Assembly: GCA_964019425.1 (NCBI GenBank) | Contig: OZ025786.1 | Span: 434,001-498,000 of the forward strand | Direction: 5' to 3' | Source of the DNA: Flectonema sp. DT1601 | Taxonomy: Eukaryota | Length of the DNA: 64,000 nt | In this document: piece by piece, positions 1 through 64,000 of the stretch | Layout of the letters: every line of letters starts with the position of its first letter | Numbering within the stretch: position 1 is the first letter of the stretch | Made by a program: the position numbers and the translations under genes | Notes under the pieces: generated by a model | The model's database searches: none | Told to the model about the DNA's origin: nothing | The model's input: the letters and a program-made list of their open reading frames with translations, nothing else

Positions 1-3
1 ATT

Positions 4-1767
4 ATGGAAATTTTCATTGACAACACTTCAACAGGAGAAGTGTACACTTTGAATGTCACTGCAGACATGCGACTAAGGGAAGCCTGTGATGAAATATCCA
101 ACCAAAGTGGAATAGACCCAAACCTAATAGCACTCCTCTACGAAGGAGAAAATATTGTGAAATTAATCGGAAACGATCCGCTTGTTAGTCTTGGAATCTC
201 TGGTGGTGAGAATATGCAATTATCTCTTTCGATAAAAGCCCAAGCAATAAAAGATCTCTCAAGAATTGGTATAACAATTTGTAAGGATACGAACTATGAC
301 TTTGAGCTACAAGTTATCATCAGAGGTGATTATCACGGTTCACGAATTGAACTGTTGAAACTAATGGACCAAGCTGGTGTTTCTATAACTAATTCCCACA
401 AAGTCTTATCACGAGCATTGAGACATGAAGAGCTATTTATAAAACTACTCGAAATGGGAGGTAACATCAACTGCGTAAACCCTCGTGGTGAGACACTCTT
501 TCATAATTGTCTTAATCATGACACGCAGATATTTAGAATGTTGACGAGACTAAACGCCGACTTACAAATGACAACGTCAGCAATCCATCCTCTTCTTTTA
601 GCTGTAATTCATTATAATTATGATTTTATTCAAGCGTGTCTTGGTAATATGGACCTTGATGCTCCACGTGACATCAACGGTAAAACTGCACTTCACATTG
701 CCGTCTCAAAAAACCATCAATCAATAGATGTGTTACTTGAAGGTGGTGCTTCCTTACTTATAAAAGATCACAATGGGTTTAATGCTGTTCATCATTCTAT
801 GAGTAGCTGTGAAAACACAATCACTCTACTTAGTAAGCATGCAGACTTTAAAGAAGCATTGAGAGCTAAAGATAATTACGGCAGAACTCCTAGATTTGTT
901 CTTCAAACCGAAGAGTGCAGAAAGTACAATTTAGTTTTACTTGGTGTTTTTGAAGAAAATGGCATTACGACGTCTCCTCCGGATAATAATGGAAATACAG
1001 TTCTTCACTTTCAAGCGGAATTTGATGAGATTAGCCATAGCGAAGCACCTGCTATGGGAGATTTCTCTGCAGTTAACTGCAATGGTGACACACCGATTCT
1101 CTGTGCAATTCGTAAAGGGAATTCAAAAGCTGTTAAGGACCTTTTGGTATTAGGTCCTAAGAATATTGTAAATGATAAATCCAGACAAGGGAATACAACA
1201 CTCCACTGTGCTGTCATTAATCTTAAAGTGGATGTGATGTTTATGTTATTAGAAGCTGGGGTTGATATTACTGCTTGTAACTGTGCTGGAAAAACTGCTT
1301 TCGACATCACAAACGGTCATGTCTTAAAACAAGTATTAAACAGATTCGAAAATAAAACACCGCCTCCGAGTGGAGTTAACGAAAAAATAAAATATAAGCA
1401 AAAAACCAAATCTCAAAGTGGGGGTTTTTCAATTCGTGAGGTGGGTTTTGTTGTGTTAGCACTCTGTTGGTTTTTGTTGTTATTATTCCCTGACTTGGTT
1501 ACTTTCATTGTTGAGTACGTTGGAGGTTACTCCATGATAACTTCTGTGGTTTCTGTGATTTCTGAGAGACATGAAATACTAAAAATATCGAATTACACTT
1601 CTGCTCTATCTGAGCAGGTTGCCAACAAATTATCTTCTCTTAACATTTCGTATGTTGAATATGCTGCTGACGTTGAAAGTCCCTTTTCATACCTCCCCTC
1701 GGTTGCTACATGGATTAATGATGGCTTAATGGCGGTATGTCGTAAAGCGAGTATCCTTTTTATGTGA
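4..1767 (+). CDS. Ubiquitin-like domain + ankyrin repeat protein with C-terminal transmembrane segment
   Basis: N-terminal ~75 aa resemble a Ubl fold (MEIFIDN..LLYEGE..LGISGGE). Several ankyrin motifs (GKTALHIAV, GDTPILCAI, GNTTLHCAV). Hydrophobic stretch VGFVVLALCWFLLLLF. Confidence 0.85.
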   Translation: MEIFIDNTSTGEVYTLNVTADMRLREACDEISNQSGIDPNLIALLYEGENIVKLIGNDPLVSLGISGGENMQLSLSIKAQAIKDLSRIGITICKDTNYDFELQVIIRGDYHGSRIELLKLMDQAGVSITNSHKVLSRALRHEELFIKLLEMGGNINCVNPRGETLFHNCLNHDTQIFRMLTRLNADLQMTTSAIHPLLLAVIHYNYDFIQACLGNMDLDAPRDINGKTALHIAVSKNHQSIDVLLEGGASLLIKDHNGFNAVHHSMSSCENTITLLSKHADFKEALRAKDNYGRTPRFVLQTEECRKYNLVLLGVFEENGITTSPPDNNGNTVLHFQAEFDEISHSEAPAMGDFSAVNCNGDTPILCAIRKGNSKAVKDLLVLGPKNIVNDKSRQGNTTLHCAVINLKVDVMFMLLEAGVDITACNCAGKTAFDITNGHVLKQVLNRFENKTPPPSGVNEKIKYKQKTKSQSGGFSIREVGFVVLALCWFLLLLFPDLVTFIVEYVGGYSMITSVVSVISERHEILKISNYTSALSEQVANKLSSLNISYVEYAADVESPFSYLPSVATWINDGLMAVCRKASILFM

Positions 1768-2216
1768 TGTGAATGTTATCTTTTATCTCCGTCGTTGTGA
1801 AGTAACAATTACTAGAGTACTTCTGTTCTTCTTGTGGAACTCATTGAAATCTTTTTTCTCTTCTTTTGTATTTAACAAGTACACGTAAACCTCCTTTAGC
1901 TTTATCGGTTTAAGTCGGTTCACGGTTTTGTGCAAAAACAAAGTGTTTGATGCCCCGATGATTCACATTATCGGCTTGCGTTTTTCCACTATTTGTTTAA
2001 AATAATTTCTTGATTAATTCCTTCCTGTTTTTATTTTTATTTTTCATTGCTAGCAGTTGCCATTCTAACCTTTGCTTCATGTCGGTATTTTTTTTTTCTT
2101 CTTTTTTTGCTCGTCCGAACTTCTATACTAACTTAACATACCCAACCTTTACAAAGTATAATTATATAAATCATATTTCTTTCCCTTTAGTCATTGCGGG
2201 GGGACACGTGTCAACA

Positions 2217-4861
2217 ATGGAACGACGTCAATCTCAGGTTGGAGGAACAGCTTCATCGTACATGGATAAAGCAACAAGAAGTTCTATCTCAGGAACTAGC
2301 AGTGTGACTAACAAACCAAGTCAAATAAAGAAAAGAGACGTTCGGAGAGTAGAAAAAACAGATCAACGAACAAGAGTACTGGACCCTGAAGGAAGAGACA
2401 TTGACAGAACACCACACAGTTTAATTAAAACAGCTCCACAAACTAAAACCGTAAAGAGAACAAAAGGAAAAGATGAAAGCGGATGGGGTGTCAGTGCTTC
2501 AGTTGCAGAAGGATCTCAAAGTAGATTAGAGTCGAGTGACTCCGGCTCTGAATCATCAAAAGTTGAATCTGACAATGAAAGCGACGATGAAGATTCTCTC
2601 ACTGGTATGGAACGTTTAGCACTTGACGACACAGCTGACACCAGTAGCATGGACTCTCGCCTTCCAGAGGATAAGCGCAAGAAAAAAGAAAAATCTCAGG
2701 GCGCTTCAGAAGATACTTCAGAAGAAGGCCTCCTCTCCAAACTCGGAGGCCGTGAAACTCCGACTAAGGATCGACCCCGTCGCAAAGATCGAGAAGATGT
2801 CGCATCAGCCACATCCAAGAAGAAAGAAATGACGTGGCAAGAAAAGAAAGAATGGAGAGAGGCTCCTGGCACAGTCACTCTCTCTGAGACACCAACTTTT
2901 TTCCTATTGGAGAAACCTGATGAACAGATTTGTATTAGTGGTGATGCTCTTGAAGAAGACACTAGTGAACTCCGAAAGAAGTTCGATCGCTACTTCAACT
3001 TTTGCGCCAACAGCAAAGGTAATGATAGGTATGCTAATAGCCTCATCGAGTTTTTAATTACTAATTTAAATATTAACAAAACCAAATCATTTAAAATCAG
3101 GTACGCCGAGAGAGGAATGTTAACACTAAACGAGCCATCGAAGAACAAAGAATCTCAAAAGGCTCTACCTGCTGTTGCTTCTGCCAGTATGAATTTTTAT
3201 TTAAAAAAAAAAAACTTTCTTCTTATCAACCACCTGATCATTTAAAACAACTAAATCCAGGATGTGGAGTAACCGTATGGGATATTCACGATACTATAAA
3301 ACAACTTGAAGACGAAGAAGGTCAAGAAGATGTAGTTGGTGTTGGTACTACAGAAGGAGCTGAAGGAGGTGAAGCAACAGGAGTTGATGATGGTGATGTA
3401 GATGATGAAACCTCAATGATGATGCAAGAATTCGATGACGACACTGGAGATGAACACCACAGAGACAAACATCACAGAAAGAAGCTTTGGATGCAAGCAC
3501 CCAACGTAATCGAACGTCTGATGGTAGTCGAGAGAGTCATCGTAAATAACATCTGGCACGTTGAACAGCTACTCTACAGAAATATAAATTCCTCAGCATT
3601 TGAGACTACCGATAGCACGACTAAGAAGAGTGGCCAACCTCAGAGTGAGAAACCAGAACGCAGTCCATCAGACGATGACGTCGGCAAACCAGCCCAACGA
3701 GAGAACGATTCGAATTCGAGAGCAGAATCAAAAATAAGAACCCTTTGGAGATTTGGATGTGACTTAACAAAAGATAAGAACGTTAGTTGTCAATCATGGA
3801 ATCGAGGAAATCCTGATTTACTAGCTGTTGGTTATGGTGAGTACGGTATCCCTGACACAGATGGTAAAAGTTACGATGGTATGGTTTGTTGTTGGTCAGT
3901 TAAGAACCCGGTTCACCCAGAGAGGGTTATGAAAATACCAAATGCCGGAGTCAGCTCTGTAGACTTTTCTCACCATCACCCTAGTCTTCTAGCAGTTGGT
4001 AACACAGACGGTACTCTTGCTCTCTATGACGTTAGGAAGCAAGGTTCTACACCAGCATTAAAATCAACTGTCCAAGGAGGTCAACACACTGGAACTATTT
4101 GGGAAGTGAAGTGGGTTGACAAAGGAAGAGAACGAAACAATGATTTAGTATCAATCTCAGCTGATGGTTTAATAAAACAATGGACTTTCAAGAAAGGATT
4201 AGAATGTCAGTGTACATTAATGAGACTAAAAAGAAGTCAAAATGATACACAAGGTCCTGGTCACAAAGGGGAAGCTTTACTATCTCGACAGTCTGGTGGA
4301 ATGTGTTTAGATTTCAGTCCATCAGAACCAATAATGTATGTTGTTGGTACTGAAGATGGAACAATCCATAAATGTAATACAAGTAATCAAGAACAATACA
4401 TACAAGATTATGCTGGTCATAGTGATCCAGTTTACAGAGTTCGATGGCATCCATTCTGCTCAGATTATTTCTTGTCGTGTAGTGCTGATTGGACAGCACG
4501 TCTTTGGCATGAAAAGAAATACGAAGCAGTCAGCTCTTTTGATTCAACACACGATGCTATTCATGATGTCGTATGGTCTCCTTCTAATGCTTGCATCTTT
4601 GGAACTGTAACTTCAACTGGTAGAGTTGATGTTTGGAATGTCGCAGAACCACTCGAACCAGTTGCTTCCCTTCAACTTGATGATCGATCACTCAATTGTG
4701 TTCTATTCGCACAACAAGACTCACCAGTTTTAACTGTAGGAGATAATAAAGGTGATGTCACTGTTGTTAAATTAAAAGGCTCTGAATTTGAACGTCCAGC
4801 CAGAAGCGCTGAAGAACAAGGAGACTACTTCACTCAAGTTGTTAAAAAGAATACTCAGTAA
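2217..4861 (+). CDS. Axonemal dynein intermediate chain, WD40 (DNAI4/WDR78/IC138-like); introns 3029-3100 and 3187-3260
   Basis: Dynein-IC motifs NPDLLAVGYG, VCCWSVKNPVHPER, VVGTEDGTIHKC, FLSCSADWT. Two GT-AG introns join the ORFs in frame, giving ...RCGVTVWDIHD... Confidence 0.85.
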
Positions 4862-5260
4862 CACAAATACACTACCGTGTGATGGTTTCCACCATTGTGC
4901 CTCTCAGACTATGAGGTGCACTGAATAGTAGTTTTTACTTGCGGTTAGTCGTTTTGATTTCCGTAACCGCCATTTAGTTCTTTTGATTATTCTGGAATCA
5001 GTTTTGTATTCAGAAGTGAAGCTTAAAAAAAAATAGCATTACCCCCACAAACTTCTTGTTGAATAAACAAATTAAAAAAAAAAAAAAAACGCTTCGATTT
5101 TTTTTTTTTTTTTGCCTAATATCTCTTATTAATTTCCCACTTTAACAAACTTAACGTCTTAAAGGGCGCAGCAGTTGTTGATTTGTTATTTTTGTTATCA
5201 ATTCTTTTTTTTTTTTTTCCCCATCCAGACTATACTCATATCTCCCCTACATCAATAAAT

Positions 5261-7092
5261 ATGAGCGACCTTCCCACTGTTAATGAAGACATCCAAACAG
5301 ACTACACACAAATAGGAACAGTGTATGCTGCTTGTTTAGCTGTTGTTAAAGTAGTTTATTTACATTACACGCTTAGCTCGTTAGAGATTCAGGAACGATG
5401 GAAAATTGAGATGGTTGAAGAAGAGCAACGAGCTATCATATTAGCTCAGGTTGGGGGAAGGGTTGAAAATGAAATAATTAATATTCGTATGAAGTCAGAA
5501 ACAGCTCCTCTACTTGTAAATATCCCTCCTAGTGATAGCAACCTGTTATTCAGATTGGTCTATTCTTCAGCAGCAGCAGCGACATTAGCAGAGGCTGTTC
5601 CTACAATTAGTTCACTGTCTGCCAGCTATAACTCGAAGCATAATTTGTCTAGTCATTTGTTGTTCACTTCTCCGTTTTTATTTCAGGTTCTTGAAGGTCC
5701 ATTTTTTGAGTTAGAATCTGTTTGGCCAAAAATATATTTCAATCGACACCATCACAACGTCAGTCTCATCTCCTGTACTCATTGCAAGAAGCGAGTCTTT
5801 CGTGAAAGAGGTTTAAGAATCACCACTATTCATCCATGTAGTGGATTGAAAGGTACAACTATATTAGGCTTGTTCCAGACTCTTGGTCACGTATGCTGTT
5901 TTTTATTTTCAATTTTGTGAGAAATTAGTAGAACATAATAACAAACAGATAACTATGACATCAATGGTATATGATGGGTTTTATCAAAGTGACAAAAATA
6001 GAAACAGAGTGATCACTGATGACGTTATTGAAGATAAGGAAGTCACAACACAATCAGGAAAACACGTTCAGATTATCGCATTGGTGTTTAGTGTTGTTGA
6101 TGATGAATGTAGAGAAGAAATATCGTCAACTCTGAGTGGTATTTTACAAACTTCTTGGGTTAATGATCTGCAAGAAATCTTTTCCAGCAGAGATCGAATT
6201 GTCTTCGCGACTCCCGTTTCCACCAATGCTGTTGATTTAGCTGTTTTTTTGACCGAAGAAATAAACACTCGTCACTCAGGGGCAACCTGTTCTTTTGGGA
6301 TAGCTTCCGGAAACATCTACTCATGCATTCGTAAAACATGTATTTCATCTCATTCCTATATTGGTAAACCCATTAATGATGCAATTTGGGAAGCATTTAA
6401 TAAAATGTCACTACCGCAGTTCTCAAATTTAAATATCAGAGACAGTCCTTACGAGTTTGACTTTCCACAAGATGCCCTAGTTCAATTGATTTACACAGGT
6501 ATGTTATGATATGTATCTGTTGTAATAATTACTGTCCCCCCATCATCCAGGTTTGGCCGAACTCTATATTCGTTTTAGCCAGTTTCAAGTTGCTTTATGT
6601 TTAATCACAGTATCAAGTTGCCCCCCATCATACTAAAATAGGTATACCCAAAGACCTAACCACCGTAGCTGGTAGCGTTAGATTAATAATTTCACAAGTG
6701 TCTAGTGAGGTATTTGATAAAATGATAATCATAGGATCACAAAAATGTAATATCCTTCTTCACGTAATGGAAGGAACGTACAGTGATCTCGGAAGTATAT
6801 TTGCAACCCTTCAATCGCCTAATTCTATTTTAAAACATTGTTGGCTGTCTTCTATTTCAAATATAACAGACAGGACACTTGACGATGATGTTTCACCGCT
6901 GCAGGTGTGTAATTTTGAGGGAAGAATTTTTTTTTGTACCTACAAACCCATTGTTCGGTAGAAAGAGAATTGTGGCAGCGTAACTACCTATTCCTTTATT
7001 AGGATTTTCTACCGGTTGCGCACAAACAAAATAAAAGTGTGAGTTAGTAAGTAAAAAGTGAAGTTTGCCGATTCTTTTTTTTTTTTTTTTAA

Positions 7093-7125
<33 letters not shown>

Positions 7126-7863
7126 CGATAGATCATTGGAGGTGATCTCTGGGGGCAGACTCTTCGACTTGTAACTAAACACATCTCACCCAAAATGATT
7201 CCTGAAGTACTTCGAGGTTTATCTTCTAAGAATTTATCTCTGGCTTCTGTTGGAAGGATGGTTTTGGAAGTGAGAGTGTACGTTACAGTGATTCCTTGTT
7301 CTGTTGATGAAGACTTAGAAAAGTGTTTCAATCTAATCATAAATTCTGCTAAAGGTCTCCGTTGGTTAGATTTCATTGAAATAAGTGATAGAATATCATT
7401 ATCTTGTTCTGAGGATAATATTATTCGAATGTTTCACTTTTGCATTGCGATTTCAAAAGTTATAAAGTTAAGAATTGGATCGCAGTCTTGGTTGGCTATT
7501 GGACTCTCAGCTGGTAAATCAACAATGGGTCATATCCGGAATCCGTTAAAACCCTTATTCTATATCTGTGGTGAACATGTTCACAGATCATGGTTACTTT
7601 CAACAACTGTTATGAAGAAATCTAATGCACGAGGTTCCTCTTTCTTAGCCACACCAGAAGCTGTACAACTAGCCCGATTATACTCCCCATATGATCCTGT
7701 AATTGGAGTTGGTAGTTGTGGTATGAGTAAGTTAGCCACATGGGATGTCTTCTCTGTTGATCATCCGAACACTGACATGCCATCAAGGAGTTCATCATCA
7801 CCTTATTATCTCTGTAAAAGACCTTTACAATTATCTTCAATAGAAGATATTATGTTGGAATAA
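5261..7863 (+). CDS. Four-exon hypothetical protein with degenerate class III nucleotide-cyclase-like segments; introns 5891-5948, 6499-6641, 6905-7131
   Basis: Three GT-AG introns join four ORF-track segments in frame. FGIASGNIYS..YIGKPINDA and IGLSAGKSTMG..YICGEHVHRS loosely resemble the cyclase IGIHSG..GDTVN motif. Confidence 0.55.
6930..7030. repeat. Short dispersed MITE-like repeat, copy 1 (intronic)
   Basis: tttgtacctacaaacccattgttcggtagaaagagaattgtggcagcgtaactacctattcctttattaggattttctaccggttgcgcacaaa recurs with few differences at ~40498-40597. Confidence 0.75.
7093..7125. repeat. (AAT)n microsatellite in intron
   Basis: About 11 consecutive aat units. Confidence 0.9.
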
Positions 7864-8183
7864 ATTATTGTGAGTTACACTTGTCTGTAGCGTCGTTCTG
7901 GTAGGGTGCTTCTGCAACCAGCAGGATGATCGCTCTTACATTTACCGTCTATTTAGATTTAAGTTAAAAGTTGCGAATGGATATTTTTGGTGTTTAGTAT
8001 TATTTTGCTTTACAGTCTGTCAGTTCTGCGTCAGCTTGTCGCTGCAACTGCAACTTCAGCATGATGAGTGTTAGGTAGTATGAGGTGTATTGTGTAATGG
8101 CTGTGATGATGGGAAGAGTTTGTGCCTCGTGTTTTTCGTGTCGTTATTTTATTCTCTCCCAGCCGCACCCCCACACCTTTAAA

Positions 8184-8704
8184 ATGTCCGGAATGATTGA
8201 CAAGGAACGTTATGAGGAGCTGAAGAAGAAGCGTCAGTTCAAGAAGTTCATGTACAGAGGTATTGAGACTGATGACCTCTTGAAGCTCACTAACGAAGAG
8301 CTCACTGACATGGTGTGTGCCAGAGCCAGAAGAAGATTCCAGAGAGGTCTTAAGAGAAAGCCAATGGCCCTCATCAAGAAACTCAGAAAGGCAAAGAAGG
8401 ATGTCCCTATGGGTGAGAAGCCTCCAGTATGTGTTTTTTCAACAAGTATTAACAGATAAATGAGACATCAATATAACAACAACAACAGCCAGTGAAGACT
8501 CACCTCAGAAACATGATCATCGTTCCTGAAATGATCGGATCAGTTGTCGCGGTATACAACGGAAAGGTCTTCAACTCTGTTGAAGTTAAGGGTGACATGG
8601 TTGGACACTACCTTGGTGAGTTCTCAATCACATACAAGCCAGTTACTCACGGTAGACCAGGTATTGGTGCCACCCACTCTTCCAGATTCATTCCTCTTAA
8701 GTAG
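8184..8704 (+). CDS. RPS15: 40S ribosomal protein S15 (uS19); intron 8427-8488
   Basis: [57 protein letters not shown] is the canonical uS19 sequence. A 62-nt GT-AG intron restores the frame. Confidence 0.98.
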
Positions 8705-8940
8705 ACTCGTCTTCTTGCAAAAGGTTTTTGCGGCGGGTTGATGTAATGAGGAGGGGAAGCACAAAAAAAAAAAAAAAAAAAAAAAAAGTATTCAAAAAAA
8801 AAAAAAAAAAAAAAAGGTAAGGCATTTTCATCTAAATTTTCTTTAGTGAAGTGACTGCTACAAAAAAAAAACATAAAATAGTTTATCTTCTGTTTCTTAA
8901 ATTTATTATTTCAATGACAGGACTACTACTAATCAGTCGG

Positions 8941-11413
8941 ATGGATGACGTCCTCCAATCCGCCCCCCCCATGCCGTACTTTGTAAGGGAGGGTACGAAT
9001 ATGGATGATAATACTCTTGGTATTGATGTAGATGACTACACAACAGGTCTATTAAGGGTTCCCCCAGTCAATGCCAGACCTAACAGTGCTCCTGCTGCGA
9101 TGCCAAGTATGAATTATTTTCTAAAAAAATGTTAATGATGATAATTATTTTAACAATGAAATTAACACAATCAGACATCCTACCTCTGAAGAATCAAACC
9201 CCAAACATGGTTGATCATTATCAGAGGGTTGTTGACAAGTCAGATGATCTGTTTTCATGTTTAAATGAGAAGAGTGGATTGTTGTCGACACCAATTCAAG
9301 GATCGTTAGATTTTAATTTTCCTGTTTCATCTGATAACGATACGCAGTGTTCGTTTGCTATCAGTTTAGAACAAGAGTTACGAAAGGATGCAGAGGTTCG
9401 TGGAAGGAGTTTATCACCGAAGAAGAGTACTTTTGAATATCCTTTTAGAGAAGAAAGTCCTCCACCTGTACGACGTGACATCATTCATCGTGATCCACTA
9501 AAAACTGAAGACTTATCAAAACTGAGATTACAACAGCAGGAATTGGCTAATCAGCTTCGATTCCTTCAGGAACAGGAATGGGCAATTCTTGAGAGGCGCC
9601 CTTCTCTTGAAGGGGAGAGTACTCCTCCTTCTGTTCCACTAGACTCGAGTGGTAAGCAACCTTCTGTGTCATCATTTCAGAGAGATGTTGTTCGCAACTT
9701 TGGATCTGAATTTTCAAGCAGCACTCCGACAAGTAACACTACCCCACTCACACCACCATCAAGACAACCGATTATGGCTGTTTCTCCTCCCTCGTCACCA
9801 CCTTCTGGTAAGCCTTCTAACCTTACTCTTAAGCAACTCCTTATGCCTCACATGGTATGTATTGTTTTGTGTGTTGGGTATTGTTAATTTTATAATGTGG
9901 TTTGCAATAAATTTTAATAAAATCAGCTTGACCTCACGAAGAACCCACCGCCACCTGGATCACGACTGGAACAATTTGTTGGACAGATTGGTGCTGTGGC
10001 TAAAGATCAGCATGGGTATGTGTTAAAATTATTCTTTGAAAAAAAAGAAAAAAATTTATTACGCAAAAAAAAAAAAATGATAAAAAAAACAGATGTCGAT
10101 TTCTTCAGAAACTATGTGAAGAAGGTCATCCCAGAGAGATAACTCAAATATTTGATGAAATTGCAGTTTTAGCAGGTGAAATGATGATTGACCCGTTTGG
10201 TAATTATCTAATGCAAAAACTATGTGAGCATTGCTCAAACCATCAGAGAACGGTTTTAGTAGAAAGTGTTGCCGCAGAGATACCAAACGTTAGCACCAAC
10301 ATGCACGGAACTAGAGCTGTTCAGAAGGTTGTCGATCAATTAAAAACACCTGAGCACATTAATATTATCAGAAATGCATTATCAAAACACGCTGTTGAAA
10401 TGATAAAAGATCTAAACGGCAATCACGTTATTCAAAAATGTCTTCAAAAATTCGATACCGAAAGCAAGCAATTCCTTTATGACTCAGTTTGTAATAGATT
10501 ACGTGAAGTTGCTATGCATAGACATGGTTGTTGTGTGTTGCAACGATGTATTGATTTTGGTTCGACTGCTCAGCAGACGCAGTTGATTAACGAAGTCGTT
10601 AAGAATGCTCTTCCTCTTGTTCAGGATCCGTTTGGTAATTATGTTGTTCAATATGTACTTGATTTAGACTCTCCGCAGATTAATAAAAATATTGTACAAA
10701 ATTTCATCGGATCCCTAGCAAAGTTAGCAACCAATAAATTCAGTAGCAATGTTGTAGAGAAATGTTTGAAGACGTCAACACCTGAGATTCGAACGTTACT
10801 TTATCAAGAATTGACTTCCAACCCACAACACTTACCAAGAATGCTTCAAGATCAGTATGCTAATTATGTTATTCAAACGGCTTTTGGAATAGCAAATCCA
10901 CAAGAGTTTCAAATGCTTTCGAATGCAGTTCGTCCATTCTTATCCGTGATAAAGAACACTCCTCATGGAAAGAGAATTGAATCAAAGATGAACAGAGGAG
11001 GAGGAGGAGGAGGAGGTGGAGGGGGAGGCAGTGGGACATCAACAGAGTCTCACAGAAAGGAAACCTCATCTTCAGGAGGGAAAACTCAGGTCCAGCAAGT
11101 TGCTGAATCTGGGAAGGGAAAAGGTGGTAAAAGACAGTCAAGCGGAGGACCACAAAAAGAATTCAGCGGATCTTCTCGTTCATGGGGACAATGGCAGCAA
11201 CAAGTTACACAACAACATCAACAGCACCAACCGCAGCACCAGTGGAATCCAAAATCGACAGGAACTCAGAGTGGAACTAATTGGGGAGATGCTCAACGAG
11301 GAAACCGTAACAATAACAACATTCGACTCAACGCCAATGCAATGCCGTACACAGGAGGTTTACGGCCGGATGCTCCTGCCTACGCTCCAAGTGAGATTTC
11401 ACAACAGTGGTAG
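8941..11413 (+). CDS. Pumilio/PUF RNA-binding protein; introns 9107-9174, 9855-9926, 10016-10092
   Basis: Spliced product has eight PUF repeats (DQHGCRFLQK, DPFGNYLMQK, NMHGTRAVQK, DLNGNHVIQK, HRHGCCVLQR, DPFGNYVVQY, NKFSSNVVEK, DQYANYVIQT) and a Gly/Gln-rich tail. Confidence 0.95.
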
Positions 11414-12924
11414 TCGTTATTCTTATCACCAAAAACTAAATAGATTATTTGAGAAACAATCATTAAGACTTTCTATTTTCATAGACGAGTCCTATTCTCC
11501 CTGCTGAAAGCTGAACCAAAATAATTGGTTACGCTCTCAATAACAGGGACGTTGTATTTTGTGACATAGTAAGTTGTGTTTATCTACAGCTATGCTGTAG
11601 GTACTCTGCGGGGGGAATATGATCCTCATTAAGGCTGTTTGCTATATTTTATTTCAACTTGTGAGTGGGGGAAAAAAAAAACGAGGGGAAAAAAAAGATT
11701 TAGTGAGTGGACTTACGTGTTGGATTTTCCTTTTTTTTTTATTTATTTTGCAAATCTCTCCAACTTTTTTCTTTCCTTTCCACAATTCAAACGTCATCAT
11801 GTAGATGAAGTTTTTTCTTCTTTTTTTTGTGAACACTTGTGAAATTGTGTCGTTGTAATCTCTCAAGCATTTTAAGCTGTTACAAACGCATAGCTACTGC
11901 TATGCAGGGCATTAGGATTCTTTCTCTTGTCTCTTCTTTATTTACTTGTTTGCAAAACTAGTGGGAAAAAAAAATGAAGCAGACATTTTAAAGATTTTTT
12001 TTTTTTTTTTTTAATTGCATTTTGTCACTTCCCATTTTCTGTACAACATTTCTTTTAATGAGACGTTTATCGAAGAAAAAAAAAAAAAAAAAAATGAATT
12101 AATGGTCGGGGGATGATTGAAAATGATTATTTATTTTATTTTATTATTTACACCGCATTACCAGTCATTTTATTCACTTTACAGTGATAGTTTCTTTTAT
12201 GATAGTCGTAATGTACAAAAAAAAACCAAAACAAAACAACTCCGTTCTACCTCTCCCAACCCCGTTTATCTCCCTTTTAACGAGCGGTCTCATCTTTTTC
12301 TCGGTTTTGAACGGTATCGTGACGTTCAAAAAAAAAAATAAATAAAAATAAGGTAACATAAAAATATAATAATCACATTGTACATCACGTGTATCAGTAC
12401 AGCTGCTTTGAGGCTTTGTAGCAGCCAAAGAAGTTTTTTTAACTGTAAAATTAATAATTCTGTTCTGCGATTTTTAAAATATAATTTAGTGGGGTAAGTA
12501 ACTGAGACCTAGCTGGGAACCTCCTACAGACTGAACAGAATATATCGACTTGTTTTTAAAAAAAAAAAAAAAAAAATAAGTCCTTTTCCTCTTTCCATAA
12601 TCCCACCATCACATTTAACAAGCAGGTTTGTTCGCTGAACTCTCTTGATTGCGCTCTTCTCTTGTCCCCTTCACTGGACCCCTCCTGCCCAGAAGCATAA
12701 AAGCGGAAAAGAAAAAAACGAGGGAACAATTTTTTTTTCTTCTTTTTTTATAACAATGTAACGTCTGATATTATTTCCCCTCAATTCTATTTGACAGGTT
12801 TTTTAATACACGAAAAACAGTAGTATTACTTCTAAGGCAGGGACTGTGGGATCCATTCTTGACGAATCGTTAATGAGTGATAGTTAATGCTGTTCAACCA
12901 CTTCCCCTTCACACAGTCATCAAA

Positions 12925-13956
12925 ATGATACCCCAGCGCAGCATTGAAGTGCTTGCGGCCAAGGAGCATCTTGATGAAGCAAAATTACAAGATTGTAAAG
13001 CAAAAGCTAACCTAGTTGCTGCGCGAAGTAAAATAGCAAACACAGAAAGTACTCGACAAGTTAAATTAGCAGCTTTGCATCAGGCGAAGGTATGAGAGTT
13101 TGATAAAAATATATTGAAACTGTTTACAGTTGACTCCAATTAATGAAATCACCCAATCAGGTTGAAGAACACAGCTCAAAAACACGCGCAGATGACGCTC
13201 GATCTGCTGCAGATCGAGCTGAATCACAGCTTTCAGAACAAATATCAGCAGTCAAGTTAAAACATGATATTAGTCAACTGGCGCAGTCTGAGTTCGAAGC
13301 GTTGTCTGTTAAGCAAGATCAACTGCAACTACACAAGTCAAAGGTACTTTTTTCCCCTTAATTTTATTATAATCTTTTGTCTTTTAAAAGAAAAAGTAAT
13401 AAACTAACAATTGACAGCTCGATTCTTCAATTCTCGACATGGAAAGACGACTTGAAGCTCTCAAGTTACAAAGACAAGAAATCCGTCATGAGTTTGAGTT
13501 GAATGCAAAATCTCTTGACAGAAGTAAGCAAAGTCTTAATGAAAGTACATTAGAGTTGTCAGGATCGAAATCTAGAGTTGCTGACTTGCAGGTTTGTGTT
13601 AAATTTATAAAGGAGATGAACATGATAGTAAAAAATTAACACAGCAAAATGTTGAGAGCCATCGCAAACGAGAACAGTATGAATACCAACGTTATCACGA
13701 TTCTGTTTCTGGTGTTTGTGTAGCTCAGAGAAATGTTGATAGCTGTCAACAAGATATTTTTGATTCCATAGAAAATGAAAAACGTCTAACAGTTTTTGCT
13801 GAGGAAGCAGCTAAAGGTCTAGGACACGTATATGCTGCAATAGAAGTTATTACTGGCGCTGAAACTCTAAATCCTTCCCCTGTAGCTACTCCACCAGTTC
13901 TTCAACGAAGCCCTTTAGAAATACTCTCACCAGTTCGATTACTGCCGAGGGTGTAG
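12925..13956 (+). CDS. Hypothetical coiled-coil protein; introns 13090-13160, 13343-13417, 13592-13644
   Basis: Heptad-like A/E/K/Q-rich ORF fragments are joined in frame by three short GT-AG introns and end at TAG 13954-13956. Confidence 0.7.
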
Positions 13957-14131
13957 ACATAATCAATCGTCTACCTTTACTACCTTGTCTCGTGAGATAG
14001 GAATTTATTTTGTTATTGTATCCAAAACTGATGTTGTTTTCTTTATAGAACGCCATTCGAGTTGTTGTTTTCTTTTCCAGTCTCCTTAATGCATTGTTAA
14101 CCCCTTCAGAGCCTTCTCTCACTTACACACT

Positions 14132-14761
14132 ATGCAATATGTGTACGTTGCTGGATTTGTCCCGGTACCAGTCCCACAGATGCAGACAGCAACCACGGCA
14201 ACAGCTACCATAAAGGCGTCGCCTCCGGCAGCACTGTCTCCGCAGATTATTCCGACTTCGATTATTCCTACTGCCCCTTCTCCTGTGTTATCGAATGGAA
14301 CTCCTACTGCAGGATACAAACTGAATTCAAAAAACACACCAAGCACCAGTCCAGCTTTTGTTTGGGATGGATGGAAGTACCCAGCTGGGTTAAACCGAAA
14401 GGAGAGAAGAGCAATAATGTTTCCGCAAGAGAAGAGACAAATGTGCACAAAGAAGGTTTTGAATAGGGTTTGGGTCGGAATGAATGTGACAAACGGACCG
14501 ATTCGGGGATCGGGAATTACTTCACCAACAACACCAATGTCACCGCTGACGTTAACGGGGAGTTTGCTTTCTTTTTCAAGGAGGGAATCTGAGGAGTCGT
14601 TATCTCCATCAACTAACTCAGCCTTAACACCTGCCAGTTGTTATGATGACTCAGACGGGTCAAACAGAAATTTCAACTCCGAAGACGACGTTTACAACTC
14701 TGCTCGACTCGATGAGGCCTTACCTCCTCTAATGGATGAATGGAGTGATGATGAACTTTAG
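14132..14761 (+). CDS. Hypothetical low-complexity Pro/Ser/Thr-rich protein
   Basis: 209-aa ATG ORF with coding-like composition; no recognisable domain. Confidence 0.6.
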   Translation: MQYVYVAGFVPVPVPQMQTATTATATIKASPPAALSPQIIPTSIIPTAPSPVLSNGTPTAGYKLNSKNTPSTSPAFVWDGWKYPAGLNRKERRAIMFPQEKRQMCTKKVLNRVWVGMNVTNGPIRGSGITSPTTPMSPLTLTGSLLSFSRRESEESLSPSTNSALTPASCYDDSDGSNRNFNSEDDVYNSARLDEALPPLMDEWSDDEL

Positions 14762-15458
14762 TATCTACCGAACCACATACTTCTATACGTACAATTCAGT
14801 GAACTTGATTAAAGTCTCATGTAACCTCCTGAATTATCTTATTCAGAGATTCTGTACAATTAGACTTAATGTACCTTCCGTGAAGCGAACTCTCGCAATA
14901 ATTATACATAAATCAGCTGCTAAACAGAAGAGTTTCTGTTTAGCATCTGATTGAGCAACTGAACGAACTGAACTGTTTGTTATTTGTTAAAAAAATGGAA
15001 CAATCGGTATTATTTTTGTAATATAAGAAACTTAGAAACTGGGCGTCTCTGATTGATATTGTGCTGTTTTTTATAAAATTTAATTTTCCAACTTGAATTG
15101 TGCTTCGCTCCGAAACATATATGGTAATCACCATCACAGAGGACATAGAAGAGTTTGAGAACATCGCATAAGACTAAACCAACACTTATCAATTTAAAAG
15201 ATAACAATGTATGCTTTTTTCTTTTTTGCCGGGAGGAAACCACATGGTAGTACAGTTCTTTTACTTTTCGTTGTCTGCTGGAATTCTATCTGAGAAAACT
15301 GGTAGTCTTTAAAATTGTAAGCCGAGTACAAGTTGCCTCCTGACGGGTGTTCTGTGGGTAGCCCGAAAACGTTGCGCTCCAAAATAAAACAAGACTTTAC
15401 TCCACCCACGTCAGGCGCATATCTTGTCTTGGCCCTAGCATGCTACGTTGGAACATTG

Positions 15459-16060
15459 TCACCAGCCCGGTGTTATCTCTCCAGCATGCGTAGCGATTGG
15501 TTCAGTGGGCGATCCATGTGGCTTCAGCCCGGTCTCCGATACCTCTAAACCTCCGGCAGTGGATATGGTAGAGCCAGGAGGGACAGGGACAGCGGCTGCT
15601 GGATCGGTCAGTGTGGATTCATTCCGTCCACCAGCTGGCGAAGAAGGATTGCCTGCGGTCAAATCAGTCTCGGTTCGTTTATCGGCTGGCGAAGAAGTAA
15701 CGTCTACAGCTGATGCGGGATCAACCGGCGCTTCTTGTGGTCTGCTGAGTGACGGTCTCAGCCCGGGTTCCGATACCTCTATACCTCCGGCGATGGATGT
15801 GGTTGGGCCAGGAGGGGTCGGGGAATCGGTGGCTGGATCGGACAACGTGAACTCGTTCCGTCCATCAGCTGGCAAGGAGGCAGCTGGGGGTCGGATCCTC
15901 CGTCGTCAGTCGTGGTCGTAGCGGGTTCCTCTGGCTTCGTGGTCGGCCTAGTATCTGAATCCCCCTCGGGTTCCGCTGACCGGCCGATCCCTCCGGCGGT
16001 CGGTGTGGTTGGGTCTGGAGTAGGATCAACTGGACGTGGGGCCGGTGCGGACGTAAACGA
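15459..16060 (-). other. GC-rich island with ~115-bp internal direct repeat; possibly a frameshifted Pro/Thr-rich coding remnant
   Basis: Sharp GC increase versus flanks. 15526-15640 and 15760-15874 are similar (ADGRNEFTLSDPA..GGIEVSEPGLRP vs AGGRNESTLTDPA..GGLEVSETGLKP). Confidence 0.5.
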
Positions 16061-17793
16061 GACGAATGAAGTAACAGACCAGAACAGATAGAGAATAAAA
16101 AGAAAAGATATAGGCAAGAGTAATTGTAGTAAAAGATTACAAATAAATAAATGCGAGTCAAACACTTGTTCTAAAGAGCCTGCGATTAGTCCATCGTCCA
16201 GGTTTTTTTTAAAATTTTTTTTTTTTAGAAAGGGAACGTAGTTATGTTCACTTTTTGTGTATTCCGGTAGTTCGGAATATCAAACTAAAATCGCAAAAAA
16301 AAAAAAAAACGAAGAAGGAAAAATACACAAAACAGGGTAAAAAAGAAACAAAAACGAATCAACCTCTGATAAACACACTGAAACTGTATTCTCGGTAGAT
16401 TAAGGAGAGAGTTGTTTTTATTATTTTCTTTTCTATTATCATCCATCTTCAAGGCAAGGATAATAATAATTTTGCAAAGAAAGCTGGAAAAAAAAAAAAG
16501 AAAAACGAGGCGGAAACATAACATTATCTCGTAATGCTTGTTTTTTTTTTAATTTTTTTAAAATGCAGATTTTGGAACAACGGCAACAATATTACTTTCC
16601 ACTCAAGAAGCATGTCACACTTCCTCGAAGTAGCTTGCTTTTTTCTTAATTGCTGCTCCTTACATCTCTCTCTCTCTCTCTCTCCTATTGTATTGGTGGA
16701 AATTGTTTTTTTCTTTTTTTCTGTATTACTTTTTTCTTTTTTTTTTTTTTTAAATTTTGCATTCATGCAATTCACAACTGATGTGGAGTACTTGATGATT
16801 GTCAAGTATGTATTCTCATATGCGTGTTGGTATCTTTTTTCTGCCTTCCTCCCTTTGTTAGAAAAAGGCACTTAACTATTATTAGTAAACTGTCACTCAG
16901 CGAAGAGGATTGAGAAACCAATCAAACAAGAAAAAGAAACAAATTTTGTGAGCAAAAAAGATGAGGAAAAAAAAAAGAAAGCTGCTTGGTATTTTTGTAA
17001 GCAGCGCAGTGCGAAGAACTTCCCTCCCCCTTTGGATTTTTCTGAAATACGGAAAATCTGATTCAAAATGTCTCCTCCACTCTTTTGTTTCTCGTTATTT
17101 TTGTGTGTCTCTCTAATAAGATTCCAAAGTCAAAAAAAAAAAAAATAAAAAAGCGTCTTTTCAGCCCAAATAACATTCGAAAAAAAAATAACTAACGGGA
17201 AGGGAGAAGAAAAAACAAACAAAAAAAAAAAAAAAAAAAAAAAACAGTACTTGTTTTCTGAAAAAAGGAAAATACCCCTTAATATTACTCCTCCCCCTCG
17301 CATTCAGTGGAAAGCGTTCAAAAGTCACAACGGTTGCTGATGAGTTCAAATTCAACTCAGAAGCAAATCAAAGACGGGGTTGATTTGTTATTCAAAAGGT
17401 GAGATGTCTAAGAATTCTCACTTTGTTCGCACTCTTTTCTTTTGGAGATCGACAAAACTTCTGTTTTGTTATTTTCCTAAAACAAAAAAAAGCAAACAAA
17501 CAAACAAACAAAAAAAAAAAAAAAAAAATTCTAAAAAAAATAATATTGAAAAGACAAATTTTTACGTGGACAGCAAATAACGAGATAAATAGCGCTGTCA
17601 TTCTACTACAAGAATCGAAACTAAGGCAGCACAGTTGTAACGACGAGATGTCTTAATTTAGAGAAAACATAATTCTATTCCCTCTCTGTTTTTTATTGTT
17701 CGCAATACCTTCTCTACCGGGAACGTATTCGATTGTTAGGGTTACCCACATCATAGTGGAAGATGAAATATTGTTTTGGTTTAATTTTTTTTT

Positions 17794-18087
17794 TTTTTTA
17801 TTATTCTCTCCGCCCGTTTGTGGATAAAGTATTTGATATGTGCTGAACCCTGTACTTAGCATGCAATGGTGTTCCACCTCACACCAGGTGGAAGCGCACA
17901 GTTCGGTTTCGTGCACAAACAAAAAATCGCAGTGTTATATTATTATTTTCTGTATAGTTGAAGATAAAGCCAATACTTTTTTATTATTCTCTCCGCCCGT
18001 TTGTGGATAAAGTATTTGATATGTGCTGAACCCTGTACTTAGCATGCAATGGTGTTCCACCTCACACCAGGTGGAAGCGCACAGTTC
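17794..18087. repeat. Perfect 111-bp direct duplication (17794-17904 and 17977-18087)
   Basis: Identical ttttttattattctctccgcccg...ggtggaagcgcacagttc at offset 183. Confidence 0.95.
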
Positions 18088-19212
18088 TGTATTGCTCAAT
18101 TTTAACTGTTTGTAATCGGTATCCCATAGTGGGTTCTTTTGGGGGTTATCAGCATAGTCTCTCTTTAACATTACAAAATAAATAATATGACACTCTACAG
18201 AACGGATGAAAATGTTATCTTGTATTCGTTTTTCACATCCGTTCTCGCCTGCACGGATGATTGTTTCGATCTCTTTTCTTTTTTTTTTTTTGTTTGTTTT
18301 TTTTCTCCAACAAAAAACAAAAACAACAATAATGCGAAAACAGAAATAACAGGAAACCCACCCTGGGCACAAGGCACCCTTCCTGTATTCCACATTCTCC
18401 TATCCTTTCATTACCTTGCTTTGGTGTTGAGAGGTTTATGCGAATTCTCAGTAATATCTTCGTTCTTCTTTCTCGTCTTGAGCAGAGTTTCATTCCGTCT
18501 TACTAATGTAAGAGAAAAGCTGCTCAAAATGGACGTTTTCCCCTCTCTTACATTTACACAACACTTGTCAGTATTACATAAAGAAAATAATGAGCTAATC
18601 TAGCACTCCTATTAAGAATGAGAATTCAAGAAAATTAGTGGTGCGATGATAAATAAAGAGTGAAATCCCTTTTTTTTTCCCTCCACCACATTTCTGAAAC
18701 AGCTATTCCATCTTTTACAGGATCGGAACCAAAGGCTGACAAGGATCTGTGTAATTGACCCACCAATAAGATGGGAAAAAGAAACATAATCCAAGAATGA
18801 AAAAAGAAAAAGAAAAAAAAATTTCCTCCTCCCCTTTCTGTTGTTTCAGATTTCCATACAAAAGTTGGACTGCAGCAATTTTTTTTAATTATTATTATCA
18901 TTTTTTTTTTTTTTTTTTTTTTTTTTTGATTTTCTTCAATCTTGTAAAAAATGTGAACAATTGAGTTCTACTTTCTTTACTTGTCCGTATTCCGTTTCAT
19001 TTCTTCGCAGTAGCAGGTTTAACGAGTAAGTGGATTTTCGCCTTTTCAGTACTGTTGATTACATCTATTACTGATATCTATCTCTCTCTGGCTCTCTCTC
19101 GCTCTCTCTTGCTCTCTCTCTTGTGAATTGAAGGAACTAATGAAAAAAACGAATTGCTCTTCGTCGGGATTGTTGTTTTTGATGAAACGAGCAAGTAATG
19201 CTTTCTGTTAGC

Positions 19213-19248
<36 letters not shown>

Positions 19249-20311
19249 TTTTTTTTGCGTATACAACCATCTAAACGGACTTGTTTTTTTTGTACCCACT
19301 TAATCTGTTAATATTTCTTTAGTGAAAGCGTTTCGGGTTTATTTGTGTACAGGTAATTTTCTTATGCATCGTTAGGATATTTTCTTTTTTCATTAACATA
19401 GTACGGGCTTTACATTCCGTGTCTTCGCCTTTCTATCCACTCAATCTAATTCGTCGGAAGAATGTTTTTGATAATTATTAATAATAACTACCTATGTAAT
19501 AAATTAATTTGATTTTTTTGATTGACTGATAATTATTAATAAACTATTCAATAAAATCTTTTTGTTACATATTTATTTTTTCCTCCTCATCTTCTCTTTT
19601 TTGTTATCGGTCTGCGATTATCTTTTTTTTGTTAGGTAGAAAAAAAAAAAAACTTAGTCAAGAAGACTGAATTGTGAAGAGCGAGAAGGTTATCTCCTCT
19701 TTTTCTCACCTCAATTAAATCCTCTCGTGTTATTCCCAAGTATTCCTCTCTCTTTTTTTTTTTTCGAATTTAAAAAAAAAAAAAAAAACCGTCTTGAGGA
19801 ATGAATTACCTAAACCTCATGATGGGAAAGCAGGGAAAAGAAAAGAAGAAGAAAATCTGCAATGGAGATTGAGAGACAACAAGAAAAAAAACACAACCCA
19901 ACCCAACACAAGTACTTTATTAACAGTGGAAGGAGATGAGTTGTCATAAATACTTTGTTTTTTTTTCGGATGCACGAAGTCTCTCATAGTTTTTCCCAAG
20001 ACAAAACTCGATGTACATTTTCCTTTCGTTGCTGAAATAAGAAAAACTCTAACAAAAAAAACTGCTAGTCTGAGAAAGAGAAGTGAGCACGTCCATTTAC
20101 CAACCACCTCATCCAGGGGGAGGTATTCCTCTCTTTATTATTACTTTTCTTTTACCCTATTGAAGAAACTTATTGAAACAACGTCATTTCGACATTTTAA
20201 AATTAATTCATTCCTTCCTACAGCCCAAATCCTTAATTGATAAGTGTTTGGTAATAATAACTGTTTTTAATGATGTTTCATCCCCCCGCAGTTTCCTAAT
20301 TACCAGAGGAA

Positions 20312-20597
20312 ATGGTTAGAGGGTTCGTTGGGCTGACCTTTCAGGTGCCTGACTCATTGGCGCAGACGGTATGATCTCTTCTGATTTTTATTAGTCACAA
20401 CGCATGCTGTGAAGTTACTAAAAAAAGAAAAACAGTTAACGGGGGGTGCTGGTGTACCCGGTTTACAAGCGCCTACGGCACCAACATTGCCTGCGAGAGT
20501 TGTCGCGCCGACAGCGCAAGCAGCGCCACCTCCGGTAGCAATCCCCGTAGGGTCTGCTTCTCTTCCTGCTGGTTCAGCTCCTGCTGGGGTAACGTAA
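20312..20597 (+). CDS. 72-aa Ala/Pro-rich microprotein; intron 20369-20435
   Basis: Exon MVRGFVGLTFQVPDSLAQT is followed by GTATGA..AAACAG and an in-frame exon LTGGAGVPG..AGVT*. A pyrimidine-rich CCCCCCGCAG lies upstream of the ATG. Confidence 0.6.
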
Positions 20598-21010
20598 TAG
20601 TGATTTCGCCATTACAGCTTATCATTTTACTTCGTTTTGTTACACACACTCAAGACTGTTGTACTTGTTGTTGTTCCTCAAGTAATTGAAAAGAAGTAAA
20701 GCAAACAAAAAAAAAAAAAAAAAAAAAAAAAACTCTTTTTTTTAAAGGTAATTACAACCTTTTAAAAAAAAAAAAATACTAAAATTAAGGAACACAAAAA
20801 AAGAATACAAAATGAAATAGCCATGGATGTTGCTATTGATTTCAGTAAAGAGAGAATACACAACGTAGTTTAATTACTTCAGTTCACAGGATTTCATTGA
20901 AAGTTGACTGTATCTTCATTAATTGATGTACCTGAGCATACTTCCTTTATCTACTTATCCCCCCTTTCAGATCTCATCTTCTTCCTCTCTTTTAATATAT
21001 AAAACTTAAC

Positions 21011-21985
21011 ATGGGAAAAAAACCCACCCGACAGGAGCCAGTCAAGAAGGTTGTTGCCGAACCAGTTGAGAAACCTGTGGTTGAGTCATCGAGTGGGTTC
21101 CGTCCAGTTGACTACACGCTTGCTGGTGTTTATGGTTTCCTTGCTGGAGCATCACTTTGGAGTTTATTTATGGGCTGCAAAGGAAACGCACCTATCCATC
21201 CAGCCCTTGGACCTCACTGTGGAACTGTAGCAGCAGTTGAGTTCCCACTTCTCACTGACCTCTATAAGACTTGGAACAGTGAGGTGTACCGTGCACCAAA
21301 ATCTGACGCTGTTGAATACGTATGTGAAATATTGTTTTTAATAATTTATATGAAATCTAATTAATACCAATACAACAAACAGCTTCACTTTGTTTCGATA
21401 ATCGCAAACATGTTTGCTGTGCCACTTATGTTCGCAATGTTGTTGGGACCAAAGGGTAACGGATGGCAGAAATTCGGACTCATGCACGCGACCGCTCTCC
21501 TTATTGCAAACAGTTATTTCTTTATGGCCGGAGTGAAGGCAAAGCCAACCCAGAGACAGGTGTTCGATATTGTGTACACATTCCAGGTTGCTCTACCAAT
21601 CATTCTCATGTTCAGATGGCTAAAGGAAAAGCCTTTTGAGAGAAAGGCTGGTGGGTTCATCGGAGGATTCATTTCATTCATCTTTAAGCTCGGTTCCATC
21701 GTTGCCCTTCTCTACACCGTTATTACTGTATACGACTGGGCAGTTTCTAGCCACAAGGATCTGAAGGGATTTCAGAAGGTTTCCCCCCACTTTGATGAAT
21801 ACATCCAACAGGCATCGTACCACGTCGAGGAATTCTCGAAGATTGCCTCCGAGAAGGCGCAGGAGCTTGGAAAGGTTTGTAGTTAGTATCTCTGATAATG
21901 AAAAAAGACGAATTATCTTGCTCGATTTTCTTTAAAACCTAAACAACAATAACAGGTTGTCACCGCCAAGATTTCTGGACAGTAG
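21011..21985 (+). CDS. Multi-pass membrane protein; introns ~21320-21382 and ~21875-21955
   Basis: Hydrophobic helices in both main exons, with GT-AG introns joining the frames. Confidence 0.7.
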
Positions 21986-22994
21986 ACGTAACACTGTGGG
22001 GTTTATTTTAATTTGATTTTTTTTTTTTCCTTTTTCCTTTCTCACTTCAATATGCTCTCTTTTTACTTTTACCTTTGGGTTTCGATTTAGAAAAAAAAAA
22101 AAAACAACCCGTCCCTGGTTAGCGTGCGGCGTGCAAGCTTGGGTTTTTGATTCTCAGTTGGATTGTTCCGAGCAATCTGTGTTTTTCTTTTTAAAAACTG
22201 TTCTTCTGCCTTCCTTCCTGTAGGGGCAGAAGATGAAAGCTAGCGTTGTAAACAGGTGCAAATAACAAGCGTACTTTGATATGGTCATAGAGGTCGCGCT
22301 TACAGAGAAATAGTTTGATAATTAGTTTTTTAATGCACTACTGCTCGTGCTTGTCTATTTTGCCTCCCAGGTGTTCGTTGCGTGTGTTTGCAAATCCTGC
22401 TTGTGCCTTTCCTTAAGTGCTGTAGTACCACATTTTTTGAGGCGACTTCTTGAGGTAAGTTTCTCTCCCCATCCCCGTTCTTTTTTTAAACCTGCTCTTT
22501 GGAGCAGTTATGTTTTTTTCGGATTTTTTCCCGTTATTTTTTTTCTTTTTCCTTAATAATTTTAAAAATTCTTTTTTTTTTTTTTTTTTTTTTTTTACCT
22601 GTTGTTGCTTCTTCCGTGAGCCGGAGGTATTGCCTTCTGGTCCCCTGTTCTCTCACAGAAGTTTCCAAAGGCCACGCGTAAGTAGCATCACCAGTCCAAA
22701 CCCAGTCACATGTTGATATTGTTTAAGCCGACCGCAACTTTCCTTCTCATTTGTGGATTTAAGCAATCTCTTGGAAGGGTAAAAGAAAAACAGAAGAAAA
22801 AAAAACACAAAAAAAAAAAAAAAAAGAAAAAGATACGTTTCGCAACGGTCAGTCTCTTTTGGTTTGGAAAGAACATGATAACGAACAAATGATAACAAGG
22901 AAACCTTTCTGCGAATAAGAATTCAACATGAAACAAGAATTAACTAAACTTTTTACTTTAACACATCTAGATAAGCTCAACCACACATAACAAC

Positions 22995-24392
22995 ATGGAA
23001 TCAGTCAGGGAATTAGAAAAGATAAGAGGCCTCAGTGAAGAAGTTGAACTTCACATGGAAGAACTAATAACAGAAGTAAAGAACGTTCCAACCAATCACA
23101 GAACCAGAATACATCACGAGCACTTTATTGCTGAGAGGTTAGAGCTGATGAAATGTAAAAAGAGAAAACTAATTGAAATGTTCGAAGAACAAAATCAGAG
23201 AAAAAATCCAATCCAACCTTTGGGAACAACGGAAACAGAATTCTACGAAACCATTCAAGGAATACAAGAGTATCACGTGAAATTTCCGAAACTTGCTGTC
23301 TCTCCTCTACAACCAGAGCAACCAGCTCCGGAGAAATGCCGAGTCCAGTTCAGTGGTGAAGAAGGTTACGGCAGATACCTCGATCTACATGAGGTATATA
23401 ATCTCTTTTTAGGACAGTCATTCGTATGTCAAACAGACGATGCCAAGGGAAAAAGTGGAATAGATGCTCTCCTTTCAGTAACAGTGGCTCCAATTGAGTA
23501 TATTGATTGGCTTCAGAGATTTCACATGTTTCAAAAGATTCCAAGAAAATTTAAAAACAAACAATATTCTGAGTACCTTGATGCTCTTTTTAATTATCTG
23601 AAGGGATTCTACGACAGAACTCAACCACTCTCAATGGGTATTAATAAAATGATTGAAGAAGGAAAGGAAAACTTTTCAGAACGATGGGGCACAGATGGTG
23701 TCCTCGGATGGGAAGACATGAAAGTTCAGACAGCACCAGCTGGAAAAAAACTAACAAAATCCCAAAGACAGTACCGCACCCACAGACAAATTGCAGAAAC
23801 AGAAGAGTTAATCCAACGTCTGTACGATATGCTAAAAGAAAGTATTGATCAAACTGCTGTCATGTTAGAGCGCAAAGAAACACGTTCAAAAGAAGAGTTA
23901 CTGAAAGAAGCTGAGAGAGAGGAAGCAGAAGCTCAACGTGTTTACGAAGAGAATTATAAAAAACAAATCGCAGCAGACAAGAAGAAGAATGAAGATGACG
24001 ATGACATACCAAGTGTTAAGAATTCTCGTAACCTTCCTTTGGGTTATGATGGACAGCCTATTCCATTTTGGTTATACAGACTTCACGGTCTTAATATGAA
24101 GTTTACTTGTGAAATCTGCCGAGGCTATGAATACGTCGGACCAAAAGCATTCGACAAACACTTTCAAGAAGCTCGCCATGCTCACGGTATGCGATGCCTG
24201 GGAATTCCTAACACAGTCCACTTTCATCATGTTGTTGGTATTCAAGAGGCTCTCGCTCTCTGGAAGAAAGTCAAAAACGACGTAGCTGATCAGCGCTGGA
24301 ACGCAGAAGACGAACAGGAGTACGAAGACAATGAGGGACACGTCTTCAATAGACGCACACGAAACGACTTAAAAGTAAAGAAACTGCTATAA
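22995..24392 (+). CDS. SF3A3: Splicing factor 3A subunit 3 (Prp9)
   Basis: FSGEEGYGRYLDL, NLPLGYDGQPIPFWLYRLHGL, and zinc finger CEIC..HFQEARHAHGMRCLGIPNT. Confidence 0.97.
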   Translation: MESVRELEKIRGLSEEVELHMEELITEVKNVPTNHRTRIHHEHFIAERLELMKCKKRKLIEMFEEQNQRKNPIQPLGTTETEFYETIQGIQEYHVKFPKLAVSPLQPEQPAPEKCRVQFSGEEGYGRYLDLHEVYNLFLGQSFVCQTDDAKGKSGIDALLSVTVAPIEYIDWLQRFHMFQKIPRKFKNKQYSEYLDALFNYLKGFYDRTQPLSMGINKMIEEGKENFSERWGTDGVLGWEDMKVQTAPAGKKLTKSQRQYRTHRQIAETEELIQRLYDMLKESIDQTAVMLERKETRSKEELLKEAEREEAEAQRVYEENYKKQIAADKKKNEDDDDIPSVKNSRNLPLGYDGQPIPFWLYRLHGLNMKFTCEICRGYEYVGPKAFDKHFQEARHAHGMRCLGIPNTVHFHHVVGIQEALALWKKVKNDVADQRWNAEDEQEYEDNEGHVFNRRTRNDLKVKKLL

Positions 24393-24890
24393 CCCTGTAG
24401 TAGAGTCAACGAGTTAGTGCCTCACAGAATGAGTAAGGAACCAAACCACAGGAACTGGCAACCAACTGCCAGCAAAGACAAATAAGGAATAACAGGCACA
24501 CTGATAACTGTAATCAGTTGGGCTGTGGGCTGCAGTATGATTACTTTACTAGTTAATTTCTAGTTGTGTAGGAGATTAAAATTCGGAAGCCTTCTTCCAT
24601 AAAGCTTTAAAAAATGTTTGCATTAATAGTAACGTGGAATTCAGTCAGTGTTTTTATCCTTTTGGTTCGTTTCTTTTTCTTTACCTTTGACGCTTCTTTC
24701 GATGCGAGGGAAGCAGCTGATCACCCCACTCTCACCGTTATCATAAACCATTAAACACCTCTTTGTTTACAGTGTTATATACGTCTATGAGTCGAAGGAG
24801 AAACCTGAGGAGAATGTAACAGCTAAACTCTTTATATCATCTATTCTGTTCTCCATTTATCTTTTCTATTACCTTCAGTGATAAGCAAAC

Positions 24891-25832
24891 ATGTGTGGAA
24901 GGTGTCCTAGTGAAAAGCATGAACCAGAAACTGACACTAACGAAGAAAAGCATAATGTAAAAAGTGATCCAGAAACAGACAAAGAAGAGACGGGGGCTAT
25001 TAAAAATGAAGAAGTTGCATCAGAGAATGTAGCGACAGAAACAGTTAAGTTGGATTCTATTTCTCTAACTGCAGATGCTGTTGGAAAGATTAACGAGGCT
25101 CAGAAAGTAGAATCTCGTACTACTATCCCGTGGCCATCAGACTCCTGTTGTTGTGTTGCTGTTGTTTGTTCGTTGCTATTGCTGATCGGTTGGTACATGT
25201 CAAGCGGGTCTAAGAAAGAAACCCAAGCGGCTCCACCACGACGTGTAGCTATCCAACAAAAGTATGATGTTCAGCAAACTACTTCAAATGCACTCAAACA
25301 GTTGGGACAATCATCAGAGTATTCAAAATATCTTAAAGTAAAGAAAAGTCACATCATGCAAGAAGTCGACGCCAATGCTCGTCGCTGTCGTCAATTTGCC
25401 TTTACTGGAGGTGCCATTTACTTAGCTGCCTGCTACTACTTCGTTCAACCACCAGCTACTTTCCGCAGTATGTCGAATTTTTCATTGGTACTCGCTGCTG
25501 TTCCGTTCTTCTTACCGATGTTGAAGAAGGTGTGTTATTTTCTGTTTTTCATTTGTTGACGGGGCTTGTCGCTTTTTTCATAGTTTTTTAACAAATAAAA
25601 ACAGGAGCAACCTGGGCTGTTTTGGTCTTGTTTTCTATCAACTATGGCACTGGGCTACACTACTAACGCATCAAAGGTGGTTGGTGTTGGGTGTCTCTAC
25701 GCGGTTACGGCTTCAGCGTTGTTCATTCCAGCGCTGTCGTTTTATCAGACTGAGTCGCAAAGAACAAAAATGAATTATTTGAAGTTGTTGCAAAACCCAA
25801 CAGAGCCCCCAAGCAAGTGTAAATGTTGCTAA
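24891..25832 (+). CDS. Hypothetical membrane protein; intron ~25530-25605
   Basis: Acidic N-terminus, several TM-like segments, and a GT-AG intron linking two ORFs. Confidence 0.6.
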
Positions 25833-36775: not shown

Positions 36776-37618
36776 ATGACCCACAGCCATGCCCGTCAAG
36801 AATGGTGGAAAGAAGGAGCTATTTCACTGGCTACGGGTACTCTTTATGGGGCATCGAACACTCTAACGGGGCATCCGTTAGACACAGTGAAAAGTAAGAT
36901 GCAAGCCCAGTCAGGATACATGTCAGGTGGCATGATAAGTACTATAAAACATATATTTCAGTCAGAAGGTCTGAGAGGTTTTTACAGAGGAGTCATACCA
37001 CCCATGTGGGGGAGTGTAGTTTACAGGTCAATGCAATTCTCTGTTTTTGAATCTGCCTATACAAAATTAGATAATGACACCTATCGAACAACCATACCAG
37101 GAACAGCAGGTATTCAATTGCGTACTATTGCTGCAGCTTTTTTGGGAGCTTCATCCAGAGCAGTTATTGAATCTCCTATTGAATATGTCAAGGTTAGGAG
37201 ACAGACAGGTCATTCTTGGAAACTACGAAACGTTTACGACGGTTTTACATTACAATGGGCTAGAACTTGTCCCATGATGACTATTTACTTTCTTAACGTA
37301 GACTCAATTCGTCGTCATACAAACTTATTTGACTCATCTTATGGACAGTTTCTAGCTAGTGGTGGATCTGCCGCCTTTGGTTTTTGGTGCGTCTGGCCAC
37401 TTGAAACATTAAAGAACCAAGTTCAAGCTGGAACTACCATCCCAGGAATTGAGAAGCCAACAATAGCTCAGAGAGTAAATCACCTTGGGGGAATATCAGG
37501 TCTTTATAGAGGGATCCTACCAGGTACAATTAGTATATTTACGAGGAATGGGGTCGCAATGATCGTTATGCAATGGGCACAGAAAAAAGTAAACGAACTT
37601 GGTATTCGCAGTACATAA
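36776..37618 (+). CDS. Mitochondrial carrier family (SLC25) protein
   Basis: Three PX[DE]XX[KR] signatures: HPLDTVKSKMQ, SPIEYVKVRRQ, WPLETLKNQVQ. Confidence 0.95.
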   Translation: MTHSHARQEWWKEGAISLATGTLYGASNTLTGHPLDTVKSKMQAQSGYMSGGMISTIKHIFQSEGLRGFYRGVIPPMWGSVVYRSMQFSVFESAYTKLDNDTYRTTIPGTAGIQLRTIAAAFLGASSRAVIESPIEYVKVRRQTGHSWKLRNVYDGFTLQWARTCPMMTIYFLNVDSIRRHTNLFDSSYGQFLASGGSAAFGFWCVWPLETLKNQVQAGTTIPGIEKPTIAQRVNHLGGISGLYRGILPGTISIFTRNGVAMIVMQWAQKKVNELGIRST

Positions 37619-37999
37619 ACGAGATCTTATCTACCGAGTGGCTCGGAACGATTAACTTCTCTATATATTCGGTGGAGAAGATCGTACACTTCTGGTTAGT
37701 TTTAGTTTATGTTTCATCAGTTTTTTTTTATCATTAGTACTGTTACTCTTTCCGTTAAAGAGAGTATTAAGCGTGCATTGTTAAACTATGCCGGCAATTT
37801 ACTCCGAATTAAAATCAAAAAAAAAAAAAAAAAAAAACGTTCTCCGATAGTCCGGTTATTGTATTAATGTAAGCAACTACTTTTGTGTGTTTTGTGTTTT
37901 TTTTTCTTTTTTTTTTTTTTTTTTTCCAAAGTTGCTACTCACCTTCAGGATTAACTTTTTATTTTACTTCCCATCAGGTGATCAAAAAAAGTGGTCGCC

Positions 38000-40078
38000 A
38001 TGATAACAACGGATATCAGTGAAACACCGCTGACGGTTGTTGAAACCGCAGATGAAATGGAAGACGGTCGTCCAGCTGTTCACGCAATAGTTCGATTGAT
38101 TAAAGAAAAAGTGGGTGACGTTGAACGACTATCTCTATCATTTAGTAGAGCACAACAGCGAGTTGAAACCAATGAGGGAACTGAACGAGAAGCCCTCTCA
38201 TCAAATGACGATGAAGGAAGAAGTCAATCATTTACAAGCGACCAGGAAGGGAGTGGGAGTGGTGGTGGTAGTGGTGGCGGAGCTCCCTCTGGTAAGGTAA
38301 AACAGATTAGTATGTTAAAGTTAGCAAGAAAAGCCAGAGTCCCCCTAACCAGTCTTCTTGAGTCACTAGCAGACACTGGTGATAAACGTGACGTTCGAGT
38401 CCGTAACATAGAAGACAATGGAACTGGTACTGGCTCTTCAGAGTCTGATGCTCTAATTCAAAAAGCGAGAAGTTCCCCAATTCGGTACGTTGATGTAACA
38501 TTTAATGAAGGAGGTGATGCTCACAGCCCGCTAGCAGCAGAAAGTCGTCCTCAAACTAGTTTAACACCTCCTTGTGGTTTTGGTCTTTTACTTTCACCAT
38601 CGTTGGCATCAAACACAGAGAACGAGGAGAAGAAAGAAGACGCATTTCAAGCCTGGCTGGATGAAAGTCCGAATGCTGGACAAAAGAATGGAAAAGTATC
38701 CGTCGCTGTTGAAATGCCTCCGAAAATGGATCTGGCGGCACAAGCTCTTCTAGTTCTTGATCCAACAACCGGACGTGATGAGAATGCTCCTCCTCAATGG
38801 GTGTTTGCAGTGCCTACTGCTCCGGGGAAGAGTCCAACATTAGAGCAAAGACTGTTCCCAATTCCAAGTGAGGTTTCATCGGTCACAGTTTATTGTGAAA
38901 ATGGTGTACTACCGAGACTTAATTCAAACGAGTCTACCATCCCATCCGCTCTTGTCGTAGTCAGCATTGAGTTATCGAGACCAACTTGGGCATGGGGAAT
39001 ACTTTTTGTAATGTTTTGTTGCAATTCTGTTTCTCAATCAATCGCTACGTACCTGCACCACTTCACTCCTGCTACATCTGTTGCTCTCTGGTGGACCACA
39101 GCTCAGACATTTGGATTTATGTTTCTATTTATTATTACTATGCTACTACACCATTGGGAACCTCATGAAATTGCTCTTCTTAAAGATCCAAAACATGGGG
39201 TTTTACCGCTTGCGATACTCGGTTTGAGTTATGGTGTCTACACAATCTTATGGGTAAATGCTTCAAACGTTGAGGGTGATAATGACGTCACTAAATTGGG
39301 ACCGACGTCTCAATCTGCTGCTTTGGCATCTGTTCACCCAATACTAATACTTTTCTGGAGGATGTTAAGAAGGAAGAATGTATTCACTGGTGAAATAGTT
39401 GGAACTTCATTACTAACAATTGGTATGTTTATGATTGCTTGGCCTAACGGTGAATGGAGTGGAACAGGCTCAGCTGATGGTTTCGGAGGAGGATCAAGTT
39501 TCTTTATTGCTGGTTACATTGTACTAATGAAAATGATAGTATCACAATTACCTTTATCAATAGTACTGTTACTACCTAGTGTTGTTTCATTCTTACTACA
39601 GCTGATTGTTGTTGCTATATCTGGTGATGCAAGTACGATATTCGGATGGGCATCTCATCCAGAATCAAAATGGTGGTTAGCTTTAATGATCTTAAGTACT
39701 GTTTCTTGTGCTTCTCTTGTTCACTGCTTGAGATATTTACATCCGTTGGCTTTGTCAGTTTCTCTCGCAGCTTCAACAATGATTTCACTCTTGTGGAGTA
39801 ACTACGCTTTCCCTGATATGGTTGTCTCTAACGGATTTGGAAGCTCTCCTCTAGCGATGGTTTTGGGTATACTTGTACTACTTGTTGGTTGTATTGCGGT
39901 TATATACTCAGCGGCAGTTCGTCGCCAACATGTTGACATTGAAGTTAGTAATCAGGCTATTAGTAAAAGACAACGTTTAAAAAACAGACTGACATCTTCT
40001 GCACTTCAGAAATCACAAGATACTTATGGGAGTCAGTTGTACGCATCTGCTTCAAAGAATCAAACTGGTGTGGACTAA
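38000..40078 (+). CDS. Multi-pass membrane protein, DMT/EamA-like C-terminal domain
   Basis: Disordered N-half followed by ~10 hydrophobic helices. The family call rests on topology only. Confidence 0.65.
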   Translation: MITTDISETPLTVVETADEMEDGRPAVHAIVRLIKEKVGDVERLSLSFSRAQQRVETNEGTEREALSSNDDEGRSQSFTSDQEGSGSGGGSGGGAPSGKVKQISMLKLARKARVPLTSLLESLADTGDKRDVRVRNIEDNGTGTGSSESDALIQKARSSPIRYVDVTFNEGGDAHSPLAAESRPQTSLTPPCGFGLLLSPSLASNTENEEKKEDAFQAWLDESPNAGQKNGKVSVAVEMPPKMDLAAQALLVLDPTTGRDENAPPQWVFAVPTAPGKSPTLEQRLFPIPSEVSSVTVYCENGVLPRLNSNESTIPSALVVVSIELSRPTWAWGILFVMFCCNSVSQSIATYLHHFTPATSVALWWTTAQTFGFMFLFIITMLLHHWEPHEIALLKDPKHGVLPLAILGLSYGVYTILWVNASNVEGDNDVTKLGPTSQSAALASVHPILILFWRMLRRKNVFTGEIVGTSLLTIGMFMIAWPNGEWSGTGSADGFGGGSSFFIAGYIVLMKMIVSQLPLSIVLLLPSVVSFLLQLIVVAISGDASTIFGWASHPESKWWLALMILSTVSCASLVHCLRYLHPLALSVSLAASTMISLLWSNYAFPDMVVSNGFGSSPLAMVLGILVLLVGCIAVIYSAAVRRQHVDIEVSNQAISKRQRLKNRLTSSALQKSQDTYGSQLYASASKNQTGVD

Positions 40079-40185
40079 TCTTTCTATGAATGAACTAATC
40101 ACTGCTCGGTTATCAATTTGATGTACTCTCTGAACAAGGTGGGTACCAAAATTTTAATTTATTGAGAGCATTTTATATTCGCCAA

Positions 40186-40219
<34 letters not shown>

Positions 40220-40497
40220 AAATATTTATTTTATGATTTCTCGAACATATTAGCTGAAAATACTACAGCACGCCATAGCATACGGATTGCTTCTACAAGT
40301 TTCAAGTTAGAGTGTTCTATTGGTATCACTGTTTTGGTCAGGTTTTTTTTTCAATCTCCCAAATTCCTTTTCCCGTTGTTTCCCCAGTCGCTGTCGCTGT
40401 CGTTGTCGTTGTTGTTGTCGTTTTTTTTTTTTTTTGCTGGTTTTGAGCCAGAGGCAAGTTTATTAAGCTGTGTTTTTTCCAATTTTTTTTTTTTTTT

Positions 40498-40597
40498 TTT
40501 TGTACTACAAACCTATTGTTCGGTAGAAAAAGAAAATTATGGCAGCGTAAACTAACCTATTCCTTTATTAGGATTTTGTACCGATTGCGCACAAAAA
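40498..40597. repeat. Short dispersed MITE-like repeat, copy 2
   Basis: Homologous to 6930-7030. Internal inverted match tcggtagaaaa / ttttgtaccga. Confidence 0.75.
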
Positions 40598-42115
40598 AAG
40601 ATTTTTTTTTTTGATTCTGAATTCCACAAAAGTAGAAGTGGTGTTACGGACCTGCTTTATGTTCAGACCTCCTTATCTATTGTGACAATAGTAGTAGGAG
40701 TTAACACTGTTCTTTTTGAGACCACAGGTCCGTAAAGAACTTGTGGAAACAGGTAGATCGTTACTATCAAGTTCGAGGACAACATATGCTGCGGTTCGAC
40801 CGGACTACTGGTCTCTGCAGTTTCTTGAGAATTTATAGTCACCGCCAAGGGTTCGCTACTTTCCTCGACATGTTTTTCGATGAAAACTGATTGCTGAACA
40901 CATGAAGGGACCACCTTTCCCTGTTGGATGCTATGTTTCAGTTATTCAAGCCTTACCCTCCCACTCTGTATTCGGTTTATACTTATACTTATCCTTTTCC
41001 ATTCTTTCGCTTTTCTTTTCATTTGGTTACGAGATTTCGCTGCTTCGTCTCACGAGTAAAAGGTTTTTTATTTTCTTTTTGTTTCTTTTCTAACTGGTTT
41101 TATATTATTTTCTTTTTAAACCATCTCTTGATGGCGACGGTGTGGTTCTTTTCTTGAGTTTGACGGCTTCCTTCGGTACAGCCTGATGGTACAGCCTGAT
41201 TCAGGAGAAGAATAAGTGGAAAGTTTCTCTTCTCGTTCTGAGCTAACCTTTTTTTTGTTGATTGCCAGTCGCTTTGGTTCTCCGGGTATTTGGTCCCCAA
41301 CATATTCTTATTATGTTTTGTATTGCGTGACTGTTTTTTTTTTTTTGAAAAATAATATAATTTTTCTCAATATTGAATACGAGTGTTTTTTTTTTTTTTT
41401 TTTTTTTTGGGTTTGACAGAACTTACTTTTACGCGTGTTAGCTTCAGGTTATTTTATCTTTTAAGAATTCATCGACCTTTTCATGTGCGAGTCAGTTAGT
41501 CGCTGGCTTTTTTAATAATTGATGAAGAAAGGTGAATGGGAAAAAAAAAAAAAAAAAAAAAAAAAAAGCAATAAAAGAGGACTGTGAACTCCGTGTGTCT
41601 ACCACGTTGTATGTGTGCGCGCATTTTAGCGAAGGAAACAACTAAAAAAACAGCATCGTTGTCTGCTTTTGGTGTTTCACAAGGAAAATTGTGATGTGTC
41701 ATGGTGATATGTTCTCAAAAAAAAAAACGAATTTATGAAAAAAAAAAAAAGTGAATGTGCACACGCAAAAGGTTAATATGACATTAGCTTTCCCTCTGTT
41801 TCTGAAATGACATTCATGGTCGTAAGCAACAGAAGGAAAAATAATTAACTGTTTTTCTTAGCTCACTTGTCTGTCAACTCTCTGTTAACCTCGCAACTGT
41901 AGTTGTTTGAGAACATAAAACATTAAAAAAAAAAAAAAAAAAACGATTATCAGTGACTTCAGTTCAGAGATCCAACAGACGAGTATTTCACAATTTAATT
42001 AAAATTATTACTTTCAACAATCAGATGAAAGGTTTGCTGAATGTCATAGCCATTGGTTATCTCATCATCTTCACGTATTTAATTATTAAACAGGAAGGGT
42101 TAAGGTAAAGTAAGA

Positions 42116-44755
42116 ATGCAGGGATTCACATTTGGAGATCAACACACTGATGGTACATCCCAAACGGGTAGCGTTCGACGTGTTCCTGGATCAATAGCAA
42201 GAGATATAGCTGAAGAGGCTTTTTCTCACACTGTTTCAATGGAAATGGGAACTGCAGAAGACGTCCTACGCGATTGGAAAACACATCCTCGATTGACATT
42301 AGAGTGGGGACATTTACAACTACTGAAGGGGATGCTGAATGGTGCTGGGGATAGTTTTCAAACTGGAATTACTTTTTATATCTTAGCAGCTGAGAATGCG
42401 GAGGGGATTGAAACTATTCATCAGAGCGGATCACCACAAGATGAAATCAGCCCCCTCGACGTCTGGGCGAAGACAACATCTCAACAATGGTGTAGAACTG
42501 ATACATCGAGTCCAGTTAAATCAACACCTCTTAGAGCGTTATCGAGTTCCAGATGTTGTTGTTTTGATGATACTCCAAAAAGACGAGTTTCAAAGTGTCC
42601 TCATGATGATGCAGCAGAAAGAATCCTATCTGAAACTGTAAATCAAAAACTATCCCAAGATACTTTACGAGACGCTATCGTTAACCAAAGTCACTTTACA
42701 CTTGATGGCAGCAAAGAAGCTGCTCGCGTTGAAGATCTTTCGAACAGCATTAGTACCACTTTCCTTTCAGATTGTGAAACCACATTAACAACAAAAGATA
42801 AAGAATTAACAATTCTCTCTGCAGAGGGACGAATTCTCGCAGCGCTTCTCCAGCTTAAGAGCCTCGAATATAAAGCTGCGGCTACCAACCTTAGATTGGC
42901 ATGGGCTGCTATACAACCGTTGAGAAATCTATTACTGCAGCAAATAAAGACTGGAATTGACAGCGGACTAGCGGAATACATAGAAGATGATATAAAGCTT
43001 ATTGTTGGAATAGTTCAGTGTGCAGCAGTAGAGTTTCCTGATGGATTACGAAAAGCCTTAGGCAGCATTGCAAGTTTAGCACCAAAAGGTGGACCAGAAG
43101 AAGGTGAAGCTCAGTATCTACTTGAGTTATTTAGCTCTGGTTCTCACAGAGCTCTTCATTCAGGTATTGCTATGGTTATCAGAGAATTATCTCGACCCAG
43201 TAAAGGAACCGTCTCAGACGAGGATCAAGTCTTGCAAGCTTTACTATTACGGCATCCGAATTCTACTTTATTTCATATCATGTGTTCCCTTCAAAGACGT
43301 CGACATGGTGATCCCCAGGGAGCATTTGATGCCTTGGAAGCTGCGAAACGATCATGGCTTAACCCTGGTGTATCTTGGACTGCAGGTAGAATAGCAAATT
43401 CAAAACTACCGGCGCTTCTCACGATGGTGGCTGCGGATACTAATTTTGCTGCTCTTCAATATAAAGAAGCTTCAAGGCTATATAGACAAGTCATAGATCA
43501 AGCGACTATCACTGGTATGCCTTTTGAATTTCACGGAAGAGCAGCACTTCGCTTAGCCGGAGCCATGACCATGATGGGATTACAGAAATGGCCTTCAGAG
43601 CCTTGGTCAAATGCTGATGAATGGACGCTAAAAACCGTCATCGCTGCTCAATCAAACCGTCAAGAAGAAGAAACAATTGCGAGTGTTGCTGCTAGGTATG
43701 CTCACCATTCGTATCTTCGACCGCTGTTGCCGTTTTGGTTGTTATTTTTGATGGGGGATTTGGAAGCTCTCGGCCCAACACAACAAGTTGAAATTGAGAG
43801 ATTGCTATTAAAACTGGCTCATAGAAACCCAGCTCCTCCACCTGTTGAAGACTTCCTCGCATTCAGTGAAGGCCGTGCCCTGCATCGATTACTGTTGGGA
43901 GCGGCAATCCGAGATAAGGATCCGGAAATGGCGAAGCAATTATGGACTACAACACTTCTTGACAGTAACGTTCCGAATACATCGATAGCTATAGCGTACA
44001 CTCAATGTCTGTTAGCAGAAGAAGAAATAAAAATACCTCACAGAAGACATCTCGGCATTCGAATGTTAGTTGACGGCAGTCAGTTAGCAGGTGATTACAG
44101 TACTGAGTTGAGACTTCGATTTGGAGCTGGACTGCAGTCTGTTCCTCTTGAAGACTTAGTAGGATTACTTCCTCAGTCATGGATTATAGTTTTAGGTTCT
44201 CTTGATAATCAATCAGAAATAGAAACAGAACATGGAACCTCTCAGCAATCACAGAATGCAAATATTCCTATCCACAGACAGCCTAGTGGTGCTACTGCTT
44301 CACTTTGGTTAGGTCCTGTTATGAAACAAAGAGATGCTATGAAAGGAATGGTTTCAACAATGTTAGGTAAATTACAAGATACCTCAATATTGAAATGGAA
44401 AACTCCTCCTGAGACTGACTGTAATCCATTGGAAGGAGCTACTTCTGTCATGGCTTGGAGTAAATCTCAATCAAGACGATCATCACGAAGAGACTCTCGC
44501 AGAGATTCAAGAATTTCAAGTCGCGACTCTCGTAGATCAAGTAAGGACTCAAGAAGATCAAGTAAAGATTCAATCCGAAGAGAAACACGAAGAGACTCTC
44601 GCAGAGATTCACGTATCTCAGAACGCCGCTTGAGTCGCTCTTCAAGAAGAAACTCCACAATTACAACTCGCCGAAGATCTGTTTCAAAACAACTAAAGCT
44701 ACCTGACCACAGCACTACTACTCTATTAGAAGCAGTACAAGATGCTTTGGAGTAG
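42116..44755 (+). CDS. TPR-like (TTC39/IML2-like) protein with Arg/Ser/Asp-rich tail
   Basis: RHPNSTLFHIM..RRHGDPQGAFDALEAA recalls TTC39/IML2. C-terminal SRRDSRR repeats. Confidence 0.55.
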   Translation: MQGFTFGDQHTDGTSQTGSVRRVPGSIARDIAEEAFSHTVSMEMGTAEDVLRDWKTHPRLTLEWGHLQLLKGMLNGAGDSFQTGITFYILAAENAEGIETIHQSGSPQDEISPLDVWAKTTSQQWCRTDTSSPVKSTPLRALSSSRCCCFDDTPKRRVSKCPHDDAAERILSETVNQKLSQDTLRDAIVNQSHFTLDGSKEAARVEDLSNSISTTFLSDCETTLTTKDKELTILSAEGRILAALLQLKSLEYKAAATNLRLAWAAIQPLRNLLLQQIKTGIDSGLAEYIEDDIKLIVGIVQCAAVEFPDGLRKALGSIASLAPKGGPEEGEAQYLLELFSSGSHRALHSGIAMVIRELSRPSKGTVSDEDQVLQALLLRHPNSTLFHIMCSLQRRRHGDPQGAFDALEAAKRSWLNPGVSWTAGRIANSKLPALLTMVAADTNFAALQYKEASRLYRQVIDQATITGMPFEFHGRAALRLAGAMTMMGLQKWPSEPWSNADEWTLKTVIAAQSNRQEEETIASVAARYAHHSYLRPLLPFWLLFLMGDLEALGPTQQVEIERLLLKLAHRNPAPPPVEDFLAFSEGRALHRLLLGAAIRDKDPEMAKQLWTTTLLDSNVPNTSIAIAYTQCLLAEEEIKIPHRRHLGIRMLVDGSQLAGDYSTELRLRFGAGLQSVPLEDLVGLLPQSWIIVLGSLDNQSEIETEHGTSQQSQNANIPIHRQPSGATASLWLGPVMKQRDAMKGMVSTMLGKLQDTSILKWKTPPETDCNPLEGATSVMAWSKSQSRRSSRRDSRRDSRISSRDSRRSSKDSRRSSKDSIRRETRRDSRRDSRISERRLSRSSRRNSTITTRRRSVSKQLKLPDHSTTTLLEAVQDALE

Positions 44756-44874
44756 TGTCGTTGTATTTATATTATGTCTTGTCCTTATGATATTTAATTG
44801 TATTGTATACTTATGATTGGTGGAAACTTTTTTATTTTATTCATTACACACCTTTACTACCACAGGGTGACGTT

Positions 44875-47739
44875 ATGGCAGTTCCTGACTGTGGTGGTTT
44901 GGGTCCGGCAGCGATAGCAGCTGCTCGGATGTCGGATGATGTCGATGCGGAAATTGAAAGCAATTCAATACTTAAAATTGACAACAGAGTTAGTTCTCCA
45001 TTTCAGGCACACCATCACAGGTCTACACAGAGTTTGGTAGCAGCATCAGTAAGAGAGACTTCCAGAGAGAAAAAACGAGTACCTCCAATTGCCTACGACA
45101 GTTATTCTCCATCCTTACCAACACCTCAGGAGTTTACACCGAGCCCGTCGCTTTCTTTTTACGCTACTGATGTTAAGTTATTAAAGCGTCCAGGGACATC
45201 TTTAGATTGTTGTCTTACTCCAAGTAGTCCACAGAGATTAAGACTCAACCAGACTCCAGTACGTCCTTACAGCGCACAAGGTATTAGAAATCAACATGAA
45301 TGGAATCATGGATTAGGAGAACACTCTGCCTTAAGAGCTGAATCTAAACAAAAATGCCAGCCTAGGAGACCAAAGACGGCAACGCCAACACCGCCAAAGC
45401 GGTTGGGGATGGCTACTGTTTCTTCGGGTAAGAAATATGAAAGGAGTAGGAGAAAAGCTGCTCCGGTAAAACCAGCTGTGAATTTAACTAAAAACTGTGG
45501 TCTCCCGATGACTGATAAACACATGTCGAGGTTAATATTTGATAATATTCGCAAAAGTATCGTCGAAGAACGCGAGTCATTCGAAAGCACATCATGTTGC
45601 TACGACACAGTTCTGGAACACGTTCGGGTTTTAACTGATGGTGATGAACTTCCTAGTAATTTGTTAACTTCTACTGCTTGTCTGTTGTTGTCAAGTATGG
45701 GACAGTTATTTTCAAGATTTCAGGGAATTTACTCAAAACTATTATCCATAATGTTTCAATCTATTTTCATTGATTACACTGAAAATACGAAACCAGAATC
45801 CTTCGCAGTTCTTTCAACGTATTCAGAAATAGCGAAAACCCTCCAGCAAGAACGAGACGAAACCGAGGCCAAGTCAGAAAGAGCACAGATGGCTAACAAA
45901 GCAGTTAGTGGTATCATCTTAAGCTGTTCAAAGAGATGGCAAGAACTCACTGTTGCTCTGATATTCAAGACCTGGAAAAGGTGTGCTGTCGAACAAAAAC
46001 ACCAAATTCGTACAATCTCTGAGTGTCTACAACACGGAAAGAATCGACGAGCGAAACAAAACGCTTTTTCAGAATGGAAAACTCTCACTATTGTAAAGAA
46101 GAATAGAAACTACGTACAGGACTCAAGTCGCAACACCACTGTATTAACGCAGTGGTTGGAAGATTCGAAGAAGCAAATATCTGCTAAGGAGCGAGAGATA
46201 CAAAAATTACGCGGCGCAAAGGTACTAAATAAACAAAAGACTGACGCTCTAACAGAAATGTTGGCTGGAGAGAGGAAAGAGAATTCTCGACTGCGAACTA
46301 AATTACGAGACGTAGACGCTCAGCTCACTAATTTGTTAGACATCGTTAGCTCAACTTTTTGTGAGCTTCGCAGAAGGCATGTTGACGTACTCTCGGGAAG
46401 CGACTCCGACATTTCTAAATTAGAAAAAATAAAGGAAGTTGCTTCCATCACATCCTCGTGTGGTAATACATTCCCATCACCTGCTCAGTGTGGAACTATT
46501 GCTTGTGAAACACCAGACGCCTTTTTAAAGCATTGGGCTAGTTCTGTATCAGGTAGACCTCTCGAAGAGAACCTTTCTGTACAAACTCTAAAACAGTTGC
46601 TCTGTGAAATGAGTAAAGGTACCTCAACACCATTAACTCAAGTTGAAAGTGCTCAGGAAACAGTCCTCGCCCTTCGACAGTTTGGTGTTTGTGGAAGTTA
46701 CACAGCACTCGATATTCAAAAATTATCGGATGAGAATCAAACAATGTTACTAAGTCTGGCTGGATCATTATTCCAACGAAATATTTCTGGTGATCTCAAT
46801 GAAGGAGAACCTTCTGAAAGAACGCCAGCGAGACTACCGAGAGACAGACTTGAGATTGGAGAAGTAATGCAATTGAGGAATTCACTGCTTTCAGACATGG
46901 AAGACCACCGCGTGATGAAACAAATTGGATGGGCTATTCATTCTTACAGCAACTCAATAAGAACTGACCAAGTACGATTAACATCACAAGGATTTAATAA
47001 TCCTGAGATCTTTACAATTCCAAGTACAATGTTTGATTCTATGACTCTCTTAGTAAATACAAAACTTAGAAGACAGTTATCTGAGGATTTGAGAAGTGAA
47101 GTAATCAGCACACACCTCAGAACATCACATAAACATACCTATAGAGTCTATCTGTGGTATAGGTTGCTTGAGAAAAGTTTTAATAGTCAGGTGTGGGTAT
47201 TCTTTTGTGATACTCTTCAGATTCAAGATGAACGTGTGAGTGAAGTGTACTTTGAACTACTTGGTAAGGAAGTACTGATGTCTTATCGTGGATTCTTAGC
47301 TTCTCTTGTCGTAGTCGCAAATTATGAAAACGGAACAACATTTGCAAACCGTTGGGGAATTCTTGTTAATCGTTTAGGTTACTGTCCGTATCTTGACTTT
47401 GATCAAATAATATTCTCTCTAAGTGATAAGGTAGCCTTAAAACTTGTATCAGAATCCCCTTTTACTAAACGACTGATGTCCAGTCCAATTACAGAAGAGT
47501 TGCTATTCTCAGCTTTTGATATGTTGAAGCTGCCGGTGTCACGTGCTGCTGTTTGTGTTTTGTTGAATCTCATTCTACACCCGACGATATCGCCATCCTC
47601 ACCATCAGATCTACCAGGACAGCCTCTTAGTGCTAAACATATTCCATCTTTAGTGGTTGGGGTTGCTATACTTGTAGTTCCTGATCCATGTTTATCGACT
47701 AGTCAAAGAGTTATTAAATTTCTGTCTAATATAAATTAG
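44875..47739 (+). CDS. Hypothetical protein with central coiled coil
   Basis: ~954-aa uninterrupted ORF. The ATG follows a pyrimidine-rich AG. Confidence 0.75.
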   Translation: MAVPDCGGLGPAAIAAARMSDDVDAEIESNSILKIDNRVSSPFQAHHHRSTQSLVAASVRETSREKKRVPPIAYDSYSPSLPTPQEFTPSPSLSFYATDVKLLKRPGTSLDCCLTPSSPQRLRLNQTPVRPYSAQGIRNQHEWNHGLGEHSALRAESKQKCQPRRPKTATPTPPKRLGMATVSSGKKYERSRRKAAPVKPAVNLTKNCGLPMTDKHMSRLIFDNIRKSIVEERESFESTSCCYDTVLEHVRVLTDGDELPSNLLTSTACLLLSSMGQLFSRFQGIYSKLLSIMFQSIFIDYTENTKPESFAVLSTYSEIAKTLQQERDETEAKSERAQMANKAVSGIILSCSKRWQELTVALIFKTWKRCAVEQKHQIRTISECLQHGKNRRAKQNAFSEWKTLTIVKKNRNYVQDSSRNTTVLTQWLEDSKKQISAKEREIQKLRGAKVLNKQKTDALTEMLAGERKENSRLRTKLRDVDAQLTNLLDIVSSTFCELRRRHVDVLSGSDSDISKLEKIKEVASITSSCGNTFPSPAQCGTIACETPDAFLKHWASSVSGRPLEENLSVQTLKQLLCEMSKGTSTPLTQVESAQETVLALRQFGVCGSYTALDIQKLSDENQTMLLSLAGSLFQRNISGDLNEGEPSERTPARLPRDRLEIGEVMQLRNSLLSDMEDHRVMKQIGWAIHSYSNSIRTDQVRLTSQGFNNPEIFTIPSTMFDSMTLLVNTKLRRQLSEDLRSEVISTHLRTSHKHTYRVYLWYRLLEKSFNSQVWVFFCDTLQIQDERVSEVYFELLGKEVLMSYRGFLASLVVVANYENGTTFANRWGILVNRLGYCPYLDFDQIIFSLSDKVALKLVSESPFTKRLMSSPITEELLFSAFDMLKLPVSRAAVCVLLNLILHPTISPSSPSDLPGQPLSAKHIPSLVVGVAILVVPDPCLSTSQRVIKFLSNIN

Positions 47740-47874
47740 CTTGTACTCGGTTTTATTCTTACCTCTCTCTGTCTCCTTTTCTTTTTTCTCTTTTCTTTCT
47801 CCCACTGATGGAACACAAACTCTTTGGATTTCTGATAATCATTCTTTCAGTAATCTAATCTTCCTAATGTGATC

Positions 47875-47945
47875 CATTTACTCTGAGACTTGCATGGCTT
47901 AATCCTTGAAACAAGCATATGACTATTGGCAGGATCAACCAAGTT
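47875..47945 (-). pseudogene. SSU (18S) rRNA 5'-end fragment
   Basis: Reverse complement AACTTGGTTGATCCTGCCAATAGTCATATGCTTGTTTCAAGGATTAAGCCATGCAAGTCTCAG is the conserved eukaryotic 18S 5' terminus. Confidence 0.93.
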
Positions 47946-48060
47946 TCTTGTTACTCTAACCAACAGGGAGTACCCGAAAGTTGAAAGCATCAAGACGCTG
48001 GTTGAGAAGGTAATTAAGTTATCGAGAATCGTTCTTTCGGTACCAATTTGGTGATGTGAA

Positions 48061-48146
48061 TTCTTATTTAATATTTGAATTTAATATGTGACCCCCCCCT
48101 CTGTTCTTATTTAATATTTCAATTTAATATGTGACCCCCCCCTCTG
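48061..48146 (+). repeat. Two tandem 43-bp units at the 5' boundary of the retroelement
   Basis: ttcttatttaatattt(g/c)aatttaatatgtgacccccccctctg x2, one mismatch. Confidence 0.92.
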
Positions 48147-48158
48147 AATAAAAAAACA

Positions 48159-51100
48159 TTGGAAGTAGGGCGAAGACATCGACGTATCAGGGAACCTGTC
48201 GACCTTGATTCGGACGAAACAGGAGTAATCTATGCACTCATAGATGAAAAAGGTTCCGCAAGATATGTCGGACAAACCTCCAACACCGCATCACACAGAG
48301 AACGTGGGCATTGGTACTCCCGTCACTCAAAGGGAACAACCATCTCCAAGTTCATTAGAAAAAGAGGAAGTCCTCTATTCGCAGCAACACTGGAAAAAGT
48401 GAACATCTGCAGCAGTTTAATGAAAACTGCATTTCGTACAGCAGCAAATCCGGCAGAATCGTTTTGGATACAGCATCTAAATCCACAAACGAATATGTTC
48501 AGAATGCCAAATAAGGCATATGTCGGAAAGCCACTAAAGACGGGAAGTGAAGTACAAAACCGGAGAATACCGGAAAAACGAGAACCGTCAATCCCAAAAA
48601 AGTGGTATCATTTGGAAGGAGACACTCTGATAGTAGATACTGAACCAGGTAAATACGTTGGTATCAGAAAACAAATACAGAGCCTGATCGACTTACCAAA
48701 GATCAATGAGGATGCTATAGCCAAGTGGTCAATTAATAGAACTCAAAGGTTGCTAGCATGGATCATCGACCATATCCAAGCGTCTCATCAAGAAATTGAT
48801 ATCATCAGTCAGATAATCTTAGCACTTAAAGATAGATTATCAGACAAGAAAAAAGATACAGAGACGAAAAGGATATCAAAACTCGGATCAACATGGCTTA
48901 AAATTCGGTTTGTACACCCTTTGATTGAGAAATTGGATCTCAAAAGGGTATTCACATGCAAACAGGCGTTACTCCTCGCCAAAGACCGAGCAGAAATACT
49001 TCCGACAATGAAAGTGTCAAGATACTTGACAACTAAGTTGGAGGATGTGCTATGTGACCGTGCCAATGATAGTTCAACAGACAACGCACAAGAAGAACTA
49101 TGTGATCCTGAGACATGTAAATGTCATGTATTCATAAAGAAAGAATACAGAGAAGAAGAAAAACATGTGATCACACACTCATCAAAGCTGAATATATCCA
49201 ACAGACTTAAGATGTTATTATCGAGAGGTGCTAGATATAGACTCTTTGAGGATCCGAAAACTGTCACGGAGGAAGTAATGTACGCTATAGATGAATACAT
49301 CATGCATTACTTCCCAGATGAGAAATACGAACCTCTATGTATTTTTTTAAAAAAAGCGGCAAAAAATCAAATCGGAAAGCTACCGCAGATGGATGTTATT
49401 GATGAATTCAAACAAGTACAGAAGGAACTGAAGGAAATTAAAAAACATTTGATTTTTACCAGAATCGACAAAACGACACACGATCTGGCAGTATGTTGTA
49501 AGAAATACTACAACACAAAACTAAACGAGCACATCGGTAACAGAATTGTGTACGCAGAGGTTCCGAAAGATCAGATAAATCCAACGATGAAAAGGATCGA
49601 AGACATCAACAAGAAACATGGTTTCAGAAATACGGAAAATTTGCCATATTTATATGGAAATCCGAAGATGCATAAAGACCCTCCGAAGTTTAGATTCATA
49701 GCTGGAACTTCGAACAAAACACTGGATGTCAAATACATCAACTCTAAGGTAATGCCTGCGCCCTTCACAGCCACAACAGACATGTCAAAGGAAATGTCTG
49801 GGATACTTAAGACTTTCATGGAAATAGTTAAAAAAGCTGAAAAAGTGGAATACGAAACAACGAATATAAGAAAGTATTTTATAATTCAGAATGTAGATGA
49901 AGTTGCACAGTACATCAAAAGCAACTACTCAACTCTCCAACAAATGAAGGTAAAGACATATGATTTCTCAGATATGTACACGAACCTCCCCCATGATAAG
50001 ATTAAAAAAGTTATCAACGAATTAATCAGCAAGTACATGGACGGGCAGATAATGGTTAGAGACAAAAGAAGTGGAATTGGTAAAGACTTTTACCTTGACA
50101 AAAGCTACGATAAAGATGTTCAAGTAGCATACGAAGAGAGCAAAGTTAAAGAACTACTCAGCACGATTCTATCTAATGCTTACATTAAGAATGGAGAACT
50201 TATGCTCAAACAAAGCCATGGTATACCGATGGGTTCTCAATGCTCACCACATATTGCGAACTTATACTGCTTTGGCATTGAAAAACAATGGGTGGAAAAC
50301 GTCATTTCACAGAAAGGTATTGGGGCAGCGATAAATAACAAAATCATATTCAGATACATTGATGATTTTTTAATTTTCAGCCACAATGACCCAAGCCCAC
50401 CACCGAGTGAGATGTATAAAATGTCATATACAGATACATCAATGGGCAACAACGATGTAGTATTCCTTGGGATGAGAATCCGGTTGGAAGAAAGGCCGAG
50501 AGGACACCCGTTCGTACGACTTTCAATATGGGATAAAGAAAATCTGTTTAATTTCCAACCCATTAAGTATACCAGTTCGGAATCCAACGCACCGAAAAGC
50601 CTAGGACCAGGTATTCTAAAAGGTGCCATGTACAGAGCCGCTACTAATATCAATAACGATTTCGACTTATACCTTGAAATTGAGAAAGTGCTATACCGTC
50701 TGAGAAGTCGCGGATACTCGAAAAACAGTCTGTTCCCCCAATATAAAGACTTTGTACTGGGTACATACTGGGATTTCCCAAAACAAAGGGAAAGTCTTCA
50801 TCATCATTTCTTTGAAATCAATCGGAAATATGACAACGGAAGACCAGTATCGAAAGAAAAACAGACAATCCAACAACATTATAAAGTCAATGGAAGGGAT
50901 GACATTTATAATATGCTGTTGGACAAGAGAATTGGATATGCGAAATTAAGGAGGAATGACAACACATTGGTGACATCATTTAAAATTGCCAGTCAAGCGA
51001 TTATTAAAAACAAGAAGGAATGTCAGCAATGCAAAGCTATAATCTCTGACGACACTGAATCACTGGTCAATGATATCAACATTAAATATCACACTGGAAT

Positions 51101-54020
51101 ATTCAAAACAGCAAAATTCTACAAGGAATTTAAAGAGATATTGCCTATCAATGTCAGTATCCTTTCATACAAAAAGGGTATAACAACTCGAGTAGTAGTC
51201 AACAAAGATAACAATCACGAATGTCACATGTTGATCGGATGTACGGAAGGTGGATTTTTCTTTCCAATTACAGCAAGATACACGGAAAAGGAAATTCAAA
51301 GTCAGCTACTCGAAAAGAAGGATCCAGAAAAATCCGATATCGCTGACAACACGTCGAAAGACTTGAAAGTAGTACAAAAGGAGCAGAAGTCAGAAGAGTC
51401 TGGAAAAACTGAAGTACCAAACGATGATTATTGGTCCACCTTCATTGATAATAAATTCCCTATTACGATGCACACGCAACCAGCAGAAGGACTTCGTAGT
51501 GGGGAATGTGGCTGGGCAACTGTTAACTTCATAGCAGATCACCTCAAAACTGAAAGAATCAGAATATCGAAGATGTTTAAGATTCAATTCCGACTCGCAG
51601 AGCAAGAGCTTAAGTTAATTGGAGAGAACTTGATGTTCTCATTTAACCCAGATGGTTGGTTTCATCAGATAGTTATTTATGAAACAATAAGAATATATCT
51701 GGGACTAGAAGTAACACATGTGACAACCCATGAACAGCTGAAAACAATCACAGTAGGTCCAACAGAACAAGAAACTATTGTCATTCCATACATCATAGTG
51801 TCACGTAGAGCAGCCTACACACATTACATCGTCTTTATTGATATAAATTCTAAATACAAGGGATTTGATATAATCAATCCAACTCCAGATTGTAATGGGA
51901 TAGAAGATATCATGACGAAGTATCCGTTGAAGGAATACGAATACCACGTTGTAATGAAAACAACGAAAGATATTCCTCCAATAGACTTGTCTGCACTGGC
52001 AATAACAGAGTCACCAGCAAAGGATAATTCCACAACAAAAACTACAGAAGTGGAAATTAAAAAATTCACGGACGAGGAGGATGTAACAGATCTTGAGACA
52101 ATGATTTCGGCAATCGAAAAAGCGGACAAAATGAAGCCCAAATCGACACCGGGAAAAGTCAATAAGATAGAGATAAGGGCCGTATCACCACCAAAGATAT
52201 GCCAGGATAATATACCGACCCTGTACATATCGCCGATGGTGAAGATACCACCATTACCAGTACTACTATCACCAGTGTTACCAAGACCATCAATAATTCC
52301 AATGACAATACCAATAACGATACCGAAGATAATAAAAATGGAACCTTCGGTAATGCAAAAAATTATATCGCTACCATCAAATAGTTTTCAGAAGACGCTA
52401 GTCACTGTAAATAATGCACTTACGGTAGCCCCACCAGCAATCCCGACATTGATGCCAGCAACGATTTCAAAGGTATCACAATTGGCACCGCCGACTGTAC
52501 TTCAAAAGAAGACACAAGTCATTGCAAATGATGAACTCACACAGGTCCCGCCGATAATTCCAACAATGATACCAACACCAATTACAAATTTATCACAATC
52601 GACACCGTCAATTGTACTTCAAAAGAATACACAAGTCAGTGCGAGTGATGCACTTACACAGGCCCCGCCGATAATTCCAACGCTGATGCCAGCAAGGATT
52701 TCAAAAATATCACAATTAGCACCGCCGACTGTAATTCAGAAGAAGACACAAGTTATTGCAAATGAGACACCTACAATGGCCCCACCTGCAATCCCAACGT
52801 TGATGCCAGCAACGATCTCAAAGGTATCACAATTGGAACCTCCAACTGTACATCAAAGTGTGATTCAATCTATGAAAACGATACAATTACCGATTGTATC
52901 ACCATTGGATCTGGATCATAATGATGTGGATATGATCGATATGCCGTCACCAGCAACAGTACAACTGGATACGGACACTGACATGGTAATGGAAACTATG
53001 TCACCAGAGACGCAGGAATCACCGGAGCATAGATATGCTGGCGTAATGACTCCATCCAAAGACAGGATGGAGTCACCACCAATAACTCCGATTAAGATTA
53101 AGACTCCACTGAAAATAAAGACGCCTCTGAAGATCGAAACTCCGACTAAAATAATTCCACAAACCCAACAAGCATGTTGGGATGGAAAGAACCTCGAATT
53201 AATACGAAGTTTGTCAAAAGAAAGACAGTTGGAGAAAATAGTCACCACATACAGACTAAGATCAACTACACCACAAACAGTAGCCAGGAAGATGGAAACA
53301 CCACCTACTGTAAGCAGTAAAGCCACGAATTCCGGAACAACAATACCGATTACACCACAAAAGGTATCAAGAGTACTAACATACACAGATACAGAGAATA
53401 TCGGTAAAACTTGCAAATATTGCAATAAATCCTGGAAGTCATTTATTGACCATATCAATAAATGTGGAATATTCAGAGCATCAAAAGAATATCCAACATA
53501 TGTTGATGAAGATGATAACACTTCATTTACGGTCACTGAATACAAAACGGATCCTCGAAATAGTATTGTAACTGTTACAAAAGATGAGACAGAAACTCAT
53601 ATGTTATCTATCAAAAAGAATGGCAAGTTGGCAACACAAACGGTCGCTGATGAACCAGAGAGAAGCAGTAACAAGAGACTGAACTCACAGAGTCCAATGC
53701 GAATTGTGAGAATCAAAAAATACCTGAGCAACCGGAAAAGGCTTAAAAATGAGTGTACTGAACATAAGTTGGCACAGAAAATGAAACTTAAAGAAGTACA
53801 AAAACAGAAATTAGCAAAGGGAAAGGAAAAGAAGAAACTGAAATTGGTAAAAAGACTCAACTCGCAGAGTCCAATGAGACCGATGCTCAGAAGAAATACT
53901 CGAAAGAAAAGAAGCAAACAAGATGAACATGATTCTTCAGATGATATGAGTATTTCACAGAGATCTTCAACTCCAGATATCCCTGATGCTAAGGAACAAT
54001 TATCAGACTTTGATAATTAA
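48159..54020 (+). CDS. PLE polyprotein: GIY-YIG endonuclease - RT - Josephin-like protease - 39-aa repeats - C2HC zinc finger
   Basis: GIY-YIG: VIY..YVGQT..R..H..E..N. RT: LSRGARYR, DK, YGNPKMHK..RFI, YDFSDMYTNLPH, GIPMGSQCSPHIANLY, RYIDD, FLG. Protease triad C1117/H1222/D1237. Zinc finger CKYC..H...C. The start codon is uncertain. Confidence 0.92.
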   Translation: MEVGRRHRRIREPVDLDSDETGVIYALIDEKGSARYVGQTSNTASHRERGHWYSRHSKGTTISKFIRKRGSPLFAATLEKVNICSSLMKTAFRTAANPAESFWIQHLNPQTNMFRMPNKAYVGKPLKTGSEVQNRRIPEKREPSIPKKWYHLEGDTLIVDTEPGKYVGIRKQIQSLIDLPKINEDAIAKWSINRTQRLLAWIIDHIQASHQEIDIISQIILALKDRLSDKKKDTETKRISKLGSTWLKIRFVHPLIEKLDLKRVFTCKQALLLAKDRAEILPTMKVSRYLTTKLEDVLCDRANDSSTDNAQEELCDPETCKCHVFIKKEYREEEKHVITHSSKLNISNRLKMLLSRGARYRLFEDPKTVTEEVMYAIDEYIMHYFPDEKYEPLCIFLKKAAKNQIGKLPQMDVIDEFKQVQKELKEIKKHLIFTRIDKTTHDLAVCCKKYYNTKLNEHIGNRIVYAEVPKDQINPTMKRIEDINKKHGFRNTENLPYLYGNPKMHKDPPKFRFIAGTSNKTLDVKYINSKVMPAPFTATTDMSKEMSGILKTFMEIVKKAEKVEYETTNIRKYFIIQNVDEVAQYIKSNYSTLQQMKVKTYDFSDMYTNLPHDKIKKVINELISKYMDGQIMVRDKRSGIGKDFYLDKSYDKDVQVAYEESKVKELLSTILSNAYIKNGELMLKQSHGIPMGSQCSPHIANLYCFGIEKQWVENVISQKGIGAAINNKIIFRYIDDFLIFSHNDPSPPPSEMYKMSYTDTSMGNNDVVFLGMRIRLEERPRGHPFVRLSIWDKENLFNFQPIKYTSSESNAPKSLGPGILKGAMYRAATNINNDFDLYLEIEKVLYRLRSRGYSKNSLFPQYKDFVLGTYWDFPKQRESLHHHFFEINRKYDNGRPVSKEKQTIQQHYKVNGRDDIYNMLLDKRIGYAKLRRNDNTLVTSFKIASQAIIKNKKECQQCKAIISDDTESLVNDINIKYHTGIFKTAKFYKEFKEILPINVSILSYKKGITTRVVVNKDNNHECHMLIGCTEGGFFFPITARYTEKEIQSQLLEKKDPEKSDIADNTSKDLKVVQKEQKSEESGKTEVPNDDYWSTFIDNKFPITMHTQPAEGLRSGECGWATVNFIADHLKTERIRISKMFKIQFRLAEQELKLIGENLMFSFNPDGWFHQIVIYETIRIYLGLEVTHVTTHEQLKTITVGPTEQETIVIPYIIVSRRAAYTHYIVFIDINSKYKGFDIINPTPDCNGIEDIMTKYPLKEYEYHVVMKTTKDIPPIDLSALAITESPAKDNSTTKTTEVEIKKFTDEEDVTDLETMISAIEKADKMKPKSTPGKVNKIEIRAVSPPKICQDNIPTLYISPMVKIPPLPVLLSPVLPRPSIIPMTIPITIPKIIKMEPSVMQKIISLPSNSFQKTLVTVNNALTVAPPAIPTLMPATISKVSQLAPPTVLQKKTQVIANDELTQVPPIIPTMIPTPITNLSQSTPSIVLQKNTQVSASDALTQAPPIIPTLMPARISKISQLAPPTVIQKKTQVIANETPTMAPPAIPTLMPATISKVSQLEPPTVHQSVIQSMKTIQLPIVSPLDLDHNDVDMIDMPSPATVQLDTDTDMVMETMSPETQESPEHRYAGVMTPSKDRMESPPITPIKIKTPLKIKTPLKIETPTKIIPQTQQACWDGKNLELIRSLSKERQLEKIVTTYRLRSTTPQTVARKMETPPTVSSKATNSGTTIPITPQKVSRVLTYTDTENIGKTCKYCNKSWKSFIDHINKCGIFRASKEYPTYVDEDDNTSFTVTEYKTDPRNSIVTVTKDETETHMLSIKKNGKLATQTVADEPERSSNKRLNSQSPMRIVRIKKYLSNRKRLKNECTEHKLAQKMKLKEVQKQKLAKGKEKKKLKLVKRLNSQSPMRPMLRRNTRKKRSKQDEHDSSDDMSISQRSSTPDIPDAKEQLSDFDN

Positions 54021-54180
54021 AAACACTTTCTACATTTATTGTAGAAAAGTGCTCCACTAGTAGTGAGCTACGAACTAGTAACAGCAAAAAATATGTTTTT
54101 TTTATTTATGAACATGAAACACAAAGTAACTACATTCCAGTCCTGCAAACTGGAATGACTCAGTCTCAACATTTGACTGA

Positions 54181-54247
54181 CTTACTTCTACACCATACTG
54201 ATGAGAGAGAATAGAGGTAAGAGGTATATGGATTACTCTCGAAACCT
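54181..54247 (+). ncRNA. Hammerhead ribozyme, non-circularly permuted (predicted)
   Basis: CUGAUGA 54198-54204, GAAA 54241-54244 and GUA cleavage triplet 54224-54226. Stems ccaua/uaugg, gagag/cucuc and aggu/accu, plus an extra 10-bp helix cuuacuucua/uagagguaag. Confidence 0.75.
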
Positions 54248-54540
54248 ATAGTTACTTTAATATGCTAAGTTGCGCATCACCCTTAGTCACTGTATTTAAA
54301 ACTAATGTTAAATTATCTTTATGTTTTTATGATACAACACAGTTGTAATTTTTACAAAATCGAACATACAACCCCCCCTCTGTTCTTCAATCTTCAAAGG
54401 AGCATTTCTGAATATGTTCAGAATGCTTATTATGTTTAGTTTTCTTTTTTGTTCAAAGTTTACGTTCGTTGCTTTCAAGTTAATTTGCCTACTAAGACTA
54501 CTTCACTTTTTAATAATCAGTTTTTTTTATAGAACTCTGC

Positions 54541-54981
54541 ATGACTTTAGTGAGGAGAAGAACACAACCTGATGACTTGACATTAATATTTGCATCTTTG
54601 AGTTCGAATAACGGAGGTCAAGTATTAATTCAATCACCACAACATGATAAAGAAACATTAAGGAGAGCAATATACGACACAGCTACTAGTGTCCCGACAT
54701 CTCCATTGGACTCTAATTCGGATTTAATAAGGGTGGGAGGTGCTATAAAGAAAGTGAATCCACCAAGACGAGTGGTTCCAGCTCCCCAACCACACATTAT
54801 GAAGGCTGAGTTTGTTAACATTTTTACTTCGTCGTTGGAGTATCAGGACAGGCCAGCACCTAGGCGACGTCCACCGACAGGAAAAAAAAGAAAAAAACAG
54901 ATTCCGATTCCGATAAAGCTACGAGTTACACATTATCACCCACTGCTACCACTGTTACAAGGGCTTATAAAAAAAGTTTGA
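54541..54981 (+). CDS. Hypothetical protein
   Basis: 146-aa ATG ORF. The 3' frame may be affected by the A-homopolymers at ~54883-54897. Confidence 0.45.
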   Translation: MTLVRRRTQPDDLTLIFASLSSNNGGQVLIQSPQHDKETLRRAIYDTATSVPTSPLDSNSDLIRVGGAIKKVNPPRRVVPAPQPHIMKAEFVNIFTSSLEYQDRPAPRRRPPTGKKRKKQIPIPIKLRVTHYHPLLPLLQGLIKKV

Positions 54982-55146
54982 TGTGAATTTTTTTTTGTTT
55001 TGAAAAGCGATTCATCGATAAAACAGCTACTGGAATTGCCATTCCAGTACTTGTATCCTGTCAGTTTTCGTATTCTTGATTGTTTTATTTTTCTCACACA
55101 CACAACTCATAACCTCCGTTACGTTACAACAGGCGCTAAGCTTACT

Positions 55147-55842
55147 ATGTCAGAGCACAGTGGTAGCGCCACGAAATATGATATTCGAACTACTGATGAG
55201 AGAATTAAGTACCAGGCGTGGATTAGAAAAACTGCTAAAAAAGAACAAATGAAAGCTCTACGATATGAGGAAGTAGAAGAAGTTGCTAACAATGTTGGCG
55301 CAAACATATCTGACGTATTAAATATGTTACAAAACGAATTGAACAACCAAGGAGTAACTTGTTCAGTACCAGTATGTAAGACACAGTGGGATCAAATGGT
55401 TAGTGGTGATTACAGTATTGCTGTCTGTCCATTCTGTAGATCAGCTTCGTTAGTCATAGCTGGTAAGACTGTTGTTTGTAGATGTGGGTTTTGTTTAAAC
55501 ATGTCGAATGATATTTCATCTTTATACTCTGTTACTAAAAGTATAGCTTCTTGTCAGTATTCACATTCTGCTGTTGGTTGTGTTAATCCTGGTGGAGGTA
55601 TCTTTTCATTTTCTGACGTTACAACCACCAGACCAGTTTCTTCTGTTCGATTACGTGAGACTCTGGCTTCTGTTCTTTCTCAATTTAACGATTCCGATGT
55701 CGATGTTGACCAACTCTGCGGTCTTTCTCAACAACATCAAAATGATACAATTCCTCAATTTTCGCAGTCTTCAGCTTGTCGTGATGACGTTTTTCTGATG
55801 TTCAATTGCACGGATTGTGGCTTCATGAGAGTTGTGTTGTAG
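55147..55842 (+). CDS. RPA-interacting protein (RPAIN)-like C-terminal zinc-binding domain protein
   Basis: CPFC..L....VVCRCGF....H...C....LMFNCTDCGFMRVVL matches the RPAIN C-terminal Cys pattern. Confidence 0.7.
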   Translation: MSEHSGSATKYDIRTTDERIKYQAWIRKTAKKEQMKALRYEEVEEVANNVGANISDVLNMLQNELNNQGVTCSVPVCKTQWDQMVSGDYSIAVCPFCRSASLVIAGKTVVCRCGFCLNMSNDISSLYSVTKSIASCQYSHSAVGCVNPGGGIFSFSDVTTTRPVSSVRLRETLASVLSQFNDSDVDVDQLCGLSQQHQNDTIPQFSQSSACRDDVFLMFNCTDCGFMRVVL

Positions 55843-56000
55843 GATATTAATATATCACTTTAGGATCACATTCTTGTGTTGTTTAACACGAGGAAGAGTC
55901 TCAATGTCGTTATCTCTCATTGATTTTTGATTTGGTAGTTTCTCTTTTGTTGTTTTGTTGATTATTTTAATTCATTATCAGAAATCTAAATTACCACAAA

Positions 56001-56432
56001 ATGGGAGGAAGTTCTTCGAAGGAAAAAGAAGTGGCGGAGATGGCTGCTACTCAGGAAAAATTAGTTTTAAAGAAGATGAGAACATCAAAAGGTAGAGAGG
56101 TATGCTAACTATCTAATATTTGACTGATAAGTTCATAACCATAATAGTACTCTCTAGTATTAATAATAGACTCCATTATTAATACTAACTCTTTCAATAC
56201 AATTCTCATATAACGTACAACTTACGTAAATTATTCACAGGAATGCTATCAGGCAAAAGATGACTATTTCACATGTCTTTCACACCCACCACCTGGAGTA
56301 CAAGGACAGCCATGCATGGAGGCGATGGAAAAAATGAATGAAAACTGTCCGAAGAGTTGGCAGAACTACTTTGCTGAAGGTATGAAGAAAGAACATATTG
56401 TGATGAGTCAAATTAAGAAACTCGAAACGTAA
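56001..56432 (+). CDS. COA6: Cytochrome c oxidase assembly factor 6 (COX6B/COA6 family); intron 56100-56240
   Basis: Spliced 96-aa product contains RE-ECYQAKDDYFTCL..PCMEAMEKMNENCPKSWQNYF (CX9C..CX10C). Absent from the ORF track. Confidence 0.8.
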
Positions 56433-56749
56433 ATAGAAGTTACATGTAGTGCCGCTATTATACTTCATTGGATCGACATCTAACAGGGACTGTTAACCTA
56501 AAGGTCTCTTATGATTAACGCGTCAACACTCAGAATCTCAACAGAGAGTGAGCAGAGAGAATTATTACAATTCAAAAAAAAAAAAAAATTAAAAAATGGA
56601 AACCAACCTTTAAAACATAATTTCATCTCTAGGGCACTACGAACACAAATAGAATGCGGCGGTTTGAGTATTGGAATGCACATTAATTTTGAAACTGAAT
56701 GGTACTTTTTTTTTTTTGCTAACTAATTACTCGACAGAAATAACAAGAA

Positions 56750-58906
56750 ATGCCTCATAAAGCCTCTACCGTGAGCAAGAAGCCTTCAGCAAAGGGAAAT
56801 GCTAAGAAAAAACCTTTAACGAAGTCACAGGTGGCTCTCAACTCGCTTAAGAAGGGTGTTGCAACAACAACAAGAGATGTAGACCAATTGTCTTCGACTA
56901 TCAAAAATTCATCTGAGGTAGTACTAAATGACACAAACAACATTAAGAAAACTTTAGAAGAAAACATGAAATTGATGAGGGACCAGTTAACTGAATTCCG
57001 CAGAGAATTAGTAACCAGCGTTCCGTTGCCGTCATTCAAGAATGAGATCGGAACTCCAGGTGGTAATGTACTTTTCGATAAAATATTACACGACTTCTCA
57101 ATTATTGGTCCGACTGAGTCATTTACTGGATTCGTCTTCAACGATTTGGGTAATCACTTGCTGACACCTGATGTCCCAAGAGTTGAACCTTCTCCACACT
57201 GGACACCTCCTGCTGACCCTACATATGAATCAGTCAGACGTATGCACAACCGTAGATTTGATTTCCGTCCTTGGGTTATTGTCTGTCCAAAGTCAACGGA
57301 AGAGGTATCGTGGTGTGTAAAGTTAGCAAAGGTGCTCAACAGAAAGATTCGCATCCGTGCTGGAGCTCACGATCACGCTGGTGAGTCCAACGCAACTGAT
57401 GCACTTCTCATCGATTGCACTGCACTTCGTGAATCTACTTACAAGAAGATTGATGAGAAAGGAGGTGAGCTCACTATTGGAACCGGATGGAAGTTTATTG
57501 AATTGTTTAGAAAACTCGGTGAGCAACCAGATACAAAAGATATCCAACTAGCATTCCCTCACGGAACTTGTCAAAGTGTTGGTGTTGCTGGGTACTTACT
57601 AGGAGGAGGTTGGGGACCATACACTCGTCAACATGGAATGTGTTGTGAAAGTCTGGTAGCAGCAACGGTCGTTCTTGGAGACGGAACTATCGTAAAACTC
57701 AGAGACGGACCAACAGCAAATCCAGCAGACCAACAGCGTAACGACGACCTCCTCTTTGCCCTCCGTGGTGGTGGTGGTCCCAGCTACGGAGTTGTGACAT
57801 CGATGACTATAAAATGTTTCAGCATTGCTTCAACACATAATTACACATTCTCAGTTCATTGGAATGCACCTGACATCAAACCGACTGAACCACATGCGAA
57901 GACTTTGAATGTGGTGAAGCGTTGGCAAAACCTCCTCGTTGAGGACACTCCAGGGCTGACAGGTACCAACCTTCAGATTACGGCAAAGTATGTTGAGAAA
58001 CCAGACTTCAATGACCCAGCTCAGGGTAAGGATTCTGAATTAGAATGTCAGTTCTATGGATACCTTCAGTCTGTTACTCCTTATGATGATGACTCTTTCG
58101 CAGTACTTGTAAACTCTTGGTTTCCTGACGCACCACCATGTGATATTGAACTTCACAGAATAGACGGAATGGTAACTCAGTTATTCTCAACTCAGTTATT
58201 CTCAAACTGGGCTAGACAAGGACGGAACTGTAAGAGAGGTCATTTAGCCGATGCTAAAAGACGTTTAGCTGAATCACTGAAGAACATGGATAACAAATTT
58301 ACGATGCTAAAGAACCCTGCCACTGGTGGTGACGAATGGCCTATTCAAGTGGAATACCTTCTTGAAGAAGACCGTCCAGATCCGCACATGATCACCAGTA
58401 GAATGGCAAAGGAGCCAACAGGACTGACTGATGAACAGTTTGAGTTCTTTATTCACACTCTTCACAGTGAGTTACTCCCAACTCCTGAAGATCATGCAGC
58501 AGCTACAAAGGATCCAGTCATGGGAAGAAACCCAGTAGCTACTTATTGTAACTTTAATGGTATCGCTGGACCGTTTTATAGAAATCCTGCTAAATTGGAG
58601 GAAAGTAAGAAACGTTGTTCATTCCCTTACCAAAACAGTTGTTATGTGATTCAGTATCAGGCTTGGTGGGAGGCATCCGCCGTTGATAATCAACGTCTTC
58701 ACAACAGAGCAATGGACTGGATTCAGATTAACTCTCACAGGAAATGGGAATGTGGTGGTGTTGAGGGATCATTTATCTCGTTCAAAAATTCTGAAATTCC
58801 AGAGGAAGATTACTTCCAAGGAAACTACAACAGACTAATTGACATTAAGAAGAAGTGGTCAAAGGATCCAACCAACATCCTCAGATCCCGCAGGTCTATT
58901 ATTTAG
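56750..58906 (+). CDS. FAD-linked oxidase, berberine-bridge-enzyme/VAO family
   Basis: IRAGAHDHAGES (FAD-attachment His motif), HGTCQSVGVAGYLLGGGWG, LRGGGGPSYGVVT, and C-terminal YFQGNYNRLIDIKKKWSKDPTNI. Confidence 0.9.
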   Translation: MPHKASTVSKKPSAKGNAKKKPLTKSQVALNSLKKGVATTTRDVDQLSSTIKNSSEVVLNDTNNIKKTLEENMKLMRDQLTEFRRELVTSVPLPSFKNEIGTPGGNVLFDKILHDFSIIGPTESFTGFVFNDLGNHLLTPDVPRVEPSPHWTPPADPTYESVRRMHNRRFDFRPWVIVCPKSTEEVSWCVKLAKVLNRKIRIRAGAHDHAGESNATDALLIDCTALRESTYKKIDEKGGELTIGTGWKFIELFRKLGEQPDTKDIQLAFPHGTCQSVGVAGYLLGGGWGPYTRQHGMCCESLVAATVVLGDGTIVKLRDGPTANPADQQRNDDLLFALRGGGGPSYGVVTSMTIKCFSIASTHNYTFSVHWNAPDIKPTEPHAKTLNVVKRWQNLLVEDTPGLTGTNLQITAKYVEKPDFNDPAQGKDSELECQFYGYLQSVTPYDDDSFAVLVNSWFPDAPPCDIELHRIDGMVTQLFSTQLFSNWARQGRNCKRGHLADAKRRLAESLKNMDNKFTMLKNPATGGDEWPIQVEYLLEEDRPDPHMITSRMAKEPTGLTDEQFEFFIHTLHSELLPTPEDHAAATKDPVMGRNPVATYCNFNGIAGPFYRNPAKLEESKKRCSFPYQNSCYVIQYQAWWEASAVDNQRLHNRAMDWIQINSHRKWECGGVEGSFISFKNSEIPEEDYFQGNYNRLIDIKKKWSKDPTNILRSRRSII

Positions 58907-59752
58907 GTTTTCCCCCCTTCTATTTTATTGCAATAAAATGGTTTATTGCATTGAAATCCCCTCCTATCTCTTGTAGATTGCATAGTGGTAAAATTATGCT
59001 TTCCTTTCCTTCCATAAGTGATAGGTTTCTAACCCAGTACAAGTCAATTGTCTCGGATTAACCCCTTTCATCAAAAAAAAAAAAAAAAAAAAAAAAAAGA
59101 AAGAACGAACGAACGAAAAAAAAAAAATTAACAACCTAACGAAACCTTTCCCCATACCTGATGATCTTATTGTGTATCACAGAATCACGTCTTTCCCCCG
59201 TGAATTCCCTGTTTTTACTTTTCAAAAAAAGGAGGAGTTGAATTGTTGTTTATGTTCAGTAAAAAAAAAATAAGAATTATAAATTTTTTCCTTCATTTTT
59301 TTTTTTTCCTGTATTAAATACAGGTCAGTAAAAAAAAAAGAATGTTTACAACTACTTAACAGTCCTTATCTTTTCCTCTCTTTTTATTTTCCTTTTTTTG
59401 CACCCTCCTGAGTGACTCTGCAGCAAAAAAGTAAGATAAAACAAAACAAAAACAAAAAAAAACCATAAAATCGAAAGAGAGCATTCGGTAACACTAATTT
59501 TTTTTGTTAAGCTGAGCTCTCTGCAGAATAGAAAGAAAAGAAAAAAAAAAAAAAAAAAAATTGTTCACAAAAAAAGATATGCTTCAGCTGTAACAACAGC
59601 TAGACAATATCGACACAACCATACTATGAGAAATAACAGTGTGACAATAAACCGTTCGACTACCGAAAACAGAACTCATTCTGTCTTCCTTCAATATTGA
59701 TAACAGTGAATGTTATTATTATTTACTTCAAACACAACAGTTATCTTTAGAC

Positions 59753-60688
59753 ATGCATTCCTATGACTCAGACGAACGAGTAAAAAGAAGGGATGTTGCT
59801 GAGGATACCCTCGACTGCATTAAAAAAGGTAAATGTGGAGAGCACCCAATCACCAACAACACTGCTAAAAGTTGGGTTTGGATTGAAGGGGAGGACTGTC
59901 CTGTGTTAGGTAACTCAACAGGTGGCAAACCATCTCCGCCTCCGACTTATAAAATTTATGAAGCAACTACTCTCTCTGTCTCAGAACGTTATCGAGATAC
60001 TCCCCATTTGGGGGTTTTGAATTTCGCCTCTGCAAGGAATCCAGGTGGAGGCTTCCACACTGGTGCAAATGCGCAAGAAGAAAGCTTGGCTCGAAGTACA
60101 AGTATGTCACGTTTTAATGAATTAATAGTACATCATTTATGATGGTTTCATTGGTTGTTTATAATATAAAACTAAAAAACTATTCAAACAGCCCTCTTTC
60201 CATGTCTTGAGCAGTTTGAGAATGAGATGTACGCACCTAACTGGGAGGCAAGAAGTGGGTTTTACAGCCACACGATGATCTGCAGTCCGGATGTTTGTTT
60301 CTTTAAAAGTGATGATGGCAATCTAATCGATCCTTACTCTGCAACTGTTGTCTCGTCTCCAGCACCAAATGTTGGAGTGCTGACACGGAAAAGAGGAAGG
60401 ACGTCATCTGGAAATCGAATGATTAACGGAATCTTAAAAGAAAGGATAAGAAGAATATTACATTGCTTTTCCGTAACAGGATCTCGTACTCTAATTCTCG
60501 GAGCCTGGGGATGTGGAGTCTTCGGAAACGACTCTGCCATGGTCGCTGCTCTCTTCGCTCAAGAAATTCTGAAACCAGAATTTAACGGAGCGTTCGATAA
60601 AGTTATATTTGCCATCATTGATAATAAGATTTGTGATGTGTTTGACAAGTCTCTGAGTGACAATGGTCTTACGAAGTGTTCTAAATAA
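59753..60688 (+). CDS. Microbial-type poly(ADP-ribose) glycohydrolase (TIGR02452/DUF2263 macrodomain); intron 60102-60191
   Basis: LNFASARNPGGGFHTGANAQEESLARST catalytic signature and ILGAWGCGVFGN. Confidence 0.9.
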
Positions 60689-60986
60689 TAAATCCCCAGT
60701 AAGAAAAGCTTTGGTTGATCGAACCCCTTCATCTTACTGTTCTTTACCAATGTACTGATCTCTACCTAACCCACAGAGAACTTATTACATTATTTCTTCT
60801 CTTTCTTGTTCTTCATGAAAGTTATTAGTCAGCTTATCCTTTCGACTGCTGCTACTCACTTCTTGTTCTTAAATTTAATTACTGTTCTCTAAACTAACTA
60901 GAACAGGAATCTCTTTTATTATTATTAAATGTTTTAATCCAAAGTTAACCTTATAATATTAACCAGTCCCTGTAACATGAGTCGGG

Positions 60987-63900
60987 ATGTCTGTTTCAGA
61001 ATCACAACAGAGTATTGATGACGATGTGTTGGAGGAACTTCTCACAAAAGATGATGTTAGTGGAGACCTCGGAACGTTAATGCGAAAGATTAAGAATGAT
61101 GAGGAGTGGGATCGTTCTCAAATATCTGATTCATCTCGTCAAGATAAGAAAATAAAAGATGTTGAATCACCGCAATTCGCATACCCTATGTCTCCTGGCT
61201 CACCAGGAAGCATGCGAACTGTTAGGTCGGGTTTTGGCAATGCCTCGTCATCGAAAATGATCCGTCAGGCTGTTAAGACACAAAAACGAGAAGACGATGC
61301 AAAACACCAAAAAAAGAAATTTCAAGTCAACACTGACCTCCTCTTATCCAGACTTGAAGAAACACAAAAGGAACGCGAGTTGGCTGAAGAAGAACTCCGT
61401 AAAATGAAATCTAAGTATGCTGAACTGAAGATTGATCTGACTGAGTGGGAAGCAAAGGAGTTGATCTTTATAACAAATAAAGAAGAGATGAAGAAATATA
61501 AAGAAAAACTACAGAAATCAGATTCCCAATCCTTATCACTAGCTGAAGATCTTGCTGCCAGTAAAGACGCTATTGCTAAACTAACTGCTCAATTAAAGTC
61601 ATTACAACTATCAGCATCAACAGACGACGCCGAACTCACAAACTTCAAGCTCCGAGAAGCGACAACACAGGGACAGGTTACATCCTTACAAAGAGAAGCA
61701 GCAGATAAATCTGTTGAATTGGACATCCTTAAAAAGAAACTCTCAGACACCACTACTGAAAGAGACAACTTAACAAGTGATATCAAAAATAAAAACGACG
61801 CTCTAGCAAAGAAAGAACGAGACTTTACAGACTTACAACAACAATCAGATTCTCAAATAAAGATTACCTTGGCTGAGGCAAGTACCGCAAAGGCTAACTC
61901 CCTACGAGAGTCTTCAACAGCTGCTGCCTTACAACAGGAAAATGATCGACTGACAGAAGCAATCAAAAACAAAGAAGAAGCAACTCGGAGTGCTGTTCAG
62001 TCGTTGCAGATGGAGGCAGCTGCGAAGGAGGTGGAAGTCCAAAATCTTGTAAGAAAATTATCTGAAAATACGAAAGAAAAAGACGCCTTAAAACAAGAAA
62101 TCGACAGCAGAGACGAAATGTTGACAAAAAAGAGACAAGAATTAGTGGATCTCCAAGTGGAGTCTGATGAGCAGCTCAAAGTTGTTATGGCTGAAGCAGG
62201 CTCAGCACGGGCAGATGCCCTGCGAGGATCGTCCTCAGCTGCGGATTTACAGCGCGAAAATGATCGTTTGACTGCCGCTGGTAATGAAAGACAACTTCAG
62301 ATCGATTCCCTCAGAGATCAAATCGACAACTCTATTGAGGCTCAAAAACGAGAGCGAACGACAGCAGATGCTGTGCGTGTCGACTTAGAAGATCGAATCC
62401 GCCAACAGTCAAAACTTGCTGAAGATCGAATGAACTCACTTGAGGAGATAAAAAATATCCAAAAACTACAAAGTGAGTCCGCTGACATTAACCAAACCAG
62501 ACTACAGGCCGCTGAGCAACTAGTGCGAGAAAAGGAAGCTACGCTAACGAGATCAGCCAGAAGCTCATCGAAAATTAGAAAATCGTTTCGAAATTTGAAT
62601 GCAGCTTTTCAGAACCGTTCGGAAACCGCAGAAAGACTACTGATGTTTTATGAGGATGAGATGTCGCAGAATGTTAACAAACAATTTCATGAGATACGAT
62701 CTGAGGCTCGTCAAGAACTTTTATCATCTTCAGTTACTTCTATTCGAGGTAATCAAAGTGAAGTTGAATCAAGTCTTGCACAAGCACGTGAGATGGAAGT
62801 CAATCGCCTTCAACAACAGTTGGCTGAGTCAGAAACAGAATCTCTTACACTTCAAGCCCGTCAAAATCTAGTTGAGAATATTAAAGACAACATCTCTACA
62901 ACTGATGATCTCATGAATGAAATAAAATGTGAAGCAATGCAACAAAGAAAATCAGAACTGATGTCGACTGCTGAAGCAGAACTAATCGTTGAGATTAAGG
63001 ACTCAGTAATGAGCAATGCGGAGAACAAACAAATTGTTATGTCGGAAGTAGCATCTCAACTCCGTTCCGAAGACAACAACAAACTCATATCTGAAGTTCG
63101 ACAACAATTACAACAAGAAGTCGCTTCATCCGAAGGACCTGAATTATGCGCTGAAGCCCGACTGGCATTACAGAAAAGCACCGTTGCCGAACTCAAAGCC
63201 AGCGAGGAATCTTTTTCGGTCATCAAGGAAGAGGCGTCAAAAGAGTTAATCGCAAGTGAGAAGGAATCAATAAAAAAAAGTGAAAATCACATGTCTCGAA
63301 TCCGAAATTCCGCAGCCGACTCTCTACGAGATGAGATCAAAAGAGAAGAAGTCGAGGAAATAAAAAAATCACTCGTCAAAGAGATTGAAAACGAGCTCAC
63401 GGAATCAAACGGTTCTGGACTCCTTGCTGAAGCAAAGGAAAAATTAATAACGGAAATGATTGATGAGCTGAAGGCAAGTGAAACTGCTAAAGTCAGTATT
63501 ATTGATACAGCGACATCCAGATTGGAACAACAACTAGCTGAGCAAGAAGGATCAGATATCTTAAAGGAAGCTCGTCATCAACTGCTGAATGCTTCAAAAC
63601 AAGAAATCAAAGCCGACAGCACTTCAATGAAACAAGTCAAGGAAGAAGCTCTACATGAACTTGCTAAAGAGTTATCAAAAAAACTTGAACAAGATCCGAC
63701 TGCAGTGACCAGCGCCTCTAATAGTGCCAAAGACCAACTAGTCACTAAGATGTTACGAGAGGACGAAACCCAACTTCGTGAAGCAGCATTGCTGTCAGCT
63801 CAAGAAGAAGTTGCAAAGAGAGAAGGGAAAGAGTTGTGTTCTCAAGCACGCCAGCAGATATTCGAATCAACTGTCACAGAAATTAATCAAAATGGAGAAG

Positions 63901-64000
63901 CGATGGACGAAATTAAACTAAAAGCAGAATCACAAGTTCTTCAACAACACATCACTGAAATAGAAGATTCTCATGAAGTGCAGTCTGCTGCTTTTGAAGC
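60987..64000 (+). CDS. Large coiled-coil protein, 3'-partial (runs off window)
   Basis: Frame starting MSVSESQQSIDDDVLEELL appears open for ~1004 codons to the window end and is E/K/Q/A-rich. Confidence 0.8.
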   Translation, partial: MSVSESQQSIDDDVLEELLTKDDVSGDLGTLMRKIKNDEEWDRSQISDSSRQDKKIKDVESPQFAYPMSPGSPGSMRTVRSGFGNASSSKMIRQAVKTQKREDDAKHQKKKFQVNTDLLLSRLEETQKERELAEEELRKMKSKYAELKIDLTEWEAKELIFITNKEEMKKYKEKLQKSDSQSLSLAEDLAASKDAIAKLTAQLKSLQLSASTDDAELTNFKLREATTQGQVTSLQREAADKSVELDILKKKLSDTTTERDNLTSDIKNKNDALAKKERDFTDLQQQSDSQIKITLAEASTAKANSLRESSTAAALQQENDRLTEAIKNKEEATRSAVQSLQMEAAAKEVEVQNLVRKLSENTKEKDALKQEIDSRDEMLTKKRQELVDLQVESDEQLKVVMAEAGSARADALRGSSSAADLQRENDRLTAAGNERQLQIDSLRDQIDNSIEAQKRERTTADAVRVDLEDRIRQQSKLAEDRMNSLEEIKNIQKLQSESADINQTRLQAAEQLVREKEATLTRSARSSSKIRKSFRNLNAAFQNRSETAERLLMFYEDEMSQNVNKQFHEIRSEARQELLSSSVTSIRGNQSEVESSLAQAREMEVNRLQQQLAESETESLTLQARQNLVENIKDNISTTDDLMNEIKCEAMQQRKSELMSTAEAELIVEIKDSVMSNAENKQIVMSEVASQLRSEDNNKLISEVRQQLQQEVASSEGPELCAEARLALQKSTVAELKASEESFSVIKEEASKELIASEKESIKKSENHMSRIRNSAADSLRDEIKREEVEEIKKSLVKEIENELTESNGSGLLAEAKEKLITEMIDELKASETAKVSIIDTATSRLEQQLAEQEGSDILKEARHQLLNASKQEIKADSTSMKQVKEEALHELAKELSKKLEQDPTAVTSASNSAKDQLVTKMLREDETQLREAALLSAQEEVAKREGKELCSQARQQIFESTVTEINQNGEAMDEIKLKAESQVLQQHITEIEDSHEVQSAAFE

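Follow-up and report, generated by a model that had tools for sequence, protein, structure and literature searches.

The window, the whole 64,000-nucleotide stretch of DNA analysed here, contains a probably 5'-truncated copy of a Chlamys-type Penelope-like retroelement (PLE) at 48093–54387 on the + strand. The copy is bounded by a 16-nt direct repeat (48093–48108 and 54372–54387) that opens with a C run and appears to represent a target duplication; Chlamys elements target (C)n or microsatellites (PMC8557442 section 9). Two tandem 43-nt copies of repeat family D3, 98% identical, lie at the 5' junction (48061–48146, +), and repeat analysis of the window identified no pLTR in this copy. A single uninterrupted ORF of 1961 aa, counted stop to stop, spans 48135–54020 (+) and is arranged in the order GIY-YIG, CxC, RT, thumb, domain X, protease-like domain and repeat tail. 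Its first ATG (48420, aa 96) falls inside the endonuclease, with none upstream of that domain, and the true start is therefore missing, non-ATG or spliced. Near-identical broken pieces (P0038 and P0045, 97–100%) hint at other copies or assemblies. The host is a euglenozoan and probably a diplonemid.

The N-terminal GIY-YIG endonuclease (aa 30–117; 48222–48485, +) matches Pfam PF01541 as an isolated piece with an E-value of 0.0011, below the cut-off. Inspection of aa 1–300 of the ORF revealed no CxxC zinc-finger motif, and the endonuclease thus lacks the CX2-5CxxC linker and CCHH motif whose absence distinguishes Chlamys from Naiad. A CxC motif in the EN-RT linker, which is diagnostic of Naiad/Chlamys (PMC8557442), is recognizable from sequence and alignment as C328-K-C330 (49116–49124, +). 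The reverse transcriptase core and thumb (49425–50849, +), delimited by Pfam RVT_1 (aa 565–751, E 1.9e-7) and alignment, are 68% and 82% identical to a sister family, and a DK motif is located at 49461 (aa 445–446). The GIY-YIG domain thus precedes a PLE-type RT within a single ORF that also holds the CxC and DK motifs shared by Naiad and Chlamys, and in the RT tree the element is separated from Naiad-like rows with support of 100/99. Its motifs agree by eye with those of Chlamys-1_cBra, for which the supplement protein text supplies 400 letters each. By domain order and sequence motifs, the element is classified as a Chlamys-type PLE, in support of the PLE named in the first-pass annotation.

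The thumb is followed by domain X (aa 915–1052; 50877–51290, +), a conserved domain of unknown kind that is 57% identical to the sister family and does not significantly match OTU, Josephin or the ubiquitin-like domains of the window. Identification as a dead OTU was rejected (hhalign E 0.05–0.11, 269–1400 of 2000 shuffles as good), as was identification as ubiquitin-like (E 0.25 against the ubiquitin-like domains of the window). Next comes a Josephin-like cysteine protease domain, a predicted deubiquitinase (DUB), at aa 1108–1275 (51456–51959, +). The remaining tail of approximately 690 aa is in large part low-complexity; it includes Pro/Thr-rich 117-nt repeats (52390–52857, +), in place of which the sister family has a different repeat, and a CxxC-x9-H-x3-C motif (53412–53465, +) that is kept in the sister family, has no Pfam match and is likely a zinc finger. 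The domain could conceivably be a passenger, joined to one copy either as part of a host gene or through chimeric assembly, given that the Diplonema papillatum gene models of relatives P0003–P0005 are chimeras of host genes and elements. This explanation is extremely improbable and largely refuted, as the domain is in frame within one exon-free ORF and the RT-X-protease-tail-zinc finger order recurs on several contigs in a distinct family with 35 members in the database.

The motifs from which the first-pass annotation had proposed a Josephin-like protease do lie in this one long + strand ORF, downstream of the RVT_1 match, and the codons it singled out at 51507, 51822 and 51867 encode Cys, His and Asp in frame, 105 and 15 residues apart. 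Its residue numbers are 8 lower than those counted stop to stop. The predicted nucleophile is C1125 (51507–51509, +), the predicted catalytic His is H1230, directly followed by the aromatic Y1231 at the gatekeeper position (51822–51827, +), and the predicted third triad residue is D1245 (51867–51869, +). All four residues are kept in the sister family, preserving the Cys-His-Asp order and the aromatic after His. The domain is 55% identical to the sister family, compared to 33% for the flanking linker and 25% for the repeat region; retention of the triad against this background is therefore more than chance.

Pfam Josephin (PF02099) returned no match for the domain at E-values up to 10 or 2, and the domain is for this reason filed as Josephin-like, not as a family member. 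PDB sequence and profile searches with the domain yielded nothing relevant, a ribosomal protein S4 match (E 0.05–0.5) being judged a chance hit, and the query-family domain recovered no relative from metagenome and viral contigs. When three other Josephin-like domains from PLEs were combined into a profile that excluded the query, its best non-self match among 154 proteins was aa 1121–1204 (E 0.001; 0 of 1000 shuffles as good). The two PLE domains that match Pfam Josephin, P0010 and P0036 (E 3e-5 and 1.4e-5), when taken alone give no significant direct match to the query (123–423 of 2000 shuffles as good), and the sequence chain to them passes through a single intermediate, L012. The query family matches L012 at 14.9 bits and L012 matches P0010/P0036 at 27.4 bits, with 0 of 2000 shuffles as good at either step; L012 itself has no Pfam match and carries Lys at the aligned Asp column.

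In Josephins, a Gln shortly before the Cys provides the oxyanion residue. This Gln has no conserved counterpart in the element, where L1120 is found five residues before the Cys and Q1115 is replaced by Lys in the sister family. Such an absence, together with scores below all family thresholds, would fit an inactive or nearly inactive domain acting as a ubiquitin-binding or structural module, and transposon-derived inactive DUB copies do exist (PMC9741609). We regard loss of activity as very unlikely, however, as the Cys, His, aromatic after His and Asp were kept while the linkers diverged to 25–33%, and P0010 and P0036 likewise have no Gln at this position.

A single-sequence AlphaFold model of the domain was discarded (pLDDT 31), whereas a model from the five-row alignment A3 reached pLDDT 78 and pTM 0.77; three of the five rows had been picked as Josephin-like, and the fold result is accordingly not independent of that choice. 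Foldseek searches with this model placed ATXN3L, ataxin-3 and JOSD2 in positions 1–5 (E 8e-5 to 3e-4). Among 48,161 chains, the closest matches are JOSD2 (6pgv; Z 12.4, rmsd 2.7, 129 aligned) and ATXN3L (3o65; Z 12.0, rmsd 3.1, 139 aligned), which lie 2.6–3 Z units above the next, and five of the top six are Josephins. With these and ataxin-3 the domain shares the Cys-His-acid order and the aromatic after His. The bacterial PcJOS, BpJOS and PaJOS align with Z scores of 9.4–8.8, and the best viral match of the model is a Josephin-domain protein. The best non-Josephin match is the C39 peptidase ComA (Z 9.1, rmsd 3.8, 123 aligned). Language-model features of the sister domain, obtained with no Josephin input, fall in papain-like C39-type clusters at 0.91–0.94; these Atlas features name C39, not Josephin, and the query domain itself scores no higher than 0.85. 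Peptidase C39 was rejected as an assignment since ComA ranks below three Josephins, despite the C39-like Atlas clusters. At the level of secondary structure only, the first helix of the model begins at C1125, a strand begins at H1230 and the next strand ends at D1245, which fits the papain arrangement. Taken with the conserved triad, the modelled papain-like fold closest to Josephins sustains the original designation, and aa 1108–1275 very probably adopt a Josephin fold.

The first-pass annotation had further envisaged a PLE lineage carrying its own protease, and a survey of relatives found the fusion again, as in P0010 and P0036. In an RT tree of 46 rows, hand-picked from the fetched sequences and enriched for tails, the query belongs to a 20-row clade (100/99) in which the thumb is followed by a supported DUB-type domain in 13 rows: four USP (E 2.5e-33 to 0.04), four OTU (two with Pfam E-values of 2e-4 and 5e-4 and two recognized only by profile) and five Josephin-like. 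The other seven comprise two doubtful cases, L007 (6.9 bits, 1 of 2000 shuffles as good) and L006, and five that show none. Judged from these sequence matches, USP, OTU and Josephin-like domains share one post-thumb position in related elements. The nearest RT relatives of the query (seven rows, 97/95) carry USP or OTU, and none of the three groups forms one clade. With groups named after viewing a first tree, trees forcing one clade per DUB type were rejected for OTU (p 1e-61), USP (p 3e-4 and 6e-8) and Josephin (p 0.023), one USP grouping giving p 0.09. Domain type changes at least five times among the 14 labelled rows. Among shorter relatives, 5 of 120 listed matches (of 355) carry a post-thumb DUB-type domain. 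Many relatives end at the thumb, most having neither tail nor protease, and the domain is therefore an exchangeable accessory and not a core part.

We propose that the predicted Josephin-fold cysteine protease (C1125/H1230/D1245) carried after the RT likely strips ubiquitin from the protein or particle of the element itself, and that this removal would shield the element from host degradation. For the reading as a whole, a Chlamys-type PLE whose predicted protease deubiquitinates its own product and so protects it, confidence is moderate. Considered separately, it is probable from sequence and model that the domain acts catalytically on ubiquitin or a closely related modifier, and protection of the ribonucleoprotein as the purpose of the domain is put forward with modest confidence.

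Polyprotein processing and a role against ubiquitin-based silencing had initially been offered side by side; deubiquitination is the better supported, since USP or OTU occupies this slot in relatives. A self-processing protease would free the EN-RT from the long disordered tail, with deubiquitination secondary or absent. The only Gly-Gly in the 1961 aa (aa 1039–1040; nt 51249–51254) is situated inside domain X, between RT and protease, and sister families P0020 and P0031 retain it; conventional DUBs cleave after Gly-Gly, making this a possible cut site, and the length and low complexity of the tail would also suit such a role. Nevertheless, tail and protease are both missing from most relatives, and the property common to the three unrelated DUB families in the slot is ubiquitin hydrolysis. 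A conserved aromatic stretch after the Gly-Gly fits a structural turn, and the failure of domain X to match the ubiquitin-like domains of the window likewise speaks against a cut there. Self-processing is thus unlikely.

An active Josephin-fold protease could also have another target, such as NEDD8, SUMO, UFM1, a clippase-type cut in ubiquitin or a host silencing factor. Identity to solved Josephins is only 10–16%, and bacterial JOS enzymes, UFSP and VTD proteases are close behind in the fold ranking. Bacterial Josephins, which have an aromatic gatekeeper, share the Asp as third residue, and some of them clip ubiquitin after Arg74 (bioRxiv 2024.07.24.604956). We consider a different target distinctly unlikely, given that the two top fold matches are conventional ubiquitin-specific enzymes, clearly separated from the rest, and that the presence of USP and OTU at this position in relatives indicates ubiquitin as the target. 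Relative to Josephin family DUBs, the low identity, the lack of a PF02099 match and the missing Gln set apart the element's domain, which is embedded in a retroelement protein and is known here from sequence and model. Deubiquitination therefore continues to be the favored reading.

The Josephin-like domain had been thought not to be known from PLEs, a claim that is overturned by Chlamys-1, -4 and -6 of Chara braunii, whose ORFs of approximately 1,800 aa have a C-terminal Josephin-like motif (Craig et al. 2021, PMC8557442 section 9, File S1). Because of this report the fusion is not novel, and the element is a further member of a published type. It resembles the Chara elements in its long ORF (1,961 aa here), which begins with a GIY-YIG that has no zinc-finger motifs, continues with CxC linker, DK motif and RT, and carries towards its C terminus a Josephin-like motif with a Cys/His motif behind it; the putative microsatellite or (C)n target is a further parallel. 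It differs in its euglenozoan host, a group absent from PMC8557442 (0 matches for Euglenozoa or Diplonema), in the additional conserved domain X before the protease, and in a fold match with conserved triad where only 'weak homology' to Josephin was described. The same paper draws a parallel to Dualen (RandI) non-LTR retrotransposons, whose Josephin-like cysteine protease was, in the work it cites, proposed to disturb protein degradation; as far as that citation goes, the two share such a protease in a retroelement ORF, while RT class and endonucleases are unrelated. In Helitrons, VTD domains have proven DUB activity, give way to OTU in some elements, and have been proposed to keep transposition proteins from being lost to the proteasome (PMC9741609). 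Both systems have interchangeable transposon-borne DUB domains, although Helitrons are DNA transposons and exchange VTD and OTU instead of Josephin, USP and OTU.

The surroundings of the fusion, namely slot, hammerheads and host, matter more than the fusion itself. If three unrelated DUB families are interchangeable at one position, ubiquitin-driven destruction would be a recurring host defence, and each slot domain offers a small enzyme amenable to assay. Endonuclease-bearing PLEs, which the Diplonema genome paper does not name, are extended to Euglenozoa by this element. In a literature search that left most subscription papers and Repbase Reports outside its range, no report was found of USP or OTU in PLEs, of PLEs in diplonemids, or of CSG/SGC hammerheads in retroelements.

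The 3' UTR contains a candidate type-CSG hammerhead ribozyme (54181–54247, +). Stem I (54193–54197/54227–54231) leads into the core (54198–54204) and stem II (54205–54209/54236–54240); a GUA site with a predicted cut after 54226 adjoins stem III (54222–54225/54244–54247), and an extra 10-bp helix (54181–54190/54212–54221) joins the flanks of stems I and II. CUGAnGA, NUH and GAAA blocks are all present in core-site-GAAA order, and stems I–III contain 5, 5 and 4 Watson-Crick pairs. Hits as good, in any order, occurred in 5 of 20,000 surrogates of the 500-nt 3' region and in 3 of 100 whole-window surrogates. Two methods that cannot represent the pseudoknotted topology were negative: Rfam found no hammerhead in the window or in seven related loci with a variant form, and pseudoknot-free folding of the motif was no better than shuffles (z -0.03). 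In these seven, of 28 related loci, a four-way-junction variant separates the CUGAUGA core from stem II by two additional helices; its stems covary, the covariation extending across the variant form only. From sequence, the element RNA probably terminates with a self-cleaving, doubly pseudoknotted CSG hammerhead; as proposed for other PLEs, this ribozyme would process tandem transcripts to unit lengths.

Hammerhead cores without canonical stems were described in Naiad/Chlamys elements, and no canonical hammerhead was found in the Chara elements (Craig et al. 2021, PMC8557442), while the present copy has a CSG-type candidate. The four-way-junction variant may explain why Chlamys seemed to be without hammerheads, and permuted hammerheads offer a testable answer to this puzzle. 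More broadly, and tentatively, the RT thumb could be followed by a plug-in slot whose repeated refilling with different deubiquitinases reflects a general ubiquitin-based host defence, and the supposedly missing hammerheads could exist as pseudoknotted, non-circularly permuted ribozymes, among them a four-way-junction form that is not one of the six permutations described. Type CSG is known from two similar sequences, and the types are defined by Eckert et al. 2023 (PMC10085705), who link neither CSG nor SGC hammerheads to retroelements (the terms occur only in the references); permuted hammerheads in PLEs would give these rare pseudoknotted ribozymes a genomic home. The candidate shares with them the core-site-GAAA order, the double pseudoknot, a short stem I-to-II linker of 4 nt, compared to typically 3, and the extra flank-joining helix, whereas in the relatives the two extra helices break the core-stem II block assumed there to be uninterruptible.

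The Josephin-like domain (aa 1108-1275) lies in a single-frame ORF (48135-54020, forward strand; 1961 aa from stop to stop) of a Penelope-like element (PLE), behind Pfam matches to GIY-YIG (aa 30-117) and the reverse transcriptase (RT) domain RVT_1 (aa 565-751). The N-terminal GIY-YIG lacks zinc-finger cysteines, and CxC linker and DK motifs are present; on all three points the element agrees with Chlamys, as defined by the same features in the available text of Craig et al. 2021 (PMC8557442). The ORF has its first ATG within the endonuclease and begins at a 43-nt tandem repeat, so the copy is probably 5′-truncated and otherwise unbroken. A 16-nt repeat starting with a run of C occurs on both sides of the element (48093 and 54372), and an identical 17-mer is found in the endonuclease coding region (48491-48507) and just downstream of the 3′ boundary (54410-54426). 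Between RT thumb and protease is a conserved 138-aa domain (50877-51290) containing the only Gly-Gly of the protein; by eye it recalls a dead OTU, a likeness for which tests gave no support.

The codons of the Cys/His/Asp triad proposed in the first-pass annotation are in frame at the positions named, numbered here C1125, H1230, and D1245, with the spacing of 105 and 15 residues. The Josephin match expected there from Pfam was not obtained for the domain, a PDB sequence search with it returned no relevant match, and single-sequence folding gave no support for a Josephin fold. The sole sister family found (P0002, 35 cluster members) is 54-55% identical over the domain and retains the Cys, His, Tyr after the His, and Asp, while identity drops to 33% and 25% in the flanking regions. 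A survey of PLE ORFs from RT-based searches yielded fusions of this kind, with Pfam Josephin directly after the thumb in P0010 (E 3e-5) and P0036 (E 1.4e-5), both below the 26-bit cut-off. The same searches identified a locus, L012, intermediate between these proteins and the query family. The query family matches L012 at 14.9 bits, and L012 matches P0010/P0036 at 27.4 bits, each exceeding all 2000 shuffles; the direct link between query family and P0010/P0036 is not significant. For a profile of L012, P0010, and P0036 (query excluded), the best non-self match among 154 proteins was aa 1121-1204 (E 0.001). In a profile-profile alignment (E 2-3e-4), the Cys and the His fall in register, as does a Gly-aromatic motif.

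Folding of a five-row alignment gave a domain model with pLDDT 78, for which Foldseek places 1-5 are all human Josephins. An exhaustive structure aligner ranks JOSD2 (Z 12.4, RMSD 2.7, 129 aligned) and ATXN3L (Z 12.0, 3.1, 139) ahead of PcJOS (9.4) and the C39 protease ComA (9.1). This fold match is partly circular, since Josephin-like rows were among those used to seed the model. Atlas features of the sister domain, the only unseeded evidence, indicate a papain-like, C39-type protease (0.91-0.94) and do not name Josephin. The Josephin oxyanion residue, which we take to be Gln, is not conserved. The Josephin-like identification made in the first-pass annotation is judged good: the domain is best described as a Josephin-like protease with a predicted papain fold, and not as a formal member of PF02099.

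The accompanying claim that this fusion was new to PLEs falls, since a Josephin fusion is already in print for the Chara elements of Craig et al. 2021 (PMC8557442). The Josephin fusion alone is an already known type; new here are the host group, an interchangeable deubiquitinase (DUB) slot after the thumb, and candidate permuted ribozymes. Literature searches found no report of PLEs that carry USP or OTU domains, of PLEs from diplonemid hosts, or of retroelements with permuted hammerheads, any of which supplements and Repbase entries might contain.

The slot was surveyed in 12 long RT relatives, 120 listed of 355 shorter ones, and 26 metagenome loci. Among the relatives listed, the stretch after the thumb contains a USP in P0006, P0012, P0013, P0030, P0121, P0147, and, partially, P0004; an OTU in P0032, L010, and L016 (Pfam, under cut-off) and in P0007 and L001 (profile only); and a Josephin in further relatives. 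Most of the Naiad-like matches listed end at the thumb. Three Naiad-like elements on two separate branches (P0012, P0121, P0147) carry a C-terminal USP, of which the available text of Craig et al. (PMC8557442) makes no mention. L010:850-5124 and P0013 have an extra DnaJ domain behind the DUB (Pfam E 9e-23 and 9e-20). RT trees were built from two hand-picked sets of 46 and 24 rows, which excluded fragments, near-duplicates, the chimeric P0003, and the loci L002, L004, L005, L008, L009, and L013-L028. Among these hand-picked rows the query falls in a 20-row clade (100/99), with a supported DUB-type domain in 13 rows, a doubtful one in two, and none seen in five. In its nearest relatives (97/95) the slot holds USP or OTU; Josephin is found in the sister branch. 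With DUB groups named after the first tree, a single clade per type is rejected for OTU (p 1e-61), for USP (p 3e-4 and 6e-8; p 0.09 in one wider grouping), and weakly for Josephin (p 0.023); at least five changes of DUB type are needed across 14 labelled rows.

Domain architecture, residue conservation, and the exchange of DUB types are observed, and the fold is predicted. We propose that the domain strips ubiquitin from the long, largely disordered element protein or its particle, which would delay proteasomal loss of either. A published precedent comes from Helitrons, for which DUB activity has been proven (PMC9741609). The main alternative is a self-processing protease, a role to which the conservation of the lone Gly-Gly (aa 1039-1040) between RT and protease would be suited; it is disfavored because the same slot interchanges with USP and OTU and many relatives have no protease. 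Rather than removing ubiquitin, the domain may also act on a different modifier or make a clippase-type cut (bioRxiv 2024.07.24.604956, available text).

In the window, 23 of the 24 ORFs of at least 200 aa share one strand. The nearest named RT relatives of the query come from Diplonema papillatum and a EukProt entry with the prefix Rhum, presumably Rhynchopus, and a host dynein chain has as its best PDB match 9e5c (E 3e-118; next, 2e-98), which we take to be a trypanosome axoneme. These three features point to a euglenozoan host, likely a diplonemid. No euglenozoan appears among the hosts in the available text of Craig et al. 2021 (PMC8557442). A 5′-end fragment of a eukaryotic SSU rRNA gene (reverse strand, 47945 to about 47870; Rfam RF01960, E 8.6e-10) lies about 150 nt upstream of the element, directly after a host ORF, and is a piece of rDNA at or near the insertion site. 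Downstream, an intronless 720-aa ORF (56744-58906) resembles, by eye, an FAD-linked oxidase of the berberine-bridge type and may have come from bacteria. Three D. papillatum gene models (P0003, P0004, P0005; kinesin, STIP1-like, and hypothetical) appear to include Chlamys-type elements wrongly annotated as exons.

The 3′ UTR contains all parts of a hammerhead at 54193-54247, with the CUGAUGA core and the GAAA block on either side of the cleavage strand. Including an extra helix, this non-circularly permuted candidate spans 54181-54247. Its block order is that of type CSG (core-site-GAAA), validated on two similar sequences in the available text of Eckert et al. 2023 (PMC10085705). The stems have 5, 5, and 4 Watson-Crick pairs, and the sequences flanking stems I and II come together in the additional 10-pair helix, a feature shared with the permuted forms already published (PMC10085705). 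Such a match occurs in 5 of 20000 surrogates of a 500-nt region and in 3 of 100 of the whole window. From its sequence, the motif is a candidate type-CSG hammerhead, predicted to self-cleave.

A variant with the same cyclic order, in which two additional helices separate core and stem II, is present on the RT sense strand in seven of 28 loci, the seven representing about four independent families (L001:4313-4415, L002:43-143, L004:3493-3566, L005:5658-5767, L006:4013-4101, L007:5288-5391, and L008 at about 1864-1939). Across these loci, stems I-III and the extra helix have altered bases that still pair. The pattern, defined after the sequences had been seen, has 11 matches in 646 Mb of surrogates. 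Of nine loci with 3′ regions examined, five have the variant there, L010, L011, and L012 lack it, and the remaining one is truncated at the end of its contig. The available text of Craig et al. (PMC8557442) describes Naiad hammerhead cores without canonical stems, their halves 35-50 nt apart; here the spacing is 36 nt, and we hypothesize that the two sets of motifs are the same. In a different branch of the related elements, ordinary type III hammerheads precede the ORF (L014:5-78, L019:1136-1209, and L024-L026).

Follow-up and report, generated by a model that had tools for sequence, protein, structure and literature searches.

The window analyzed here, i.e. the whole 64,000-nucleotide stretch of DNA, contains host genes encoding a BLUF domain protein (5120-5920), a berberine-bridge-like FAD oxidase (56744-58906), and a microbial-type PARG (59651-60688), and a host splicing factor that is, among the named matches, 51% identical to that of Diplonema papillatum and 37% to that of Euglena gracilis, which makes a diplonemid-like euglenozoan the likely host. 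A 57-bp inverted repeat (91%) is present at 28373-28429 and 29497-29553, its arms 1,067 nt apart, and possibly marks the two termini of a MITE or other DNA transposon. Our analysis was centered on a Penelope-like retroelement (PLE) and on a hammerhead-like motif located downstream of its ORF. Their coordinates, together with those of a further 3'-end copy that lacks the ORF, are given in Table 1.

Table 1. Features of the retroelement, of the motif in its 3' UTR, and of the second 3'-end copy (window coordinates).
Feature	Positions	Strand	Basis and remarks
5' junction: 43-bp tandem duplication, each unit closing with a C-run plus TCTG	48060..48146	+	Sequence
Uninterrupted 1,961-codon ORF of the likely Chlamys-like PLE	48135..54020	+	Counted between stops; the earliest Met, aa 96, follows the GIY-YIG words
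N-terminal GIY-YIG endonuclease (VIYAL...YVGQT)	48225..48485	+	PF01541, E 0.0027, 18.4 bits, under the 22.6 cut-off
CxC motif, CKC at aa 328	49116..49124	+	Motif reading
RT core, RVT_1 aa 565-751, YIDD at 50355	49827..50387	+	E 1.9e-7
Putative type-CSG hammerhead motif, whole	54181..54247	+	Sequence check, descriptor, fold enumeration
P0 (fourth helix), 5' strand	54181..54190	+	Pairs with 54212-54221 (10 bp, one G-U); nested-ensemble pair probabilities 0.92-1.0
P0, 3' strand	54212..54221	+	Sequence check
Block C: stem I 5' strand, CUGAUGA, stem II 5' strand	54193..54209	+	Sequence check
Block S: stem III strand, GUA triplet, stem I 3' strand	54222..54231	+	Predicted cut 54226/54227, by analogy with CSG-1/2
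Block G: stem II 3' strand, GAAA, stem III strand	54236..54247	+	Sequence check
Stem I	54193-54197 / 54227-54231	+	5 bp
Stem II	54205-54209 / 54236-54240	+	5 bp
Stem III	54222-54225 / 54244-54247	+	4 bp, including A15.1-U16.1
Core residues: CUGAUGA; GUA triplet; GAA	54198-54204; 54224-54226; 54241-54243	+	
Element 3' end in a C-run	54372..54382	+	Contigs of two runs diverge from the window at 54377
Second, ORF-less 3'-end copy (copy B) with a decayed CSG motif	36373..36549	+	87% over 142 nt

The host retroelement and its ends

In the long ORF, the GIY-YIG endonuclease is N-terminal to the RT, a CxC motif lies between the two, and a DK motif is present (DKT at aa 445). The endonuclease has no CCHH motif or Zn-finger linker, unlike that of Naiad elements: no Cys occurs in the first 91 aa, only one in the first 140 aa, and none between the GIY and YIG words. 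C-runs are found at both ends of the element, in keeping with (C)n or (CA)n repeats as its target. Craig et al. (2021, PMC8557442) list C-run insertion, a long C-terminal extension with tandem repeats, and the CxC and DK motifs as features of the Chlamys group, so that our element shares with this group the order of endonuclease and RT, the CxC motif, a DK motif without a fixed third residue, the missing CCHH motif, the insertion into C-runs, and the long C-terminal extension bearing tandem repeats. Placed by these motifs, the element is likely a Chlamys-like, N-terminal EN+ PLE, although its host is diplonemid-like, whereas "euglen" and "diplonem" both occur 0 times in that paper. Nine protein relatives of the ORF were found, the best of them 75% identical, while the protein-based locus search revealed none in viral or metagenome contigs.

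The C-run plus TCTG of the 3' end is found again at 48135-48146 and might be a target-site duplication. No upstream repeat of the 3' UTR (pLTR) is present at this copy. A single head-to-tail joint was seen in a public sequencing run, X1, in which the sequence proceeds from 54377 through 14 nt to 54262 and thereby repeats the last 116 nt, that is, only sequence located 3' of the putative ribozyme.

Several other properties of the ORF and its vicinity are worth recording. There is no ATG ahead of the GIY-YIG words (48135-48420), which may reflect 5'-truncation, splicing, or a non-AUG start; several Naiads are also listed without a start codon in PMC8557442. The Pro/Thr-rich tail of the ORF contains four in-frame 117-bp tandem units that are 76-83% alike (52390-52857). 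Pfam gave no match in aa 906-1322 or aa 1690-1961, and the C-terminal extension at aa 1110-1310 (51460-52070) has Cys and His residues spaced in a way that recalls a papain-like protease (Cys...His), with atlas scores of just 0.82-0.83 and one cluster with 19% OTU, which is a lead only. At the same place, relatives of the protein carry a UCH domain (P0002) or a Josephin domain (P0004). Finally, about 190 nt upstream of the ORF, an antisense fragment (47880-47946 on the minus strand, possibly extending to 48004) resembles the 5' end of 18S rRNA; its Rfam SSU match has an E of 0.14, and many contigs of three runs align at 47880-47946, one of them through 48004. It could stem from pre-rRNA that was copied in inverted orientation when the element inserted, or it could be the remnant of an rDNA target.

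Architecture and classification of the 3' UTR motif

The motif begins 160 nt past the stop codon of the PLE ORF and lies about 130 nt 5' of the element's 3' end, i.e. in the 3' UTR, where the first-pass annotation had placed it. A letter-by-letter check confirmed the four helices and the intact CUGAUGA, GAAA, and GUA core at 54181..54247 of the plus strand, so that all the core residues and stems I-III claimed by that annotation, as well as the extra 10-bp helix it had proposed, are where it had put them. Stems I, II, and III mutually cross each other and P0 crosses stems I and II, as determined by fold enumeration. The helices are short and AU-rich, and the duplex energies of stems I-III range from -2.5 to -4.9 kcal/mol.

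Eckert et al. (2023, PMC10085705) distinguished three blocks of the hammerhead, C, G, and S, and gave names to six orders of them. When all block orders and cleavage triplets were enumerated within 54050-54380, C-S-G was the sole order in which every stem reached 2 bp or more, in line with the non-circular strand order described in the annotation, whereas the circular orders (CGS, GSC, SCG) of canonical types I, II, and III do not describe the motif. The annotation had also predicted that standard type I/II/III searches would miss it, and indeed Rfam gave no match to the motif, neither at the gathering score nor at E<=10.

According to the same report, type CSG comprises five sequences, two of them unique (CSG-1 and CSG-2), which came from soil metagenome DNA with no known host or element and are cleaved in vitro at the predicted site at rates of 0.004 and 0.026 per min; its authors termed the support for this type's biological relevance weaker. 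The earlier assertion that non-circular permutations have been reported only rarely thus holds as far as rarity is concerned, but the order in question had already been named. Our motif and CSG-1/2 have in common the C-S-G order, short linkers, a length of 66-67 nt, all core residues, and a 5' helix that pairs with the segment between stems II and III. They differ in the length of P0 (10 bp versus 8 bp in CSG-1/2) and of stem III (4 bp versus 5 bp), in the triplet (GUA versus GUC), and in their stem sequences, which are unrelated; furthermore, the present motif is located inside a PLE on a eukaryotic chromosome, whereas CSG-1/2 are known from soil metagenome DNA. From the published descriptor we expect that it would miss the present copy, since the linker is 11-12 nt long versus a limit of 10, and only three pairs are formed beyond A15.1-U16.1 versus a minimum of four. 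The motif has CUGAnGA, GAAA, and a UH cleavage site, core-adjoining stems I-III in C-S-G order, and a fourth helix linking stems I and II at their distal ends in the position drawn in Supplementary Fig. 10 of PMC10085705. Judged by these sequence features, the fold is a further member of the rare type-CSG class and not a new topology.

Related copies and wider distribution

Copy B does not form the fold even with relaxed stems, as an internal deletion and indels break it; a T-run follows. It has an extra A before CUGAUGA that was also seen in one contig of a second public run, X2, and because of this recurrence we suppose that ribozyme-dead copies may still spread. Contigs from X1 with an intact motif and copy-B-type flanks exist as well, which suggests a non-autonomous or sister subfamily. 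The public runs were compared as contigs with small word shares (0.05-0.07) and are silent on RNA ends and habitat. An X2 contig covering 53961-54325 has 18 differing letters and two indels, and neither the 13 letters listed nor the indels fall inside 54181-54247; by itself, such conservation is weak (p 0.035-0.11). An X1 contig covering 54131-54248 has four listed flank changes, four unlisted ones, and a U inserted after CUGAUGA, and another is identical over 54219-54248 and then continues into a copy-B-type flank. An extra U at this position is permitted by the descriptors of Eckert et al. (PMC10085705). Related copies thus seem to retain the motif while their flanks drift, the X2 contig being weak evidence when taken alone. 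No compensatory change in the stems was found among the copies of this PLE family in the X1 and X2 contigs and the window.

The first-pass annotation had stated that PLEs typically carry hammerheads. This generalization does not extend to the clade with an N-terminal endonuclease, since in PMC8557442 Naiad and Chlamys elements are reported without canonical hammerheads, apart from type I in Chara and spike-moss families, whereas the present element has a CSG motif. The same source flags non-fitting cores, some with halves 35-50 nt apart, and the core halves of our motif are separated by 36 nt. We read by eye the consensi in the supplement of Craig et al. at places with core words (54 of 62 for ctgatga, all 23 for ctgacga, all 25 for ctgagga, and 40 of 43 for ctgaaga); parts 15 and 16 were read whole, and word matches broken by line ends escape this approach. 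In seven of the eight nematode Naiad consensi (File S5), a full CSG fold including P0 was recognized close to the 3' end, namely in Nbra-1 (a name reached by elimination), Nbra-2, Nbra-3, Hcon, Hpol, Asuum, and one Pristionchus family out of two, the Hpol fold having come from the reading of part 15 and not from a word match. The stem sequences differ among the seven, and at least Nbra-1, Hcon, and Asuum have no HHR flag in the table of Craig et al. These Naiads share with our element the fold and its place near the 3' end, but differ from it in having a CCHH endonuclease, a DKA motif, a length of 3.4-4.4 kb, and (TA)n targets, and their stems are longer and more G-C-rich. In the Chlamys consensi (File S6), no CSG fold was seen at the core-word places that were read by eye.

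A pattern scan combined with the descriptor was also applied to other collections. Among the matches listed, two of 116 metagenome loci have a CSG fold with P0, i.e. L170 (minus strand 402-500, P0 of 12 bp) and L202 (620-700, P0 of 7 bp, stem III of 3 bp). Both form the same four helices as the present motif with different sequences, a resemblance that need not imply homology, and no RT was found near either within the contigs of about 1 kb. Among the matches listed, a CSG fold with a P0 of 7 bp or more was absent from all 371 viral and all 120 prokaryote-genome loci. One viral locus, L339, with a CSG core and a P0 of only 4 bp, was rejected as a chance occurrence.

Predicted cleavage, its possible role, and alternative readings

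Taken together, we consider it likely that the 3' UTR of this Chlamys-like PLE contains a type-CSG hammerhead that cleaves the element RNA after A54226. In the mechanism we propose, the P0 hairpin would form first and stem III (pair probability of about 0.8) would stack on it, after which stems I and II would close as pseudoknots to give the usual hammerhead core. By hammerhead chemistry and the example of CSG-1/2, the cut is expected 3' of A54226, so that the upstream fragment would end in a 2',3'-cyclic phosphate and the downstream fragment would start with a 5'-OH. Self-cleavage at this site is, in our estimation, highly probable, with the slowness of CSG-1/2 and the short, AU-rich helices of the present motif speaking against it. 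As regards a role in the processing of element transcripts, we see the case as evenly balanced. The element is on the same strand as the flanking long host ORFs, transcription in such hosts is polycistronic, and the ribozyme might process read-through or tandem transcripts of the element.

The first 21 nt of the predicted 3' product contribute a strand to each of the stems I, II, and III. Because the cut would fall in the middle block, this product would be held by three helices (14 bp), and therefore the RNA would be nicked, not released. The canonical type I hammerheads of PLEs (Penelope/Poseidon, Neptune, and Hydra) have the catalytic core and the location in the 3' UTR or pLTR in common with the present motif, but they have a circular C-G-S order and a core without a pseudoknot, and their 3' product is held by stem I alone.

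That the catalytic residues are intact both here and, as read by eye, in the seven nematode Naiads suggests that catalysis, and not shape alone, has been under selection. This speaks against a reading that we regard as unlikely, in which the fold is real and cleavage-competent, but a passenger or protein-assisted and mostly silent, with transposition proceeding from uncleaved RNA and the knot perhaps serving chiefly to bind the element's protein. Such a reading has a precedent in the green anole PLE, whose insertion in vitro did not depend on hammerhead cleavage, a reaction that required the element protein (Frangieh et al. 2024, PMC11167929). It can further point to the change that decayed copy B shares with another contig, to the algal Chlamys consensi, which show no CSG fold at the places read, and to the genomic copies, which pass unbroken through the cut site to 54377. 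The last observation, i.e. DNA copies that cross the site and end 150 nt farther on, also fits an RNA that is nicked and clamped, or re-ligated, as in the mechanism preferred here.

Among PLE hammerheads, the minimal ones whose stem III has a tiny loop are active as dimers. Their occurrence in File S2 of Craig et al. (PMC8557442) would be in favor of the motif functioning solely when two tandem copies dimerize, or else as a canonical type I hammerhead that cuts after GUU 54251-54253; both appear highly improbable to us, since P0 is an intramolecular scaffold, the bases directly after 54247 vary between copies, and at the GUU site stem I cannot form, only the CSG order passing.

As to chance, the CSG descriptor, which was composed after the motif had been seen, gave a single match across both strands of the 64-kb window, even with 3-bp stems allowed. 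In 4,330 approximate dinucleotide shuffles of the window, 12 CSG cores with stems of at least 4 bp appeared, of which two had a P0 of 7 bp or more and none had one of 9 bp or more. A chance arrangement of short motifs in AT-rich DNA is hence scarcely credible, as P0 of at least 9 bp and all three stems did not occur together in any shuffle and the layout agrees with a published and tested class (PMC10085705), even though core words alone are common (six in the window versus 8.4 expected) and the nested-fold energy is ordinary (z -0.24), the latter being expected for a motif with multiple pseudoknots.

A connection between type CSG and PLEs was not found in the open-licence PMC literature or on bioRxiv, where Eckert et al. 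were the only match for type-CSG hammerheads; passages of two texts from 2026, a retrozyme preprint and an NAR paper, likewise do not draw it. What appears to be new is the context, i.e. a CSG motif in a Chlamys-like PLE on a eukaryotic chromosome. Type CSG had been a weakly supported orphan among the non-circular permutations, with two unique sequences, no organism, and no role. Its presence at the tail of a retrotransposon with an intact ORF provides a biological home as well as many natural variants for studies of covariation, kinetics, and structure, revises the statement that PLEs with an N-terminal endonuclease lack hammerheads, and would account for some of the unexplained "HHR_core/half_core" flags of Craig et al. 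It also makes the function of PLE hammerheads testable, by comparing the release-type wiring of type I with the predicted clamp-type wiring of CSG. A broader proposal, which we put forward as possible but doubtful, is that non-circular hammerheads might be the standard 3'-end ribozyme in much of Naiad/Chlamys, from diplonemids to nematodes, and the source of the orphan CSG RNAs, the clamp being selected for nicking and re-ligation that would yield unit-length RNA circles as templates for reverse transcription.

A different arrangement was noticed by eye in about ten further Naiad consensi of File S5, namely those of Beroe, one Clytia, three Acropora, two in part 12, one in part 19, and two Octopus. 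In these, the 5' strand of stem II is detached and located upstream of blocks S and G, with CUGAnGA coming last, so that the three-block assumption of Eckert et al. is broken.
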